From NCBI GenBank assembly GCA_963842885.1, contig CAWJIE010000004.1, forward strand, positions 256,001 through 320,000: DNA of 64,000 nucleotides. The letters are read 5' to 3'. The notes under the pieces are model-generated. The model ran no database searches. It saw nothing but the letters and a program-made list of their open reading frames with translations, and was not told where the DNA came from. Positions 1-64,000 of this stretch are shown piece by piece. The stretch comes from an uncultured Nitrososphaerota archaeon. Lineage in GTDB: Archaea > Thermoproteota > Nitrososphaeria > Conexivisphaerales > DTJL01. Made by a program: the position numbers and the translations under genes. The stretch's first letter is position 1. Each line of letters starts with the position of its first letter.

Positions 1-208
1 CGGGAGACCGCTGGCTCTGGAACAGAAACGACACCCGCGCCGGGAATGCTATGAAGGCAGAGATGCCGGAGAAGTCCCGGATGAGGGATGAAACGGCCAC
101 CCCGCGTGGAGCAAGGTCAAATGGGGCTGATGACATGCTCACTGCTGGAAGCCCGGGTAGACCACTAAGCTGAATCCCGCCTAGAACAGAAGGAGGGCTA
201 TGGCCAGG
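1..208 (+). ncRNA. rnpB: RNase P RNA, 3' part (5' end outside window)
   Basis: Conserved archaeal RNase P RNA motifs in the expected order: AACAGAAACG, GATGAAACGGC, GGAGCAAG, CCCGGGTAG...GCTGAAT, and terminal AGAACAGAAGGAGGGCTA (P4 3' strand). The 3' end is approximate. Confidence 0.9.
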
Positions 209-301
209 AAACATCCTCACTTCAAACCCCCACTGATGATTAGGAAGGGAGCGGCGGTCGTTATACTGCCTGCTGAGCTTTCTGACGACCATCGCTCTAT
301 T

Positions 302-1315
302 TCATATCATCCGAACGGCGGCGAGTGACCTTACGGCCTGAACTTCGCCGTTGAGGAGGGCCTTTGGCAGCCTCCCGCTCAGCACGTCGATGATGTTCTG
401 CGCGGCGAATATCGCCATCCTGTCTCTGGTCTCCACCGTGGCGCTGGCCGCGTGTGGAAGGAGGACGACGTTGTCAAGCCCCAAGAGAGGCGAGTCCTTG
501 GGAAGGGGCTCCGTCTCGAAGACGTCGAGGCCGGCTCCGGCAATCCGCCTCTCCTTCAGCGCGGCGGCCAGGGCCGATTCGTCGATGACGGTCCCCCTGC
601 TAGTGTTCACCAGTATCGCCGTCCTGCGCATGAGAGAGAGCTCCCTTTCACCGATCATGCCGCGAGTCGTGTCATTCAGGGATAGGCTGACCGACACGTA
701 GTCGGATTCTGACAGCAGCCTGTGCAGGTCGGCGTGCTCCGCCCCCAGCTCGGCTTCTAGGGCGGACTTCCTGTCCCGGCTGAAGTAGAGTATCTTCATG
801 CCGAACCCCTTCCCCCTTCTCGCCACCTCTGCCCCAATGCGACCGAAGCCCACTACGCCCAGGGTCTTGTCATGGAAGTCATGGCCTATCATGAAGCTCA
901 GGTCGCTGTCGGGCCCCCACAGCCCCTCGCGAACGTATCTGTCGCCCATGACGATGTGCCTTGACGTCGCCAGTAGGAGCCCCCAGGCGATGTCTGCTAC
1001 GGCGCCGGACAGGACGTCAGGAGTATGTGTGACATAGATTCCCCTGCGAGTGGCCTCGGCCACGTCGATATGGTCGAAGCCTACGCTGTAGGTGGAGACG
1101 ACGCGGAGCCTCTCCGCTCGGCCGAATAGCTCGGCGTCTATGCGATCGTGCGGCGAACAGAGGAGGGCGTCGGCGCCATCTATCTTCTCGAGGAGCTCGG
1201 CTCGCCCCATCCTGAGCGCATTCTCTGATATGGTCGGGCGCTCGCCTAGAGCTCCCTCCAGCTTGTCCAACCCAGGCGCGGGAAGCCTGTAGGTCGAAAG
1301 TACTCGCGGCCTCAC
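302..1315 (-). CDS. gyaR: D-2-hydroxyacid dehydrogenase (glyoxylate reductase-like)
   Basis: YSVGFDHID, GVVGFGRIG Rossmann motif, NTSRG, GLDVFETEP and LLPHAASAT catalytic motifs. Confidence 0.85.
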   Translation of the reverse strand: MRPRVLSTYRLPAPGLDKLEGALGERPTISENALRMGRAELLEKIDGADALLCSPHDRIDAELFGRAERLRVVSTYSVGFDHIDVAEATRRGIYVTHTPDVLSGAVADIAWGLLLATSRHIVMGDRYVREGLWGPDSDLSFMIGHDFHDKTLGVVGFGRIGAEVARRGKGFGMKILYFSRDRKSALEAELGAEHADLHRLLSESDYVSVSLSLNDTTRGMIGERELSLMRRTAILVNTSRGTVIDESALAAALKERRIAGAGLDVFETEPLPKDSPLLGLDNVVLLPHAASATVETRDRMAIFAAQNIIDVLSGRLPKALLNGEVQAVRSLAAVRMI

Positions 1316-1380
1316 GGCGGCAAGTTGCGACGCGTTTCCATTAAAGAGTTTGGCAGGGTTTGTTGAGCGGAGAACTGGCG

Positions 1381-1989
1381 TCAGCGCGTTTCCGTAGGGG
1401 AGGCTCTGTAGCCCATGTCGAACGCCTTCAAGTTGGGGGCCAGGGTTCTTTCAGGAACCAGCATCTTCAACGCCTCGCCGTATTCCGATGGCTTGATGAG
1501 CTCCTTCGTGATCCCTGCGAAGAAACCCAGGAGGACGGCGTTCTGGTAGAGAGACCTCCCAGCTGCCGAAGCCATCCCCGCGGCGTCGAGGAAGAAGGCC
1601 TTCTTGCAGATAGCGGATATGGAGGACCTTATCTCGGCCGGTGGAGGGTATTTCGCCTTCCCGCTGAACACGGTCACAGGCGGGACCTGGAGCGTGCTGA
1701 CGACGAGGGTTGTCTTATCTCCAGCGTAGACGGATGACCTCAGCCCTTCGAGGAGCTCCATGGAGATGATGTAATCAGCCCTCCCAAGGTCTATCAGAGG
1801 GGAGTGCACCTCCTTGCCGAAGCGGACGAAGGAGACCAGTGAGCCTCCTCTTTGGCTGAGGCCGTGGGTCTCGGTCACCCGAACGTCCAATCCAGACAGC
1901 ATGGCCGCGTTCCCTAGGATTTCTGACGTAAGCAGCACGCCTTGGCCGCCCACACCTGAAACGACGATGGAAACAGGCCTTCCCTCCAT
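1381..1989 (-). CDS. iorB: indolepyruvate:ferredoxin oxidoreductase beta subunit
   Basis: GVGGQG and ETHGLSQRGGS motifs; directly follows iorA. Confidence 0.92.
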   Translation of the reverse strand: MEGRPVSIVVSGVGGQGVLLTSEILGNAAMLSGLDVRVTETHGLSQRGGSLVSFVRFGKEVHSPLIDLGRADYIISMELLEGLRSSVYAGDKTTLVVSTLQVPPVTVFSGKAKYPPPAEIRSSISAICKKAFFLDAAGMASAAGRSLYQNAVLLGFFAGITKELIKPSEYGEALKMLVPERTLAPNLKAFDMGYRASPTETR

Positions 1990-1992
1990 CTG

Positions 1993-3873
1993 CTATGCGA
2001 CTCCCTGGATTATCGCACCGTAGGGGCAGACCTCGGCGCAGAAGCCGCAGCCCGTGCATGCGGCTGAGTCGATGGCCACCTTCGCCAACATCCCTCCCTC
2101 CTCTGTCATTGCTGGGATCAGCGCGGGGCAGCTCGCTAGCACGAGACAGGCGTTGCAGTTGTTGCAGTTCTCGGCGATGACGGCGTATGGAGCGGCCTTC
2201 CTTCCAAACGCCTTCAACTGTTGGCTTGTCAGGAGGGCGCAGGGCTGGCGGAGGATCATCACGGAGACCCCTCTCTCGTCCAGCATCTCCCGAATCTCCC
2301 TCTTCGATGCCTTAACCTGCAGAGGATCAAGGACCCGCAGGCTCTTGACGCCGCATGCCTTCACAAGCTCCTCTATGGAGACCCTCTCCGTTTCATGGAA
2401 CTGAGAGTCGAGGCCGCTGGAAGGGTTGGGCTGAAGGCCGGTCATCGCGGTGATGTAGTTGTCAAGGATGATCAGGGCTAGGTCGTGCTTGTTCCACACC
2501 GCGTTTATGAGCGCTGGGATTCCGGCGTGGAGGAACGTGGAGTCGCCGATGACGGCGAGGGGCTTCAGCTTCGCTCCAATGGCAAAGCCCCCGGCTGCGC
2601 CAATGCTGAACCCCATGTCCAGCAGCACGTCGCCGACGTCGGTGGGAGACAGAGCGCCCATGCCGTAGCAACCTATGTCGGACACGACTACCCGGTTCTT
2701 ACCGGCCAGCGTCTTGATGAGATACATGGAGGCACGATGAGGACATCCCGCGCAGAAGACCGGGGGTCGAGCTGGGCCCGCTGGGACTGGCCGGCTGACC
2801 TTCTTCGCCTGGGGCACGCCTACCAGCGTAGCCATGGCCGAACGTACGTCGACCGGCATCAATTCGCCCACCGAGGGAATACCCGCCTCCTTCCCCAGGA
2901 TAACCGTCTTGAGGCCGTTTTCGTAGGCAAGGCACTTGATCCGTGTCTCGAATATTGGGTCCAGCTCCTCCACGACAAGCACCCTCTTATGGGCCGAAAG
3001 GAACCTCACTATCGCTTCCTCGGGGAGCGGGTTGACCATGAGCATCTTCAGCACGTCTGGCTGCATCGGGCCTGGGAGCTCGGCGTCGAGGACATGCGTC
3101 GAAGCGGAACCGGCACAGATGACGCCGTTCTCAGAACCCCTGTCGATGAGCTTGACGAATTCTGGAGAGCAGCTGACAGCCTTGCACTTCTCCATCTTCT
3201 CAAGAAGGACTTCGTGAGCCCTCACAGGGTAGGGCGGTATGGCCGTGTACCTCCCTTTCTCCTTGACGAACTCCCTCCTCGAAGGAGGCTCCCGCAGGTC
3301 TCCCAATACGACTGGTCCTCTGACATGGCTGACGCGGATGTCCAGCCTGACGAGGACGGGCAGCTCCAAGGATTCGGATATTTCGGCTGCCTTCAGCATG
3401 CATTCCTTGACCTCCTGGGGGTCTGATGGCTGCAGCATTGGCAGGTTGGCGAAATAGCCGTAGTTGCGAGTGTCTTGCTCGTTCTGGCTACTGTATGCGG
3501 CAGGGTCATCGGCCACGACGATGACCAAGGCCGACTTGGGGGCGAAGTACGGCAGGGCCATGAAGGTATCGGAGGCCACGTTGAGGCCGACGTGCTTCAT
3601 TGCGGTGATCGCTCTGAGGCCGTTCATGGCAGCGCCGGCGGCCGTGTCGATTGCGACCTTCTCGTTGACCGAGTACTCGGCGTGTATGCCGACGACCCTA
3701 GAAACCTCTGCGGCTACGTCCAAGACTTCGGAAGCAGGCGTGCCGGGATACGATGTGAAGACAGTGAAGCCGGCCTCAAGACCGCCTCGCACCACGGCCT
3801 CGTTTCCCAGGAGCAGGAATCTCTGGCCTCTGGCTCCGTTTGAAATGACTGATGTGTCAACCAACCAGCTCAC
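1993..3873 (-). CDS. iorA: indolepyruvate:ferredoxin oxidoreductase alpha subunit
   Basis: LLGNEA, YPGTP, NEKVA, MKHVGLNVA, FCAGCPH, TPP motif GDSTF...DN and a C-terminal 2x[4Fe-4S] ferredoxin domain. Confidence 0.93.
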   Translation of the reverse strand: MSWLVDTSVISNGARGQRFLLLGNEAVVRGGLEAGFTVFTSYPGTPASEVLDVAAEVSRVVGIHAEYSVNEKVAIDTAAGAAMNGLRAITAMKHVGLNVASDTFMALPYFAPKSALVIVVADDPAAYSSQNEQDTRNYGYFANLPMLQPSDPQEVKECMLKAAEISESLELPVLVRLDIRVSHVRGPVVLGDLREPPSRREFVKEKGRYTAIPPYPVRAHEVLLEKMEKCKAVSCSPEFVKLIDRGSENGVICAGSASTHVLDAELPGPMQPDVLKMLMVNPLPEEAIVRFLSAHKRVLVVEELDPIFETRIKCLAYENGLKTVILGKEAGIPSVGELMPVDVRSAMATLVGVPQAKKVSRPVPAGPARPPVFCAGCPHRASMYLIKTLAGKNRVVVSDIGCYGMGALSPTDVGDVLLDMGFSIGAAGGFAIGAKLKPLAVIGDSTFLHAGIPALINAVWNKHDLALIILDNYITAMTGLQPNPSSGLDSQFHETERVSIEELVKACGVKSLRVLDPLQVKASKREIREMLDERGVSVMILRQPCALLTSQQLKAFGRKAAPYAVIAENCNNCNACLVLASCPALIPAMTEEGGMLAKVAIDSAACTGCGFCAEVCPYGAIIQGVA

Positions 3874-4203
3874 ACCAGCCCGCCAGGGTCTGTTGCATCT
3901 TTAATTCACAACTTCTTAGCTATTAAGCTGCATAAAAGAGTTCTTATCGGCTCGTCTCTGGCGATTAGGGCCGCCGATGAAAACGGACTGTCCGCGGAGG
4001 TTGGTGATAGAACGGGAGCGACCAGCCAAGGGAAGTCTGGTTTCACTGCCTAGTGACAGATGCTAGTCCTTTGGGTCCAGAGTCCAGTCATTCAACCACC
4101 CCCTCGGGCGAGGTTGCCAATCCGGACCTAGTCAGGGTGATGCAACCGTTAAATCGTGCGCTTCCAGATTCATGTGCGCGGTTGCTGACTCGGTGGAACA
4201 ACA

Positions 4204-4686
4204 ATGACCAAAGTAGATGACGAAATAGAAGAAATGACTCAAACGATCCTGTCGGAGCTTGAAACGAAGAGTTCTTGGGATTTGTCAGAGAGCCTTCACG
4301 CGAAGAAGGCCTTGCTCCTGTGCGACCTTGATCACACAAGAGGGGTCTTGTTGGAGATGCGAAACGCTTCACCCGGAGAGAGGAGCGAGATCGAAAAGGG
4401 AGCAATCATAAAGGCGCTGCTGTATTCAACGTGGTTGCAAAGACTCTACTTCGTAATAAGATCCGCCATCATGGGCCTCATAGGCGCGGTGATAACGCTC
4501 TCTGCCGTGGCGTTTCTTGGCAGAGTGGACGCCTATGAGGTATTGGCTCTGGGCACCCTCTCATTCGCCCTTTCCCTGATCATATCGAGGCTCTTCGACG
4601 CGCAAGTAATGGGAATCACGAAGGGCATCGTCAGATATCTGGCCAATCATGAGAGAATTAGGGATATCGTGATGGATCACGTCTAG
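4204..4686 (+). CDS. hypothetical membrane protein (soluble N-terminus, two C-terminal TM helices)
   Basis: 160-aa ATG ORF with two hydrophobic stretches; no family recognised. Confidence 0.65.
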   Translation: MTKVDDEIEEMTQTILSELETKSSWDLSESLHAKKALLLCDLDHTRGVLLEMRNASPGERSEIEKGAIIKALLYSTWLQRLYFVIRSAIMGLIGAVITLSAVAFLGRVDAYEVLALGTLSFALSLIISRLFDAQVMGITKGIVRYLANHERIRDIVMDHV

Positions 4687-4839
4687 CCGCATGGTATGGA
4701 ACAGATGCGGTGTTCCCCACTGGTTCGAGCACGCAAGTGTCTAGGCTTTCGGCTTCGTTCAGACCATGCTCCGTCCTGTCTTGGGTTCAGATGGGACGTC
4801 CTTGACCGCAGAGGGACGTGCGCGTTACTCATGAGCGCA

Positions 4840-5283
4840 TTATAAGTATACGTTCACGACGTACGACACGATGTAGAGCGGAATCACGACGTAAATCCAC
4901 TCGTGGCCGACGATGGCTTTCTTGAGACCCGTCCGCAGACCATCGCCCAGGAAATCGATGGCAACGCAAACTGCGACTATCGGCACCAAGAGGCCTACCC
5001 TGTACCAGACCATATTCCCTATCAGCTGAACATTACCCGTCAAAAGGAGAACCGCCATGATGACGTAACAGACGGGGATTATCAGATAGATCCAGAAGTG
5101 ATGTATCCTATGCCCACTGAAGAAAAACGGCCTGGCGTATCCCTTCCGATACATCATGTTGGCGATCTTGTCAATTGCTATGCAAGCTGCAACGACTACC
5201 AGAAACCCAACCACGACCCCCACGTGGAAGATTCTAGTTGCCACGTAGGCTGGAGTCGAGGCGTCTCCGAACCGAATCCCCAT
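4840..5283 (-). CDS. hypothetical polytopic membrane protein with His motifs (GHRIHH, GHEW)
   Basis: 147-aa ORF with about 4 hydrophobic segments; an AT-rich box lies about 25 nt upstream. Confidence 0.7.
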   Translation of the reverse strand: MGIRFGDASTPAYVATRIFHVGVVVGFLVVVAACIAIDKIANMMYRKGYARPFFFSGHRIHHFWIYLIIPVCYVIMAVLLLTGNVQLIGNMVWYRVGLLVPIVAVCVAIDFLGDGLRTGLKKAIVGHEWIYVVIPLYIVSYVVNVYL

Positions 5284-5582
5284 GCATGTTGCCTATGACG
5301 AGCTAACATAATAATCTCTTCCTCTGGCGTCGTCCAACATCATCAGATGCAAAGAAAACTAGGTCGGGTCTACGTTGCGACCGAGAAGGCAGTCCCGACG
5401 CACGCAATCATAGGCCGACTTGGCTATTGACCTGTCGGTCCGTAGAGCGATTTCTAGGCATCCGGGAGGTCCCCAATTGGCTGGAGAATCGTCTCGTTGA
5501 TTTGAAAACAACTTCACTTTCCTATTGGAAAGGAAATGTCTAAATACCATCCGCCTGATGCTTGTCAGACGTGGGATACTAG

Positions 5583-5891
5583 ATGGAGTATGTCTACGCT
5601 GCTCTCATACTTCACAGACTCGGAAAGAAAGTGGACGAAGAGAGCATAAAGAAGATAATCACCGCTGCGGGTGTTCAGCCTGACGAAATCAAGGTGAAGG
5701 CCCTCGTAGCGGCCCTCGGCGAAATCAATATCGATGAGGCGCTGAAGTCCGCAGTGGCCATGCCGGCCCAGCAACAGGCTGCTCCGGCCGCGGCTGCCGC
5801 CCCGGCGAAGAAGGAAGAGAAGAAAGAGGAAAAGAAGGAAGAGAAGAAGGAAGAAGAGGCCCTGGAAGGCCTAGCCGCCCTCTTCGGTTAA
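5583..5891 (+). CDS. rpl12: 50S ribosomal stalk protein L12 (P1)
   Basis: [12 protein letters not shown]-terminus, Ala-rich hinge and EEKKEEE...GLAALFG C-terminus. Confidence 0.97.
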
Positions 5892-5993
5892 TCGGACCTC
5901 CGTCTTCGGATACGATTCGTTTCTGTTTCATTTTGTCACTGTCAGCGTCAGCTTGGGAGAGGCTCTCCTCAAACTGGGGCTCCGACCGCGAGT

Positions 5994-6767
5994 CTATTCT
6001 ATGATTCTTCGTATGGACACAGAAGCCACGCCCAGGAACAGGAGCGTGAAGCCGCCAAGCACGGCGGCATCTAGGGGAAGTTTAGAGTAGTTGCCGGTCA
6101 GAATCATAGCCCTTACGGCGTCCACGACGTAGCTCAGCGGATTGAAGACCGAAACCTTCTGCAGCCAGGCGGGCATCAGGGAAATTGGATAGATGGCGTC
6201 GCTGGCGAAGAAGAGCGGCATAGTGATCGCCTGACCGATGCCCATCATGCGGTCACGCGTCTTCAGGAACGATGCCAGTACCATCGAGAGGGCGGAGAAG
6301 CACATTGCGAAAACGATGATCACTACGAATACACCGAGGACGTCAAGTATGTCGAACCTCAGGTTTACCCCTATTATCAATGCCAGGGCGAAGATCATGA
6401 TCGCTTGGAAGATGCCTCTGACGCTTGCGGCTAGGGCCTTCCCCACGATGATGGAGGACCTTGGTGAAGGCGTGGAGAGGAGTTTGTTCAGAATGCCGAC
6501 ATCTCTCTCCCAGACGACTGTGATTCCGTAGAAGATGGCTACGAAAAGCACCGACTGCGCCAGGACCCCCGGCGTTAAGAACTGGAGGTAGGTGTACCCC
6601 CCCGTGTCTATCCCGCGAATAGAGGTGAACACTTCGCCGAAGACTAAGAGCCAGAGGGCCGGCTGAACCAGCCTGGTCCACAGCTCGGTCGAATCATGGC
6701 GGATCTTCCTTGCTTCCATCTCAGCCACGGTCAGAGAGCTGGAGACGAAGCGGCTGATGGGGTTCAT
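5994..6767 (-). CDS. ABC-2 type exporter permease (DrrB-like)
   Basis: QPALWLLVFG, FLTPG, WERDVG and NPLSYVVDAVR motifs; translationally coupled to the ATPase. Confidence 0.88.
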   Translation of the reverse strand: MNPISRFVSSSLTVAEMEARKIRHDSTELWTRLVQPALWLLVFGEVFTSIRGIDTGGYTYLQFLTPGVLAQSVLFVAIFYGITVVWERDVGILNKLLSTPSPRSSIIVGKALAASVRGIFQAIMIFALALIIGVNLRFDILDVLGVFVVIIVFAMCFSALSMVLASFLKTRDRMMGIGQAITMPLFFASDAIYPISLMPAWLQKVSVFNPLSYVVDAVRAMILTGNYSKLPLDAAVLGGFTLLFLGVASVSIRRIIE

Positions 6768-7750
6768 TATCGAGCATGCCTCATGAAGCTTCTGCGGGCC
6801 TGACGCGCTTGCGAGAGGCTCTCTGCCTCCTCTATCCTCACCTTGGTGTACTTCAGGAAGACGTCGTCAAGGCTGGGCTTGTTCAGAGACAGGGAGAGCA
6901 CTTGCAGGCCGCTCTGTTCATAGAAACCGACAATCCTCGGGATGGCCGTTTCACCGTTGGCCGTCAGGATGTCGATGGAGTCGTCCGCGCTGTGAACGAC
7001 CTTCCCGATGTCCTCAGGCAATAGTGCTCCGGCCTGGGCCGAGAGCTTCACGCTCACCATGTCTCCGCCGACGTTCCGTTTCAGTTCCGCCGGGGTGCCT
7101 CCCGCCACGAATCTGCCATGGTTCATTATTGCGATTCGGCCGCACAGTTCGTCGGCTTCGGCCATGTCGTGCGTGGTGATGAAGACGGTCATCCCCAGTT
7201 CCTTGTTCAGGCGTCTGATATGATTCCAGACCTGCCTCTTTGACGAGGGATCGAGGCCTATGCTGGGTTCGTCCAGGAAAAGGACCCTGGGGCGGCTGAC
7301 AACCGCTTCACCTATCTCGAGGCGCCGCATCATGCCGCCTGAGTAGTGCTTGACGAGATCGTTCGCCCTCTCCGTGAGTTCCATCTCCTGCAGCGCCTCC
7401 TTTATCCTGGGGTCGCGGTCTTTCTTCTGAACATAGAACAGCTTTGAGAAGATCAGGAGGTTCTCATAGCCTGTCAGGTCCCCGTCGGCGGATATGGCTT
7501 GAGGCACATAGCCCATAAGCTGGCGGACTTGCGAGGACGACGAGAGTGCATCAATGTTACAGACCTTGATTGACCCAGAACTGGGCTTGGTCAACCCCAT
7601 TATCATTTTGATGATGGTTGTCTTGCCAGCGCCGTTGGGGCCCAGCAACCCGAAGATTTCTCCATCGTCGACGGTGAAGCTCACCCCGTCAACGGCTCGC
7701 ACGTCAGGCGGGTATTTCTTCTCAAGGTCAGTTACCTCAATGGCCGTCAC
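6767..7750 (-). CDS. ABC exporter ATP-binding subunit (DrrA-like)
   Basis: GPNGAGKTT, YSGGM, LFLDEP, H-loop TTHDM and C-terminal PSLDDVFL. Confidence 0.92.
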   Translation of the reverse strand: MTAIEVTDLEKKYPPDVRAVDGVSFTVDDGEIFGLLGPNGAGKTTIIKMIMGLTKPSSGSIKVCNIDALSSSSQVRQLMGYVPQAISADGDLTGYENLLIFSKLFYVQKKDRDPRIKEALQEMELTERANDLVKHYSGGMMRRLEIGEAVVSRPRVLFLDEPSIGLDPSSKRQVWNHIRRLNKELGMTVFITTHDMAEADELCGRIAIMNHGRFVAGGTPAELKRNVGGDMVSVKLSAQAGALLPEDIGKVVHSADDSIDILTANGETAIPRIVGFYEQSGLQVLSLSLNKPSLDDVFLKYTKVRIEEAESLSQARQARRSFMRHAR

Positions 7751-7797
7751 TTCTCGTCACACCACATCCCGCGCAAACAGATGATGATATTTAAGCG

Positions 7798-8254
7798 ATG
7801 CCTTGGCAACTCGCATACAGCACAGCCTCCCTATTCTCGCGGCAACAAGACCTTGCGAACCAGCGAAGAGTAGACTTCGATGCTCTCGAGGTAGTCAGAG
7901 GCGCCTGTCGCTTCCTGTTCTGTGTGCGAGAGGGAAGCGTCGGGTACCATTCGGAGAGGCACATAGGGTCGCAGGGAGGAGCTCCGGCCTTCTACCTCTC
8001 AGAGGAGGAGGTTCGTCGATTTCCCACCGAGGAAACCGGTTAAGATGGTCCAGCAAGCTCATTCGGGCTTGAAGATGAGCGGCCCCAAAAGCATGGAGCT
8101 AAGAAGTTATCTCCGACCCGAGGCCATACTGAAAGAGACCACGACAGAGGGAGGACCGTCGAGTGGACAAATCCACGCCACCTATCGGAGCCTGAAGCGC
8201 AGGCTGGCACAATTCGAGAAGGAGACCAATGACAGAGCGGCGAAGGATTTCTAA
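7798..8254 (+). pseudogene. argH: probable degraded C-terminal fragment of argininosuccinate lyase
   Basis: Pieces in different frames: RRVPFGEAHRVAGR (cf. ArgH KGVPFREAHHIVG) and PEAILKETTTEGGPS (cf. ArgH C-terminal PE.SV..R...GG). There is no room for the N-terminal two thirds. Confidence 0.5.
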
Positions 8255-8372
8255 GGCGAAAAGGAGGCCTCGCGCCAGCATCTCCACCATCGGATGAATA
8301 GCGTCAAACGACCGACCTATTGCGTACATCCTTGTCCGAAATTCAATGTCCCCTTGGCAAATCATCATAGCG

Positions 8373-8422
8373 TATCGTCATCAAACGACGATAAACGGAT
8401 GACAAGAGCAAATGTTTAATAT
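8373..8422 (+). promoter_or_regulatory. candidate operator (TATCGTC-N7-GACGATA) and TATA box of the lysine operon
   Basis: Perfect 7-bp inverted repeat at 8373-8379/8387-8393, followed by TTTAATAT at 8415-8422 upstream of dapA. Confidence 0.4.
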
Positions 8423-8433
8423 CGGCTCATTGA

Positions 8434-9492
8434 GTGCTTGGCGTGTTGCGCAAGAGCTTGAATGGTTGTATCACGGCGATAATGACGCCTTTCGAATCAG
8501 ATGGCGAGCTTGACGTTGAAGGCTTGGGTCGGCTGTTGGAATTCCAGCTCGCGAACGATGTCGATGGTATAGTTGTAGCTGGCACGACCGGAGAGGGCCC
8601 TACGCTGGAGCATCGGGAGTTCGTGAAGGCGCTCTCTCTTGTCCTTGATGGTGTTCAGGGTAAAGCCCTGACGATAGCCAACACCGGCGCCAACAGCACG
8701 CGAAAAGCTGTCGAGGCTACGACCCAGGCTTGGGAGCTGGGGGCCCGCGCGGCGCTGCTCGTGGATCCTTATTACAACTGCCCCAGCAGCCTCGAGGTAC
8801 GCCGTGAATATTACGAGCCCATCGCCAGAGCGGCCGAGGAGATGCAGCTCATACCATACGTCATACCAGGGCGGACGGGGACACAGATTTCGCCGGAGGA
8901 CTTGGCCCTTCTCGCTCGAGCCTACCCCAACGTCAATGCCGTCAAGGAAGCCACAGGCAGCAGCGACAATGCGGCAGGGATAAGGTCGCTTTGCGGGGAC
9001 TCCTTTTCCATACTGTCCGGAGACGACGAAAGGACGTTCGGCTTGATGACTGATCCTCGTGTGTTAGCCGACGGAACGATCTCAGTGATGTCCAATATTG
9101 CGCCCAAGGCGGTCGCCGATATGGTCGCCGCCGCGCTCAAGGGCGACGTGGGTAAGGCCGTCACGCTAGCAACTGCCTTGAAACCCCTCTTCGAGCTGGT
9201 CACCGTAAGAACCGATGAAGCGATACTAGGCCACACTCTGACGGTGAAGGCGAAGAACCCTCTGCCGGTAAAGACGATGGCCGCGGTGTTGGGTTTGCCA
9301 GCCGGCCGATGCAGGCAGCCGTTGGGAAGGATGACCAAGGCTGGCTTGAACAGGGTTCTGACCGGATTGGAATCGGTATGGAAACACAATCCGGAGATCC
9401 TAGAGCCCGTGGAAAAGGGGTTCGGAGTGAGCGTCGCCGACCGTCTGGGGTCACCGGCTAGCCTGGAAGGATTGTGCTATGAAAGCTACTGA
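8434..9492 (+). CDS. dapA: 4-hydroxy-tetrahydrodipicolinate synthase
   Basis: TAIMTPF, GTTGE, PYYN, Y.IPGRTG, VKEATG (Schiff-base Lys) and LSGDD. The start may be a few codons downstream. Confidence 0.92.
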   Translation: MLGVLRKSLNGCITAIMTPFESDGELDVEGLGRLLEFQLANDVDGIVVAGTTGEGPTLEHREFVKALSLVLDGVQGKALTIANTGANSTRKAVEATTQAWELGARAALLVDPYYNCPSSLEVRREYYEPIARAAEEMQLIPYVIPGRTGTQISPEDLALLARAYPNVNAVKEATGSSDNAAGIRSLCGDSFSILSGDDERTFGLMTDPRVLADGTISVMSNIAPKAVADMVAAALKGDVGKAVTLATALKPLFELVTVRTDEAILGHTLTVKAKNPLPVKTMAAVLGLPAGRCRQPLGRMTKAGLNRVLTGLESVWKHNPEILEPVEKGFGVSVADRLGSPASLEGLCYESY

Positions 9493-10294
9493 ACACAACG
9501 CAAACTCCCGAATCAGAATTTGCATCGCGGGTGCGGCGGGGAGGATGGGCTCCATGGTGGCTCGCGAAGTGGCTTCCCCCTATGTCATTTCAGGGGCTAT
9601 CGAATCTGCTACCAACCCGAGCTTGGGCAGAACGCTGAGGGATTGCGCCCTGGCGGACAGTGACGTCATGCTCAGCCCGCCAACCGACATAGAGAACGTA
9701 ATGCGCGAGTGCGACGTCTTCGTCTCCTTCACCTCAGCCGACGCGGAGTTGATGAACCTGCCGCACGTGGTTCACTTGCAGAAACCTGCTGTGATAGGGA
9801 CGACGGGATTCACCCAAGACCAGCGAGCTCGGCTGGAATCGATAGTGAAGCCGATCCCTGCCGTGATAGCGCCGAACTTCTCCGTCGGCGCCAACTTCCT
9901 GTTCGCGTTAACAGAGAAGCTGAGCCAGTTGCCTCCGGCGTATGATTTCTCAATCATCGAAACCCATCACAACCGCAAGAACGATGCGCCCAGCGGAACC
10001 GCCTCTTCAATCGCTGACATCATCAAGGCGCGGAGGGGATACACAAGGATTGTTCACGGCCGCACCGGTCTGTCTCCGCGTAGCCCCGAAGAACTGGAAG
10101 TCCTGTCTGTAAGGGGCGGGGGAATCCCAGGACAGCATGAAGTTCTCGCAGCAGGGGCATCTGAGGTGATCAGGCTTGAGCATACGGTGTTCTCCAGGTC
10201 GGCGTTCGTCGCCGGGGCGCTGTTGGCGGCCGGTTGGATAGTGCGCCAAAGGCCCGGGTTGTATGGGATGAAGGAAGTGCTCGGCCTGCAATGA
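9479..10294 (+). CDS. dapB: 4-hydroxy-tetrahydrodipicolinate reductase
   Basis: GAAGRMG, IGTTG, APNFSVG and ETHHNRKNDAPSGTA signature. Confidence 0.95.
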   Translation: MKATEHNANSRIRICIAGAAGRMGSMVAREVASPYVISGAIESATNPSLGRTLRDCALADSDVMLSPPTDIENVMRECDVFVSFTSADAELMNLPHVVHLQKPAVIGTTGFTQDQRARLESIVKPIPAVIAPNFSVGANFLFALTEKLSQLPPAYDFSIIETHHNRKNDAPSGTASSIADIIKARRGYTRIVHGRTGLSPRSPEELEVLSVRGGGIPGQHEVLAAGASEVIRLEHTVFSRSAFVAGALLAAGWIVRQRPGLYGMKEVLGLQ

Positions 10295-11487
10295 GTAGGG
10301 TGGTCGTCAAATTCGGAGGGGCGACGCTGGCGGACGGGGAGCGCGTCAAGAAGGCCGCGCAGATGGTCCTAGAGGCCGCCTACGAGGAAAAGGTCGTCGT
10401 GGTGTCGGCGCCCGGGAGAACGACCGATCAGCTATTGAACTTGGTATCAGCCTTCGAAGAGAACATCGAAGACAAGGCTTACGCGGAGATTCTCTCCATG
10501 GGCGAAAGGACATCGACCAAGGTCTTCACCTCTGCCTTGAGGGCCAGCGGGATCAAGGTGATGGAATTCGACCCGACACAGGAGGACTTCCCGGTCATCA
10601 CCAATGGAGACTTCCTGAACGCCGCAGTGGACTTGAAAGCCACCAAGGCCGCGTGCCGAAGAAGCATGCTTCCGTTCCTGAGTGAGGCGGTAGCCGTCGT
10701 GCCGGGTTTCTTAGGCAGATGCGATGGGCGGATCACCGTTCTCGGACGGGGAGGCTCAGACATAACGGCTACGGTGCTTGGCAACTGCTTGGAGGCTGAT
10801 GAAGTAATCTTGGTGAAGGACAGGTCGGGCATAATGAGCGCCGACCCCGACGTAGTGCCCGACGCGAAGCCCGTCAGCAGCATTACGATAGATGAGATGT
10901 ATGCGCTGGCTCATGGTGGCGCGAAGGTCGTCCGGCCCGAGGCCCTTTTTTACAAAGGGGTCAACCAAAGGCTCAGGGTAGTGCCCTTCGGACGACCCTT
11001 ACGTGAGGATGGAACGGAAATCACCGGCTCGATACTACCCACGGACCCATACTTCGCAAAGGGTTCCGGACTGAACGAGTTGACGGTGGTCTCCGACTCC
11101 GGCGTCGCCGTGCTTGGAGACGTGCTTCAGCGCATCGGCGCCAAGGTGAAGGGCGTCGGAACGGGCAGGACTACCATCACATTCTTTGTGGAGGGTGACA
11201 CATGGCAAGAAGTGTGTAGACGCGTTCATGGCGTGATTGGCGTGAAGGCGGTGTCCGGGAGGTCTGGGATTGGCTACATAGAAATGGTCCATCCTCACTT
11301 GGTGGATCAGCCAGGTGTCGTGGCCAAGGCGGCCACCATACTGTCTCTGCACGGTATTAACATAATTGAGGTGACCTCCAGCAAGGGCACGATGACGTTC
11401 TTCTTAGACGAGAAGCGTCTGGACGAGGCTTATGGTCTGTTGGAGGAGAATCTGATAGTTGGACAATTGGATACTGAAAAGGCTTAG
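10291..11487 (+). CDS. lysC: aspartate kinase with C-terminal ACT domains
   Basis: VVKFGG, VVVSA, LGRGGSD and ADP motifs; ATGA overlap with the dapB stop at 10291. Confidence 0.9.
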   Translation: MSRVVVKFGGATLADGERVKKAAQMVLEAAYEEKVVVVSAPGRTTDQLLNLVSAFEENIEDKAYAEILSMGERTSTKVFTSALRASGIKVMEFDPTQEDFPVITNGDFLNAAVDLKATKAACRRSMLPFLSEAVAVVPGFLGRCDGRITVLGRGGSDITATVLGNCLEADEVILVKDRSGIMSADPDVVPDAKPVSSITIDEMYALAHGGAKVVRPEALFYKGVNQRLRVVPFGRPLREDGTEITGSILPTDPYFAKGSGLNELTVVSDSGVAVLGDVLQRIGAKVKGVGTGRTTITFFVEGDTWQEVCRRVHGVIGVKAVSGRSGIGYIEMVHPHLVDQPGVVAKAATILSLHGINIIEVTSSKGTMTFFLDEKRLDEAYGLLEENLIVGQLDTEKA

Positions 11488-12757
11488 TGGGAGCTTCAGG
11501 GCGAGCGGCTCAATCCTATACGTGGAGAATGTGTCGGTCCAGGAAATAGCGGCGAGATTTGGCACGCCCACGTTCGTCACCAGCGAAGCACGGATACGTC
11601 AGAACTTTCGCAGGTTCTACGCCGCGTTCGGGAAGCTTTCCAAGTTCAGGCTGTACTACGCCGTCAAGGCTAACACCAATCTGGCCTTGCTGACCATCCT
11701 CAGGCAAGAGGGGGCCTACGCGGACTGCTCTTGCCCTGCAGAGATTTATGCGGCGTCGCTGGCCGGCTATAGGCCTGATCAAATGCTGTACACGGGGAAC
11801 TACAACTCCAGAGAGGAACTCGAATATGCAACGAAGTCTGGCGTGCTCGTCAACCTAGATGACGCTGCTTTGGTTTCCAAGCTGCCGACAGGCATTGCAC
11901 CTGATATCATATGTTTCAGGATAAACCCCGGGATGGGGAGAGGCGGCAGCGAAGGCCTGGTCTTCGCCGGGCCGGATGCTAAGTTCGGGTCAACCGAAGA
12001 GGTAGCCTTGAAAGGGTATGCCGCTGCTAAGCGGCTGGGAGTCAAGAAGTTCGGGATACATATGATGACAGGCTCCAACGTGCTCGATTCTAATTATTTT
12101 CCGGCAGCCACGGAGAAACTCATGGACATAGCGGGGAGGATAGCCTCCAAAGTCGGCATAGAGTTCGACTTCGTCAACGTCGGCGGGGGTTTTGGTGTTC
12201 CATATTCTCCCGACGAAAGCGAGCTTCCTATAGGCGAAGTCGCCGAATCCGTAGAGAATGTGTTCAAGGAGAAGGTCGATGAATATTCATTGGGCGATCC
12301 TGTACTTGCGGCCGAGCCTGGCAGATACTTGGTAGCTGACTCTACAGTGATTTTGACGAAGGTCTGCCATGTCAAGAATGGTGTGAAGAAGTTCGTCGGG
12401 GTTGACGCCGGCATGAATACCCTCCTTAGACCGGCCCTCTACAACGCCTATCACCCCATGCTCGCCGCAGGCAAGCTCGGCCAGCGTGACATGGAGCGGG
12501 TCAACATCTGCGGCCAGATATGCGAGAACACCGACATCCTCGCGAAGGACAGGGCTTTCCCTCTCCTTGAAGAGGGGGACCTTCTGGCGATCTTCAATGC
12601 CGGCGCATATGGGTTCTCGATGTCCAGCCAGTACAACAACCGGCCGCGGGCGGCCGAAGTCCTCGTGAGCGGCGTTCAGGCGGAGCTAATCAGACGAAGA
12701 GAGACCTACGCGGACCTGCTCACTGGACAGTCGATACCATCGAGGCTATTGAGATGA
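11459..12757 (+). CDS. lysA: diaminopimelate decarboxylase
   Basis: YAVKAN (PLP Lys), KFG, GGGFG, EPGRYLV, CENTD and GAYG...YNNRPR. Confidence 0.93.
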   Translation: MDNWILKRLSGSFRASGSILYVENVSVQEIAARFGTPTFVTSEARIRQNFRRFYAAFGKLSKFRLYYAVKANTNLALLTILRQEGAYADCSCPAEIYAASLAGYRPDQMLYTGNYNSREELEYATKSGVLVNLDDAALVSKLPTGIAPDIICFRINPGMGRGGSEGLVFAGPDAKFGSTEEVALKGYAAAKRLGVKKFGIHMMTGSNVLDSNYFPAATEKLMDIAGRIASKVGIEFDFVNVGGGFGVPYSPDESELPIGEVAESVENVFKEKVDEYSLGDPVLAAEPGRYLVADSTVILTKVCHVKNGVKKFVGVDAGMNTLLRPALYNAYHPMLAAGKLGQRDMERVNICGQICENTDILAKDRAFPLLEEGDLLAIFNAGAYGFSMSSQYNNRPRAAEVLVSGVQAELIRRRETYADLLTGQSIPSRLLR

Positions 12758-13922
12758 CCCATGCGCCTTCGAGAAAGGTCGCCGCCCTGCCTGAATATCC
12801 CTTTGCCAAGCTGGATGAAATCATCAGATTGCGAAGGCAGAGAAAGGAGAGGGTGTTGGCATTCAACGTCGGCGACCCTGACCTGCCCACGCCTTCGTTC
12901 ATAGTGGAGGCCTTGGCTGAGGCAATCAGGAATCCTGAGGACCAGGGTTACTCCAGCAGCGACGGTGAGAAGTGGTTCAAGGAGGCCGTGGCGAACTGGT
13001 ACTGCAAGAGGTTCGACGTCGAATTGGACCCCGACACAGAGGTCTGCGCACTTACCGGATCGAAGGAGGGCCTCGGTAACGTAGCCAGGGCTTTCGTCGA
13101 CGCAGGAGACACGGTCATGTTCCCTGATCCCGGCTATCCGGTTTACAGGATTGGGGGTGCCCAACTCATGGGAGCGAAATCGCTGCCGCGACCGCTATCT
13201 TCGGCCGATGGCTTCAAGATGAACCTGACGGCGCGAGACTTGAAAGGTGTGAAACTGCTCTACGTCAATTATCCTCACAATCCCACTGGAGCTGTCGCAG
13301 ACAGCAAGGACCTCGGAAGGCTGGTGGACGCCGCGCGTGAATCGGGCACTCTGGTATGTTATGACAATGCCTATTCGGAAATGACATATGGTTCGTACAC
13401 CGCTCCTAGCATTCTCCAAGTAGACAAGGATAAGGAGGCCTCTGTCGAAGTCCATTCCTGTTCGAAGACGTTCGCCATGACGGGCTACAGGATAGGCTAC
13501 GCAGTGGGCAACAAGGACGCCATAGGCGGATTGAAGGCCATCAAGAGTCAGATGGATTCAGGCTCGCCCAGGTTCATTCAGCGCGCTGCCAAGGCTGCCC
13601 TCGACAGCTACATATCGTCCCGTCGTCCTAAAGAGGTGGAGGACTCCGTCAAGGATCTACGAGGGAAGGCTGAAGCTGCTCGCAGGAGGATTGAGCCGGC
13701 TGGGCTATGAAGTCCAAGCGCCAGAAGGCACATTCTACCTATGGCAACATACAGACGGCACCTCTACCGCGTTTTCGGAGAGGCTCCTCCGGGTAGGGGT
13801 GGTCGTGACGCCTGGCACGACGTTCGGAGGGGGAGGCGAGGGCTACGTTCGATGGTCGGTGGCGAGGCCGACTGAAGTCATTAGAGAGGCGTTGGATATA
13901 ATGAAGGAGTCGTTCGCAATGA
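12754..13922 (+). CDS. dapL: class I/II aminotransferase, probable LL-diaminopimelate aminotransferase (frameshift near 13654)
   Basis: LPEYPFA, GDPD, GSKEGL, PDPGYPVY, NYPHNPTG, DNAYSE and SKTFAMTGYRIG. The C-terminus (TFYLW, GVVVTPG..FG..GEGYVR) continues in another frame. Lies within the dap operon. Confidence 0.78.
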
Positions 13923-14980
13923 AGGACAAGCTCAAGGCAGGCCTGCTAGGCGCGACCGGAGTCGTGGGTCAAAGGTACGTGGAGATGCTGGATTCGCACC
14001 CATACTTCGAGTTGGCCGTGCTGATGGGGAGGGCTTCGGTCGGCAAGAAGTATGGTGAAGCAGCCAGATGGCTGCTTCCTAATCCCATGCCGAAAAGGGC
14101 GTCGGAGATGGTCGTCAAAGAGGCCAAGGTTTCTTCCATCGCCGAATGTGACTTAGTCTTCTCCGCGCTGCCTTCGGAGGCTGCCCTACAGCTGGAGCCG
14201 CTTTTTGCCGACGCAGGGAAGGCCGTGGTGAGCGAAGTCAGTGCACATAGGATGGACCCTGACGTGCCGCTGTTGGTGCCTGAAATCAATCCTGATCATC
14301 TGAAGCTGTTGGAGACGCAACGGAGGAACAGGAAATGGAAGAAGGGGCTGGTCACCACTCCCAACTGCACCGTCACGGGCCTGGCCATCGTCCTCAAGGC
14401 GTTGGCGGACAGCTTTCCCATGACGAAGGCCGTCGTCACTACCATGCAAGCCGTGTCTGGGGCTGGCTATCCAGGAGTCCCCTCCTTGCTCATCCTCGAA
14501 AACGTCATACCGTTCATCAAGGACGAAGAGGAGAAAGTCGAAAGGGAATCGAAGAAGATACTGGGGACAATCGAGGGCGGGTCTGTGCGCTCGCATCGTC
14601 TTCCCATGGCGGTGTCCTGCAACAGGGTCTCTACCCTTGACGGTCACCTTGAAACCTTGTACTGCGAGTTCAGTCTCAAGGTGAGCCCTGCCGAAGTGGA
14701 GTCACAGCTGAAGGGGTTCAGGGGAGAGCCTCAGAGGCTGGGGCTGCCCACATCTCCCGATGCCCCTATCATAGTCACCAAGGAGAGAGACAGGCCACAG
14801 CCAAGGCTGGACCGCCTGGCAGGCAGCGTCCCAGGCATGAGCGTCGTCGTAGGCAGGGTGAGGCCGGGTATCGATGACCGTTCTATCAGGCTGACGCTCC
14901 TTTCACATAACACGATAAGAGGAGCCTCGGGGAACGCAATCTTGACGGCGGAGCTCATGCGAGCTAAGGGCTACCTATAG
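13919..14980 (+). CDS. asd: aspartate-semialdehyde dehydrogenase
   Basis: LLGATGVVGQ, SALPS, VPEINPDH, PNCT (catalytic Cys), QAVSGAG and HNTIRGA. Confidence 0.94.
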   Translation: MKDKLKAGLLGATGVVGQRYVEMLDSHPYFELAVLMGRASVGKKYGEAARWLLPNPMPKRASEMVVKEAKVSSIAECDLVFSALPSEAALQLEPLFADAGKAVVSEVSAHRMDPDVPLLVPEINPDHLKLLETQRRNRKWKKGLVTTPNCTVTGLAIVLKALADSFPMTKAVVTTMQAVSGAGYPGVPSLLILENVIPFIKDEEEKVERESKKILGTIEGGSVRSHRLPMAVSCNRVSTLDGHLETLYCEFSLKVSPAEVESQLKGFRGEPQRLGLPTSPDAPIIVTKERDRPQPRLDRLAGSVPGMSVVVGRVRPGIDDRSIRLTLLSHNTIRGASGNAILTAELMRAKGYL

Positions 14981-15408
14981 TCTAAAAGTGGATGGGTCTA
15001 CAGGCATAGTCGCGAGGGCCCCTGCACTCTTCCTCTCATACCGCTTGATGAGCCAGTCTACCAAGAGACAGGCCGAAATGACGGAGAGCGCAGGGCTGGG
15101 GGGAGCTCCGACGGAAGATGAAAGAACGGTGATGTCATTTTTGCTGTGTTTCGACTACTCTTGTGCTAAGCTTCCTGAGCAGGGTTTCCTCGTCCTGAGG
15201 GGCCATTGATCGGATGTGATCGAGTTCGTCAAAGCTTAGAGCGGACATCTTGAAGTCCGTGTAGGCCACGGCTTTTAATAGGTATGGTATAGGAAGAATT
15301 GACAACATAAGTACTGTACCCCCTTCCCAGCCGAAGTCATACTGGGGCATCTGGAAGAGGGTCTTTCGAGTAGAAATGGGGGCGGACGTAGGATTCCAGC
15401 AGGATATC

Positions 15409-16518
15409 TCAGAGAGGGCTGTCCCTCGTAAGATAGGCGGTCCTGACAAGACGGCTTCTGGCCTCTGCTTTGCGTGAGCTTTCGATCTCGCAGCTGAGTT
15501 CGAGTTCCACCGTCTTGTCGTCCAATGACGTATAGAGGACCTGAAGGGGTGACTTGAAAGTGTCGGGGGCGCCGGCAGCCTCGACCTGCATCGCCTTGAT
15601 TGCCCTTTCGGCATCCCAGTCGATTTTCAAAGAGAACTTGAGGATGGGTTGTGGAGCCGAGTTGACCAAGGCGATGTTAATTGCCCCGGTCATGATTCCG
15701 TTGTTAGGGATTCTGACCTCCCTCCCTCCGTCAAGCAGGACTGTGGTGTACAACGAGCTGATGCCTTTGACCGTACCTTCGCCTCCAACGTATGAGGTGT
15801 ATACCCTATCGCCCACGGTGAACGGCAGTCTGCTAGTCGTGACAGAGATGGGAGGCACTTTCGTAAGAGTTACCGCTCCAGAGATGATAGCCGTGTTGGG
15901 GACTACCGTTTCCGTGCCTGATTCGTTCTGGATTTTTGTGAACATAGTGGAGATCGCTTCGATTCTGCCAGGTATGCCGTTGACCAGCACGTCGTCCCCA
16001 ACCCCTACAGGCTTGGTAAGGAGCATCAGTGCGCCGGAGAAGATGTTCCCCAATAGGGTGGAAACGGCCAACCCTATGATGATGGCGCCGAAACCCCCTC
16101 CCAACAGCAACGAGTCGGCAGGGACGTGAAGGATCTCCAATACCACCAGGAGGACTACGAAGGTGTTCAAGAGCACGAGGACATATGAAAAGACGGAGGC
16201 GGCGTAAGGCCCTGCGGATCCTCGGATGTGTTTCGAAGAACGCCGTATTAGCGCCATGATGAGACCGCCGGCGACGAGCACAACGCACACTTGTGTCGTT
16301 TGGTGCAGCGTTATCTGGAGACCGAGAAAGATCGTCTGGTTAGGGATTAAGGTGCCGAAGATCAGGTTGGCGACGTATGCCATGAGACTGATGGTAAACA
16401 GGACCAAGATGAAACTGCGGAGATGGGAGGAAAGCGACGCCACTCTATTCATCATCTCCTCGGCCATAGCACAGAGGGCAGGAGCGTCCCAGTGGCCATC
16501 GGAGGACTGGGAATACAC
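15409..16518 (-). CDS. MscS-family mechanosensitive channel with a duplicated beta domain
   Basis: GAIIIGLAVSTLLGNIFSG (TM3) followed by two VGD.V...G.V..I......V.N repeats. Confidence 0.85.
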   Translation of the reverse strand: MYSQSSDGHWDAPALCAMAEEMMNRVASLSSHLRSFILVLFTISLMAYVANLIFGTLIPNQTIFLGLQITLHQTTQVCVVLVAGGLIMALIRRSSKHIRGSAGPYAASVFSYVLVLLNTFVVLLVVLEILHVPADSLLLGGGFGAIIIGLAVSTLLGNIFSGALMLLTKPVGVGDDVLVNGIPGRIEAISTMFTKIQNESGTETVVPNTAIISGAVTLTKVPPISVTTSRLPFTVGDRVYTSYVGGEGTVKGISSLYTTVLLDGGREVRIPNNGIMTGAINIALVNSAPQPILKFSLKIDWDAERAIKAMQVEAAGAPDTFKSPLQVLYTSLDDKTVELELSCEIESSRKAEARSRLVRTAYLTRDSPL

Positions 16519-16688
16519 GAGAGGGTATTATGTCCTACCTCACGGATAGGGGATTTAGGCCTTGAACAAATTCGGCCTCCAGCCTCGGACCTGGAGATTG
16601 GACCCGGGCGCTGGCCGTCTCCACAATCCCCTGAAACGCCGTCCGGAAATTCTTTTCAATCACTCAGAGGGAGGAGTGAAAGAGCTCG

Positions 16689-17273
16689 ATGTACTGGCCA
16701 TTTCGCGTTCGATGGACATTCGTACTCATCGGCATCTGTGTTGTCGTGTACATCCTCCAGAACATAGCGGCTGATTGGGGGGGCTGGGCCTACTTTGCCT
16801 TCTTTCCGGCCTATGCCTTTCAGTATCCATGGATGTTCGTTACCTCAATTTTCCTACATGCTAGCATCGATCATATCTTGTTCAACATGATTGCGCTCTT
16901 CTTCTTTGGGACGTATCTGGAAAGGATGGTCGGCCCGAGGCTCTTCCTCGTCATATTCTTCATCGCAGGAATCGTAGGGAACTTCGGTTACATGCTGACC
17001 GCACCGGGTTCGATGGTACCGGCCATAGGGGCATCCGGAGCGATTTACGGGATAGTGGGAACTCTAGCGGTGTTGACCCCCATGACCCTCGTCTATGTCT
17101 ATTTCATAGTGCCCATGCCCATGGTGGTATTCGCTGCGCTGTACGCCGTCCTGGATTTCGTGGGTCTCTTCGCCCCTTCCGACATAGCTCACGGCGCCCA
17201 CATAGGGGGGCTTCTGGTCGGAGTGGCTTTCGGAATCTACATGCGACAGCGGTATCGGGTCGTAATCACCTGA
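16689..17273 (+). CDS. rhomboid intramembrane serine protease
   Basis: TSIFLHASIDHILFNM, GASG (catalytic Ser) and AHIGG (catalytic His). Confidence 0.92.
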   Translation: MYWPFRVRWTFVLIGICVVVYILQNIAADWGGWAYFAFFPAYAFQYPWMFVTSIFLHASIDHILFNMIALFFFGTYLERMVGPRLFLVIFFIAGIVGNFGYMLTAPGSMVPAIGASGAIYGIVGTLAVLTPMTLVYVYFIVPMPMVVFAALYAVLDFVGLFAPSDIAHGAHIGGLLVGVAFGIYMRQRYRVVIT

Positions 17274-17442
17274 ACAAGAGGAGTTCAAACGCCCAGACTA
17301 GAATCAACTGCCATGGTCAAGTTCGGAGTACAGCATCCCAAGCTTCTCCATCGGCGGACAGGGCTGAGGGGCTTCATCCTCCCGTTTGAAAAGCTAAAAT
17401 ACGTTCTTGGGTCTGTATGGACCAATTCGGAGCGACACAACA

Positions 17443-18492
17443 ATGAGTGTTCCTGCCAACTTCGTTGACCTGCGCAGCGATACGGTCACCCTTCCCACCG
17501 ACGAGATGCTCGAGGCGATTAGAAGCGCGAAACTGGGCGATGACGTCTACGGGGAGGACCCTACTGTCCGACAGCTGGAAGAGATGGCTGCGGATAAGAT
17601 GGGCAAAGAAGCCGCGTTGCTGGTGACCAGCGGAACCCAAGCGAATCTTGTGTCCACCATGAGCAACACCAAACGCGGAGACTCGGTGATCCTCGAGGCG
17701 GAATCTCACATCTATTGGTATGAAGTAGGAGGTATTTCGGTCGTGGCGGCCGTCTTGCCGTGGCCGGTCAGGGGTCACATGGGGGCACTTGATCCTGAAG
17801 ATGTCGAGGCCGCCATAAGGCCGAAGAACATCCATTTCCCTGATGCGACACTTTTATGCATCGAGAATACCCACAACCGGGCGGGCGGGACGGTGATTAC
17901 CCCTGCTCAAATCAAGGCTCTGGGAGACGTCGCTCATGCCCACGGACTCGAGTTATACATGGACGGAGCTCGCATATTCAACGCGGCGGTGGCGCTCAAG
18001 ACCGACGTCAGGAAGTTCACCGAGAACGTGGACAATCTCATGTTCTGCCTGTCAAAGGGGTTGAGCTGTCCAGTCGGCTCTCTGGTGGTGGGAAATAGGG
18101 AATTTGTGGACAGAGCCAGGAAGAACAGGAAACTGCTTGGGGGAGGAATGAGGCAAGCGGGGATAATCGCAGCGCCTGGGATAGTAGCGCTGGAGAAGAT
18201 GGTGGATAGGCTCGCCGAGGATCATGCCAATGCTAAGCTGTTGGCAGACGGATTGGCCAAGATCGAGGGCATAGACATCGACATGACGGTGGTGCAGACC
18301 AATATCGTGGCGTTTGGTGTTAGAGGATTGGGCATTACCTCGGATCAGTTCGTGGCTAAGATTAAGGAGAAGGGTGTGCTCTGCGGAACTGTCGACGCGT
18401 TCAAAGTACGAATGGTGACCCATCGAGGAATAGTTAGTGACGACGTCATGAAGACCCTCCTTTGCGTCCGGGAACTGGCTCTAGGACGCTAA
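17443..18492 (+). CDS. ltaE: low-specificity L-threonine aldolase
   Basis: DLRSDTVT, GDDVYGEDP, SGTQAN, ENTHN, DGARIFNA, CLSKGL and GGGMRQAG. Confidence 0.93.
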   Translation: MSVPANFVDLRSDTVTLPTDEMLEAIRSAKLGDDVYGEDPTVRQLEEMAADKMGKEAALLVTSGTQANLVSTMSNTKRGDSVILEAESHIYWYEVGGISVVAAVLPWPVRGHMGALDPEDVEAAIRPKNIHFPDATLLCIENTHNRAGGTVITPAQIKALGDVAHAHGLELYMDGARIFNAAVALKTDVRKFTENVDNLMFCLSKGLSCPVGSLVVGNREFVDRARKNRKLLGGGMRQAGIIAAPGIVALEKMVDRLAEDHANAKLLADGLAKIEGIDIDMTVVQTNIVAFGVRGLGITSDQFVAKIKEKGVLCGTVDAFKVRMVTHRGIVSDDVMKTLLCVRELALGR

Positions 18493-18688
18493 GTGCAATC
18501 TGGGAGGAGACTAGAATCCTTGATTCGGAAGAAAGGATGATACACCTACTGGGGCCTTCGCTCAGCATGATGGGGGGTGGGCGGAACGTCGGAGGTACAG
18601 TCCTTCAATCTCTTGGCCCCCATCAAGGACGGAAGGGAAAGGCCATGTGTCGCCTAGAGAATCCAAGAGGAATCGCGTTGTGCCGATG

Positions 18689-19099
18689 TCATGGGGACTG
18701 AAGCGACGCATAGACCCTGTAGGCGTCTATGTAATCCACTGCATACGCGTCTGCCAGTTTCTCCGTGCCTCTGTGCTTGCCGCTCCTGCACCTAAGATGA
18801 TGATAGAACTCATGGATAATAATGAAGGGATTCCACAGGTTGTCGCCCTTAGCTACGTAGATTGTCTTCTCCTTCTCGACGTAGACTGCAAGAGCCTTCT
18901 TCTTTCCTTTGACGGCTCCCACCCTGAGCATAGGTATGTCGACGCGGTTCGCGAGGCTCAGCTGTTCCAGAGCTTTCTCTGTCTCCTTGGAAAGTATTAG
19001 ATGTACTATCAATGCTTTTGTCTGAATGTCCAGGTCGCTCAACCGTAATCTGGCGAAGGCCGGCGACAGATAACTCTTCCTCCGCCTAATGCGATTCAT
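18689..19099 (-). CDS. small HExxH zincin-like protein
   Basis: IIHEFYHH...TEKLADAYA motif, resembling minimal ImmA/IrrE-type metallopeptidases. Confidence 0.65.
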   Translation of the reverse strand: MNRIRRRKSYLSPAFARLRLSDLDIQTKALIVHLILSKETEKALEQLSLANRVDIPMLRVGAVKGKKKALAVYVEKEKTIYVAKGDNLWNPFIIIHEFYHHLRCRSGKHRGTEKLADAYAVDYIDAYRVYASLQSP

Positions 19100-19147
19100 G
19101 AGTTTTTATGAAAGGATCATGATGGTGACGGCGAAGGCGGCGACTTT

Positions 19148-19576
19148 TCAGAAGTATACGTTACGCAACCGGATTACATTGATCGCGTTGTTCTTGTCAA
19201 TCGACCTCACCATAGAGAGATAATGTGAATGACCGTAGTAGACCCAGAAACGGAAGGGCGCATCCAGTGCAAGGAGTTTAAGTATGGATTTGACTCGAGG
19301 AGATGAGTCTATCTCGAAGACGGATGTCAGTCGCCTCTTGGCCATCCAGGCCACGTCGGCTAACCCTTCAACGCCGACTTCCGAGCCGTGCACCGGGTAT
19401 TCCCTTACACCTCTGAATCCGAATTCGCCTCCCAGGTCAGCCACCTTCCTCTGCAGGGTATCGTGGAAGTCCAAAGGGACCTTGTTTTCGAGAATCAGCT
19501 TGGCGGCCATGCTCTGAATCCTATCTGCTACCGATTTGATGTAGCGATCCCTGTCGACCAAGACGTCCTGCATCAA
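19148..19576 (-). CDS. putative PD-(D/E)xK-fold nuclease-like protein
   Basis: H..LQ helix, REYPV, GLADVAW and VFEIDS match the restriction-endonuclease-like fold pattern. Confidence 0.55.
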   Translation of the reverse strand: MMQDVLVDRDRYIKSVADRIQSMAAKLILENKVPLDFHDTLQRKVADLGGEFGFRGVREYPVHGSEVGVEGLADVAWMAKRRLTSVFEIDSSPRVKSILKLLALDAPFRFWVYYGHSHYLSMVRSIDKNNAINVIRLRNVYF

Positions 19577-19815
19577 GCACTCCTCGACGCAATATTCTCA
19601 TGCTGCGACAAGCTATTAACGTTGAGTATGAATGCAAGCCTCCTCAAATCCCTGACATAGGGTGCGGACGCCTTCCACAAGAGCTTCCCACGGATTCCTG
19701 TTGACGCGATTTGTCGGCTCTTTTAGCTTGGTTGAGTGACTTCAGATTCAGGTAATGCTGAGCAGATTCAAGGGTGAGATGTAGTTCCTTGAATCTCAGC
19801 AGCGGCTGAGTTCTT

Positions 19816-20247
19816 GTGCAAGTCGCCGAAACGAAAAATCAGGATTCATACCCGCTCTTTGAAGAAGTGAGTGACTCGAACCTCGTCGATGGCGCCGGGC
19901 AGGTGATTTTGGAATTCTTGGAATCGAACTTCGGCGACATGAACCAGATGGAGATCTTGGATGTACGTGATCTGATGAGCGCTTTGGGTTCTGCCCGCCT
20001 TCCAGCCGAAGAGGGCGTTCACATGGAGGAGGTAGAAGCTGTGCTCGTCAGGGCGCTTCGATTGCTCGGGGCTGGGTACTACCGAAGTCTTCTGGTCGAG
20101 GAGCGGGAGAGGGTGGGCAGGATCAACTGCCGTCTTGAAGCGATGATGCGGTTCAAGGAAAGGATTCTGAAAGATGACACAGATTGGACAGGGCTCGGAC
20201 CAAATCACCCAACGCTATCAAGTGTCGTCTTGAGCACCGAATCATGA
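19816..20247 (+). CDS. hypothetical acidic helical protein
   Basis: 143-aa ORF filling the gap and convergent with the MTase; start uncertain. Confidence 0.45.
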   Translation: MQVAETKNQDSYPLFEEVSDSNLVDGAGQVILEFLESNFGDMNQMEILDVRDLMSALGSARLPAEEGVHMEEVEAVLVRALRLLGAGYYRSLLVEERERVGRINCRLEAMMRFKERILKDDTDWTGLGPNHPTLSSVVLSTES

Positions 20248-21129
20248 GGTTCTTATGAATTTGAGTCTGTCTTCTCGGCCAGAGTGGTGTGAGCCTAGCT
20301 TCGAATCGATGGTCGGCTTCAGGCTGTCGTCAAACTCGTAGCCCACAGAATGGCGCGAGAGGTCGCCTGCTACCTTCATGGCGGTGCCAGTACCCAAGAA
20401 GGGATCCAAGACTGTGTCGCCGATTATCGAGAACATATGTATCAAGCGACGCGGAATCTCCTCGGGGAAAGCTGCGCTTCGCCTTTGCGATCTGACAAGC
20501 GACTGCGCGGCCCCGTGCACCGACCACACCTGGCTGAACCACACGTCGCGTTGGGCCTTTGTGAACGAGCTCGAGTAACGCCGCGCGTCCTTCGGCGCGA
20601 ATTTCCTTGTGTCTCCCTTTCTCAGGATAAGGATATACTCCAAGTCCAGCGTCACATATCCGTTTGTAGGTAGGAAGCCAGAGCCGAGGAATGCGTTTGG
20701 TTTGTTCGTCGGCTTCTTCCATACGATGAAGGGAAGGGTGACAAACCCAATTCTCTCGCAGTGCTCAATGATTTTTGAATGGTTAGGGAAAAGCCTGAAC
20801 CTGCCGTTTATGCTTCTGGTAGCATCGCCAATGTTAACGCAAGCGATTCCTCCTTCGCAGAGAACGCGGTAGCATTCGCTCCAGACCTTGCCCAGCTCCT
20901 CGTGCATCAATTCATAGGCTGAGCTGACGGTACCCCTCTTGTCGCTCTCTGCGGAACGGGTTTCGTCGATAAGCGCGCCGATTCTGGGATTCATGCGCCT
21001 GAACAGGGCGTCCCACATCTCAATCATGGGATAGGGAGGAGAGGTGACCACCAGTTGAATCGACGAGTCTTCCAAGTCTCGCATAGCACGCGAATCCTTG
21101 AAGATGACTTGGTGGTGCGTCTCCATCAT
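20242..21129 (-). CDS. beta-class N4-cytosine DNA methyltransferase (resembles archaeal CTAG MTases of the Zim/M.MthZI type)
   Basis: VVTSPPYPMIEMWD (motif IV) precedes AFPEEIPRRLI...VLDPFLGTGT (motif I). Target specificity is an inference. Confidence 0.88.
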   Translation of the reverse strand: MMETHHQVIFKDSRAMRDLEDSSIQLVVTSPPYPMIEMWDALFRRMNPRIGALIDETRSAESDKRGTVSSAYELMHEELGKVWSECYRVLCEGGIACVNIGDATRSINGRFRLFPNHSKIIEHCERIGFVTLPFIVWKKPTNKPNAFLGSGFLPTNGYVTLDLEYILILRKGDTRKFAPKDARRYSSSFTKAQRDVWFSQVWSVHGAAQSLVRSQRRSAAFPEEIPRRLIHMFSIIGDTVLDPFLGTGTAMKVAGDLSRHSVGYEFDDSLKPTIDSKLGSHHSGREDRLKFIRTS

Positions 21130-21222
21130 GCAGGTCTCACAGTGTCTGTCAGGCGGTATTCTGTCGGTGTGATTAATATCCCTTACATTGGGGAAACCCG
21201 TGCATCTTGAAGAGGCGGAGCG

Positions 21223-21690
21223 TCATTTTGCCTTCAGCATCTTGAGGTCGTTAATCACTTCTGTCGAATGAATGAGAGGGTCGACCTTCGGATAGATTCT
21301 GGCGATGCGGCCGTCAGGGTTGACAAGGAATGTCACCCGGTGCATCGAAGACCCATTCTCCTTGAGCACACCAAGCGAGGAGCCAAGCTCACCCTTCGTA
21401 TCACTGAGGAGAGTGAAATTGAGGCCGTACTTGTTGGCGAATCTTTCGTGGCTGCTCAAGCCATCCATGCTGACTCCTATGACGTCGGCACCCAAAGCCT
21501 CTATCGTCTTGATCGAATCACGAAAGCCGCAGGCCTCCTTAGTGCAGCCGGGCGTGTCATCCCGAGGATAGAAGTATAGGACAATCCATCTCCCACGGCA
21601 GGACGAGAGTTTGACCTCATTTTTGTCGGGGTAGGCCTCCAGCTTGGCATCGGGTAGGTATTCTCCGACCTTGACCCTCACTTCAACCAT
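21223..21690 (-). CDS. bcp: peroxiredoxin, BCP/PrxQ type
   Basis: YFYPRDDTPGCTKEACGFRD. Confidence 0.92.
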   Translation of the reverse strand: MVEVRVKVGEYLPDAKLEAYPDKNEVKLSSCRGRWIVLYFYPRDDTPGCTKEACGFRDSIKTIEALGADVIGVSMDGLSSHERFANKYGLNFTLLSDTKGELGSSLGVLKENGSSMHRVTFLVNPDGRIARIYPKVDPLIHSTEVINDLKMLKAK

Positions 21691-21695
21691 TCAAT

Positions 21696-22171
21696 TCACC
21701 TAGCTCTGGCCAACTGGTCTTCGATGGATTTGTAATCAGGCTCGATGCTTGGTTGTGGGGCAATCCACTCGAACCTTATCTCACCGGTCTTGTCCAGGAT
21801 GAAGATTGATCGCTGAGCTGCCGTGTATCCCCTTACGCCTCCGAAATCAGGGAGCTCCACCCCGTACGCCCGGACAGTTTCGCGGGAAAAGTCACTGAGC
21901 AGGGGAAATGTCAGCGCGTTCGTGTTGGCAAAGCCCTTCAATGTCCATGGGTCGTTTACGCTTATGCCGACGACTTGAGCGTTCAGGGTTGAGAGTCTGG
22001 AAAGGGAGTCCCTGAAGGTGCACATCTCGTGAGTGCAGACAGAGGTAAACGCGCCTGGAAAGAAGGCCAATACCACGCTCCCCTTCCCCAAGAATTCCTC
22101 AGGTTCCTAGCCTTCTTGTCCTGGTCGAGCAGGACCAGCCCGGGAGCCTTGTCGCCTATGGTGAGTTTCAA
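21696..22171 (-). CDS. peroxiredoxin (AhpE-like), frameshift near 22100
   Basis: N-terminus IGDKAP in one frame; FFPGAFTSVCTHEMC and FPLLSDF in the next. Confidence 0.85.
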
Positions 22172-22340
22172 TCTGGATCGAATTCGGAAATCCCGAGATT
22201 CACTATTAAATTAAGCTATATATCCACAGCAGTAATTTCGACCGTGGAAGGCCCGTCTGGCTTCCCGTCAAGACCGACCTTGTCGTTTCTTTGTTCAAAG
22301 GCTATCATACTTGGGTCGGTCCTCGGGGAGAATGATTGAG

Positions 22341-22555
22341 ATGTAGGGCCTCTCCTCTTTCTTTTCTCCAGACTCAGTTGCCGTTGTGGGAGCCTCGGAC
22401 GACCCGAAGAAGGTGGCTTTCGTCATCTATTCAAAGCTTCAGCTCAACGCAGCCCGGGGCAGCCTCAAGGCCGTAGTGTATCCCGTCAATCCTCACTATC
22501 CCTAAATCGCTGGAAGGCTATGTTATCCAGACTTGGACTCTCTGCCTCAAGGAGC
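22341..22555 (+). pseudogene. 5' remnant of an ADP-forming acyl-CoA synthetase (CoA-binding domain)
   Basis: Translates as M*GLSSFFSPDSVAVVGASDDPKKV...VYPVNPHYP*IAGRLCYPDLDSLP, with two in-frame stops and truncation. Confidence 0.8.
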
Positions 22556-22592
22556 ACCGACGGCGCCTCGAGGATGGAGATGCTTCAATGCA

Positions 22593-23837
22593 TTAAATGG
22601 TTAGGCGGCAGATTTGGGTCGGCGGTGTTCTTCTGGCGTTCAGTGTCTCGAAACGTAATCGGCCAACCTGAGTCACGCCTGCCTCGAGTTTCTCTTCCGT
22701 TTCTCCCACGAAGCACATCCTCAGATGACCTGCCCCGCTGGGACCTGATATCGACCCGGGCACCGTTATCACCTCTGCCTCTTCGGCAAGTCTCAGGCTG
22801 AAATCGACGTCACTCACCATGAGCGGGTCGAGATAGGCCGACAAGTCTGGGAACAGATACATCCCTGCCTCCGGCTTGATCACTCGAGCGAGTGGAAGGT
22901 GTGAACTGACCGCTTGATAGAGAGCGTCTCTACGTCTGCGATACACGGGCAGCACGTCTTGGAGGTAAGGTTCTTTGCGGCCGTTCTCAAAGTAGGCCAG
23001 CGCCATGTACTGAGAGGGTGTCGGGCTGCATATCGAAGTCATAGCCTTGAGTTTCGCCGCCTGCTCGATGAAAGCTTTCGGTCCAAACATGTAACCCAGC
23101 CTGAATCCTGGGAGCGCGAGGTCCTTGGAGAAGGAGTTCAGGCTAACAAGGTTGTCGGCAAGGCCGGCTCGATTGTGAATCCAGACATGTTCGCCTTCAT
23201 AGAGGATGTGCTTGTATGCTTCGTCGTACAGCAGCGCTATCCCTCTTCCAATCACGCCTTCAAGAATCATATCTACCGCCTCCTTCGAAATGATCCTGCT
23301 TGTGGGGTTGTCTGGGCTGCAGAGGACGACCGCTGTGACGCCTGCGTCAAGGGCTTCCTTTATTGCCTCCGGATCGGGCTGGAATCCATCTTCCAGCTGC
23401 TGGCTCACGGTTACGGCCTTCAGTTCATGAAGTTGGAGCAGGTCCCAGTACACGCTGTAGCAGGGTTCCAGAAGAAGCACCTTGTCCCCCGGCTTGGTCA
23501 GGCAGGTCAGGCTCAAGTCGAGGCCTTCCACGGCACCGTCAGTGACTATGAACTGGTCGGCAGCCACATCCAACGAACCATACTTCCTGAGATCGTCACT
23601 CAGAGCCTGTCTAAGCTGCATCAACCCTTTGGTTTCCACATACTTCGACAAGTCGAAGGGCTGTTTCAGGAGCCTGTCAGCGAAAGCCTTCATCGCTATT
23701 GCGTCTGGCGGGAGACCGGGTTGCCCCTGCGAAAAGTTGTAGATTACCTTGCCTTCTCTCCTCTTTCGCTCGGCTATCGAAACAACCTTGCGATGGGGTG
23801 AGGGTGGGATGTCGGTGATCTTCTGTGCTATTCTCAT
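22593..23837 (-). CDS. class I/II PLP aminotransferase (aspartate/aromatic type); last codons probably frameshifted
   Basis: GQPG, SPDNPT, YDEAY, SFSKDLALPGFRLG and GHLRMCF. Confidence 0.88.
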   Translation of the reverse strand: MRIAQKITDIPPSPHRKVVSIAERKRREGKVIYNFSQGQPGLPPDAIAMKAFADRLLKQPFDLSKYVETKGLMQLRQALSDDLRKYGSLDVAADQFIVTDGAVEGLDLSLTCLTKPGDKVLLLEPCYSVYWDLLQLHELKAVTVSQQLEDGFQPDPEAIKEALDAGVTAVVLCSPDNPTSRIISKEAVDMILEGVIGRGIALLYDEAYKHILYEGEHVWIHNRAGLADNLVSLNSFSKDLALPGFRLGYMFGPKAFIEQAAKLKAMTSICSPTPSQYMALAYFENGRKEPYLQDVLPVYRRRRDALYQAVSSHLPLARVIKPEAGMYLFPDLSAYLDPLMVSDVDFSLRLAEEAEVITVPGSISGPSGAGHLRMCFVGETEEKLEAGVTQVGRLRFETLNARRTPPTQICRLTI

Positions 23838-24011
23838 CGCTGTAAGCTCTCTGTTGCATCGTCAATAAATAGTTTGGACGAAGACCTTGAGAGAGCTGGT
23901 TGGGCCAAGGCCCTTCCTTATCGGGATTCGTGAGATTGCGTCCTGCTCCGATATGAGTTGAAGAGTAGATAAGAGAGAGGTATTTATACGACTGGGTGGC
24001 GGTGCAAATCA

Positions 24012-26823
24012 ATGCAGGATGAGATGCCGAGGCCCAGCAGGTTTGGCAGGGGCCCGAGACTTGCTTGGTTGATCATAGGCGTCATCGCCATCATTGGTCG
24101 CGTTGTTCGTGGCTTGGACCTATCTCGAATGGTCCATCTTCCAGCATATGTATTCGCTGAAGGCCGGGTTGAATTGGTTCCAAATCGTCTTCTATCATAA
24201 CTACACCTTCATAGCGGCGGCCCTGTTTTCCCTTCTCCTGATCAACCCCAAGGTCGGTCACAGTGACCTCTGGAGGTTGGTGAGCACGTTCTTGAGAGGC
24301 TCATTGATGGTTCGGAGACCGAGAGAGTTCGAAGGAGAGGCCCCTGCTTATGAGCCCATGAGGCTCCCGAAGCCAGGAAAATGGATGTGGTTCCTGTGGC
24401 AGGTCATCAAGTGGTCCGCCGGCTTCGCCTATTTTGTGCTTACAGGAGGTCTCGTCTACCTGGGTAACGTGATGAACCCCATCATGATGGCATCTATGGG
24501 CCTGGGCGACTGGTCGAAAGTGTTGCGCGTCTTCTCCCTCCCCCTGTTCCCTGCATCGGGGACCGAACTGGTTTCATTGATGCCGACCATGGAAATTCAG
24601 TACAGGGTCCTGTATATCGTAGTCTGGGCCTTCCTCTCTATCGTCGCGATTCGCATGATGTTGCGGCTCCTTGCCAATCTTGGAGTCAGGACGAGCGATG
24701 TCTGGTTGCGCAACTTCTTCATTTTCGCGGCGGCCATCATCCTATCATTCATCATCGGCGTGCCGTATTGGTTGATGAATGTGTCTACACCGTTCGCTAT
24801 GGCGCGCTGTGGACTTTGGTGGCGGGCGCGGTCTTGGGTTGGGCGTATCTTAGGGCTACGGGCAAGAGGGTCTTTGAGTCCCCCAGCTCGAGGAGGACCA
24901 TCTTCAAGGGGCTGGCTGCGGTGGTGGCCATAGGCCTCGTAATCAATCTTGGTGCGATGGCCTTCCTCTACCTAAACTGGAACAACAACTACATCAGTTA
25001 CGAGTGGAATCCACAGACGCAGAAGGAGATAACCGTAACTGATTGGGCGGCAGGGACTGGGAACATACAGCAAGGCTCGCTTCTCAACCTCCCGACTAGC
25101 AACGCCACCACGACGCTGAGCTTGGTCCGGCAGTGGGATCAGTCAGGCTGCCGCAGTGACCATGACCAAGGAGATTGGAGCGTATAACTGGATGACCCTA
25201 GCCAGCTCAGAGATAGTATTCCTGAACAACGAGGAGTATTGGGTGGCCCCGACCTCGACGCTCTATCCTTCGACCGACTGGATCAGCGAGCACCTGATTT
25301 ACACGCACACCTCGAGGATAATGGTGATAAACACCTACAGCGGCCAACAGGTCTCCACCGAAGACGCCTTCAACGTGTCGACGGAGCCCCCCATCTACTA
25401 TGGGGAAGAGCCGCTCAACGGGGAGCCTGGAGGGTTTTCGCAGAATGTGTACGTCCATATCCCTGGGTATGACGAAGTGCAGAACTCCTCTTATCAGGGC
25501 CAGCCCGACTATGTCCTGACCGGATGGCAGAAGGCCCTCTGGATGACCTTCGCGGAGGGCCAGCTGGGCTTCGCCTTCTCAAGCCAGTACCAATCGATCG
25601 ACATGCTCTTCAACAGAGACGTCTTCAGCCGGGTCCAGAGCATCTTGATTCCGGGCCTGGTGGAGGACCCTGCGGCGTATCTATCCACCGATGGCACGAA
25701 TATTTACTATACGGTGCAGCTCTACATCGACTATCCCATGCAATCCGGTTTCGCTGCAAGTCCATACCTCAGGTTCTTCGGAGTGGTCCTAGTCAACGTT
25801 GCAGATGGGTCCATGCAGGGGTACACCGTATCTAACCTCATCGGCAGCAACAGCACGGATTTCCTCACCCAGTTCTATCAGAACTACTACCCCACGTGGG
25901 GGGCGCCTCCGTCCTGGCTCGTCCCTCAGCTCAGGTACCCGGAGCAGCTCCTGGGTTCTCCGACCTATGGCCCGGGTCAGCTCGACTACGATTTCATCTT
26001 CCATGTGACGGACCCGTTCGTGTGGCGGTCCGGGACGCAGTTCTATGAGAGGCCGGCCAACACTTCTGTCCAGTACATTCCGTGGGCCATCGGGAACGAG
26101 ACCTACTTCGTAGGAATGCAGTTGGTCAACTTCCAGAACTCTGCCAGCCAGAACTTGGCGGCCATGTACATCGCCTACGGCGGTACAAGGTTAGGCCAAA
26201 TCGAGGTCTACGTGAACCCGTCGCCATCGACAACTTTCATAGGTCCCACTGCGGCTCAGCAGGCCCTGCAGACCAACGGGCAAGTGAGAACTCAGCTCAC
26301 CCTCCTGCCCAACTATAGGATTGGATCCTACCTCCTCTACTCGATTGGAGGGCAGCTGACCTATTTCGTAGCCGTGTACACCAACCCCGGGACCAGCGGC
26401 GTCGTGACACAGCTTCCATTCATCACGGCCATCACTCCCACCACTGGCAACGTCAGCCTTGGCTCTAATGCCGGCACCGCATACTACAACTTGGCAGGAA
26501 TCGCTACGCCTCCGCCGGCCAGCGACATACATGTGCTTCTGTCCGACGTGGTCTCCTTGGCGACGTCTGAGGGATACTCATTTGTGAATGCGACCACGGT
26601 GAACCCAACTGTCTGGATAAACCATGGAGTGCTCTCGTTCTCCGGATTGGGGCTGAACGCAACTCTCAGCCAAGTGAGCAACTTCCTCACCACGTACGGC
26701 CCTGGTAGCATTGGGACGGCGGTTTACATATGGGAAGACAGTTCCCAGAACTACTACGTAGGCGTGTTCCAATCCGGAGGCCCTGGAGTGACTCAGTTGT
26801 TCTACTTAACAATCACGGCGTAG
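24012..26823 (+). CDS. UPF0182 (COG1615)-like membrane protein with large extracellular domain, split by 3 frameshifts
   Basis: Four successive overlapping ORFs; multi-TM N-terminus, then VRQWD, WISEHLIYTH, IYYGE, DPAAY and QLRYPEQL motifs typical of UPF0182. Confidence 0.75.
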
Positions 26824-26832
26824 AAGAGGGCT

Positions 26833-27123
26833 TCAACGACGGGCCAAAGCTATGACGGCCACCACTAGGATAGCCACTAGGACCAACACCATGAGTCTAA
26901 GGACTCCGTTCCTTTCCCAGATTACGACGTTGGCGTTAATCGAGTCCATGGGGTTGCGTGAGTTGAGCATCTTGACTAGTTCCAGGGCCTCTTCGTAGAC
27001 AAAGGTGCCTCCATCTACTTTGATTATGTTCTCCTTCTCTAACATGAAAGTGTGCCCCCTGACTGCCAAGGGCACATGAGGGCCGCGGCTGCTGGCCCAA
27101 TTCCGGAACTGCTCTTCGCTCAC
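26833..27123 (-). CDS. small hypothetical protein with C-terminal membrane anchor
   Basis: 96-aa ORF ending in a 20-residue hydrophobic helix plus RR. Confidence 0.65.
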   Translation of the reverse strand: MSEEQFRNWASSRGPHVPLAVRGHTFMLEKENIIKVDGGTFVYEEALELVKMLNSRNPMDSINANVVIWERNGVLRLMVLVLVAILVVAVIALARR

Positions 27124-27214
27124 AACTGTAAGCTCGGAAGGAGTAATGCTAAAACATTTTGCTCATACCATCATCTGGACGGCTGGGGATCCGATGATTC
27201 CAAGGTGATGTATA

Positions 27215-29117
27215 CTAGGTGAGGCTCAAATTGATGATGGCCACTTCTTTGGCCACCTTCAACATCTTGCCCTCAGTGATGAGCCCCTTCTCGGCCAATT
27301 CTTTGAAGCCTGCTATGAGCCGTCCCTTGAACTCCATTTGACTGAACAGGTCGAAATCACCGGCCGGTGCGTTCCACTGGAATGAAGGCAGCCTGCTTCG
27401 AATGTAGATATCGACTGCGCTTGGTGAGAACATAGAGACATCGCTACGCGTCACAGTGGAGCTTGGCTCGTTCGAAGAACGACTGGCGCGCCCCATGATG
27501 AATGCTGGTTCGGATGAACCGAGCCCAGTGCCCACATAGAATGGATAGTAAATCACCTTCGACAAATCTCCTCCTGAAAGAGTCATCGCTTCAAGGCCTT
27601 GTTGAATGTTCTCATCAGCATATTTCTGGGCGGAGACGAGGGTCACCTTTAGCTTGTCCATGGAAGACTTGAGTCCTTCGAAAGATTTGTCAATTGAAGG
27701 AAGCCTGTGCCCAAGCACGGCCTCAGCCTCCGCGACCTCCGAATCGAATCCGGTTAAGCTCGCCCTGGCATTTCCTCTCAATTGCGTCAATCTCGCTGCC
27801 CTTCTGCTGCTTGAGCTCCTCAAGCTCAGCTTCTCTTTTCTCAAAGGAAGCTTTCGCTTCGTCGGCCTTCGCTTTGATTGGACGGTAGCTCGTTTCAAAC
27901 TTCTCTAGCTCGGCGTTGCCTCTTACCTGCTCCTCGGAGAGTCTCTTCAGTTCCTCGTCGAGCTGTTGCTTCTTGCTCTCGTAGCCCAGGGCCTGTCGCT
28001 CAAGAAATGCCATCTCGGCGTCAAGTGGGGTGTCCTCCGGAACGGATTTCGCCTCTCCGACCTTTGTAGAACGGATCTGAATGTTGGATTGGTCTTCTTG
28101 GAGCTTGGTGTACTTCGTCCTAAACTCGTCGGCCTTGTTGGCCGTTTCATCACGTGATGCCGTGGATTGATCAATCGAGTCCTGTAACTTTGATGCGGCC
28201 GCATGCATTTCATCGTATACGCTCTGCACCGGCATCAACTCGATTTGGGTTTCTTCGTTGGCTTCCCCTGCGCTCTTGAGCTGCTTTTCGGCCTTGTTTA
28301 ACAACGGCTTGTAGGTCTTCTCCACGTCCTGTTTGTCCGAATCGCGCTGTTCAATGGCGTCCGCTTCCTCCCGGCCCTTGAGCGCCTTGAGGTCGTCGAA
28401 TTCCCTCGCCAGCTTGTCCTTGGAAAGGGCAACAAGTTTCTCGAACTCCTGTGCGCGTGTGTCCAACAGGCCTATTGAGTCGCTACATCTGTGTAGGTAG
28501 TCTGTCAGGAAGCTGACGTGTTTCTCTATGGTTGCTAGCAGCCCGAAGGCCTCGTCCCAAGAATATGAAGGGTTGATTCTCTCGGATATCGCGACCTTGT
28601 AGTGTGAAAGCCTAGAGCCGCTCCCCCCGACCAGAGGTTTAGTTGCTTCTACGAAGCTAGCGTACTCCTTGATCAGGAACTCCTTGCTAAGGGCGGAGGA
28701 GAGGTCCTGATTGTAGTCATCTTGAAGCCGAGTGTAATTCAGCAGCGCGCCCGAAATGTGATTGAAGATGGCTTGACTAGATTCTCCTGTGAAATCGAAA
28801 GCAGTTCTTTCCTTGTTGACCAGATAGCTCAGTTGCGCCACCAGCATGGAGGGATTGAAATCGTCGAAGGATGTGATAGAGACGGCTCTTGTAGAATCTA
28901 GAACCCAGTACCCGCTCCTGTTGGGGACGGGGACCAAATACAGGGGGTATAAGGTCCTCCTGATGCTCTCCAGCCGCCTCGAAGCAGCGGATGGAAACCA
29001 TCTATCCGGTCCACGCATCTCTAAATAGACCCGTGCATACTCTTCGTTTTCATCGATCTGCGACTCGCTGCCGTCTCGTATGAAAAGAAGGACGGCTTCT
29101 TCCCGTTCGGTAGGCAA
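27215..29117 (-). CDS. large coiled-coil protein, frameshift in the 27723-27898 overlap
   Basis: Two overlapping ORFs; long E/K/Q/A-rich helical centre with globular ends; AT-rich promoter-like DNA at 29140-29175. Confidence 0.65.
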
Positions 29118-29339
29118 TATCCTATTAACGTGTGAGATGGTGTTATAATAGTCCTGAGGTATATTATTCTTAACCAGTTCGTTGCAACGTATGATATCTG
29201 GAGGTTTTGCACCGAGGTCATTCGGTCATTACGGGGACTCGGCCTACCAATCTAAACATATGGATGTCGAAAGAGCACCGATAGGCCAAGAGAACCGACC
29301 CCGCATCACGTGCTCTGACTAGCCCGGCGGCAGGTGTCG

Positions 29340-29463
29340 GACTGGGGATGTGAGCATGGCACTCGATTCCGGCAACTTCAACCATGGCTGCGAACCTGTT
29401 GACCTTGGCGAAGAAGTTTCCTCTGACTAGATCATGCCATTCAATCAGGGCGTCGGATTTCAT
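29340..29463 (-). pseudogene. sfsA: 5' remnant of SfsA-family nuclease
   Basis: LVRGNFFAKVNRFAAMVEVAGIECHAHIPS matches the SfsA N-terminal OB pattern (G.F..R.NRF...V...G....AH.P); similarity then stops. Confidence 0.65.
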
Positions 29464-29604
29464 CTGACATCAACTGCAAAAGGCGACCACACTCTTAACT
29501 GCTTGGACCGGTTAGTGGAAAACTTGTGCCACATGGGTTTCGGTGGAATGCCTCGTTCCTTGGTCTGTCAAAACGTTAAATCTTCAGCTTCAGATAGTTA
29601 CCGT

Positions 29605-30402
29605 GTGGCCGTTCCTCTGCTGGAGGTTATGAACCTTACGAAGGTGTTCGGGAGTGTCAAGGCTCTCGACGGATTGAACCTGAAAGTCTTTCCAGGCGAG
29701 ACCTACGGCTTGCTCGGCCCGAACGGCGCTGGTAAGAGCACCACCATGAAGATAGTCGGCGGCCTCTTGGAACCCACTTCAGGGGAAGTCAGGGTCGTAG
29801 GCTTCGATCCTGTCAGAAACTCCGTTGAGGTCAAATCAAAGATAGGGTACGTCGCGGAGAACCCCGTGATGTATGAATCCCTCTCCCCCAGAGACTTTTT
29901 CGAATTCGTGGCTTCGGTGCGTAAACTGAACCAAGCATCAGCCAACAAGATGGTCACACAGCTAGCTGAGGCGTTTGACATGGCACAGTACTTCGATTCC
30001 CCTATCGCGACGCTGTCCTTGGGCACCAAGCAGAAGGTCGCGGTGATCGCCTCCTTGCTTCATAAACCCCCCTTGCTCTTACTCGACGAGCCTTTGAATG
30101 GACTCGATGCGAAGAGTAGTCGCATATTCAAGGACTTGATGTCGTTTCATACCCAGAGTGGTGGAGCGGTTCTCTTCTCAACGCATATTATGGAGGTGGC
30201 GGAGCGAATATGCACCAGAATCGGAATCATTTATCAGGGAAAGGTCTTGGCGGAAGGGACCTTGGAAGAGCTTCGCAAGATGGCTGGCGGTAGGGATGCG
30301 TCCCTCGAAGATGTCTTCTTGAAATTGATTAACGAGGAAACGGAGGTCACAGATACGGTGAGAATGCTCAGGGAGGCGTTCTCTACAGACGGACGCAAAT
30401 GA
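29605..30402 (+). CDS. ABC transporter ATP-binding protein (no adjacent permease)
   Basis: GPNGAGKST, LSLGTKQK, LLLDEP, STHIME and SLEDVFL; GTG start inferred. Confidence 0.88.
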   Translation: MAVPLLEVMNLTKVFGSVKALDGLNLKVFPGETYGLLGPNGAGKSTTMKIVGGLLEPTSGEVRVVGFDPVRNSVEVKSKIGYVAENPVMYESLSPRDFFEFVASVRKLNQASANKMVTQLAEAFDMAQYFDSPIATLSLGTKQKVAVIASLLHKPPLLLLDEPLNGLDAKSSRIFKDLMSFHTQSGGAVLFSTHIMEVAERICTRIGIIYQGKVLAEGTLEELRKMAGGRDASLEDVFLKLINEETEVTDTVRMLREAFSTDGRK

Positions 30403-30624
30403 AATGTTCGATTTGGTTCCCCCGTTTCTCCTCGGCTAATCCATCCTCTCAACTGGAAGCTTCTTCGTTGGTTTCGTTTGATACCCGGTCGTGTTGGTCC
30501 GCAAACTTGTAACGCTCTTCTCCAAGAGGGGATTTCCGTGGAAGCCGCTGGCGAGATAGGATAGGGATGCAATCCGGCAACCTTCGAAGATGTTGTCGTC
30601 CAGATTCATATAAAGACCCTTTCG

Positions 30625-31869
30625 GTGTCTAGTGGCGGCGTAGAGCGAGCGTTGTTTGAAGAGTACGGGGGAATACCTCGAGAGGCAACCTACCTGATCT
30701 ATGCAGGGTTCCTCCCGTCTTTCGCCCTGGGTATGTTCTACACCGACTTGGCATACTTTCTACCTAGCATACAGGGAGTCCCGCTTTCCGTTGTAGGCTC
30801 GCTACAGACTGTGATGGGCATAACCATGGTCTTGACAAGCATACCTCTGGGCGTCATGGCAGACCGGTTCGGCAGGAAGAGGTTCGTGATAATGGGGTGC
30901 GTTCTCGCAAGCACCACCATAGTGATGTTCGCCTTAACTACAAATACGGTTTTGTTGGTTGTCGCGGCAATCGTCGAGGGTATGTCTGAAGGGGCGTTCG
31001 CTGGTTCATCTAGCGCTCTAATGGCGGAAAAGGCTGGCGATGACAAGCGGACAGCTGCGTTTTCCTACTCCTTCTTCCTCAACAACATTGGCTCGGGGCT
31101 GGGCAGTTTCTCTATCGCCTCGGTATCGGTCTTCGAAGCCTTCGGTATAGGAACGCGACAAGCGCATGTTCTGCTCTATCTGCTCTTCGCCCTGCTTGGC
31201 CTCTCGTCAATCCTTATCGTTTCCAAGGTTGGTGAATCGAGGGAACTGAAAACATCGAAGGGCAAGACTGGTTTGCTGCCGCGGAAATCCTTGGGTGTCC
31301 TCCTCAAATACGCTGCCACAGGCTCGATAATCGCGTTCGGCGCAGGGATGGTAGTCCCATTGATGAGTGGATGGCTGAAACTGAGCTATGGTGTCAGCGA
31401 CCAGCTGAGCGGTCCCATGCTGGGGGTCTCCACCATACTGATGGGTGTGACAAATCTTGCCGTTCCGCGAATCGCTAGAAGGCTTGGAGTCGTGAAAGCC
31501 ATAGTCATCACACAGGGTTCTTCCACACTCCTGATGTTCGTGGTTCCTTTTTCGCCCAATTTTGCGACGGCTAGCGTCGTCTACATCTCCCGCAGTGTGC
31601 TGATGAACATGTCGAACCCGTTGGAGCAGTCCTTAATCTTGGGTATGGTCTCACCCGATGAACGCAGTGCAGCGTCTGGAATAAGTGCTGCCCTTTGGAG
31701 GCTACCCAATTCGATAAGCACAGGAATAGGGGCGTATTTGATGGGTGCTGGATATCTGGCGTTACCATTTTACCTGGCGTCCATGTTATACATCATATCG
31801 ATAGGACTCTTCTGGTACTTCTTCAACAACATTCGACTCCCAGAGGAAATGGTCTTGAAAGGGGTCTAG
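30625..31869 (+). CDS. MFS transporter
   Basis: Motif A GVMADRFGRKR and about 12 hydrophobic helices. Confidence 0.9.
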   Translation: MSSGGVERALFEEYGGIPREATYLIYAGFLPSFALGMFYTDLAYFLPSIQGVPLSVVGSLQTVMGITMVLTSIPLGVMADRFGRKRFVIMGCVLASTTIVMFALTTNTVLLVVAAIVEGMSEGAFAGSSSALMAEKAGDDKRTAAFSYSFFLNNIGSGLGSFSIASVSVFEAFGIGTRQAHVLLYLLFALLGLSSILIVSKVGESRELKTSKGKTGLLPRKSLGVLLKYAATGSIIAFGAGMVVPLMSGWLKLSYGVSDQLSGPMLGVSTILMGVTNLAVPRIARRLGVVKAIVITQGSSTLLMFVVPFSPNFATASVVYISRSVLMNMSNPLEQSLILGMVSPDERSAASGISAALWRLPNSISTGIGAYLMGAGYLALPFYLASMLYIISIGLFWYFFNNIRLPEEMVLKGV

Positions 31870-31966
31870 ACTGCGAAGCTTCCTGCCGTGCGCAAGACTT
31901 ATAGGAAGTTGACCTTAACTCATTCTGGCGCTACGCCATTACGAAGGAAACAAGAGGTAAACGTAG

Positions 31967-32560
31967 ATGAAAGAGTCACAAAAGGTTAGTGATGGAGAGA
32001 AGGCCGCTCCTCTCGAGACGGATGAGGTAGCAGAGCTACGGAATGAGAAGATTGAGTTGGAGGATGAACTAGAGCAAGAACACGGCAAGGCCGAAGATTA
32101 TCTGCGGCGCCTGCAGTATCTGCAAGCTGAGTTCGACAACTACAGGAAGCGTGTGGAGAGGGAGAGGGATGAGATGAACAGGTCGGCAGCTGACAGACTG
32201 CTCGTGAACTTGCTGAGCGTCTTCGACGAATTGCGAATCGCCATCGAAGTGGCGAAGAAGACGGAGGACGAAGAGGTCATCGTCGCTGGGTTGGAGATGG
32301 TGCTGAAGAAACTCAATTCGCTTTTCGAGAGCGAGGGGCTGAAACCCATAGAGGCCGTCGGCAAGGAGTTCGATCCTAATCTCCATGAAGCCATAGAACA
32401 GGTGGAATCTGTAAATGAAGACGAAGGGCGAATTGTTGAGGAAGTCAGGAAGGGATTCACATTAAGAGGAAAAGTCATAAGAAGTAGTCTGGTGAAGGTT
32501 GGTGTGGCGCCTAAGAAGCCAAAGAAGAATAGATTAGAGGTGTTTGTGAGTATTGAGTGA
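31967..32560 (+). CDS. grpE: nucleotide exchange factor GrpE
   Basis: [18 protein letters not shown] and KGFTL...IR..LVKV. Confidence 0.95.
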
Positions 32561-34451
32561 ATCTAAACCCGCACAGAAGGAGAAGATACTGGGAATCGAC
32601 CTTGGTACGACCAATTCTGCAGCGGCCATTCTAGAGGCAGGTCGGCCGGTGGTTATTCCAAGCGCGGAAGGGCCGACGATGGCAGGCAAGATGTTTCCAT
32701 CCGTGGTCTCTTTCACGCCTGACGGGACGCTGTTGGTTGGTGAGTCCGCGAAGCGGCAGATGTCCAGCAACCCGGAGGGGACCATCTCTGAAATCAAGCG
32801 TAAAATGGGCACGGACTACAAGGTGCGCGTATTCGGGAAGGAGTACACGCCTCAGCAGATTTCCGCTTTCATCCTTCAGAAGATTAAGCGAGATGCGGAA
32901 ACCTATCTAGGAGTGCCGCTGAAGAAGGCAGTCATCACCGTACCTGCGCACTTTGACGACAACCAGCGACAGGCCACCAAGGATGCAGGCGCAATCGCGG
33001 GCTTCGAGGTCATGCGCCTCATCAACGAGCCCACCGCGGCTTGCCTTGCTTATGGATTGGACAAGCTGGACAGGGAGATGAAGATTATGGTATTCAGCTT
33101 CGGAGGTGGCACCCATGATGTTACCCTCATGGATTTCGGGGGTGGTGTTTTCCAGGTGCTCGCCACCAGCGGCGATACCAAGACGGGTGGGGCCGACATT
33201 GACAACGCTGTCGTCACGTACCTAGTGGGAGAATTCAGGCGACAGAACGGCATCGATTTGACGGGCGACAGGGTTGCCATGACAAGGCTGAAGGAGGCGG
33301 CTGAGAAGGCCAAGATTGAGCTTTCGAACCTCGTGAATACGGATATCGACCTTCCGTTCCTGGCCATGGTGGGGACGACTCCCAAGAACTTTCATATCAC
33401 GTTGACCAGAGCCAAACTTGAAGAACTTGCTAGACCAATCGTTGAGAGAGTTAGGGCTCCGATCTTGCACGTCCTAGAGGACGCGAAACTACAGCCGCAA
33501 CAGGTTGACAAAATCATCTTGATTGGCGGGCAGACAAGGATGCCTCTGGTGAGGAAGTTCGTCGAGGAAATCGTAGGCAAGCCCGCCGAGCGGGGCGTAG
33601 ACCCGATGGAGTGCGTTGCGGTGGGAGCGGCCATCCAAGGAGCGGTTCTGGCTGGCGAAGTCAAGGACCTACTGCTGCTCGACGTGACTCCTCTTTCGCT
33701 GGGCGTCGAGACCATGGGCGGCGTCTTCACAAAGACTATTGAAAAGAACACGACCATCCCGACCAAGAAGAGCCAGATATTCTCCACGGCAGCAGATTTC
33801 CAGACGACTGTCACTATCCACGTGCTGCAGGGTGAGAGGCCAATGGCGGCCGACAACGTCTCCTTGGGCATGTTCAACCTGTCAGGAATACCTCCGGCGC
33901 CTCGGGGAGTTCCACAGATAGAAGTGACGTTCGACATCGACGCCAATGGAATAATCAGCGTATCCGCTAAAGACCTAGGCACCGGCAAGGAGGCCAAGAT
34001 TACTATTACCGCATCGACGAAGCTCTCAAAAGAGGATAAGGACCGCATGATCAGGCAAGCCGAGGAGTTCGCTGAGGCCGACAAGCAGAAGGTGGAAGAA
34101 GCGGAGACGCGGAACTCCGCTGACGCCATGCTTTACACCGCGGAGAAGACGAAGGGCGACCTTAAAGACAAGATAACACAAGAACAATTGGCCAGCATTG
34201 ACAAGGCCTCCAGCGACCTGCGAACAGCCTTGGCTGGCAAGGACTTGGCCGCAATCAAAGCCGCTAGCGACGCTCTGTCGAAGGTGCTTCAAGAGATTGG
34301 AACCAGCGTATATCAGAAGGCAGCCGAAGCCCAAGCAAAGCAGCAACAGGCCTCGCAGGCTGGCCCTCAGCAGGAGGGCCAACAGGGAGAGACGTCTCAA
34401 CAGGAACAGGGCGAGAAGGTCGTCGACGCAGATTACAAAGTAGTAAAATGA
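32553..34451 (+). CDS. dnaK: Hsp70 chaperone DnaK
   Basis: [30 protein letters not shown] and [15 protein letters not shown]. Confidence 0.98.
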
Positions 34452-34486
34452 AGAGAAGAAGTAGAGATTGCTCCATTGTGGCGTGA

Positions 34487-35576
34487 TTGGCCGTGAGCGG
34501 TAAGCGCGATTACTATGATGTATTGGCCGTTCCCAAGAACGCATCGAAAGACGATATCAAGAATTCCTACCGCAAGCTCGCGCTACAGTATCACCCCGAT
34601 AGGAACAAATCGCCGGGGGCCGAAGAACGATTCAAGGAGATATCGGAGGCCTACGCTGTACTATCCGACGACGATAAACGTGCTCAGTACGATCAGTTCG
34701 GCCACGCCGGCATAGACAGCAAGTATTCCCAGGAAGACATCTTCAGGGGAGTCGACTTCGATGAAATACTTCGAGGCTTCGGGTTCGGTGGATTCAACAG
34801 TATATTCGGCAGCACGTTCGGATTCGGAATGCAAAGAGAGTCGCCCAAAGGCAGAGACGTGCAGGTGGCTGTGGACATATCGCTGGAGGACGTGTCCAAG
34901 GGAGTCGTCAGGGACATAGAACTGGATCGGATGGAGAAATGCGATGTGTGTCATGGATCGGGGGCGCAGCCAGGGACAAATGTTAGGACGTGCCCACAGT
35001 GTAACGGAGCGGGTCAGGTTCAAAGGGTGCAATCAGCAGGGTTCGCGAGGCTAGTAAGGGTGGAGACATGTTCTAGGTGCTCCGGAACTGGGAGAATTGT
35101 TGAGACGCCCTGTCGCAATTGCAGAGGCAGTGGATTGGTGCAGAAGCATAGGACCTTCAACGTGAAGATACCGGCCGGCATCGAGGACGGTTACAATCTG
35201 AGGTTGGGCGGAGGGGGAGAGGAGAAGCGTGGCGGAGCTGGCCCCGGAGACCTGTACGTGATGGTGCGCGTCAGTCCGCACCCCACTTTCAAAAGGAGCG
35301 GGTCCGACCTCCTCTCCGAAGTCGGAGTGAGCTTCCCCAAGGCCGCTCTTGGAACCACTGTGAACATACCTACAATCGATGGTAGGGCCGAACTCAAGAT
35401 CCCTTCAGGAACGCAGAACGGGACTGTATTCAAGTTGAGGGGGAAGGGCCTCCCGAAGATGAATGGGTGGGGGAAGGGGAGATCAGTTCGTCAAGATGAA
35501 CATCGGAACTCCACGAAACCTCAATTCCAGACAGAAGAAGCTTCTCGAGGAGCTGGATAGAGAACTCTCCTCCTGA
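34487..35576 (+). CDS. dnaJ: chaperone DnaJ (frameshift in a G-run near 35478)
   Basis: HPD J-domain, G/F region and four CxxCxGxG motifs. The C-terminus GDQFVKMNIG..RQKKLLEEL lies in the shifted frame ending at 35576. Confidence 0.95.
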
Positions 35577-35631
35577 CGATGATGGTTCCTAATGCGTTAG
35601 TTTTAAGGGTGGGTTGGCCTAGGGTCTGAGT

Positions 35632-37551
35632 ATGAAGCCGGAGCCCGTCAGACCAGAGGACTTCACCCAGTATTCGTTGCTTTCTGAGCCATCGGTGTCA
35701 CTCAAGGGCGACGCTGTCGCTATCACCGTCTACAAGGCTAATCTTGATGCAAATGAATATGAAGGGAATGTTTGGCTTGTTCCACTAGGGGGAGGTGCGC
35801 CTAGGAAGCTGACGTCGTCTGGAAAAGACGGTGCTCCGAAGCTCTCCCCTGACGGCAAGGATGTGGTCTTTACTTCTAAACGTGGAATCAAGAAGGGAAC
35901 CAAAGGAAACGGGCTCTACATAGTCAATGTCAAGAGTGGTGAAGTGAAGTTTCTACTGAGACGGAAAAGGGCAATCGAATCGCCGGCTTGGTTCCCCGAC
36001 GGCAGGAGAATCCTTTTCATCTCGGCGGTGGGCAAGGCTCAGGACGACGTCAAGACCATCAAACGGATCAACGTGTGGTTCAACGACAAGGGCTTCATCT
36101 ACAACGTAAGACGCCATGCTTTCATATTTGATTTCGCGACAGGAAAGGCTAAGCAGGTGACCAAAGGTGAATTTGATGTTGACAAGGCAGCCATTTCGCA
36201 TTCAGGGACGAAGGTCGCTTTCACGGCTTCCACGGACGACGTGCGACCCTATCTTACAGACGTCTTCATGTTAGACCTGAAGGGAGGAGGGACCACCAAG
36301 CTGACCGGGCATGACATGGAGATATCTTCGGTGGCTTGGAGTCCGGATGATTGTCAGCTCGTATTCCTCGGCCATCGAAGAACGCTTGGATCTGTCACTC
36401 ATGAACACCTATGGGTGATTGATGCTTCCGGAGGGACGCCGACGCAATTGGATCACATTGACAGAAGTAAGACTAACTCCTTGAACAGCGACGTCCGAAA
36501 AGGCGGGCTTAACGCAGAACCAAAGTGGGTTGGGGGCAATATCTTCTTCCTAGTGAATGATCATGGAGCGGTTCACGTATACGCTCTCGACCCAACAAGG
36601 AATGAAGTCAGACAACTCGTCGGAGGAGACAGGAGCGTTGAAGCGTTCGAAGTCAATGGGGACAGATTGTTCTTCACGTCGATGGAATCGACCAAGCTGC
36701 CAGACCTCTATGTTTACGACGGACGAATCAAGAAGGTCACTCGTTTCAACGAAGGTATAGACAGAACTCTTGCTCTTCACGAACCGGAGAGATTCAGCTT
36801 CAAGGCCAGCGATGGCGAGAGAATAGATGGGTGGGTGATAAGGCCTGCAGGGAAGGGAAAGGTCCCCACTATTCTGTATATCCACGGCGGCCCCAAGACG
36901 GCCTTCGGATGTGCATATTTGCACGAGTTCCAGGTGTTGGCAGCGAAGGGCTACGCAGTGCTCTATGTAAACCCGAGAGGGAGCGACAGCTACACAGAGA
37001 AGTTTGCAGACATCAGAGGCCACTATGCGGAGCGCGATTACCTGGACCTGATGGAAGCTGTTGACTACGCCGCTTCTCATTTCGATTTCATAGACAGCAA
37101 GAGGATTGGCGTGGCGGGTGGGTCCTATGGTGGATATATGACGAATTGGATAGTGACGCAGACGAACCGTTTCAAGGCAGCCGTCTCGGACAGGTCGATT
37201 TCGAATTGGTGGACCTTCTGGGGAACCAGCGACATAGGCCCGTATTTCATGAAGGACCAGATAGGTTGCGATCCGTGGGATGATGAGGAGACCACAATGG
37301 CGAAGTCGCCCATCCGCTATGTGAAGAATGTGAAGACGCCCGTCATGTTCGTTCACTCGATGGAAGACTACAGGTGTTGGATGGTCGAAGCCCTTCAAAT
37401 GTTTACGGCTTTGAAGTATCATGGAAAAGAGACGGAGCTCGTTCTCTTCCCTGGTGAGAACCATGAGCTCTCGAGGGGAGGAAAGCCTAAGCATAGGGTC
37501 CTAAGACTTGAGAGCTATCTCCGCTGGTTCGACTTGTATCTTAAGAAGTGA
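35632..37551 (+). CDS. S9 family peptidase (acylaminoacyl/dipeptidyl peptidase)
   Basis: Beta-propeller N-terminus, IHGGP, NPRGS, GGSYGG nucleophile, EDYRC and ENHEL. Confidence 0.92.
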   Translation: MKPEPVRPEDFTQYSLLSEPSVSLKGDAVAITVYKANLDANEYEGNVWLVPLGGGAPRKLTSSGKDGAPKLSPDGKDVVFTSKRGIKKGTKGNGLYIVNVKSGEVKFLLRRKRAIESPAWFPDGRRILFISAVGKAQDDVKTIKRINVWFNDKGFIYNVRRHAFIFDFATGKAKQVTKGEFDVDKAAISHSGTKVAFTASTDDVRPYLTDVFMLDLKGGGTTKLTGHDMEISSVAWSPDDCQLVFLGHRRTLGSVTHEHLWVIDASGGTPTQLDHIDRSKTNSLNSDVRKGGLNAEPKWVGGNIFFLVNDHGAVHVYALDPTRNEVRQLVGGDRSVEAFEVNGDRLFFTSMESTKLPDLYVYDGRIKKVTRFNEGIDRTLALHEPERFSFKASDGERIDGWVIRPAGKGKVPTILYIHGGPKTAFGCAYLHEFQVLAAKGYAVLYVNPRGSDSYTEKFADIRGHYAERDYLDLMEAVDYAASHFDFIDSKRIGVAGGSYGGYMTNWIVTQTNRFKAAVSDRSISNWWTFWGTSDIGPYFMKDQIGCDPWDDEETTMAKSPIRYVKNVKTPVMFVHSMEDYRCWMVEALQMFTALKYHGKETELVLFPGENHELSRGGKPKHRVLRLESYLRWFDLYLKK

Positions 37552-37803
37552 TTCGATAGCTGGAATTTCGTCGTTTCTGATAGGCGCGTTCTTCTTCAGG
37601 CACTTCGTTATCACAGCCGCTTTCCGCGAGCCGTTGAGCTTCTTCTCAAGCGGATCTATGGAAGGCATGAATGACGCCAGTTGACAGGGGAGAGGACTCC
37701 CTATTGAAGAGTGGTCTCAATATGGAGCGACATAAAAAAAGGGTGTGTCTTCAATCAAAGGAATGGAAAGCGATAATTCTAAAAAGCCTCGACTTCGGGT
37801 GCT

Positions 37804-39390
37804 ATGAGTATGCCCAAGGCCGGCTACTGGATTAATCTCAGACATAATGGCGTCGCCTTCGTTCCACCATATCAGCCTCAAGGCTTGAGGTTGAGGTTCA
37901 AGAACAAATGGTTCTCCCTTGGCCCCCTTGCCGAAGAAATGGCCTATTCGTGGGCCAAGAAGAAGGACACATCATATGTCAAGGATCCGACGTATGCAGA
38001 CAACTTCTGGAGGAATTTCTCTGGGCAGCTTCCTGTGGAACTCAGGACCGCCTCTCTGAAGGATCTCGATTTTGAGGAGTTCAACAACCGCGTCGATCAT
38101 GAGAAGCGACAGAAGGAGCAGCTCTCTAAAGAGGAGAAGAAGAAGCTCGCGGCTGAGCGGAAGAAGGCCAAGGAGGCCCTGAAGGAGAGGTACGGCTTTG
38201 CGTACATAGACGGGGAGAGAGTGGAGATTCAGAATTGGGTGGTCGAGCCCTCCGGCATCTTTCAAGGAAGAGGGAACCATCCCATGCGGGGTAGATGGAA
38301 GCGAAGGATAGAGGAACGGGACGTAACGTTGAACCTCGATGTGAACGCACCCATACCTGCGGGGAACTGGGGCAAAATCGTCCACGAGCCCTCTTGCATG
38401 TGGCTGGCATCTTGGGTGGATGACCTGGCGGGGAAGGTGAAATACGTCTGGCCTCACGAAAGCAGCTTCCTAGCGCAGGAAAAGAACAAGTCCAAATACG
38501 ACAAGGCGTTCAAGCTCAACCAAAGCCTAGGGAGTATCCGCGAGAAGATTGAAGTGGGGCTTGCGAGCCGCGACCAGCAAGTCAGGAAGACTGCGACGGT
38601 TTGCTACCTGATAGATCGGCTCTGCATGAGGGTCGGCGATGAAAAAGATGAGGATGAAGTGGATACTGTTGGTGCCACCACTCTCAGGGTGGAACATGTC
38701 ACCCTGAGGGATAAGGAAATCTCCTTCGATTTTCTAGGCAAGGATAGCGTCAGGTGGCTGAAGGTCCTGCCGGAGGTGGAATCAAATGTGATGAACAATC
38801 TCAGAGAGTTCACAAGAGGGAAGAAACCCGAAGAACTTGTCTTCGACGGGGTTACCTCGTCGAAGGTCAATTCATATCTAGGCGGCATCATGCCGGGCTT
38901 GACGGCGAAGGTTTTCAGGACGTACCATGCCACCAACGTCGTAAGGGATTACCTCTCATCGGTCGAAGACAAGGTGAGCCGGGAGGATATCCAATCGGGA
39001 TTGTATTTTGCCAAGATGGCCAACCTTCAGGCCGCTACATTATGCAACCATAAGAGGACTCCGCCAAAGAGCTGGGACGAAAGCCTGAGGAAGAAGGAGG
39101 AGAAGGTCAAGGCGCTCAAAGCCATTCATCCTCTGACTGCAAGACAGGCAGATGCACACGGAAGGCGCCTGCGTAAAGCTCGATCATCCCTGGAGATAGC
39201 TAAGATGACCAGAGATTATAATCTGAATACGTCTCTGAAGAACTACATCGATCCGAGGATATACAAGGCCTGGGCGGGTCATCTGGGCTTCGACTGGCGG
39301 ACCCTGTACCCCAAGACGATGCAACGGAAGTTCGGTTGGGCGAACAAATCCAAGCTCGATTGGGCTACCATAACAGTCGCAAACAAATAG
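37804..39390 (+). CDS. eukaryote-like DNA topoisomerase IB
   Basis: LRHNGVAF, EPSGIFQGRGNHPMRG, RVGDEK, VGATTLR.EH, FLGKDS, AKVFRTY, LCNH and TSLKNYIDPR (catalytic Tyr). Confidence 0.95.
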   Translation: MSMPKAGYWINLRHNGVAFVPPYQPQGLRLRFKNKWFSLGPLAEEMAYSWAKKKDTSYVKDPTYADNFWRNFSGQLPVELRTASLKDLDFEEFNNRVDHEKRQKEQLSKEEKKKLAAERKKAKEALKERYGFAYIDGERVEIQNWVVEPSGIFQGRGNHPMRGRWKRRIEERDVTLNLDVNAPIPAGNWGKIVHEPSCMWLASWVDDLAGKVKYVWPHESSFLAQEKNKSKYDKAFKLNQSLGSIREKIEVGLASRDQQVRKTATVCYLIDRLCMRVGDEKDEDEVDTVGATTLRVEHVTLRDKEISFDFLGKDSVRWLKVLPEVESNVMNNLREFTRGKKPEELVFDGVTSSKVNSYLGGIMPGLTAKVFRTYHATNVVRDYLSSVEDKVSREDIQSGLYFAKMANLQAATLCNHKRTPPKSWDESLRKKEEKVKALKAIHPLTARQADAHGRRLRKARSSLEIAKMTRDYNLNTSLKNYIDPRIYKAWAGHLGFDWRTLYPKTMQRKFGWANKSKLDWATITVANK

Positions 39391-39503
39391 GATGGGGCCA
39401 TGGTTGGGCCGGACGTTGATCTCCGCTAGAGACGCGTTCATAGAGGCCTCTTCCAGAGCGAACGAAGGAAATAAATACCGATGCCTAGAGAAGCTCTCAC
39501 CGA

Positions 39504-39578
39504 GGGCTGGTAGTTCAGAGGTAGAATGCTCCCTTGGCATGGGAGAGGTCGGGGGTTCGAGTCCCCCCCAGTCCACCA
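39504..39578 (+). tRNA. tRNA-Ala(GGC), CCA encoded
   Basis: Full cloverleaf, anticodon arm CTCCC-TTGGCAT-GGGAG, G3:U70 pair and TTCGAGT T-loop. Confidence 0.96.
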
Positions 39579-40221
39579 TTCCTCTGAGTATGCTGTCTGA
39601 TAGTTGGTCTAGAATGATTTGAGCATAATGAGATTACGTGTGGTTGCGACCCTCGCAAGGTTCATCCTGTTGGCAGGAGTACATAGCGAGTCCACGACCT
39701 GTGGCAACCTGTTGGCTTCGAAAAGCCCAAGATTATCTGAACCCGTGGTGTTCGACTTGGGCTCCGGCATCGGCTTCGAATACATGGAGAGATGCGATCG
39801 AAGCGCAGGGTTTCGCTAACCGTTTCAGAGATGCTGAACTGGTCGTCGGCCTTCTCAGGGATTAAGGGCATGTAAAGGTTCGCTGAACGGGTCGGCGGCT
39901 GGAGGAAGAATCCCAACTTCAGATATCAACTACTCAGCCATCACCTGACTCGAGAAAGCTCGGATAGGGAAAGTGGAGGGTACAGATGGCTCTATGTTGA
40001 GTTACTTAAAGAGGCCTCGTCGATTCTGCGAAATGATGAAATTGGTCGAATGTGTTGTTCGTATGAGGCGCTAGTCGAAAGCTAGGCTGAGGTAGACTGG
40101 CGCATGAAGGAGTTGTCATCCAGGGAGAACGTGACATCGGCCGCGCTGCTAGAGGTAGCTAAATCCATCTGAAAGCAATCCGCAATGGAGGCCGATATCT
40201 TCAAGGGAATGGAGCTTGCCG

Positions 40222-40677
40222 TCACTTCTTAGCCCACTTAGACCCTCCGCCAAGGTAAATCTCTTTCTTCCATATGGTAGGCTCGGTCTTGTACCTGCGG
40301 ATGGTTTCCTCGACCGCGGGGAAAAGCTTCTTGCGGTCCCTCGATATGGCTATCACCATGACCAGTATCTCGCCAACATGGAAGCTGCCTTCAAAATGGT
40401 AGATGGTGGCGAGCCTGATTCTGTACTTCCTCTTTACGTCCTCGCAAATCTGAGTGAGTATCTTGTCCGCGTATTGGGGGTACGTCTCAATAATCAACTC
40501 CTTGACCTCCCTGTTCTTGATGCCCGGCGACTTGACTAGTCCGATGTAGGAGGCCACTGCGCCGTACCTCCCCTTAGCGACTTCGAACGCCGTCTTCATG
40601 AGTTCCTCATAGCTCAGGGATCCCTTTCTGTAGATACCAGTAGGAGGAAGCTGTGGCTTTTCGCGTTGCTTAGCCAT
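40222..40677 (-). CDS. moaE: molybdopterin synthase catalytic subunit
   Basis: GAVASYIGLVK, H..G...VGE and K...PTIWKKE. Confidence 0.85.
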   Translation of the reverse strand: MAKQREKPQLPPTGIYRKGSLSYEELMKTAFEVAKGRYGAVASYIGLVKSPGIKNREVKELIIETYPQYADKILTQICEDVKRKYRIRLATIYHFEGSFHVGEILVMVIAISRDRKKLFPAVEETIRRYKTEPTIWKKEIYLGGGSKWAKK

Positions 40678-40695
40678 AGTAACTCATTACCTCGC

Positions 40696-41236
40696 CTAGG
40701 TCCTTGATATCGGTTTTCTTTTTAGTTTGGTGCCACAAAGGCCGCAAAGCATGTCCTTAGGAGGCCTATCGTAGCTCTTGAAGCATGCCGGGCAGTAATA
40801 TGACCACTCAAACTGCTTAGCAATGCCCTGAGTATTGGAGGATTTTGTGACCAAGCCCAGGGAAGAAGCTACGTTCTGCAAAGAATAGTCGTCGGACATT
40901 ATCGTGACGTCAAGGCTTCCCTGCTTCTTGAGGAATAGTGCGAGGCTGATGACTGAGATATCAGTCTCCGAAAGCCTTGCTTCTTCGCCTAGTTGCCTTG
41001 ATTCTGACCTTCACCGAGCCGATTATGTCAGGAGTGGCTTCCATGACGGCGAGGTCTCTAGCGTTCTGCGCTTCCTTCCGAAGGAAAGAGGAATATCCAC
41101 GGCCTCTTGCCTCGTCAATCACTGACGGCGTGGTGTACATCTTCAGGTCGATTCCTGACTGTAGGAGACCGGCGATCAGGGCCGACGTATCAAGGACCAG
41201 CGTGCGTTCTTTATTGCTGTTGTATGACATTTTCAC
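40696..41236 (-). CDS. nob1: Nob1 rRNA-processing endonuclease (PIN + Zn ribbon), frameshift near 41000
   Basis: VLDTSAL, TTPSVIDE, LSETDIS, SDDYSLQNVA and CPAC...CGLCG. Confidence 0.88.
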
Positions 41237-42053
41237 TCAGTAACTTTGAAAGTTGTTTGAAAGGTTGGGGACTGAACCTTATAAAACAGGCAGGTTCGGG
41301 CGCAAGCGTGACATGCATCTCGTCTCCCTCTTTCGCATCGAACACCTGCTGCCCGTCGATAGTGACGTCGAATGCGGAAGTCGAAGAGACGGTAATTTCT
41401 CGAACGGGGAGTACCACCGGTGGGATTCTGTTAATGGGCAGCACCGGGGTCATTATGAAGACTTCGAGAGATTCAAGCACCACGGGACCTCCTGCTGAAT
41501 AGGAATAGCCGGTGGAGCCCGTCGGGGTTGAGATTATTAGGCCGTCCATCTTTGATGACATGGTCCTATCAAGGAACCGTAATAAGAATGACGGAGTAAC
41601 GTTGTGGCGAGGCCTGGCTAGATAGACTTCGTTCAACGCGTCAGGGAAGGTCTTCTCGTCCGTCATCGTTCTGAGTCTCGTGCGCTGCTCCAGATGATAG
41701 TCACCAGACTTCAACCTTTCCACAGCTATCGGAAGATCCCCGAGTTCGAGCTCGTTGATGATTCCGCGTCCGCCCAGATTGAGGCCGAGTACGGGCATCT
41801 GCTTCTTCAGCCCGCGGACGACGGTGAGGAGCGTTCCATCGCCCCCGAGACTCAGGACTAGGTCCTGTCTGTCGGTTGACACGGCTGCCAGCGAAGGCAG
41901 GCCTTTGCAATCGGGATGTCTAGCAGGTGGTATCGTGAACACATCGAAATGAGAAGATAGGACGTCAATTATTTCGTTGAAGACCGGTGTGCCTACAAGG
42001 CTCTCCTTCGAGGTCACGGCTACGGTCTTCACAACTTTAGCCGCCGAAACCAT
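41211..42053 (-). CDS. nadK: NAD kinase
   Basis: GGDGT, ALNE and DGLIISTPTGSTGYSYSAGGP. Confidence 0.93.
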   Translation of the reverse strand: MVSAAKVVKTVAVTSKESLVGTPVFNEIIDVLSSHFDVFTIPPARHPDCKGLPSLAAVSTDRQDLVLSLGGDGTLLTVVRGLKKQMPVLGLNLGGRGIINELELGDLPIAVERLKSGDYHLEQRTRLRTMTDEKTFPDALNEVYLARPRHNVTPSFLLRFLDRTMSSKMDGLIISTPTGSTGYSYSAGGPVVLESLEVFIMTPVLPINRIPPVVLPVREITVSSTSAFDVTIDGQQVFDAKEGDEMHVTLAPEPACFIRFSPQPFKQLSKLLSENVIQQQ

Positions 42054-42192
42054 CTGACTTATGGGTCAAGCAGGCATTTAATAAGTCTGTCATGATGGGT
42101 GTGCGCAGTTAAGTTAATGAGTAGAGCAAGCGAGGCTAGCGTGGCCTCAATGATTGCACGGAAGAGCCGGCTGACATTTCGTGATGTAGATT

Positions 42193-42913
42193 ATGAGTGA
42201 TGAGAGGTCCTTCAAACATGCTAAGCTAGCCGTCCTTTACTCCGGAGGGAAGGACAGCAACTATGCGTTGTTTCAAGCTGCGAAGAGTGGATTCGATATT
42301 GCTTGCTTGCTTGCTGTCAGGCCCCCTGATGTGGAAAGCCTGCTTTTCCACTATCCTAATTCCGGGCTGACCGGAGTTGCAGGCTGAATCCTTGGGTATT
42401 CCCATCCTGACAAGAGACATCCGACCTGGCGACGAAGAGTTGGGTTCGTTGTCCCAGCTCGTGGCTGAAGCGAAGGCCAAATTCGGCGTGATGGGGATAG
42501 TTACTGGAGCTGTGAAAAGCAGGTATCAGATGGAGAGATTTGGCAAGGTGTTCGAGCGCAACGGAGTAAAGGGCGTAAATCCTTTGTGGGGAATCGACGA
42601 GGAAGCGTATCTCAGGAAGCTCGTGCCAGAAGGCTTCAGAGCGATCGTGACGCGAGTAGCAGCCTTGGGATTGGGCCCCGACTGGTTGGGCGCGGAACTC
42701 GACGCCCAGAAGATCGAGGACCTGATTATGCTTGCTCGCAAGAATCGCTTTAATCCTTCTCTCGAAGGCGGCGAAGGTGAGACTTTCGTCTTGGACATGC
42801 CCCTGTTCAAGAAGAAAGTGGTGGTTCTTGAAGCGGAGAAATCCTGGGAGAAGGGCGAAGGGACACTAAGTATTAAAAAGGCTATCCTGAGGAATAAAAC
42901 TGCCGATGTTTGA
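42193..42913 (+). CDS. diphthine-ammonia ligase-like PP-loop ATPase (Dph6 family), frameshift near 42372
   Basis: [23 protein letters not shown] and GEGET. Confidence 0.85.
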
Positions 42914-44237
42914 GAAGATTAGAGAAGGCCTGCAGTCGGCGATAAAGCGGCTATTTGACGCCGACGTGGTAGACGAAGCAACCATCAAGGAGTTCGTCAA
43001 GGACATCCAAAGGGCGCTGATACAGGCTGATGTGAACGTCAAAGTAGTCTTTGACCTTAGCAAGAGGGTCGAAGAACGCCTTCTAGCCGAGAAGACCAAA
43101 CCGGGCGTTTCGTTGAAGGAACAGGCTCTCTCAATCCTGTACGACGAGTTAACCAAGATTATGGGGACGGAGACGAAGCTCAACCCGCCGTCCACCGAAC
43201 CCTTTACCATACTCTTGGTGGGAATCCAAGGGTCCGGCAAGACGACGGCTGCGGGCAAATTGGCTAGGTATTTTACGAGGAGGGGGTTCAGGGTGGGGTT
43301 GGTCTGTGCGGACACTTTCCGCGCGGGAGCATACGATCAGTTGAAGACTTTGGGTGAAAGAACGCAGACTGAAGTGTTCTGGGAGGAGAAACGAGAGCCT
43401 GAGGCCATCGCTGTCGACGGAAAGAAGCACTTCATCGAGGAAGGACAACGGCTCATTGTGGTAGATACGGCGGGCAGGCATAAGGAAGAGAAGTCACTCC
43501 TGGAAGAGATGAAGAGGATTGAGAACAGCCTCAGGCCCAACATCGCCCTTCTAGTCATCGACGGAACCATCGGCCAGCAGGCCTACGCCCAGGCGGCGGC
43601 GTTCAACTCCACCACCAAGGTAGGCGGAATCATAGTCACGAAACTTGATGGTACTGCGAAGGGAGGCGGCGCCTTGGCTGCTGCGGCTGCTACTGGAGCG
43701 AAGATAGTCTTCGTCTCTGCAGGAGAGCGTGTAGACGACTTGGAAGAGTTCTCTCCAAGCAGGTTCGCCGGCAGGATGCTGGGGATGGGAGACCTCCACG
43801 GTCTCCTGGAGAAGGTCAAGATGGCTGGCACGGAAGTGGACGAGGCTACCGCGAAGAGAATCACTTCTGGCAAGATGACGTTAGAGGACTTCTACGCCCA
43901 GATGGAGCAGCTGAACAAGCTGGGCCCGTTGCAGAAAATCATGGAGATGATGCCAGGCCTGCCCAAGCTGGAAGATGGGGCGGCGGAAGAAATGGAGCTG
44001 AAATTCAAGAAGTGGAAGGCCATAATTCGTGGGATGACTCCGCTGGAACGTAAGGACCCAGACCTCATCAACTCTTCAAGAATCAAGAGGATATCTCGTG
44101 GGTCGGGCGTATCGGAGAAAGACGTGAAAGACATGATGACTGCGTTTGAGCAGGGGAAGAAACTGATGAAGAACGCCAAGAGCATGCGAATGAACAAACA
44201 GCTTTTGAAGCAACTCAAGGGGAGCGGCCTAGTCTAG
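42906..44237 (+). CDS. srp54: signal recognition particle protein SRP54
   Basis: GIQGSGKTT, DTAGRH, TKLDGTAKGGG and Met-rich M domain. Confidence 0.97.
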   Translation: MFEKIREGLQSAIKRLFDADVVDEATIKEFVKDIQRALIQADVNVKVVFDLSKRVEERLLAEKTKPGVSLKEQALSILYDELTKIMGTETKLNPPSTEPFTILLVGIQGSGKTTAAGKLARYFTRRGFRVGLVCADTFRAGAYDQLKTLGERTQTEVFWEEKREPEAIAVDGKKHFIEEGQRLIVVDTAGRHKEEKSLLEEMKRIENSLRPNIALLVIDGTIGQQAYAQAAAFNSTTKVGGIIVTKLDGTAKGGGALAAAAATGAKIVFVSAGERVDDLEEFSPSRFAGRMLGMGDLHGLLEKVKMAGTEVDEATAKRITSGKMTLEDFYAQMEQLNKLGPLQKIMEMMPGLPKLEDGAAEEMELKFKKWKAIIRGMTPLERKDPDLINSSRIKRISRGSGVSEKDVKDMMTAFEQGKKLMKNAKSMRMNKQLLKQLKGSGLV

Positions 44238-45419
44238 ATGAAGGGCATGGCCCGACACGGCCAAGAGTGTCCTGCAGGAGATTAAGATATGTGCTTGGTG
44301 TCTGGGGAGGCAGTACTCCTCTTCGCCGACTGAGATTGAGAAGGTGGGTAGGAGGGCGGCAGACAGGCTGGGCCTCGTTCACCCAGAGATTTGTGAGCTC
44401 TGTGGAAATGCGTTCCAGCGACGAATCGAAATAGTAAACCGGGTGATCGCGGAGCTAGGGCAGATTGAGTTCTGCCACGTTTCAAGTTGGCGTTGCTCTG
44501 TCCGGCGATTCGATAGAGAAGGAGGACGAGATGCGTTCGAGATTAAGGCTAAGCAGCGGAATCAGCCTGAAGAAGGGCCTGACAACCATGTTCAGACATG
44601 AGCTTGCCAAGCGACTTGGCAAGAAGCCGGCCTTGAGGAATCCCGACATCACCATCAGAATAGGCTTGCCTGAAGAGTCAATCCAGCTTGAAAGCAAACC
44701 GGTTACCGCATATGTGGAGTACCTGAAGCTTGACCAGAGGCATTCCTGTAAGGGCGGTGCCTTGCACTGATTGCGGCGGCCAAGGATGTCCGTCGTGTGA
44801 AGGGACGGGTATTGGAAAGCTGGACGAGAGCATAGAGGCCGGGCTGACTCGTGCCTTCCTGGATGCCTTCGAGGGGAGGAGAATCAAGATCAGCTGGTCG
44901 GGAATAGAAGAAGAATCCTCTCTCTTGTTGGGGGGTGGAAGACCTACGTATGTTGAAGTCGTTGCGCCGGCGAAAAGGCTGTCGGGCTTGATGAGACTGA
45001 ACATGAAACCTACGAGGGACATGCAGCTGACAAGGGCCGAGCTCGCTCCCTTGAATCGAGAGAGGATAGAGGCCTTGGTGAAGGAAGTCGTCGTCACGGC
45101 GGATTTCGAGAGTGAGCTTGTGGCCTCAGATGTCCAGTTACTGGAGCAGGCATACAAGAACAGGGATTTGGTTGTTGTGGGCGATGGTAGAGGGAGAAGG
45201 AAGAGGGTCTACACACTGGAAGTGTCCCCCTCGGGAAGGAGAACTAGGATGCGTTTTGTGTTGGACAACGGAGTGAACCTCAAGCAACTCCTAGCCTTGA
45301 AAGCGGACTCTGGTGGAGGTCAGGAGATGGCGCAGCCGAGCTTCGCTGACCTGTTGCCGAGCAACAGGATTCTTGCGATTGAGAGCGATGTCGTGGGATT
45401 TAGAAGGGCCGATTACTGA
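44238..45419 (+). CDS. pus10: Pus10-family protein with degenerate active site; at least 3 frameshifts
   Basis: C..CLGRQ and CELCG in the N-terminus, YLKL.RGIP, CxxCxGxGCxxCxGxG and GGGRPTYVEV; conserved position between srp54 and rpl21e. Confidence 0.75.
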
Positions 45420-45480
45420 GGAAAAACATTAATTATGGGGGAATGAAGGCTTGCTGTAAGCAAGCAATCGTGAGAACATA

Positions 45481-45759
45481 TTGCCTCATCACAAAGGATT
45501 CAGGCGCAAAACCAGAAGTCTGTTAACCTCGAAGGGTAAGCCAGGGCTGTCCAGGCTTATGATCGAGTATAGCGTAGGTCAGAAGGTCGCCATAGACATC
45601 GAGCCGAGCCAAGAGAAAGGCATGCCCCACCGAAGGTTCCAGGGCTTGGTAGGCATCATTCAAGAGGTCAGACCGCGAGCAGTCGTAGTCGACGTGCCCG
45701 TGGGAGACAAGACCAAAAGGATAATAGCTCGTTTCGAGCACATAAAACCGCTTAAGTGA
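45481..45759 (+). CDS. rpl21e: 50S ribosomal protein L21e
   Basis: KGFRRKTR, KGMPHRRFQG and EHIKP. Confidence 0.96.
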   Translation: MPHHKGFRRKTRSLLTSKGKPGLSRLMIEYSVGQKVAIDIEPSQEKGMPHRRFQGLVGIIQEVRPRAVVVDVPVGDKTKRIIARFEHIKPLK

Positions 45760-46109
45760 TTGGAGTTTTGGTCGGAGAATTAGAACGCAAGCCTCTCACA
45801 ATCCATGAGGCCAAGAAACTACTGGAGAAGGTGGACCCAGAGAAGGCAGACCAAATCCAGAAGAGGACCCTAGACTATGTAACGAAGTTTTCCAATGTCG
45901 ACGGCGATGACGCCAGAGCGATGGTCAAGGAACTGATTAAGGAAACGGGTTTGACCGAGCAAGAAGCTGTAGAGGTTGTGAACATAATGCCCAAGACTCG
46001 TGAGGAGCTCCGAACGTTTACCGTAGGATGGAGGAAATTGACCCCCACTGAGGTGTTGGACAAAATCCTCGTCATTTTGAATTCGAGAAGGCCCAAGTCC
46101 TCATCTTAA
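45756..46109 (+). CDS. rpo4: RNA polymerase subunit Rpo4 (RpoF)
   Basis: QKRTLDY..KFS and VNIMPKTREELR; syntenic after rpl21e. Confidence 0.9.
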   Translation: MIGVLVGELERKPLTIHEAKKLLEKVDPEKADQIQKRTLDYVTKFSNVDGDDARAMVKELIKETGLTEQEAVEVVNIMPKTREELRTFTVGWRKLTPTEVLDKILVILNSRRPKSSS

Positions 46110-46246
46110 TCTTTAAATCTTAGTTCGGATGTTTTGTTAGTGCCTTACGAAGTGGAGCCCATTGACAACTCATAAGGTCAAGAATTCGAGTTCCTGCCCA
46201 GGCTTCCACATAGCGTTCTAGAACGAGAGATGGGTAGGTCACCAAG

Positions 46247-46810
46247 ATGAGCTTCCAACCTCAAATCAAGAAGTATGAAGAGTTCTCTTACGTGCTCGAT
46301 TTCATGCCTAGGGCCCGCTCCAAGATAGTCCACAATAGAGAAGGCTTCATCGTTCAGGCCCTGGGTGAAGAGTACCTTACGCTCCTAGAGTTGCTGGCTT
46401 TCAACAACGCCCAGTTCACCCAAGACGAAAGGGTGTACATTGGGAGGGACCATCGTGACAAGGTCATCAGTGTCCTCGGCAAGCTCAACTATGAAGACCT
46501 TACTCAAGGCGCGAAGAACGAGCTCCCCCCAGTCCTCGAAACGCTGGTCAAGAATGGAGAGCAGAAGTACGTTAGTTACTTCAACAATCTGCAGCCGATT
46601 ACACCTAGGCTTCATGCCTTAGAGCTAATCCCAGGAATCGGCAAGACCCTGACCGTAGAGATACTTGACGCCAGGGAACGGAAGCCATTCGAGTCTTTTG
46701 CCGACGTTCAGGCAAGAGTGGGGTTGAAGGAGCCGGCAAAACAGATCGCCAAGAGGGTATTCGAAGAGCTAACGGGCCAGGCGCGCCTTAACATATTCAT
46801 CAGGAAATAG
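46247..46810 (+). CDS. DUF655 RNA-binding protein (OB + HhH)
   Basis: YVLDF, QALGE...TLLEL, ITPRLHALELIPGIGK and PFESF. Confidence 0.9.
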   Translation: MSFQPQIKKYEEFSYVLDFMPRARSKIVHNREGFIVQALGEEYLTLLELLAFNNAQFTQDERVYIGRDHRDKVISVLGKLNYEDLTQGAKNELPPVLETLVKNGEQKYVSYFNNLQPITPRLHALELIPGIGKTLTVEILDARERKPFESFADVQARVGLKEPAKQIAKRVFEELTGQARLNIFIRK

Positions 46811-46813
46811 GTC

Positions 46814-47558
46814 ATGAGATCGGTCAGGCTTGGTCAGCACTTCCTGAAAAACAAAGAAACCATGCATAGGTTGGTCGGCTGCATTCCTCCTCCTCCGAAG
46901 AAGGTGTTGGAGATAGGGACGGGAGACGGCAGGCTTACCGAACAACTGGTAGAGGCAGGTTACGAAGTGACAAGCTATGAGATAGATGGTCGCCTGTATA
47001 GTGAAGCGCGGAGACGGTTGGGAGACGGTGGGAACCTACGGCTCCTCCTCGGCGACGGGTTCGAGGACAAGAGTGAGTATGATGTCCTGGTCTCGAGCTT
47101 GCCTTACTACGCTTCGCGGAGGTTTGTGGAGTGGTTCTCCGCAGTTTCTACGCCTCTAGGCATCATAATGCTGCAGAAAGACTTCGTCGACAAAATCATC
47201 TCCGAACCTGGCGGGCGCAAGTACGGTGCCTATTCCGTGCTGACTTCGTATTGTTTTGCAAGCACGGAGCTGTTCGTCGTTCCACCACGCGACTTCGAAC
47301 CGATGCCTCGAGTCTACTCTTCCGCTTTGCAGATGCAGAGGCTGAGGAGCCTTTCGGAAGCCAGGCTCACAGCTCTGAGACTTAAGGCGCTGTTCAGCTA
47401 TAGAGGCAGGCTGGTGGCCTCTTTCGTGAGAGACATGAAGAAGAGACGGCTTTGGAACGACTCTGTAGACGTTGGGGGAGATTTGTTGCACCGAAGAGTG
47501 GAAGACCTTTCGCCCTTAGAAGCCATGTTCGATGATTGGCGGTACGATGAAGACTTGA
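46814..47558 (+). CDS. rsmA: 16S rRNA dimethyladenosine transferase (reads in frame into the next gene in this assembly)
   Basis: LGQHFL, VLEIGTGDG, SSLPYY, LQKDF, YGAYSV and F.PMPRVYS. Confidence 0.85.
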
Positions 47559-48115
47559 GCGATGCGTACGAGCCCAGCGACGATAGCCTCTTCCTTTCCA
47601 ACGTGATAGCAGGAGTCCTTGCCGATAGGGTGGCTGAAGTCGGGGTAGGGTCTGGCTTCGTAATCGATGGATATGTTCAGGCGAATACGCCTGAGGTAGC
47701 CGTAGGCACGGATGTGGACATCGAAGCCATCAAAGTGGCGCGGGGGAGGGGCGGCCACGACTCGATCGAATACGTCCTCTGCCGCTCTTGCGACGCTTTC
47801 AGAAAAGATGCCTTCCAGTTGATCTTCTTCAACCCCCCCTATCTGAAGGATGAAGGAACTGGCGATGCGGCGACGTCAGGAGGCAAGGGAGGCGTTGAGA
47901 GAACATATGAGATGGCTTGCAGTTCGTTTGGGGCTCTGGCCACCCGAGGATCTATGATATTCTTGGCTTCCAACCTATCCGACGTTGAATCTCTGTTGTA
48001 CCAACTGCATGAAGAGAGAATGAGGCCAAGGAAGTTGGCATCGTCGAAGCTCTTCTTCGAGGAGCTCTACGCTTTCAAAGTAACAAAGGAGGGCCTCAAT
48101 CGAAAATCTCGATGA
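47555..48115 (+). CDS. HemK2/PrmC-like release factor glutamine methyltransferase
   Basis: YEPSDDS, EVGVGSG, FNPPYL and LFFEEL; TTG start overlapping a TGA. Confidence 0.85.
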   Translation: MSDAYEPSDDSLFLSNVIAGVLADRVAEVGVGSGFVIDGYVQANTPEVAVGTDVDIEAIKVARGRGGHDSIEYVLCRSCDAFRKDAFQLIFFNPPYLKDEGTGDAATSGGKGGVERTYEMACSSFGALATRGSMIFLASNLSDVESLLYQLHEERMRPRKLASSKLFFEELYAFKVTKEGLNRKSR

Positions 48116-49190
48116 CGTCGCCGTTAACAACCTTGTAGTCCTTGCCGACCCTGATGGGGGGCTTGCCGTAGCCTCGCCAGACCTTGGCGTATTTGAAATT
48201 GCGCCAGAGATCCTTATGGATATCCTTGGCAACATCGATGACTCTGCAATTACGTTTGATGAGAAGGGGACGCTGCGCTATGGTTCCACTTGACGACCTG
48301 GTGTTGATACGAATCAACTCCATGTTGGCGAGCATCATGTCGACGAATTTCGAAGGAGATGCGAACACGTTGTCGAAGTCGAATGATGCGGCCCCTACTC
48401 CTTCGATTGGGGCCAACCCCGGCGGCGTCAGGAAGGCGCACCTCTTGAAAGCCCTACCGAAGATGACCGCCTCAACGTCGTCCAAGGTTGCGTCTGGCGA
48501 TATCTTGACGATGCAGTTCAGTATGTTATAGCCCTGAAGGAATGAAATGACCTCTTCTTCGCTGAATGTGTCTGACCTGCCGACCAACCTGATTCCGCCT
48601 GTGGGCATGTTCTTCAGTTCCACGGCTGCCTGTTTCGGCGAGACTTCCAGATTGTGTTCGAGAGTCCATCGACTGAATTCACTCCAGTAGTCGGCCCATG
48701 ACCTGGATGGAAGGTTGATTAGGAGCAAATCGGAGGTCCTGATAAGGTAGAGTATCCTCTCCTGCACCTGCCTGCCGATCCCTCGGTCATAGGGAGTCAG
48801 CATGACCTGAAGGGTGAGACCGCCAAGATGATAGGCGCCTACGACCGGGCCCTGGTGGACCTCGAACAGGGAGGCCGTCAATCCGGTGAGCCCCTTGAAG
48901 AGGGGTGCGGCGGACTCGAACGGTCCGCTGAGAGCCACCTGGGGGAAGATGCCCTTCTCCACTTGCCATTCCACGCGGGTGCTGCCAGTCTTCTTGGACT
49001 TTGCTGACAGGATCTCATCATCAAGGTTCGATATCTGCTTCTTGATGGAGACCTCTAACCTCTCGGTCGACTTGTGATGAGGCATCAATGAATAGAACTC
49101 CCGAAGCAACTTCACTTTCTGCTTGGGGTCTTTGGCAGCTCGAGCTTGAGCCCAACGGGCTCTGGCCTCCGCTGTGATGTTAGTGGGCAA
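48096..49190 (-). CDS. DRG/OBG-like protein with C-terminal TGS domain, GTPase motifs degenerate
   Basis: N-terminus MPTNIT.EA...PHHKSTERL and C-terminal DVAKDIHKDL..FKYAKVW...VGKDY.V..GDVIEI; no GxxxxGKS. Confidence 0.8.
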   Translation of the reverse strand: MPTNITAEARARWAQARAAKDPKQKVKLLREFYSLMPHHKSTERLEVSIKKQISNLDDEILSAKSKKTGSTRVEWQVEKGIFPQVALSGPFESAAPLFKGLTGLTASLFEVHQGPVVGAYHLGGLTLQVMLTPYDRGIGRQVQERILYLIRTSDLLLINLPSRSWADYWSEFSRWTLEHNLEVSPKQAAVELKNMPTGGIRLVGRSDTFSEEEVISFLQGYNILNCIVKISPDATLDDVEAVIFGRAFKRCAFLTPPGLAPIEGVGAASFDFDNVFASPSKFVDMMLANMELIRINTRSSSGTIAQRPLLIKRNCRVIDVAKDIHKDLWRNFKYAKVWRGYGKPPIRVGKDYKVVNGDVIEIFD

Positions 49191-49251
49191 TTATCGACTT
49201 AGTTGAACCAATGGTTAAATCCCCGTTTTTAATGTTCCTCTCGGAAACGAT

Positions 49252-49950
49252 ATGCGCCTGGAGCATCTTGGCGTGGCCATGGTTGAACCCCGGTTCGGTC
49301 TGAACATAGGATATGTTGCTAGGACCATGAAGAACTTCGGCGTGAGTCGTCTGTTCATTGTGGGAAGAGATGATGTGCCTCGCTCAGCCTTTCGTTTCTC
49401 CTCGCATGGAGCTGACGTTGTGAGAGGCGCTGAATATGTAAGCCTGAGCGAGCTGAGAGAGCGATTCGACCTTCTCGTAGGTACCACCGCCATAACCGGA
49501 GAGAGCGGCCGGAATCCTGTGAGGAAAACCGTCACTCTCGATTGGATGGCCAGCTTGGGAGTCGATCCCGCTAGGGTGGTCGTAGTCCTGGGGAGAGACA
49601 CCACGGGGCTGACTACTGCTGAGCTGGGCGCCTGCGACATGGTCTTGCATGTGCCCACCGGAACCTCCTATCCGACGTTGAACATCTCGCACGCGTTGGC
49701 CATAATACTGTACAGACTGGGCTCAGAGGAACCGAAGGGACTCCACCGAGTCAGTCGGGTCTATATGGATGAATTGCTAGAGAACTTCTCGAAGATGCTA
49801 CGCCTGGGGAGGTACCCGGAGCATAAGAGACTAATGGCTGTCAAGATATTCAACCAAGCAGTAATCAAATCGAATGCCGAGCAAGAAGAAATACTGACGT
49901 TAATGGGTGTGTTTCGAAAGGTGAACTTGGCTCTGGAGAGACGTTTCTAA
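49252..49950 (+). CDS. trmJ: TrmJ-type SPOUT tRNA methyltransferase
   Basis: VEP...NIGYVARTMKNFG, LGRD..GL and YPTLNISHA. Confidence 0.85.
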   Translation: MRLEHLGVAMVEPRFGLNIGYVARTMKNFGVSRLFIVGRDDVPRSAFRFSSHGADVVRGAEYVSLSELRERFDLLVGTTAITGESGRNPVRKTVTLDWMASLGVDPARVVVVLGRDTTGLTTAELGACDMVLHVPTGTSYPTLNISHALAIILYRLGSEEPKGLHRVSRVYMDELLENFSKMLRLGRYPEHKRLMAVKIFNQAVIKSNAEQEEILTLMGVFRKVNLALERRF

Positions 49951-49989
49951 GAACCAATATACTTTTAAAGCGGCCTTAAACCTACGGAG

Positions 49990-50511
49990 TTGATTAGGTT
50001 GAAGGGACGCAACTATAGAGCGATCAAGGGACGGCCTTACACTAGGGTCGAATATATCAAAGGCCATCCCCAACTCAAGATTGCCAAGTTCACCATCGGC
50101 AATCCCAGCGGGAAGTATGATTATGTATTCAAGCTAATCTCGTGTGAGAGGGCTCAGGTAAGGCATAACGCTCTCGAGGCGGCGCGGGTGTCCGTCAACA
50201 AGCTTGCGACGGCCCTAGGAGAGGGTAACTACTATCTCTCCGTCAAAGCTTTCCCACATTGTATCCTGCGTGAGAACAAAGTGGTTGCCACAGCTGGAGC
50301 GGACCGGCTGTCGGAAGGAATGAGACGGGCTTTCGGTAAGCCGGTGGGTTTGGCTGCCAGGGTGGAAGATGGTAGCGTCTTGCTCGAGCTGGGGATAAAG
50401 GGAAAGAACGTCCAGCAGGCTAAGGATGCCATCAAGGTGGCTTCCAGCAAGCTACCTGTCAAGACCCGGCTGGAGATTGTTGAATCACCAGCTGAGGCGC
50501 TTGGTGCTTGA
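49990..50511 (+). CDS. rpl10e: 50S ribosomal protein L16/L10e
   Basis: YTR.EYI, QVRHNALEAAR, LRENK and GADRLSEGMRRAFGKP. Confidence 0.96.
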   Translation: MIRLKGRNYRAIKGRPYTRVEYIKGHPQLKIAKFTIGNPSGKYDYVFKLISCERAQVRHNALEAARVSVNKLATALGEGNYYLSVKAFPHCILRENKVVATAGADRLSEGMRRAFGKPVGLAARVEDGSVLLELGIKGKNVQQAKDAIKVASSKLPVKTRLEIVESPAEALGA

Positions 50512-51520
50512 CGTGAGCGTATCGATTAGGGAAGACCAGATATCGAAAATTATAGCCGAGCAGAAACCCAAGAAAATCGGAATCCAAGCACCTGACGGAC
50601 TTCTGAACACCATATTGGAGCTCGCTGAGATGATAGAAGAAAAGCATGGCGTGGAAACGATGATATTGTTCGACCCAAGCTATGGTACCTGTGATTTGAT
50701 GAATCTCGATGCTAGGCGTTTGGGATTGGATTTGGTTCTGAACTTGGGCCACTCTGTGGGTGTCGACAAGATCGGGAAGTACACCTATCTGGTAGATGTT
50801 GAATATAACGTCGACTTCCGGCCTGTGTTGGACTTGGCCTTGGAGCAGTTCAAGGGGAAGTTCTCTAGGATTGGCGTCATGACCATCAGTAATCACAGGT
50901 CGCAGCTGGATGCAGCAGTGAGTTATCTGAGCGACAAAGGACTGTCTGCCGTCAAAGGAGAGAGTGAGGGAATGCTCTTCGATGGTCAGGTGTTCGGCTG
51001 TAACTACTACAGCGCACGCAACATCGCGAAAGATGTCGATGCATTCTTCTTCTTGGGGCAGAGCAGGTTCCATGCCATAGGGGTTCGACTGAACACGCGT
51101 AAACCCACATTCATGCTGGACCCGTTCTTCAATCTAGTTGAAGATGTGAGCAAGGAAGCTGAGCATGTCGAAAGGAAGGCCATATTGTCAATCCTGAAGG
51201 CCAGGGAGGCCGAGAGGATTGGAGTCATCGTGAGCATTAAGGAGGGGCAGCTCTTCAGGAAGCAAGCCGAAGAAATCAGAGATAAGCTGACCAGGCTAGG
51301 CAAGAAGACCTACCTTTTCCACTTGCGCGAAGTGAATGCGCAGAGAGTGGCGGCAATACGCGGAATTGATGCGTTCGTGGAAACTGCGTGCCCGAGGGTA
51401 GCTCTGGACAACGAGGATTTCGATCGACCGATGCTTTCTTATGAACAGGCTCTGGGCTTGATAAGGTTATTAGAAGGGAAAGAGTTGGGGGATATGTTCA
51501 ACTCAGGGTTTTGGGTGTGA
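50504..51520 (+). CDS. dph2: diphthamide biosynthesis radical SAM enzyme Dph2
   Basis: QAPDGL, YGTCD, GQVFGC, FHAIG, KEGQ and TACPR (three Fe-S Cys); start inferred. Confidence 0.92.
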   Translation: MLDVSVSIREDQISKIIAEQKPKKIGIQAPDGLLNTILELAEMIEEKHGVETMILFDPSYGTCDLMNLDARRLGLDLVLNLGHSVGVDKIGKYTYLVDVEYNVDFRPVLDLALEQFKGKFSRIGVMTISNHRSQLDAAVSYLSDKGLSAVKGESEGMLFDGQVFGCNYYSARNIAKDVDAFFFLGQSRFHAIGVRLNTRKPTFMLDPFFNLVEDVSKEAEHVERKAILSILKAREAERIGVIVSIKEGQLFRKQAEEIRDKLTRLGKKTYLFHLREVNAQRVAAIRGIDAFVETACPRVALDNEDFDRPMLSYEQALGLIRLLEGKELGDMFNSGFWV

Positions 51521-51526
51521 AGCGAA

Positions 51527-52198
51527 TTGGTGACTACAAAGAAAGCAAGACCAGACAGAGCTGCCCCCGGAGACAAATTGTCCGTCATAGAGGAATTCAC
51601 CGGGTCTAAGGGTACCTATGAAAAGGGAGGTGAGGTGAGGTCGCTCTTCATGGGAAAGGTCGAATATGATGCGGCAAGGCGAGAGGTCAGTGTCGCTGGG
51701 AAGGGGATGAAGGGCCCTGTCCCGTCTAGAGATGACGTCGTCATGGGTGTCGTTGAAGTGCAGCAAGGTGCTGGCCTCCAAATAAGGATCTATTCCGTGA
51801 ACGACATGGAAGTGAGTAATAATCTGATGGGCATGCTACTCACGAGAACCCGATCTTCCAGCCCCAGCAAGCCTGGTGATCTCGTACGTGCTGCCGTTAC
51901 AAGTAATGCGAACGGCATGATCTTCTTAGGCTTCAGAGACACGAATCTGGGGGTTCTGAAGACTTGGTGCTCTCTCTGCGGCGGGTTGATGGAAGGCGTG
52001 AGCGGCGGGAAGGCCAAGTGCACGGTTTGCGGCAACTTGGAATACCGTAAGATGGCTGGATTCGAGGAGGAACCGCAGTTCAGAGGGGGACCGAGACGGT
52101 ATGGCGAGAGGCGTCGTGAAGAACGGGGGGAACGCCACTACGGGGGCTCTGGTAGAAGAAGCTATGGGCGCCCACGCCGGCGTTATGAAGGTCGGTAA
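51527..52198 (+). CDS. csl4: exosome RNA-binding subunit Csl4 with R/G/Y-rich tail
   Basis: PGD.L..IEEF..G.GTYE, GDLVRA.V, LGV...CSLCG...C.VCG..E.RK; upstream of rpoL. Confidence 0.9.
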   Translation: MVTTKKARPDRAAPGDKLSVIEEFTGSKGTYEKGGEVRSLFMGKVEYDAARREVSVAGKGMKGPVPSRDDVVMGVVEVQQGAGLQIRIYSVNDMEVSNNLMGMLLTRTRSSSPSKPGDLVRAAVTSNANGMIFLGFRDTNLGVLKTWCSLCGGLMEGVSGGKAKCTVCGNLEYRKMAGFEEEPQFRGGPRRYGERRREERGERHYGGSGRRSYGRPRRRYEGR

Positions 52199-52245
52199 AA
52201 AGGAAACACTTAAACATACATCACTTAAGACTCCTAAATGTAGGT

Positions 52246-52527
52246 ATGCAAGTAAGAATCATCAAAGAGGACTCTACCAGTCTGGAAATCGACGTTACTG
52301 GTGCGGACCAGTCGCTGCTTCAGATAGTACAGGAAGAGCTGCTTGGTGACAAGCGGGTCGCGTTCGCTGCCTACAACAAGCCCCATCCTCTTCTGAAAGA
52401 CCAGACCATGCGCATCGCCGTCAGGGAAGGAGACCCAAAGAAGGTCTTCAGTGAAGGCTGTGAGAGGGCCGTGGAAAGGACCAAGAAGACCATAGTGTTA
52501 CTCGGTAAGATAATGGAGCGGGCCTGA
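52246..52527 (+). CDS. rpo11: RNA polymerase subunit Rpo11 (RpoL)
   Basis: V.FAAY..PHPL motif; syntenic with csl4 and tfs. Confidence 0.92.
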   Translation: MQVRIIKEDSTSLEIDVTGADQSLLQIVQEELLGDKRVAFAAYNKPHPLLKDQTMRIAVREGDPKKVFSEGCERAVERTKKTIVLLGKIMERA

Positions 52528-52549
52528 GGCCTAGAGTGAGTGTTGCGAG

Positions 52550-52894
52550 ATGCAGTTCTGTCCGAACTGCGGCATGTGGCTTAAGATAAAGCTCGTGAAG
52601 ACAGACAAAGACAGTTTTATGGCGTTGACCTGTGATAAATGTGGGTACTTCTCAAAGAGCGTTAAGGATGAGGATGTAAGGATGGAAGAAGAATCAGAGA
52701 GCTCGGCGCCGATAAAGGTGGTAGGCGATGAAGCAAGTCAGATCAGGACCATGCCGACGACGACGTTGGAATGCCCGCGTTGTCATAATAACGAAGCGGA
52801 ATGGTGGTTCGTGCAGACCAGAAGCGGCGATGAGCCGCCTACACAATTCTATAGATGCACCAAGTGCGGCTATACTTGGAGACAGTATTCCTAG
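52550..52894 (+). CDS. tfs: transcription factor S
   Basis: FCPNCG, CPRC and QTRSGDEPPTQFYRCTKCG. Confidence 0.95.
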   Translation: MQFCPNCGMWLKIKLVKTDKDSFMALTCDKCGYFSKSVKDEDVRMEEESESSAPIKVVGDEASQIRTMPTTTLECPRCHNNEAEWWFVQTRSGDEPPTQFYRCTKCGYTWRQYS

Positions 52895-53107
52895 CCTTGT
52901 TCGAGGGCAAGGTGTCTCGCGACTTCTTTGGTCCACTCGCCCGATTCTTCCAGCTTCTCAATTTTGTGTAGGTAGTTCGATCCAATCCATACTTCCGTAG
53001 GCGATAATCCACTTCTGGTAGGCCGCCAGAATGCTTATCCTAGCCGAATTCATGGTGCCTGCAGAGTCCCGAAGTTTCGACGGGTTCTTTCTCACAGACC
53101 GGGCACT

Positions 53108-55204
53108 TCATCCGCTCGACCCTCCTCCGATGGGCTTCGGCCCGAGCGTTCGTTTCTTGGAAGGGCAGTCAGGATTGACACATAGCTGCCAAGGTCGTCG
53201 GCCATAGGTTGTAAACACCAAGACCACGGGCCAGCCACATGTTCTGCAGGGGTATTTGGTAGACCTTATGGTACCTCTCTGAGGAAGAGGTGCGGATGCC
53301 TTACAACCGTTGGGGTAGTTGCTGCAACCGACGAACCTCTTGCCGCTCTTCCGGGAGCGAATCAGAACGAGTTGTCCTTCGTGACAGACTGGGCAGCCAC
53401 CCAGTGTTTCCTTTGCCTTGGCAGTCTGGGTAGCAGCAAGACGAATCTCGTTGCCGACGCTGACCAAGTTATCCTCAAAAAGACTGAGGCATGTCAAGAG
53501 TTGGTCTACGGCTTCGAGGGTCACCGCGTCGGAGTCGAGAGTGGCGGCTTCGACGCCCTCCAGCTTCCTTTCAATTGATTTTGTCATTTCTATTGACAGG
53601 ATTGAGGGTGAGTATTTGGATGCGGCCTCGACGATGGCAAACCCAAGCTCAGAGAGTTCCAAGCTGTTACCCGAGATGTAACCCCTATCGAGCAGGGTTG
53701 AGATTACCTCTGCTCTGGTTGCCTTTGTCCCAATCTCGTCTCTTTCCATCCGTTCCAAAAGCGTGCTTTGATTGTATCGCGAAGGAGGGGCATCGAACGA
53801 TTGAACGACATCCACAGAGACGAAGGTAACGATATCCGTGACCTTCAAAGAAGGTAATCTCTGAGCCTCCCTGTCGTTGTTGAGGTCGTATATGGTAGAC
53901 CAACCAGGTGATATGGTGCTGGTCGCCGAAGCTCGAAACTCGTACTTTCCACAGGCAATCTTCAGAGAATGTCTTTCTTTGACCATGCTTTTGGCGAACG
54001 CTGACAGGAATCTGCGCACAATGAGATCGTAGAGTCGTCCCTCTCTCGTGTCCGTGTCGCGAAGGGGCTCTCCCGTCGGGTATATGGCAGGATGGGCCGG
54101 GTCCGACTTCTGGCCTTGAATAGGAGAGATTCTACCGCCCATCAACGATGCTACGATAGATTTGAAGCTATCTTGTCTGGAAAGCGCGTCGAGTATGCGT
54201 TCGTAGTTGACGGTCGAAGGAATCTGCTGGGAAGAAGTCCTGGGATAGGATATCGCTGCCTGAAGGTAGAGCTTCTCTGCGATCGAAAGCGTTTGAGATG
54301 GTGTAAGTCCCAGAATGCGGTAAGCTTCGTGTTGAAGGTCTCCAAGGTTGAAGGGTGGAGGTGGCGAAGTTGAGAATGGTTGCTTGGTGGCTTCCACCAC
54401 GACGCCCTTCTTTCCCTCAACTTCTTGTTTGACGGATTTCGCTTCGGCTTCGATTTCGATTCTGTTATTCGTGCAATCTGCCGGAAAGAGACCTCCATTG
54501 GCGTTGATGGAAGCCTTTGCTCGCCAATAGGGCACGGGCACGTGGGTTCTGATTTCGCTTTCCCTTTCATGGATGTAGTTGAGTGCAGGTCCCTGGACAC
54601 GCCCAATGCTCAAAGTGGTATACCTCCCCTCCGCTTCGAGGAGGCTGTCAGTCAGAACTCTGGAGAGGTTGACTCCCCAGATAAAGTCAAGAAAATGCCG
54701 AGTGCGACCTGCCTCGGCCATCGGCCACTCCTCTTGCCATTTGAGCTCAGAGAAGGATTTGACAAGCTCGTCGTTGGTCAGAGTTGAGAACTTCGCCCTG
54801 AAGGCCTTGACCTTCTTCGCACCGCAGGCATGCTTCAAAATGTTATAACCGATGGTGTCGCCTTCCAAATCGTAATCACAGGCTATGATCAGTTTGGAGG
54901 CGTGCTTCGACAGGGATTTGAAGGCCCTTATCCTCCAATCTATATCCTTCCGCTTCTTCTCGACATGGGATAAAGGCACCCAATGCAAATCGAGAACAGG
55001 ATGTATGTCACGTTTGGGGTAAGCGGGCGCCAACGAAAAGAGATGGCCGACGGCTGACATAATCACATAATTGGTTTTGCCACGACATAGGATATATGTG
55101 GCGTTGCCCTCGACTTGATTTCCCCCTATGGCGGCCGCGATTCGCTTGGCTATATCTGGCTTCTCGGCTACAATCAGGTCGTATTCTTTAGGGATCTCTG
55201 GCAT
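53108..55204 (-). CDS. topA: type IA DNA topoisomerase (archaeal TopA/TopoIII)
   Basis: VAEKP, GH, CDYDLEG, SIGRVQ, ISYPRT (catalytic Tyr), HPAI, IGTKATR and C-terminal Zn ribbons. Confidence 0.95.
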   Translation of the reverse strand: MPEIPKEYDLIVAEKPDIAKRIAAAIGGNQVEGNATYILCRGKTNYVIMSAVGHLFSLAPAYPKRDIHPVLDLHWVPLSHVEKKRKDIDWRIRAFKSLSKHASKLIIACDYDLEGDTIGYNILKHACGAKKVKAFRAKFSTLTNDELVKSFSELKWQEEWPMAEAGRTRHFLDFIWGVNLSRVLTDSLLEAEGRYTTLSIGRVQGPALNYIHERESEIRTHVPVPYWRAKASINANGGLFPADCTNNRIEIEAEAKSVKQEVEGKKGVVVEATKQPFSTSPPPPFNLGDLQHEAYRILGLTPSQTLSIAEKLYLQAAISYPRTSSQQIPSTVNYERILDALSRQDSFKSIVASLMGGRISPIQGQKSDPAHPAIYPTGEPLRDTDTREGRLYDLIVRRFLSAFAKSMVKERHSLKIACGKYEFRASATSTISPGWSTIYDLNNDREAQRLPSLKVTDIVTFVSVDVVQSFDAPPSRYNQSTLLERMERDEIGTKATRAEVISTLLDRGYISGNSLELSELGFAIVEAASKYSPSILSIEMTKSIERKLEGVEAATLDSDAVTLEAVDQLLTCLSLFEDNLVSVGNEIRLAATQTAKAKETLGGCPVCHEGQLVLIRSRKSGKRFVGCSNYPNGCKASAPLPQRGTIRSTKYPCRTCGWPVVLVFTTYGRRPWQLCVNPDCPSKKRTLGPKPIGGGSSG

Positions 55205-55279
55205 CAGATGAACGGAACCGTTTCTCGGAGGATGTACTTTTTATATTTAAATCATACCTGGCCGCAAGTCCCGGCAAGG

Positions 55280-55441
55280 ATGTTCGAGATAGTCTGCTCA
55301 AAGTGCGGCGCCAAAATCTACGCTGGAGATGAAGTGAAATCGCCGAGGCAGATACTTCGTTTGTATAAGGGGTTGTGTAAGAAGTGCGGCGCCAAGCTGA
55401 ATCCGGAAGAATTCGACGTTTCGGTGTCAAGTAATGCTTGA
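55280..55441 (+). CDS. small C4 zinc-ribbon protein
   Basis: MFEIVCSKCG...CKKCGAKL, 53 aa, downstream of an AT-rich bidirectional promoter-like segment (55238-55251). Confidence 0.7.
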   Translation: MFEIVCSKCGAKIYAGDEVKSPRQILRLYKGLCKKCGAKLNPEEFDVSVSSNA

Positions 55442-55446
55442 TGAGG

Positions 55447-56341
55447 TTAGCCGAACTGCAATTCTTTGAGAGCTTTAGCGAACACTGGTGCTACGGTCAC
55501 CTTGCTGAACTGATTCGGCACAGAATCTGACGTGATCAAGTGCTCCACGCCTGCCTTTGATACTCTCTCATAAGCCCCTTCCACGAAAAGGCCATGAGTG
55601 ATTAAGGCGTGGATGTGGTCGGCTCCTTTGCTCTTCAGTTGTTGGGCTACTTGGGCGATGGTTCCGCCGGTGCTAATGATGTCGTCTACCAGCACGATGT
55701 CGCGCCCACGTGGAGTTGCATGGCCCAAGTTGATATCTACAGATGTATCTCCATACCTTGTCTTCTGCATTACAACTGACTCGGCTCCAAATACATGTGC
55801 GGCCAAGCTAGCCCATTGCGCCGCTTCTCCGTCTGGGGCCACAATGATGGGATCATGGAGGCTGCACTGGGATTTCAGATGTTTAGCCAAGGAAGGGATC
55901 GCTGAAAGGTTGGCGGTAGGTATGTTGAACAACTCGTTCAGGTTATGGATTCTATGAAGGTGGCTGTCCAAGGTGAGGATGGCTGATGTTGGCGCAGATT
56001 CGATGATTTGGCTTATGATTCGAGCGCTAATGGCTTCCCCTGGTTTGAAACGGCTGTCTTGCCTGAGATAGGCCATGTAAGGGAAATATGCCTACGACGT
56101 TCTTAGCTCCAAGGTCTAGGAGGGTCTTCGCAAGGAAGACGTATTCCATCATCAGGCCATCTGGGTCTTTGTATAGTGACTGGGTGATTAAGGCCGTATC
56201 GTGTGGCAGTTCCTTTGTGAATCTCAGGTACCTTTCTCCGTCGGGGAAACGTCTAGTCTCGAAATCTATTACGTCGCAGGACAGACTTTCGGCAATCTTG
56301 AGCCCTAGGGGCTTGTTTCCCGACCCCGGCACAAGAAACAT
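55447..56341 (-). CDS. prs: ribose-phosphate pyrophosphokinase, frameshift near 56080
   Basis: FPDGE, YLRQD.RFKPGE, DSH, VAPD and LVDDIISTGGT. Confidence 0.92.
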
Positions 56342-56456
56342 GGATTTGGCTCGAAGGGTTTGGGTTTAAAAATGTGTTGCCACCTCGAAGCGAGAAAGGC
56401 GAGTGACGCAGCTGAAGTGAAGTATATAATCGTCTCCGAAGGAGAGTTGTTCGAGG

Positions 56457-56534
56457 GCCTCGGTAGCTCAGCCTAGTTAGAGCAACAGCCTTGTAAGCTG
56501 TGGGTCAGGGGAGCGAAGCCCCTCCGAGGCTCCA
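56457..56534 (+). tRNA. tRNA-Thr(TGT), CCA encoded, non-canonical D- and T-loops
   Basis: Perfect stems GCCTCGG/CCGAGGC, GCTC/GAGC, ACAGC/GCTGT and AGGGG/CCCCT; loop CTTGTAA; TATA-like GTATATAAT upstream. Confidence 0.88.
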
Positions 56535-57005
56535 TCAACCTTTTGAGAGCTATGGTGTTTGAAGTGTATATGGAGAAAGAGGTTGGTTCCCGGCAGAGTT
56601 TGTTGACAATTTGTCAACAGCTTTACTGGTTAATGCTTCGGCGAAGTCATCCACCAGAACCTTGTTGCTAATGATGCCGCTCGTAAGAATGCGGACAAAC
56701 TCGTTCAGGTTATCGAAACAGAGCCGCTTGAGGCGAAGGTTAAGAGGCGACGCCAATTCACTGACTTTGCTCCTAGACGTGATGTTAAACTACTCTCCGA
56801 AGCTTTGTCCAAATCGGCTAGAGCGAGGAACAATCGAAACCCATTTCCCCAATAAGCAATCCATGCGTTCTCGTCTAGACTATCTCGGTCTTGTAGAAGC
56901 AGGTGGAATCGCCTTTTGAAGTCTTGGGTTCCACGATAGATGTAGACCTCCCGCATGATTGAAGGCGCAGTCGCCATTAAGGGAAACCGGCAGGCCAGAT
57001 GAACC

Positions 57006-58124
57006 TCAACTGCGTACTCGCGGGTTCCCGTACTGGTCCCAGCCTATGCCCAGGCCCTTCTCCACAACTCCCCTGAACAGAGCCTTCATCCTTCTCTCAG
57101 CCGCGTGGATATCTTGGACGGGCTTCTTGACAGCGAAGATGGCCGTCCCGCTTCTCAGGACACTTACATCGTAAAGGTCGTCCAACCTCAGCGTGCGGAA
57201 GAGTGGGCTACCCATCAGGATTGGTATCCCTTCGTGGTTTGAAAACGAATCCAGCCTTTCGAGGTCCAGCGTGAGGACCTTCTTGGGGTTGATAAAGTAG
57301 GTGCCTGTCCCGTCTCTCTTGCAAGAGTGTTCCATGAGGAAGGGCGAGACCTTAGTGGGCCTTCTGTTGCTCCCAGATACGGGACAGGAGGGCCTCTCCT
57401 TCAGCTTTATCGTATCGAAGCTAAAGTTGCGGAGGTCCACCATGAGCAGCTTGGACAAAAGAGAAGGTTCGGCCCCCGTCATTATCTTGACCGCCTCGGA
57501 GACTGCTATGCTCCCGACAATCCCGAGTATCGCAGGGTGAATGCCTACAACGGCGCAGGAGGGGACCGAGCCCTCCTGGAGGCCTCCGTAGAAGCATTCC
57601 AGGCAGGGGGTCTTCCCCGGCACTATCGTGATGACGGAGCCGAGCATTTCAATCGCTGAGGAGAAGACGTAAGGGACTTGCATTTCGTAGGCAGCCCTGT
57701 TCACTGCGTACCTAGCCCTTATGCCGTCCAGCCCATCTAGCACTACGTCGACGCCCCTGAGGTGCTCAAGCAAGCTTTCGTAGGTCAGGCTCTCAGCGAA
57801 TCCCTCAACCTTCACTGACGAATTCATCTCCTTCAGGCGGGCCAAGGCGCCTTCTATCTTCGGCCTTCCGGCGTCCGACTCCCTGTAGAGGTACTGGCGC
57901 TGGAGGTCAGTGAAGCTAACGATGTCCCTGTCTATAATCCTAATGGAGCCGATTCCCATGGATGCAAGCTGAACAAGGATAGGGACACCCAGGCCCCCGG
58001 CCCCTACTACGAGGACGGTGGAGCCCTTGAGCTTCTGTTGTCCCTCCCAGCCGATGTCTTGGAGGACAATCTGGCGTGAATACCTGTTGGCATCGGAGTC
58101 AGAAAGGGCTTCCTCAACCGTCAC
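57006..58124 (-). CDS. ThiF/MoeB/UbaA-family E1-like adenylyltransferase, copy 1
   Basis: RYSRQI, GAGGLG, DRDIVS..DLQRQ, DGLD, CLEC, catalytic SC and a C-terminal extension. Confidence 0.92.
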   Translation of the reverse strand: MTVEEALSDSDANRYSRQIVLQDIGWEGQQKLKGSTVLVVGAGGLGVPILVQLASMGIGSIRIIDRDIVSFTDLQRQYLYRESDAGRPKIEGALARLKEMNSSVKVEGFAESLTYESLLEHLRGVDVVLDGLDGIRARYAVNRAAYEMQVPYVFSSAIEMLGSVITIVPGKTPCLECFYGGLQEGSVPSCAVVGIHPAILGIVGSIAVSEAVKIMTGAEPSLLSKLLMVDLRNFSFDTIKLKERPSCPVSGSNRRPTKVSPFLMEHSCKRDGTGTYFINPKKVLTLDLERLDSFSNHEGIPILMGSPLFRTLRLDDLYDVSVLRSGTAIFAVKKPVQDIHAAERRMKALFRGVVEKGLGIGWDQYGNPRVRS

Positions 58125-58217
58125 CTATCAGTCGCACGCTTCCCTGTCTCGAAGAAGCTTTCGCCGTTATAAGGGTACCTCAACCTCGAGGCGAGCCCTA
58201 GAGAAGTCTTCCCGCTT

Positions 58218-58511
58218 TCATCCACCGCCCGTCGGAGGAATCAGGGCTACAATGTCGCCTTCGTGAAGGATGGGGCTGGTAGTAATCATAGTGCCGTTGA
58301 CGATGATGTGGATTATCTCTCGGACTTCTTCAAGGTCGGGATGGAGTCTCAAAACCAAGCTGACGAGATTGGCGGTCGTAGAGCCGGATGGCAGTCGAAT
58401 ATCTTCACCTGACAGGCCTGCCAACTCCCGCACTTCTGCGTAGTAGAGCACCTGTATCTGCGTCGACTTGCTCCTCTCTGGAGTCGCGTGTCTAGAAGCC
58501 GTAGTGCTCAC
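58218..58511 (-). CDS. MoaD/SAMP ubiquitin-like sulfur carrier
   Basis: VLYYAEVRELAG, VNG and GDIVALIPPTGGG C-terminus. Confidence 0.9.
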   Translation of the reverse strand: MSTTASRHATPERSKSTQIQVLYYAEVRELAGLSGEDIRLPSGSTTANLVSLVLRLHPDLEEVREIIHIIVNGTMITTSPILHEGDIVALIPPTGGG

Positions 58512-58571
58512 ATTCAGCCGACCCTCTGCAATTCTAATATGTCTTTCGTTCCTTCTCTAATGGCTTCAGCC

Positions 58572-59691
58572 CTACGCGGGGGAGGCTACATACTCCTTCC
58601 AGGGCATGGAGAGGCCCTCCTCCACGATCTCTTCGTAAATCTCCTTCATCCTAGTCTCGGCGGCGTCGATGTCCAGGACTGGCTTCTTCACCTTGAACAT
58701 GGCTGTACCGCTCTTCAAGATGCTCACATCGTAAATGTCGTCCAACCTCAGCGTGCGGAAGATGTCGCCTTCGCTCAGCAGGGCGTAGCCTTTTTCCCCA
58801 GCGAAGGCGTCGAGCCTGCTGAGGTCCACATCCAGCGTCCTCCTTGGGTTAATGAAGTAAGTCCCGCTCCCGTCTCTGGCGCATGCCCGCTCTAGGAGGG
58901 GCGGGTGTATGTCGGTGAGGTTCGTGCCACTGCCGGAGACCGGGCAGTTCGGATTGATAGTAACCCTGAAAGAGTCGAAGTTGAAGTGCCGGAGGTCGAC
59001 TAGGCAGGAGCTTCGAAGCCAGCGAAGGCTTCTCCCCCGTGATTATCTTCACGGCTTCTGAAATGGCGATGTTGGCTATGACCCCCAACAAGGAAGGATG
59101 GACGCCGACGACCGCACATTTCCGGACGCCGTCGTCGCTCATCCCACCGAGGAAGCATTCGAGGCAGGGGGTCTCGTCCGGGATGATAGTGGACACGTTA
59201 CCGTACATCTCCAGCGCCGAAGAGAAGATGTATGGGACCTTCATCCTGTAGGAAGCCCTGTTCAAGGCATACCTCCCTCTCATGTCGTCGAGGCCGTCCA
59301 TGACGACGTTTACACCGTTGAGCAGCTCGAGGAGCCGGTCGTATGATAGTGACTCCGCATATCCTTCTACCTTAATTGAGGGGTTGATTTCTCTGATCCT
59401 CTTTACCGCCACCTCCGTCTTCGGCCTTCCGGCGTCCGACTCCCTGTAGAGGTACTGCCGATGGAGGTCAGTGACGCTGACGATGTCCCTGTCTATGATC
59501 TTGATTGTCCCGACCCCAAGGACAACTAGCTGAATCAAGATTGGAGAGCCCAAGCCTCCTGCGCCGGCGACTAGAACGGTGGAACGCTTGAGCCTGACCT
59601 GACCCTCCCAACCGATGTCCTTGAGGACGATCTGGCGGGCATATCTGTTTGCCTCGGCGTCGGTGAGGCCCTCGTCATATGGCTGGCCCAA
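58572..59691 (-). CDS. ThiF/MoeB/UbaA-family E1-like adenylyltransferase, copy 2 (1-nt insertion near 59005)
   Basis: Collinear with copy 1; alignment offset is 1561 nt before and 1560 nt after the frameshift. Confidence 0.9.
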
Positions 59692-60603
59692 TGGCTCTCA
59701 CGTTTGGTAATCCCTTAACCTATCAGAAAGTTATAAGTCTGTCTGCCTATGTAATCGCACCAAATCCCTGAGCCATTTCTAGAATAATCTAAGAATTTCT
59801 TTGAGGAGAGAGGAGGTTTTGAAGCCTCCGCTGAGATGAACCGGTCGCATGGCCCGTTTAGCACTCGCCCCAAGCCCCGGCGTGAAGTCGGGGCGAGGCT
59901 CATCGGCATGTTCTGGAGACAGGAATTGGTGATTCTGACAATCTCCTGCGACGTAGGTGCTGATAAGGGGAAACATGTCTGCACGCCGAGCGAATCTCTT
60001 GGAAGATGGTCTTGGCCAAGTCCGGGATTGAATTCTTCAAAGTGAATCTGTTGGAGCCGTTTCTGTCTGAGTCGTGCAGACATGTGCACAGCAAAGGCAT
60101 AATCATGTTATATTCGAAAACATATGGCCCTGAATCATGGGATGCGCAAAGGTTACTATAAGGTTGGGCGTATGGGACCCGTAAAGAGCATTTCCACTCA
60201 TTTCAAATTCAAACATTGAGTGAGTTGAGGAAAGATGTTATGATGACGCTCGTTCTGAGGAGTTATGCCCGTGAAGATGATTCTGAAATCGGCATTAGAG
60301 CGAAGGAGATTCGCAGATATAGAATATGATTGAAAGAAGAAGTTGGTTTTGAGCAAATTGCGGCTGAGAACATAGTGAACATGAGCAGAAAGGATGGCTT
60401 CGTAGGCAATAACCTCGAGCCGGAGCCTGCCTTACTTTATTGTAGCCTAAACGATAACTGCTATGCCTGGTGGCTCAGACCGAGGACACCGCGGCAGAGA
60501 AGGAGATGAGGCTCGAAAACGAAATCGGTCATCTTCTGGAACCGAGAATCCCTGAGGTACATGTATCTCATAGCCTCGGCGGTCTGAAGCCAGAGGTCAT
60601 TGA

Positions 60604-60954
60604 TTAATTTGACTGCCTGGTAGGGGACTTGTCGTTCCCCCATAACAGGCCGAGGAACGCCGGGATTTCATCGTCATGACCCGCGATTACAACGACATGA
60701 TTCTGCTTCTTAGCTAAAGTCAGAGCCAAGAGATGATGGCACTCCTTCTTCTTTCCTCTGGTCAAGGAAAAGTAGAAGGCAGGACATGTGCATAGAGGAG
60801 GATCATTAGATACCAGGTATTCTCCTTCACTACCGACGACCGTCCAGATTTCTGTTCCGCTGGGATTGAACACATGCTGTTTGACTCCACTCGAATCAAC
60901 TATCTCTGTTGCTTTCAGTAGAAGTTGGTCATGAATAGCGGCTGGTCTAGACAA
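60604..60954 (-). CDS. SWIM zinc-finger protein
   Basis: WTVVG..GEYLV...CTCPAF...CHH (CxC...CxH). Confidence 0.8.
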   Translation of the reverse strand: MSRPAAIHDQLLLKATEIVDSSGVKQHVFNPSGTEIWTVVGSEGEYLVSNDPPLCTCPAFYFSLTRGKKKECHHLLALTLAKKQNHVVVIAGHDDEIPAFLGLLWGNDKSPTRQSN

Positions 60955-61010
60955 TGTTCGTATCTATAAGAAAGGGTGATTTATCCGTTAGGCGGATGTA
61001 AAGCCGACCC

Positions 61011-61772
61011 TTGAAACTCCAACCCCTAGAGGAGGTCCCGGCATTATCTGCTTTGACAAGAGACGGCAAGCGTTTTTTGGTGTTGAGCGACCTTCATCTA
61101 GGGTTGACTAGTAGGATGGGACTCCGGAGGCCGTTTCCCGAAGAAGAAGCAGCGGAAATCTGTCAAAGAATAGGTCTAGCGAGCCGCAAGACCGGCGCCT
61201 GCAACCTGATTATGCTGGGCGATTTGAAACATGGATTATTCGAACCCGACATTCATGAAAGGAAGGCCCTCAGGAGCCTGACAGAGAAGTTGACCGAAGA
61301 TTTCGCAGTGTGGATCATGAAGGGGAACCATGACTACGGAATTGAGGATGTCATGGATTCGCGAGTCAGAATAATAGGAAGGAATGGGCTTGAGCTGGAC
61401 AAAACGGTATTCATCCACGGACATTCTTTACCAAGGTTGTCTGACAGTCTGGAATCATACGACATGATGGTTTCGGGTCATATTCATCCACAACGGGTAA
61501 TTGATGGCGAATGGAAGCCCGTTTGGTTGATTCTAAGAGGTAAAAGGGGTATGAGGCCTAGGGAGGTGATTATCCTACCTCATTTCAATAAGTATGCTTC
61601 ACGGGTCGGCTATCGGCCTGGTCCGCCAGTGACGATTGCGCCTTTCTTGCGTCGCCTTCAGCTGGATAGGTATGATTATGAGATGAAAGATTTGGCTTTG
61701 AACAAGGTAGAAGTCGGAACAGCGTCAGATATGATGTTGATGAAGGCCGGTGGTGGGGCCGGGCGGATTTGA
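61011..61772 (+). CDS. calcineurin-like metallophosphoesterase
   Basis: SDLHLG, GDLKH, GNHD, HGH and GHIHP. Confidence 0.9.
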   Translation: MKLQPLEEVPALSALTRDGKRFLVLSDLHLGLTSRMGLRRPFPEEEAAEICQRIGLASRKTGACNLIMLGDLKHGLFEPDIHERKALRSLTEKLTEDFAVWIMKGNHDYGIEDVMDSRVRIIGRNGLELDKTVFIHGHSLPRLSDSLESYDMMVSGHIHPQRVIDGEWKPVWLILRGKRGMRPREVIILPHFNKYASRVGYRPGPPVTIAPFLRRLQLDRYDYEMKDLALNKVEVGTASDMMLMKAGGGAGRI

Positions 61773-61829
61773 ACCGCCGATCACCAGCGCCCAAGGCTGG
61801 TAGCGTGGACCAGGCTAGCCCACGGCCCC
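61751..61829 (-). tRNA. tRNA-Pro(TGG), CCA encoded
   Basis: Reverse complement reads GGGGCCG...CCAGC-CTTGGGC-GCTGG...GGCGG-TTCAAAT-CCGCC-CGGCCCC-ACCA. Confidence 0.93.
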
Positions 61830-61893
61830 GCTCGAGTGAACGCTCTCTTGCGGCTGCTCACATGTACCATCAAGATAAGTGTTTGTAGCAAGA

Positions 61894-62250
61894 TTAGGCG
61901 TAATGGATGATGATGCGAGTCCTGTATTCTTCGTCGCTTGAGAAAACCTTACCGCAGTGGAAGCATTGGTATAGACCGGGGGGAAGGCTGATGGGAGAAT
62001 CTTCGTGATTTGCCCAAGACGCGGCTTCGTCTGCTAGGGCCTCCACGACTACTTTGTGTCCTTCCAACGTCTCCTTGAAACCATGTTGGCCCTGTGCCAC
62101 TAGGAATTCTTGGATGAGCACGATTACCAAGCTGGTGTCTTCGCGGATTTATCTTCAAGGATGATGGAGTGGGCCTTCAGAAGAGGTACAGTGGATAGCC
62201 TCTCTCCGATGTATGCTGACATCAGAGCAAGCTTTTCCCTTGAGGACATC
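61894..62250 (-). CDS. small protein with C-terminal C2H2-like zinc finger, probably frameshifted near 62130
   Basis: YQCFHCGKVFSSDEEY...IH; an upstream frame (MSSREKLAL...) abuts it. Confidence 0.5.
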
Positions 62251-62354
62251 GAACAGGATTTCGAGCATTAGTATCATCTCACACGTGGGATAGATATGTC
62301 TGGTTCTGAACTAACGACATGTGTCAGATTGGATTCTAAGAGCTTCTGAAAAGG

Positions 62355-62467
62355 AGCCCCGGGCGGGATTTGAACCCGCGGTCTCTTCCTCTTTGTATCG
62401 AGTTTACCAAGGAAGCGCATTCGACCGCTATGCTCTCCAGCCTCGGGCACTGACGAGGTACCGGGGC
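62355..62467 (-). tRNA. tRNA-Thr(GGT) with two introns (25 nt at 8/9, 14 nt at 37/38)
   Basis: Removing 62435-62459 and 62391-62404 gives a perfect cloverleaf: GCCCCGG TA GCAT AGCGGTCGA ATGC G CTTCC TTGGTAA GGAAG AGACC GCGGG TTCAAAT CCCGC CCGGGGC T. Confidence 0.9.
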
Positions 62468-62536
62468 CTTCCGGGGCTCTTGAAGCCACGACCCAATGGG
62501 AGTTTTTAAGAATTTCGACCGAGGCTGACCGGGTCG

Positions 62537-64000
62537 TCATTGAATGTGGTGCATACGACGAAGGTCAGGCTCGAACGGCTTCAATTGAGCTGGAACTATT
62601 GTTGAGCTGGGATCCTTCAATGACAGCCCCTGAGACTTTTTGGCGTTCCAAATCCCTGAATCGAAGTCGAGGATTTGTTGTGTAAGATTGACATAATCAG
62701 ATTTGTATTCGAAAGATGGGAAGCTTTGTGAATGCACGCTGGTCAAGCCATACAGCTTCCTCCAGAGATAGTCCGTGATGAAGGGTGTTAGAGGTGCCAT
62801 CAATAGTAATATGTTCTTGAGACCCGTATGCAGGCCGTTCCAAGCTGCTTCCTGCTCTTCTTTGGTTATGCCAGGCCCTCCGTAGGCCCTAGCTTTGACC
62901 ATCTCGACATAGTGGTCGGCGAAGATGTTCCAGCTGAAATATCTGAGATCTAGCGCGGCCTTGCTGAACGTGTAGTTTTCATAGTTGGCGCGTGTTTTGG
63001 CTATGACGGAGGATAGCTCGCTAAACATCCACTCCTCGCTTGGAGTGATAGCCGCGCTCGGCCCTTCTGGAAAGGATGAAATCAGCCTAGAGATGTTCCA
63101 AAGTTTGGTGAGGAACTTCCCGGAGCCCTCAGTCCTCGCGTAAGAGTATTTCACATCCCCCTCTGTAATGTCTCCTTCCAAGAAGACCCAGGCGCGGAAA
63201 GCCTCTGCTCCGTATCGTTTGATGACCTCTTGCGGGTCAATTACGTTGCCCACGCTCTTGCTCATCTTCTCGCCGGACTCGTCGACTACATGATGGTTGA
63301 TCCAAACGTCCTTGAAAGGCGGTTTCTTGAACTGAAGGTACGACTTGAGTACTGTAAAATAGAGCCAGCTCCTGACGATTTCCTTCCCCTGTGGTCTAAG
63401 CGAACAGGGGTAATTCCTGTAGAAGAACTCTTTCTCCCACAGATAGCCAAGGATGTATTGTTGGGTGTTGCTTGAATCGAACCATGTGTCGAAGATCCTT
63501 TCTTCGCCCTTGAACTCGGTCCACCCGCAGCTTGGGCATCTGTCCACGGGGGGCTTCTCCTTCCATGGTCGATAGTACCGGCCGGGAGGAGGAATGATGG
63601 TTTCGCCGCACTTCATGCAATACCAGAGCGGTATCTCCGTCCCGTAGAAACGCCTTCTAGAAAGGACCCAGTCCACCGAGATGCTGTTAATCCAGTCTAT
63701 CAAGAGGTTCTTGCTTTGAGGGGAATGAAATGTCATCAAGTCTGTCAACTTCAGAAGGTCTTCCTTGTATGCGACCTGTTTGAGATAGATTTCCTTGGTG
63801 GGTATGAATTCGATGGGGTTTTTGCTCCGCCAGCAAATCGGTTCTCGGTGGGGAGCTTGTTCGATTTTGACAATCAAGCCATTGGTCTGGAGGTCTTCTA
63901 CTGTTTTCTTGCGAGCTTCCTTGACGGTCAGCCCCGAATAGGGGCCTGCTTCACCTACCATATGCCCATCCTGATCGATGATATACGTTGGAGGGATCGA
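62537..64000 (-). CDS. valS: valyl-tRNA synthetase, C-terminal part (runs off window)
   Basis: WVLSRRRFYGTEIP.W, DTWFDSS, LRPQG.EI...W, KMSKS and anticodon-binding helical domain. Confidence 0.92.
   Translation of the reverse strand, partial: SIPPTYIIDQDGHMVGEAGPYSGLTVKEARKKTVEDLQTNGLIVKIEQAPHREPICWRSKNPIEFIPTKEIYLKQVAYKEDLLKLTDLMTFHSPQSKNLLIDWINSISVDWVLSRRRFYGTEIPLWYCMKCGETIIPPPGRYYRPWKEKPPVDRCPSCGWTEFKGEERIFDTWFDSSNTQQYILGYLWEKEFFYRNYPCSLRPQGKEIVRSWLYFTVLKSYLQFKKPPFKDVWINHHVVDESGEKMSKSVGNVIDPQEVIKRYGAEAFRAWVFLEGDITEGDVKYSYARTEGSGKFLTKLWNISRLISSFPEGPSAAITPSEEWMFSELSSVIAKTRANYENYTFSKAALDLRYFSWNIFADHYVEMVKARAYGGPGITKEEQEAAWNGLHTGLKNILLLMAPLTPFITDYLWRKLYGLTSVHSQSFPSFEYKSDYVNLTQQILDFDSGIWNAKKSQGLSLKDPSSTIVPAQLKPFEPDLRRMHHIQ

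Follow-up and report, generated by a model that had tools for sequence, protein, structure and literature searches.

The window analysed here (the whole 64,000-nt stretch of DNA, G000:C4:256001–320000) belongs to a 2.03-Mb, 11-contig, 87%-complete archaeal assembly (genome G000) and carries a tRNA-Thr(GGU) gene on the minus strand at 62467–62355 that, as read from the sequence, contains two inserts, one of 25 nt between positions 8 and 9 and one of 14 nt between positions 37 and 38. The gene and its flanks are composed as follows, from upstream to downstream.

62503–62509, minus strand: TATA-like box TTAAAAA, read from the sequence and conserved in orthologues
62471–62479, minus strand: leader copy (putative decoy) of the 5′ acceptor strand, GAGCCCCGG, complementary to C66–C72, U73 and position +1
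62468–62470, minus strand: spacer AAG from the leader copy to G1, 3–5 nt long and variable in sequence among Thr orthologues
62460–62467, minus strand: exon 1, G1–U8, RNA GCCCCGGU (DNA GCCCCGGT), invariant in 15 of 15 sequences
62435–62459, minus strand: intron 1, 25 nt, ACCTCG...CTGGAG, between U8 and A9, holding the inner stem CCUCG/CGAGG, the central-helix strand CUGG and the bulge AG
62405–62434, minus strand: exon 2, A9–A37, comprising the D arm, the 5′ half of the anticodon arm and the anticodon GGU (sequence and Rfam)
62391–62404, minus strand: intron 2, 14 nt, after GGTA at the canonical 37/38 position (sequence; a 16-nt anticodon-loop insertion in the Rfam match)
62355–62390, minus strand: exon 3, A38–C72 and the discriminator U73 (sequence and Rfam)
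62349–62352, minus strand: T run TTTT, 3 nt past U73, read from the sequence as a likely terminator

Exon 2 reads AGCAUAGCGGUCGAAUGCG-CUUCC-UUGGUA (starting AGCATAG at the DNA level on the minus strand) and exon 3 reads A-GGAAG-AGACC-GCGGG-UUCAAAU-CCCGC-CCGGGGC-U, the gene ending ...CCGGGGC-T at 62355. Removal of both inserts leaves a clean cloverleaf with a 7-bp acceptor stem, a 4-bp D stem (G10–C25 to U13–A22), a 5-bp anticodon stem closing the 7-nt loop UUGGUAA, a 5-bp T stem with the T loop UUCAAAU, and U8, A14 and U73 in place; the gene is a tRNA (Rfam RF00005) of the isoacceptor Thr(GGU). An earlier sequence-only reading of this DNA had placed a 25-nt insert at 62435–62459 between U8 and A9 and a second, 14-nt intron at 37/38, and had claimed that cutting after the second bulge base at both sites restores a perfect cloverleaf; the first insert lies exactly there on the minus strand, the second is present at 62404–62391, and the cuts give that cloverleaf once both inserts are taken out. 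The 37/38 insert forms three of the four central-helix pairs here and all four in the orthologue of genome G004. A split tRNA is excluded: all exons fit into 113 nt between a single TATA-like box and a single T run. Also in the window, at positions 1–212 on the plus strand, is an archaeal RNase P RNA of which the 3′ part is present, the window beginning inside it (127 bits to Rfam RF00373, model positions 82–288).

That standard scanners may miss such a gene had been anticipated, and they do: ARAGORN found three other tRNAs in the window and missed tRNA-Thr(GGU), also when run genome-wide with intron search, and the match to the Rfam tRNA model RF00005 is limited to model positions 9–63 (34.7 bits, cut-off 29). 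No second Thr(GGU) gene was found by BLAST against the 87%-complete genome itself, which returned only T-arm fragments elsewhere. The anticodon-arm pattern of the gene occurs once in the genome, and GGU stands in the anticodon loop of just one of 47 tRNA-like regions, namely tRNA-Thr(GGU); this 47-region check was used in place of a loose genome-wide scan for GGU anticodon loops, which gave noise only. The question whether this is the only Thr(GGU) gene is thus answered by BLAST, pattern search and tRNA-like regions alike: no other is detected in the 87%-complete assembly.

The 8/9 insert can be folded as a motif of the bulge–helix–bulge (BHB) type that borrows the 5′ acceptor strand. Its outer helix (h) has only two base pairs (G1–C11 and C2–G10), its central helix here consists of C3–G, C4–G, C5×U and G6–C, and the junctions fall after the second base of its two 3-nt bulges, G7 U8|A and A G|A9. 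This arrangement (that is, the outer helix, the central helix with a C:U mismatch, the bulges and the CCUCG/CGAGG stem) had been drawn in the sequence-only reading and is correct on the sequence. Among 15 Thr sequences (alignment A1), the outer helix forms and the bulge geometry is possible in all 15 (by eye, the geometry is also possible in Asn, Arg and Ser genes), and the central pairs C3–G, C4–G and G6–C form in 14–15. The third central pair, at C5, forms in 4 of 15, those with CGGG, and is mismatched in the other 11 (C×U in the window), so the motif is relaxed in most Thr sequences, including that of the window. The inner stem (h′) reaches up to 5 bp and includes a G–C to A–U compensatory change, and in the shortest 8/9 introns the loop is closed by one to three pairs, that is, in bulge–helix–loop form. 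On this comparison, the 8/9 motif is best described as a probable relaxed BHB on the 5′ acceptor strand that is conserved, a strict 4-bp central helix not being general. Three other placements were discarded: a 9/10 register for the Thr insert, which gives the same product with zero central helix; a 7/8 register for the Arg insert, in whose genes the base before A9 is U or C; and a second BHB for an EndA cut at −1/+1, because the spacer varies from 1 to 5 nt.

The insert is present in 15 distinct related sequences (8 family genomes and 7 further metagenome sequences) at lengths of 14–25 nt: 25, 22 and 23 nt for members of the genus, against 17, 15, 16 and 14 nt across three further genera. Every genome of the genus or family that matched over the 5′ part has it between U8 and A9. 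The metagenome scan returned 88 stretches, 14 of them tRNA-like, and 13 of those were the tRNA-Thr(GGU) gene, yielding the 7 new distinct sequences. In the alignment, the exons are invariant or nearly so and the intron loop drifts. Reads lacking the insert had been named as evidence that would speak against the intron; DNA contigs of four public metagenome runs from two studies (labelled peat and freshwater) all cross 62355–62480 with the insert intact, showing point differences and zero deletions or joints; among the public runs listed for this stretch, none was of RNA. The retention of the insert site in 15 sequences, together with the compensatory change and the intact contigs, indicates more than chance. 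A covariance model (R1) gave 117–148 bits over 120–131 nt in 8 of 9 family genomes, with zero matches in the family genome G003. In three other families of the order (27 genomes), its best matches span only 80–83 nt in 26 genomes, with no match in G032, so those genomes carry no such Thr intron; one 106-nt match among the 26 proved on inspection to be without the 8/9 intron. R1 is unfit as a detector of the architecture, because intron-less Thr tRNAs score well with their real strand aligned to the copy, and it was used only to tell long from short matches within the order. Intron-less Thr(GGU) genes were found in 6 genomes of two other families of the class.

The genome encodes two EndA genes (183 aa on G000:C5 and 193 aa on G000:C4), each with both the PF01974 and PF02778 domains. 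The 193-aa protein is closest to the M. jannaschii enzyme 1a79 (E 2e-25) and has Pro where the catalytic His aligns, as would be expected of a structural β subunit. The 183-aa protein is closest to the α chains of A. pernix, S. tokodaii and P. aerophilum (best PDB match 3p1z_B, E 8e-45) and has K-P-K aligned to K44-P-R46 of the Crenarchaea-specific loop (CSL). On these alignments, an α/β EndA of the broad-specificity type is encoded, which should be able to cut relaxed motifs beyond 37/38. According to the excerpted text of the relevant study, the CSL confers cleavage of non-standard and bulge–helix–loop introns (PMC3241643). The 8/9 intron would then be of a known kind (that is, a BHB intron handled by a broad-specificity EndA) with a motif that borrows the 5′ acceptor strand, and its splicing is predicted.

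Three nucleotides upstream of G1 stands a second version of the 5′ acceptor strand, two bases longer. This leader copy, GAGCCCCGG, is the exact complement of C66–C72, U73 and +1 (9 bp). Across the Thr alignment it is paired in 134 of 135 cells, four pairs change, and only to G–U, and all three internal substitutions (C to U twice, A to G once) are kept as G–U; the copy persists in four genera among which spacer and intron loop drift. It begins 24 nt after the last base of TTAAAAA (62509–62503), and the Asn, Arg and Gln copies begin 22–26 nt after their own A/T boxes, a distance from the TATA box at which archaeal transcription usually begins. The first base of the TATA-like motif lies 42 nt before G1 in Thr and 44 nt in Asn (regular expression) and 37 nt in Arg and 38 nt in Gln (by eye), compared with a median of 34 nt in 14 other tRNAs; as the expression matched at only 14 of 38 other tRNAs, this promoter-spacing argument is weak and partly by eye. 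The TATA spacing hints that the leader copy may lie within the transcript. A hairpin-capable, genus-conserved stretch, GGCUUCAAGAGCC (window 62481–62493, minus strand), overlaps the start of the copy and lies mostly upstream of the predicted start site.

The Thr gene is not alone in this arrangement. Four tRNAs of the genome with an intron motif on the 5′ strand carry a copy 1–4 nt upstream of position 1, with leader:3′-strand helices of 9 bp in Thr and Asn, 8 bp in Arg and 7 bp in Gln. The three further genes, which came from the other poorly matched tRNAs of the genome, are as follows.

G000:C5:44076–44211 (about), minus strand: tRNA-Asn(GUU), with a 22-nt insert at 8/9 and the leader copy GCGCUGCCG
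C4:360440–360569: tRNA-Arg(CCU), with an 18-nt insert at 8/9 and a leader copy
C5:111822–111967: tRNA-Gln(CUG), with a 21-nt insert at 10/11 (central helix using C5–U8) and a leader copy

The tRNA-Asn(GUU) gene has, by eye, at least two further anticodon-arm inserts, at about 31/32 and 39/40. Leader:3′-strand pairing over a 45-nt leader amounts to at most 6 bp in 32 of 33 other tRNAs of the genome, the exception being a second copy of tRNA-Ala(CGC) (G000:C5:2864–2940, minus strand) whose leader ATGGGCGG pairs over 8 bp, 2 nt before G1, in a gene without an 8/9 intron. No orthologue of this second tRNA-Ala(CGC) was found in the relatives; its leader helix may be the relic of a lost intron, or chance. 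The intron-less tRNA-Gln(UUG) (G000:C5:238426–238498, plus strand) has AGCUUG one nucleotide before position 1 (6 bp including two G–U), which may be a decayed copy related to that at tRNA-Gln(CUG). Scanner output was irregular at other loci, too: ARAGORN miscalls the tRNA-Asn(GUU) region as a tRNA-Asp with a 351-nt intron and, with intron search over the whole genome, reports several tRNAs with implausible introns of 137–2480 nt, which are likely false joins around multi-intron genes.

Among the relatives, copy and intron occur together. A leader copy of 6–9 bp accompanies all 32 intron-bearing sequences (Thr 15, Asn 6, Arg 4, Gln 5, Ser 2), which represent about six independent events (five tRNA types or origins and one loss) because kin share ancestry; in the intron-less orthologues, 14 of 14 have only 3–5 bp of leader:3′-strand pairing. 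By isoacceptor, the distribution is as follows.

Thr: intron and copy in 15 of 15 sequences (8–9 bp); neither in 6 of 6 intron-less orthologues (4–5 bp)
Asn: intron and copy in G000, G002, G003, G004, G005 and G006; neither in G001 (same genus), G009 and G010
Arg: intron and copy in the four genus genomes with a match; neither in G005 and G006
Gln: intron (10/11) and copy in the five family genomes viewed, a sixth, G004, having matched and been left out; neither in G009 and G010
Ser(UGA): intron and copy in G005 and G006; neither in the genome of the window

In each case the copy matches the acceptor sequence of its own tRNA. The tRNA-Ser(UGA) genes of two sister genera (G005 and G006) have a 14- or 15-nt 8/9 intron, a perfect CGGG/CCCG helix and an 8-bp copy, UGCCGGGG. 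In the Asn gene of G001, the 13-nt copy-plus-spacer and the 22-nt intron are both precisely missing with the flanks and other introns kept, and the Thr and Arg genes of the same genome still have both intron and copy. The Asn copy of G006 covaries with its tRNA: it follows the tRNA's own C–G to U–A change, its U pairing with A68. Imperfect copies occur at the Asn gene of G005 (one C×A) and at the Gln gene of the genus (one U×C). Transfer RNAs with D-loop or anticodon-arm introns are without a copy. In another family of the order, the tRNA-Glu(CUC) of G009 (L224:107–213, plus strand) shows a tandem GCTCCGG-CGACG-GCTCCGG followed by U and an 18-nt insert before A9; the minimum-energy fold has its leader copy paired to the 3′ strand, and no canonical BHB could be drawn for it, the 3′ end of the intron complementing the copy/spacer junction instead.

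The sequence-only reading had held that the BHB competes with the acceptor stem, and folding of 30 precursors bears this out: without the leader, the acceptor stem has a mean probability of about 0.94 and the BHB helix about 0 (2 of the 30 rows in this leaderless run being anchored on the upstream copy), and the 113-nt Thr precursor forms the acceptor stem. With the leader, the leader helix reaches 0.97 (1.00 for the Thr gene of the window) and the acceptor stem falls to 0.006. For 26 of 30 precursors the energy favours the state combining the leader helix and the BHB (mean −3.2 kcal/mol), and the canonical central helix attains a probability of at least 0.15 in 10 of 30, only with the leader. 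The minimum-energy fold of the 130-nt Thr precursor (−54.0 kcal/mol, z −2.4) contains the leader helix and, on the real 5′ strand, a hairpin in a register shifted by one base relative to the canonical BHB. For the Thr gene of the window and for the Asn genes, the canonical BHB register has a probability of about 0, the shifted register being preferred by the energy model, and the enzyme would have to select the canonical one. In these models, the leader copy, which had gone unseen in the sequence-only reading, appears to resolve the competition between BHB and acceptor stem. The leader helix still wins after in-silico splicing (0.95 versus 0.03), so that RNase P would need either a minor conformer as its substrate or a shift of the balance through tertiary folding, and removal of the leader would presumably have to pull the equilibrium.

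On the basis of these observations, we suggest that the gene is a working two-intron tRNA-Thr(GGU) of a Nitrososphaeria archaeon from peat or soil, the only one detected in the genome, and that the leader copy acts as a decoy for the 3′ strand that frees the 5′ strand for the BHB and tethers the 8-nt exon; we give this pathway, as a whole, a probability of about 60%. The primary transcript would start at or just before GAGCCCCGG and carry the two introns. The leader copy would pair with the 3′ acceptor strand, U73 and +1 (9 bp), so that the real 5′ strand (G1–G7) would be kept out of the acceptor stem and be free to form a relaxed BHB with the 3′ end of the 8/9 intron and G10–C11. The α/β EndA would then cut after U8 and before A9, with the leader:3′-strand helix holding the 8-nt 5′ exon to the body until ligation, after which the real strand would displace the copy, RNase P would remove the leader and the mature tRNA would form. 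With the copy as both decoy and tether, splicing before RNase P would be enforced. The anatomy of the sequence, its conservation, the strict joint occurrence of copy and intron, the folding switch in the predictions and the genes for the enzymes are in evidence, whereas transcription of the copy, the cuts, the tethering, the order of steps and the strand exchange are the parts of this pathway that we infer from sequence and folding models.

The copy could instead have no role, the 8/9 intron being real and spliced and the copy hitch-hiking as a by-product of intron origin or of a local tandem duplication. Copy and real strand do form a short tandem repeat, which slippage makes easily, an intron-less tRNA-Ala(CGC) shows a comparable leader helix, and some copies are imperfect. 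However, in Thr, Asn, Gln and Ser the pairing of the copy runs on beyond the 7-nt repeat to include N73 and +1, the three internal substitutions of the Thr copies all preserve wobble pairing, and four genera retain the copy even as spacer and intron loop drift. The Asn copy of G006 covaries with the 3′ strand, in the Asn gene of G001 copy and intron are missing together, and a target-site duplication would flank the insert, whereas the copy sits wholly upstream. We therefore regard a passive copy as unlikely. Somewhat more improbable, in our estimate, is a copy that serves mainly as a timing lock, blocking RNase P and tRNase Z (or CCA addition or export to translation) until the intron is out, with the BHB forming unaided. 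The stability of the leader helix before and after splicing (0.97 and 0.95) would fit a block on end processing, and the canonical BHB register of the window's Thr gene is disfavoured by the energy model even with the leader; yet some unmasking would be needed anyway, given an acceptor stem at 0.94 and a central BHB helix near 0 without the leader, and the rise of the central helix to at least 0.15 in a third of the precursors (10 of 30) depends on the leader. A pure lock should, moreover, serve other introns just as well, yet no copy accompanies introns of the D loop or anticodon arm.

Two further explanations deny the intron as drawn. The insert might be kept, the gene being a pseudogene or the mature tRNA having an expanded connector between acceptor and D arm, as the mismatch in the central helix and the chance that another Thr(GGU) gene is unassembled in an 87%-complete assembly would allow. 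Against such retention, which we consider very improbable, the exons are (nearly) invariant across four genera with the insert varying in length (14–25 nt) and loop and keeping its motif-forming ends, no other Thr(GGU) gene is found in the genome, and the promoter-like box and T run are conserved; continuity between U8 and A9 is also needed for the tRNA core. Least probable of all is that the upstream copy is the true 5′ acceptor strand and the downstream one part of a single larger intron: both can pair with the 3′ strand, the upstream helix being the longer, but orthologues differ in the base that follows the upstream copy (A, T or C), so that position 8 would not be the near-universal U, the base before A9 in Arg is U or C, which excludes a 7/8 reading, and in Thr the inner stem could not begin with the base that follows the upstream bulge.

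The decoy-and-tether reading has partial counterparts among known systems. Like the non-canonical BHB introns of other archaea (Crenarchaeota/Thermoproteales, Thaumarchaeota and Asgard), the inserts described here are short (14–25 nt), end in two 3-nt bulges around a 4-bp helix, which has a mismatch in most of the Thr sequences, can occur several to a gene and are accompanied by an α/β EndA with a specificity loop; unlike them, the central helix is taken from acceptor bases 3–6, so that the RNA cannot take up the splicing fold and the tRNA fold at once, and a leader element accompanies the intron. In ordinary pre-tRNAs, pairing of the leader with the 3′ end changes the RNase P substrate; compared with such leader–trailer or leader–acceptor pairing, the present copy spans the whole acceptor strand in register and is linked to a single class of intron. 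In the split and tri-split tRNAs of Nanoarchaeum equitans and Caldivirga maquilingensis, as presented in the excerpted sources, sequence outside the mature tRNA pairs and holds exon pieces for BHB formation and ligation (PMC3293823, PMC4390854), much as the leader helix would hold the 8-nt exon to the tRNA body, whereas here there are one gene and one transcript, and the helper pairs with the mature 3′ acceptor strand and mimics an exon. The circularly permuted tRNAs of Cyanidioschyzon merolae and Thermofilum pendens similarly build the motif with flanking sequence and, in the portions of the reports consulted, are spliced before RNase P and tRNase Z act (PMC4033280, PMC3218864), but the exon order here is normal and a circular intermediate is unneeded. 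The non-canonical archaeal positions named in the excerpted text of a review are 3/4, 20/21, 22/23, 25/26, 29/30, 30/31, 45/46, 53/54, 56/57 and 59/60 ‘etc.’ (PMC4090602), and the acceptor-stem position 3/4 at least is already in print in such excerpts (PMC4090602, PMC12397907). No mention of an 8/9 intron or of a leader copy was found in the partial texts searched, a body of literature that stops short of the primary intron catalogues and supplements, so that 8/9 may be listed there; as far as could be seen, the coupling of intron and leader mimic is undescribed.

For this genome, the case exposes a gap in annotation: standard scanners miss or truncate the one tRNA detected for ACC/ACU codons, and they truncate or miscall at least three others, genes of a kind that a search for tandem acceptor-strand copies would find. 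The order of processing that the pathway implies is EndA and ligase first and RNase P afterwards. More broadly, the case would illustrate a way for a tRNA to accommodate an intron when the fold needed for splicing and the mature fold rule each other out, namely through a helper outside the mature RNA, and it yields a testable rule on where archaeal tRNA introns can persist. We tentatively extend this to a general proposal, to which we assign rather less than even odds, in which 8/9 and 10/11 introns are made spliceable by a leader mimic of the 5′ acceptor strand, a cis-acting RNA chaperone and tether of a sort not recognised before, and in which such introns arise or persist only with a mimic. 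If this is true, the mimic, by taking up the 3′ acceptor strand, would turn the precursor away from the tRNA fold towards the splicing fold, keep the very short 5′ exon in position and make splicing precede RNase P, tandem copies of the acceptor strand would serve as a sequence signature for hidden tRNA genes, and the need for a mimic would explain the rarity of introns at the junction of acceptor and D arm.
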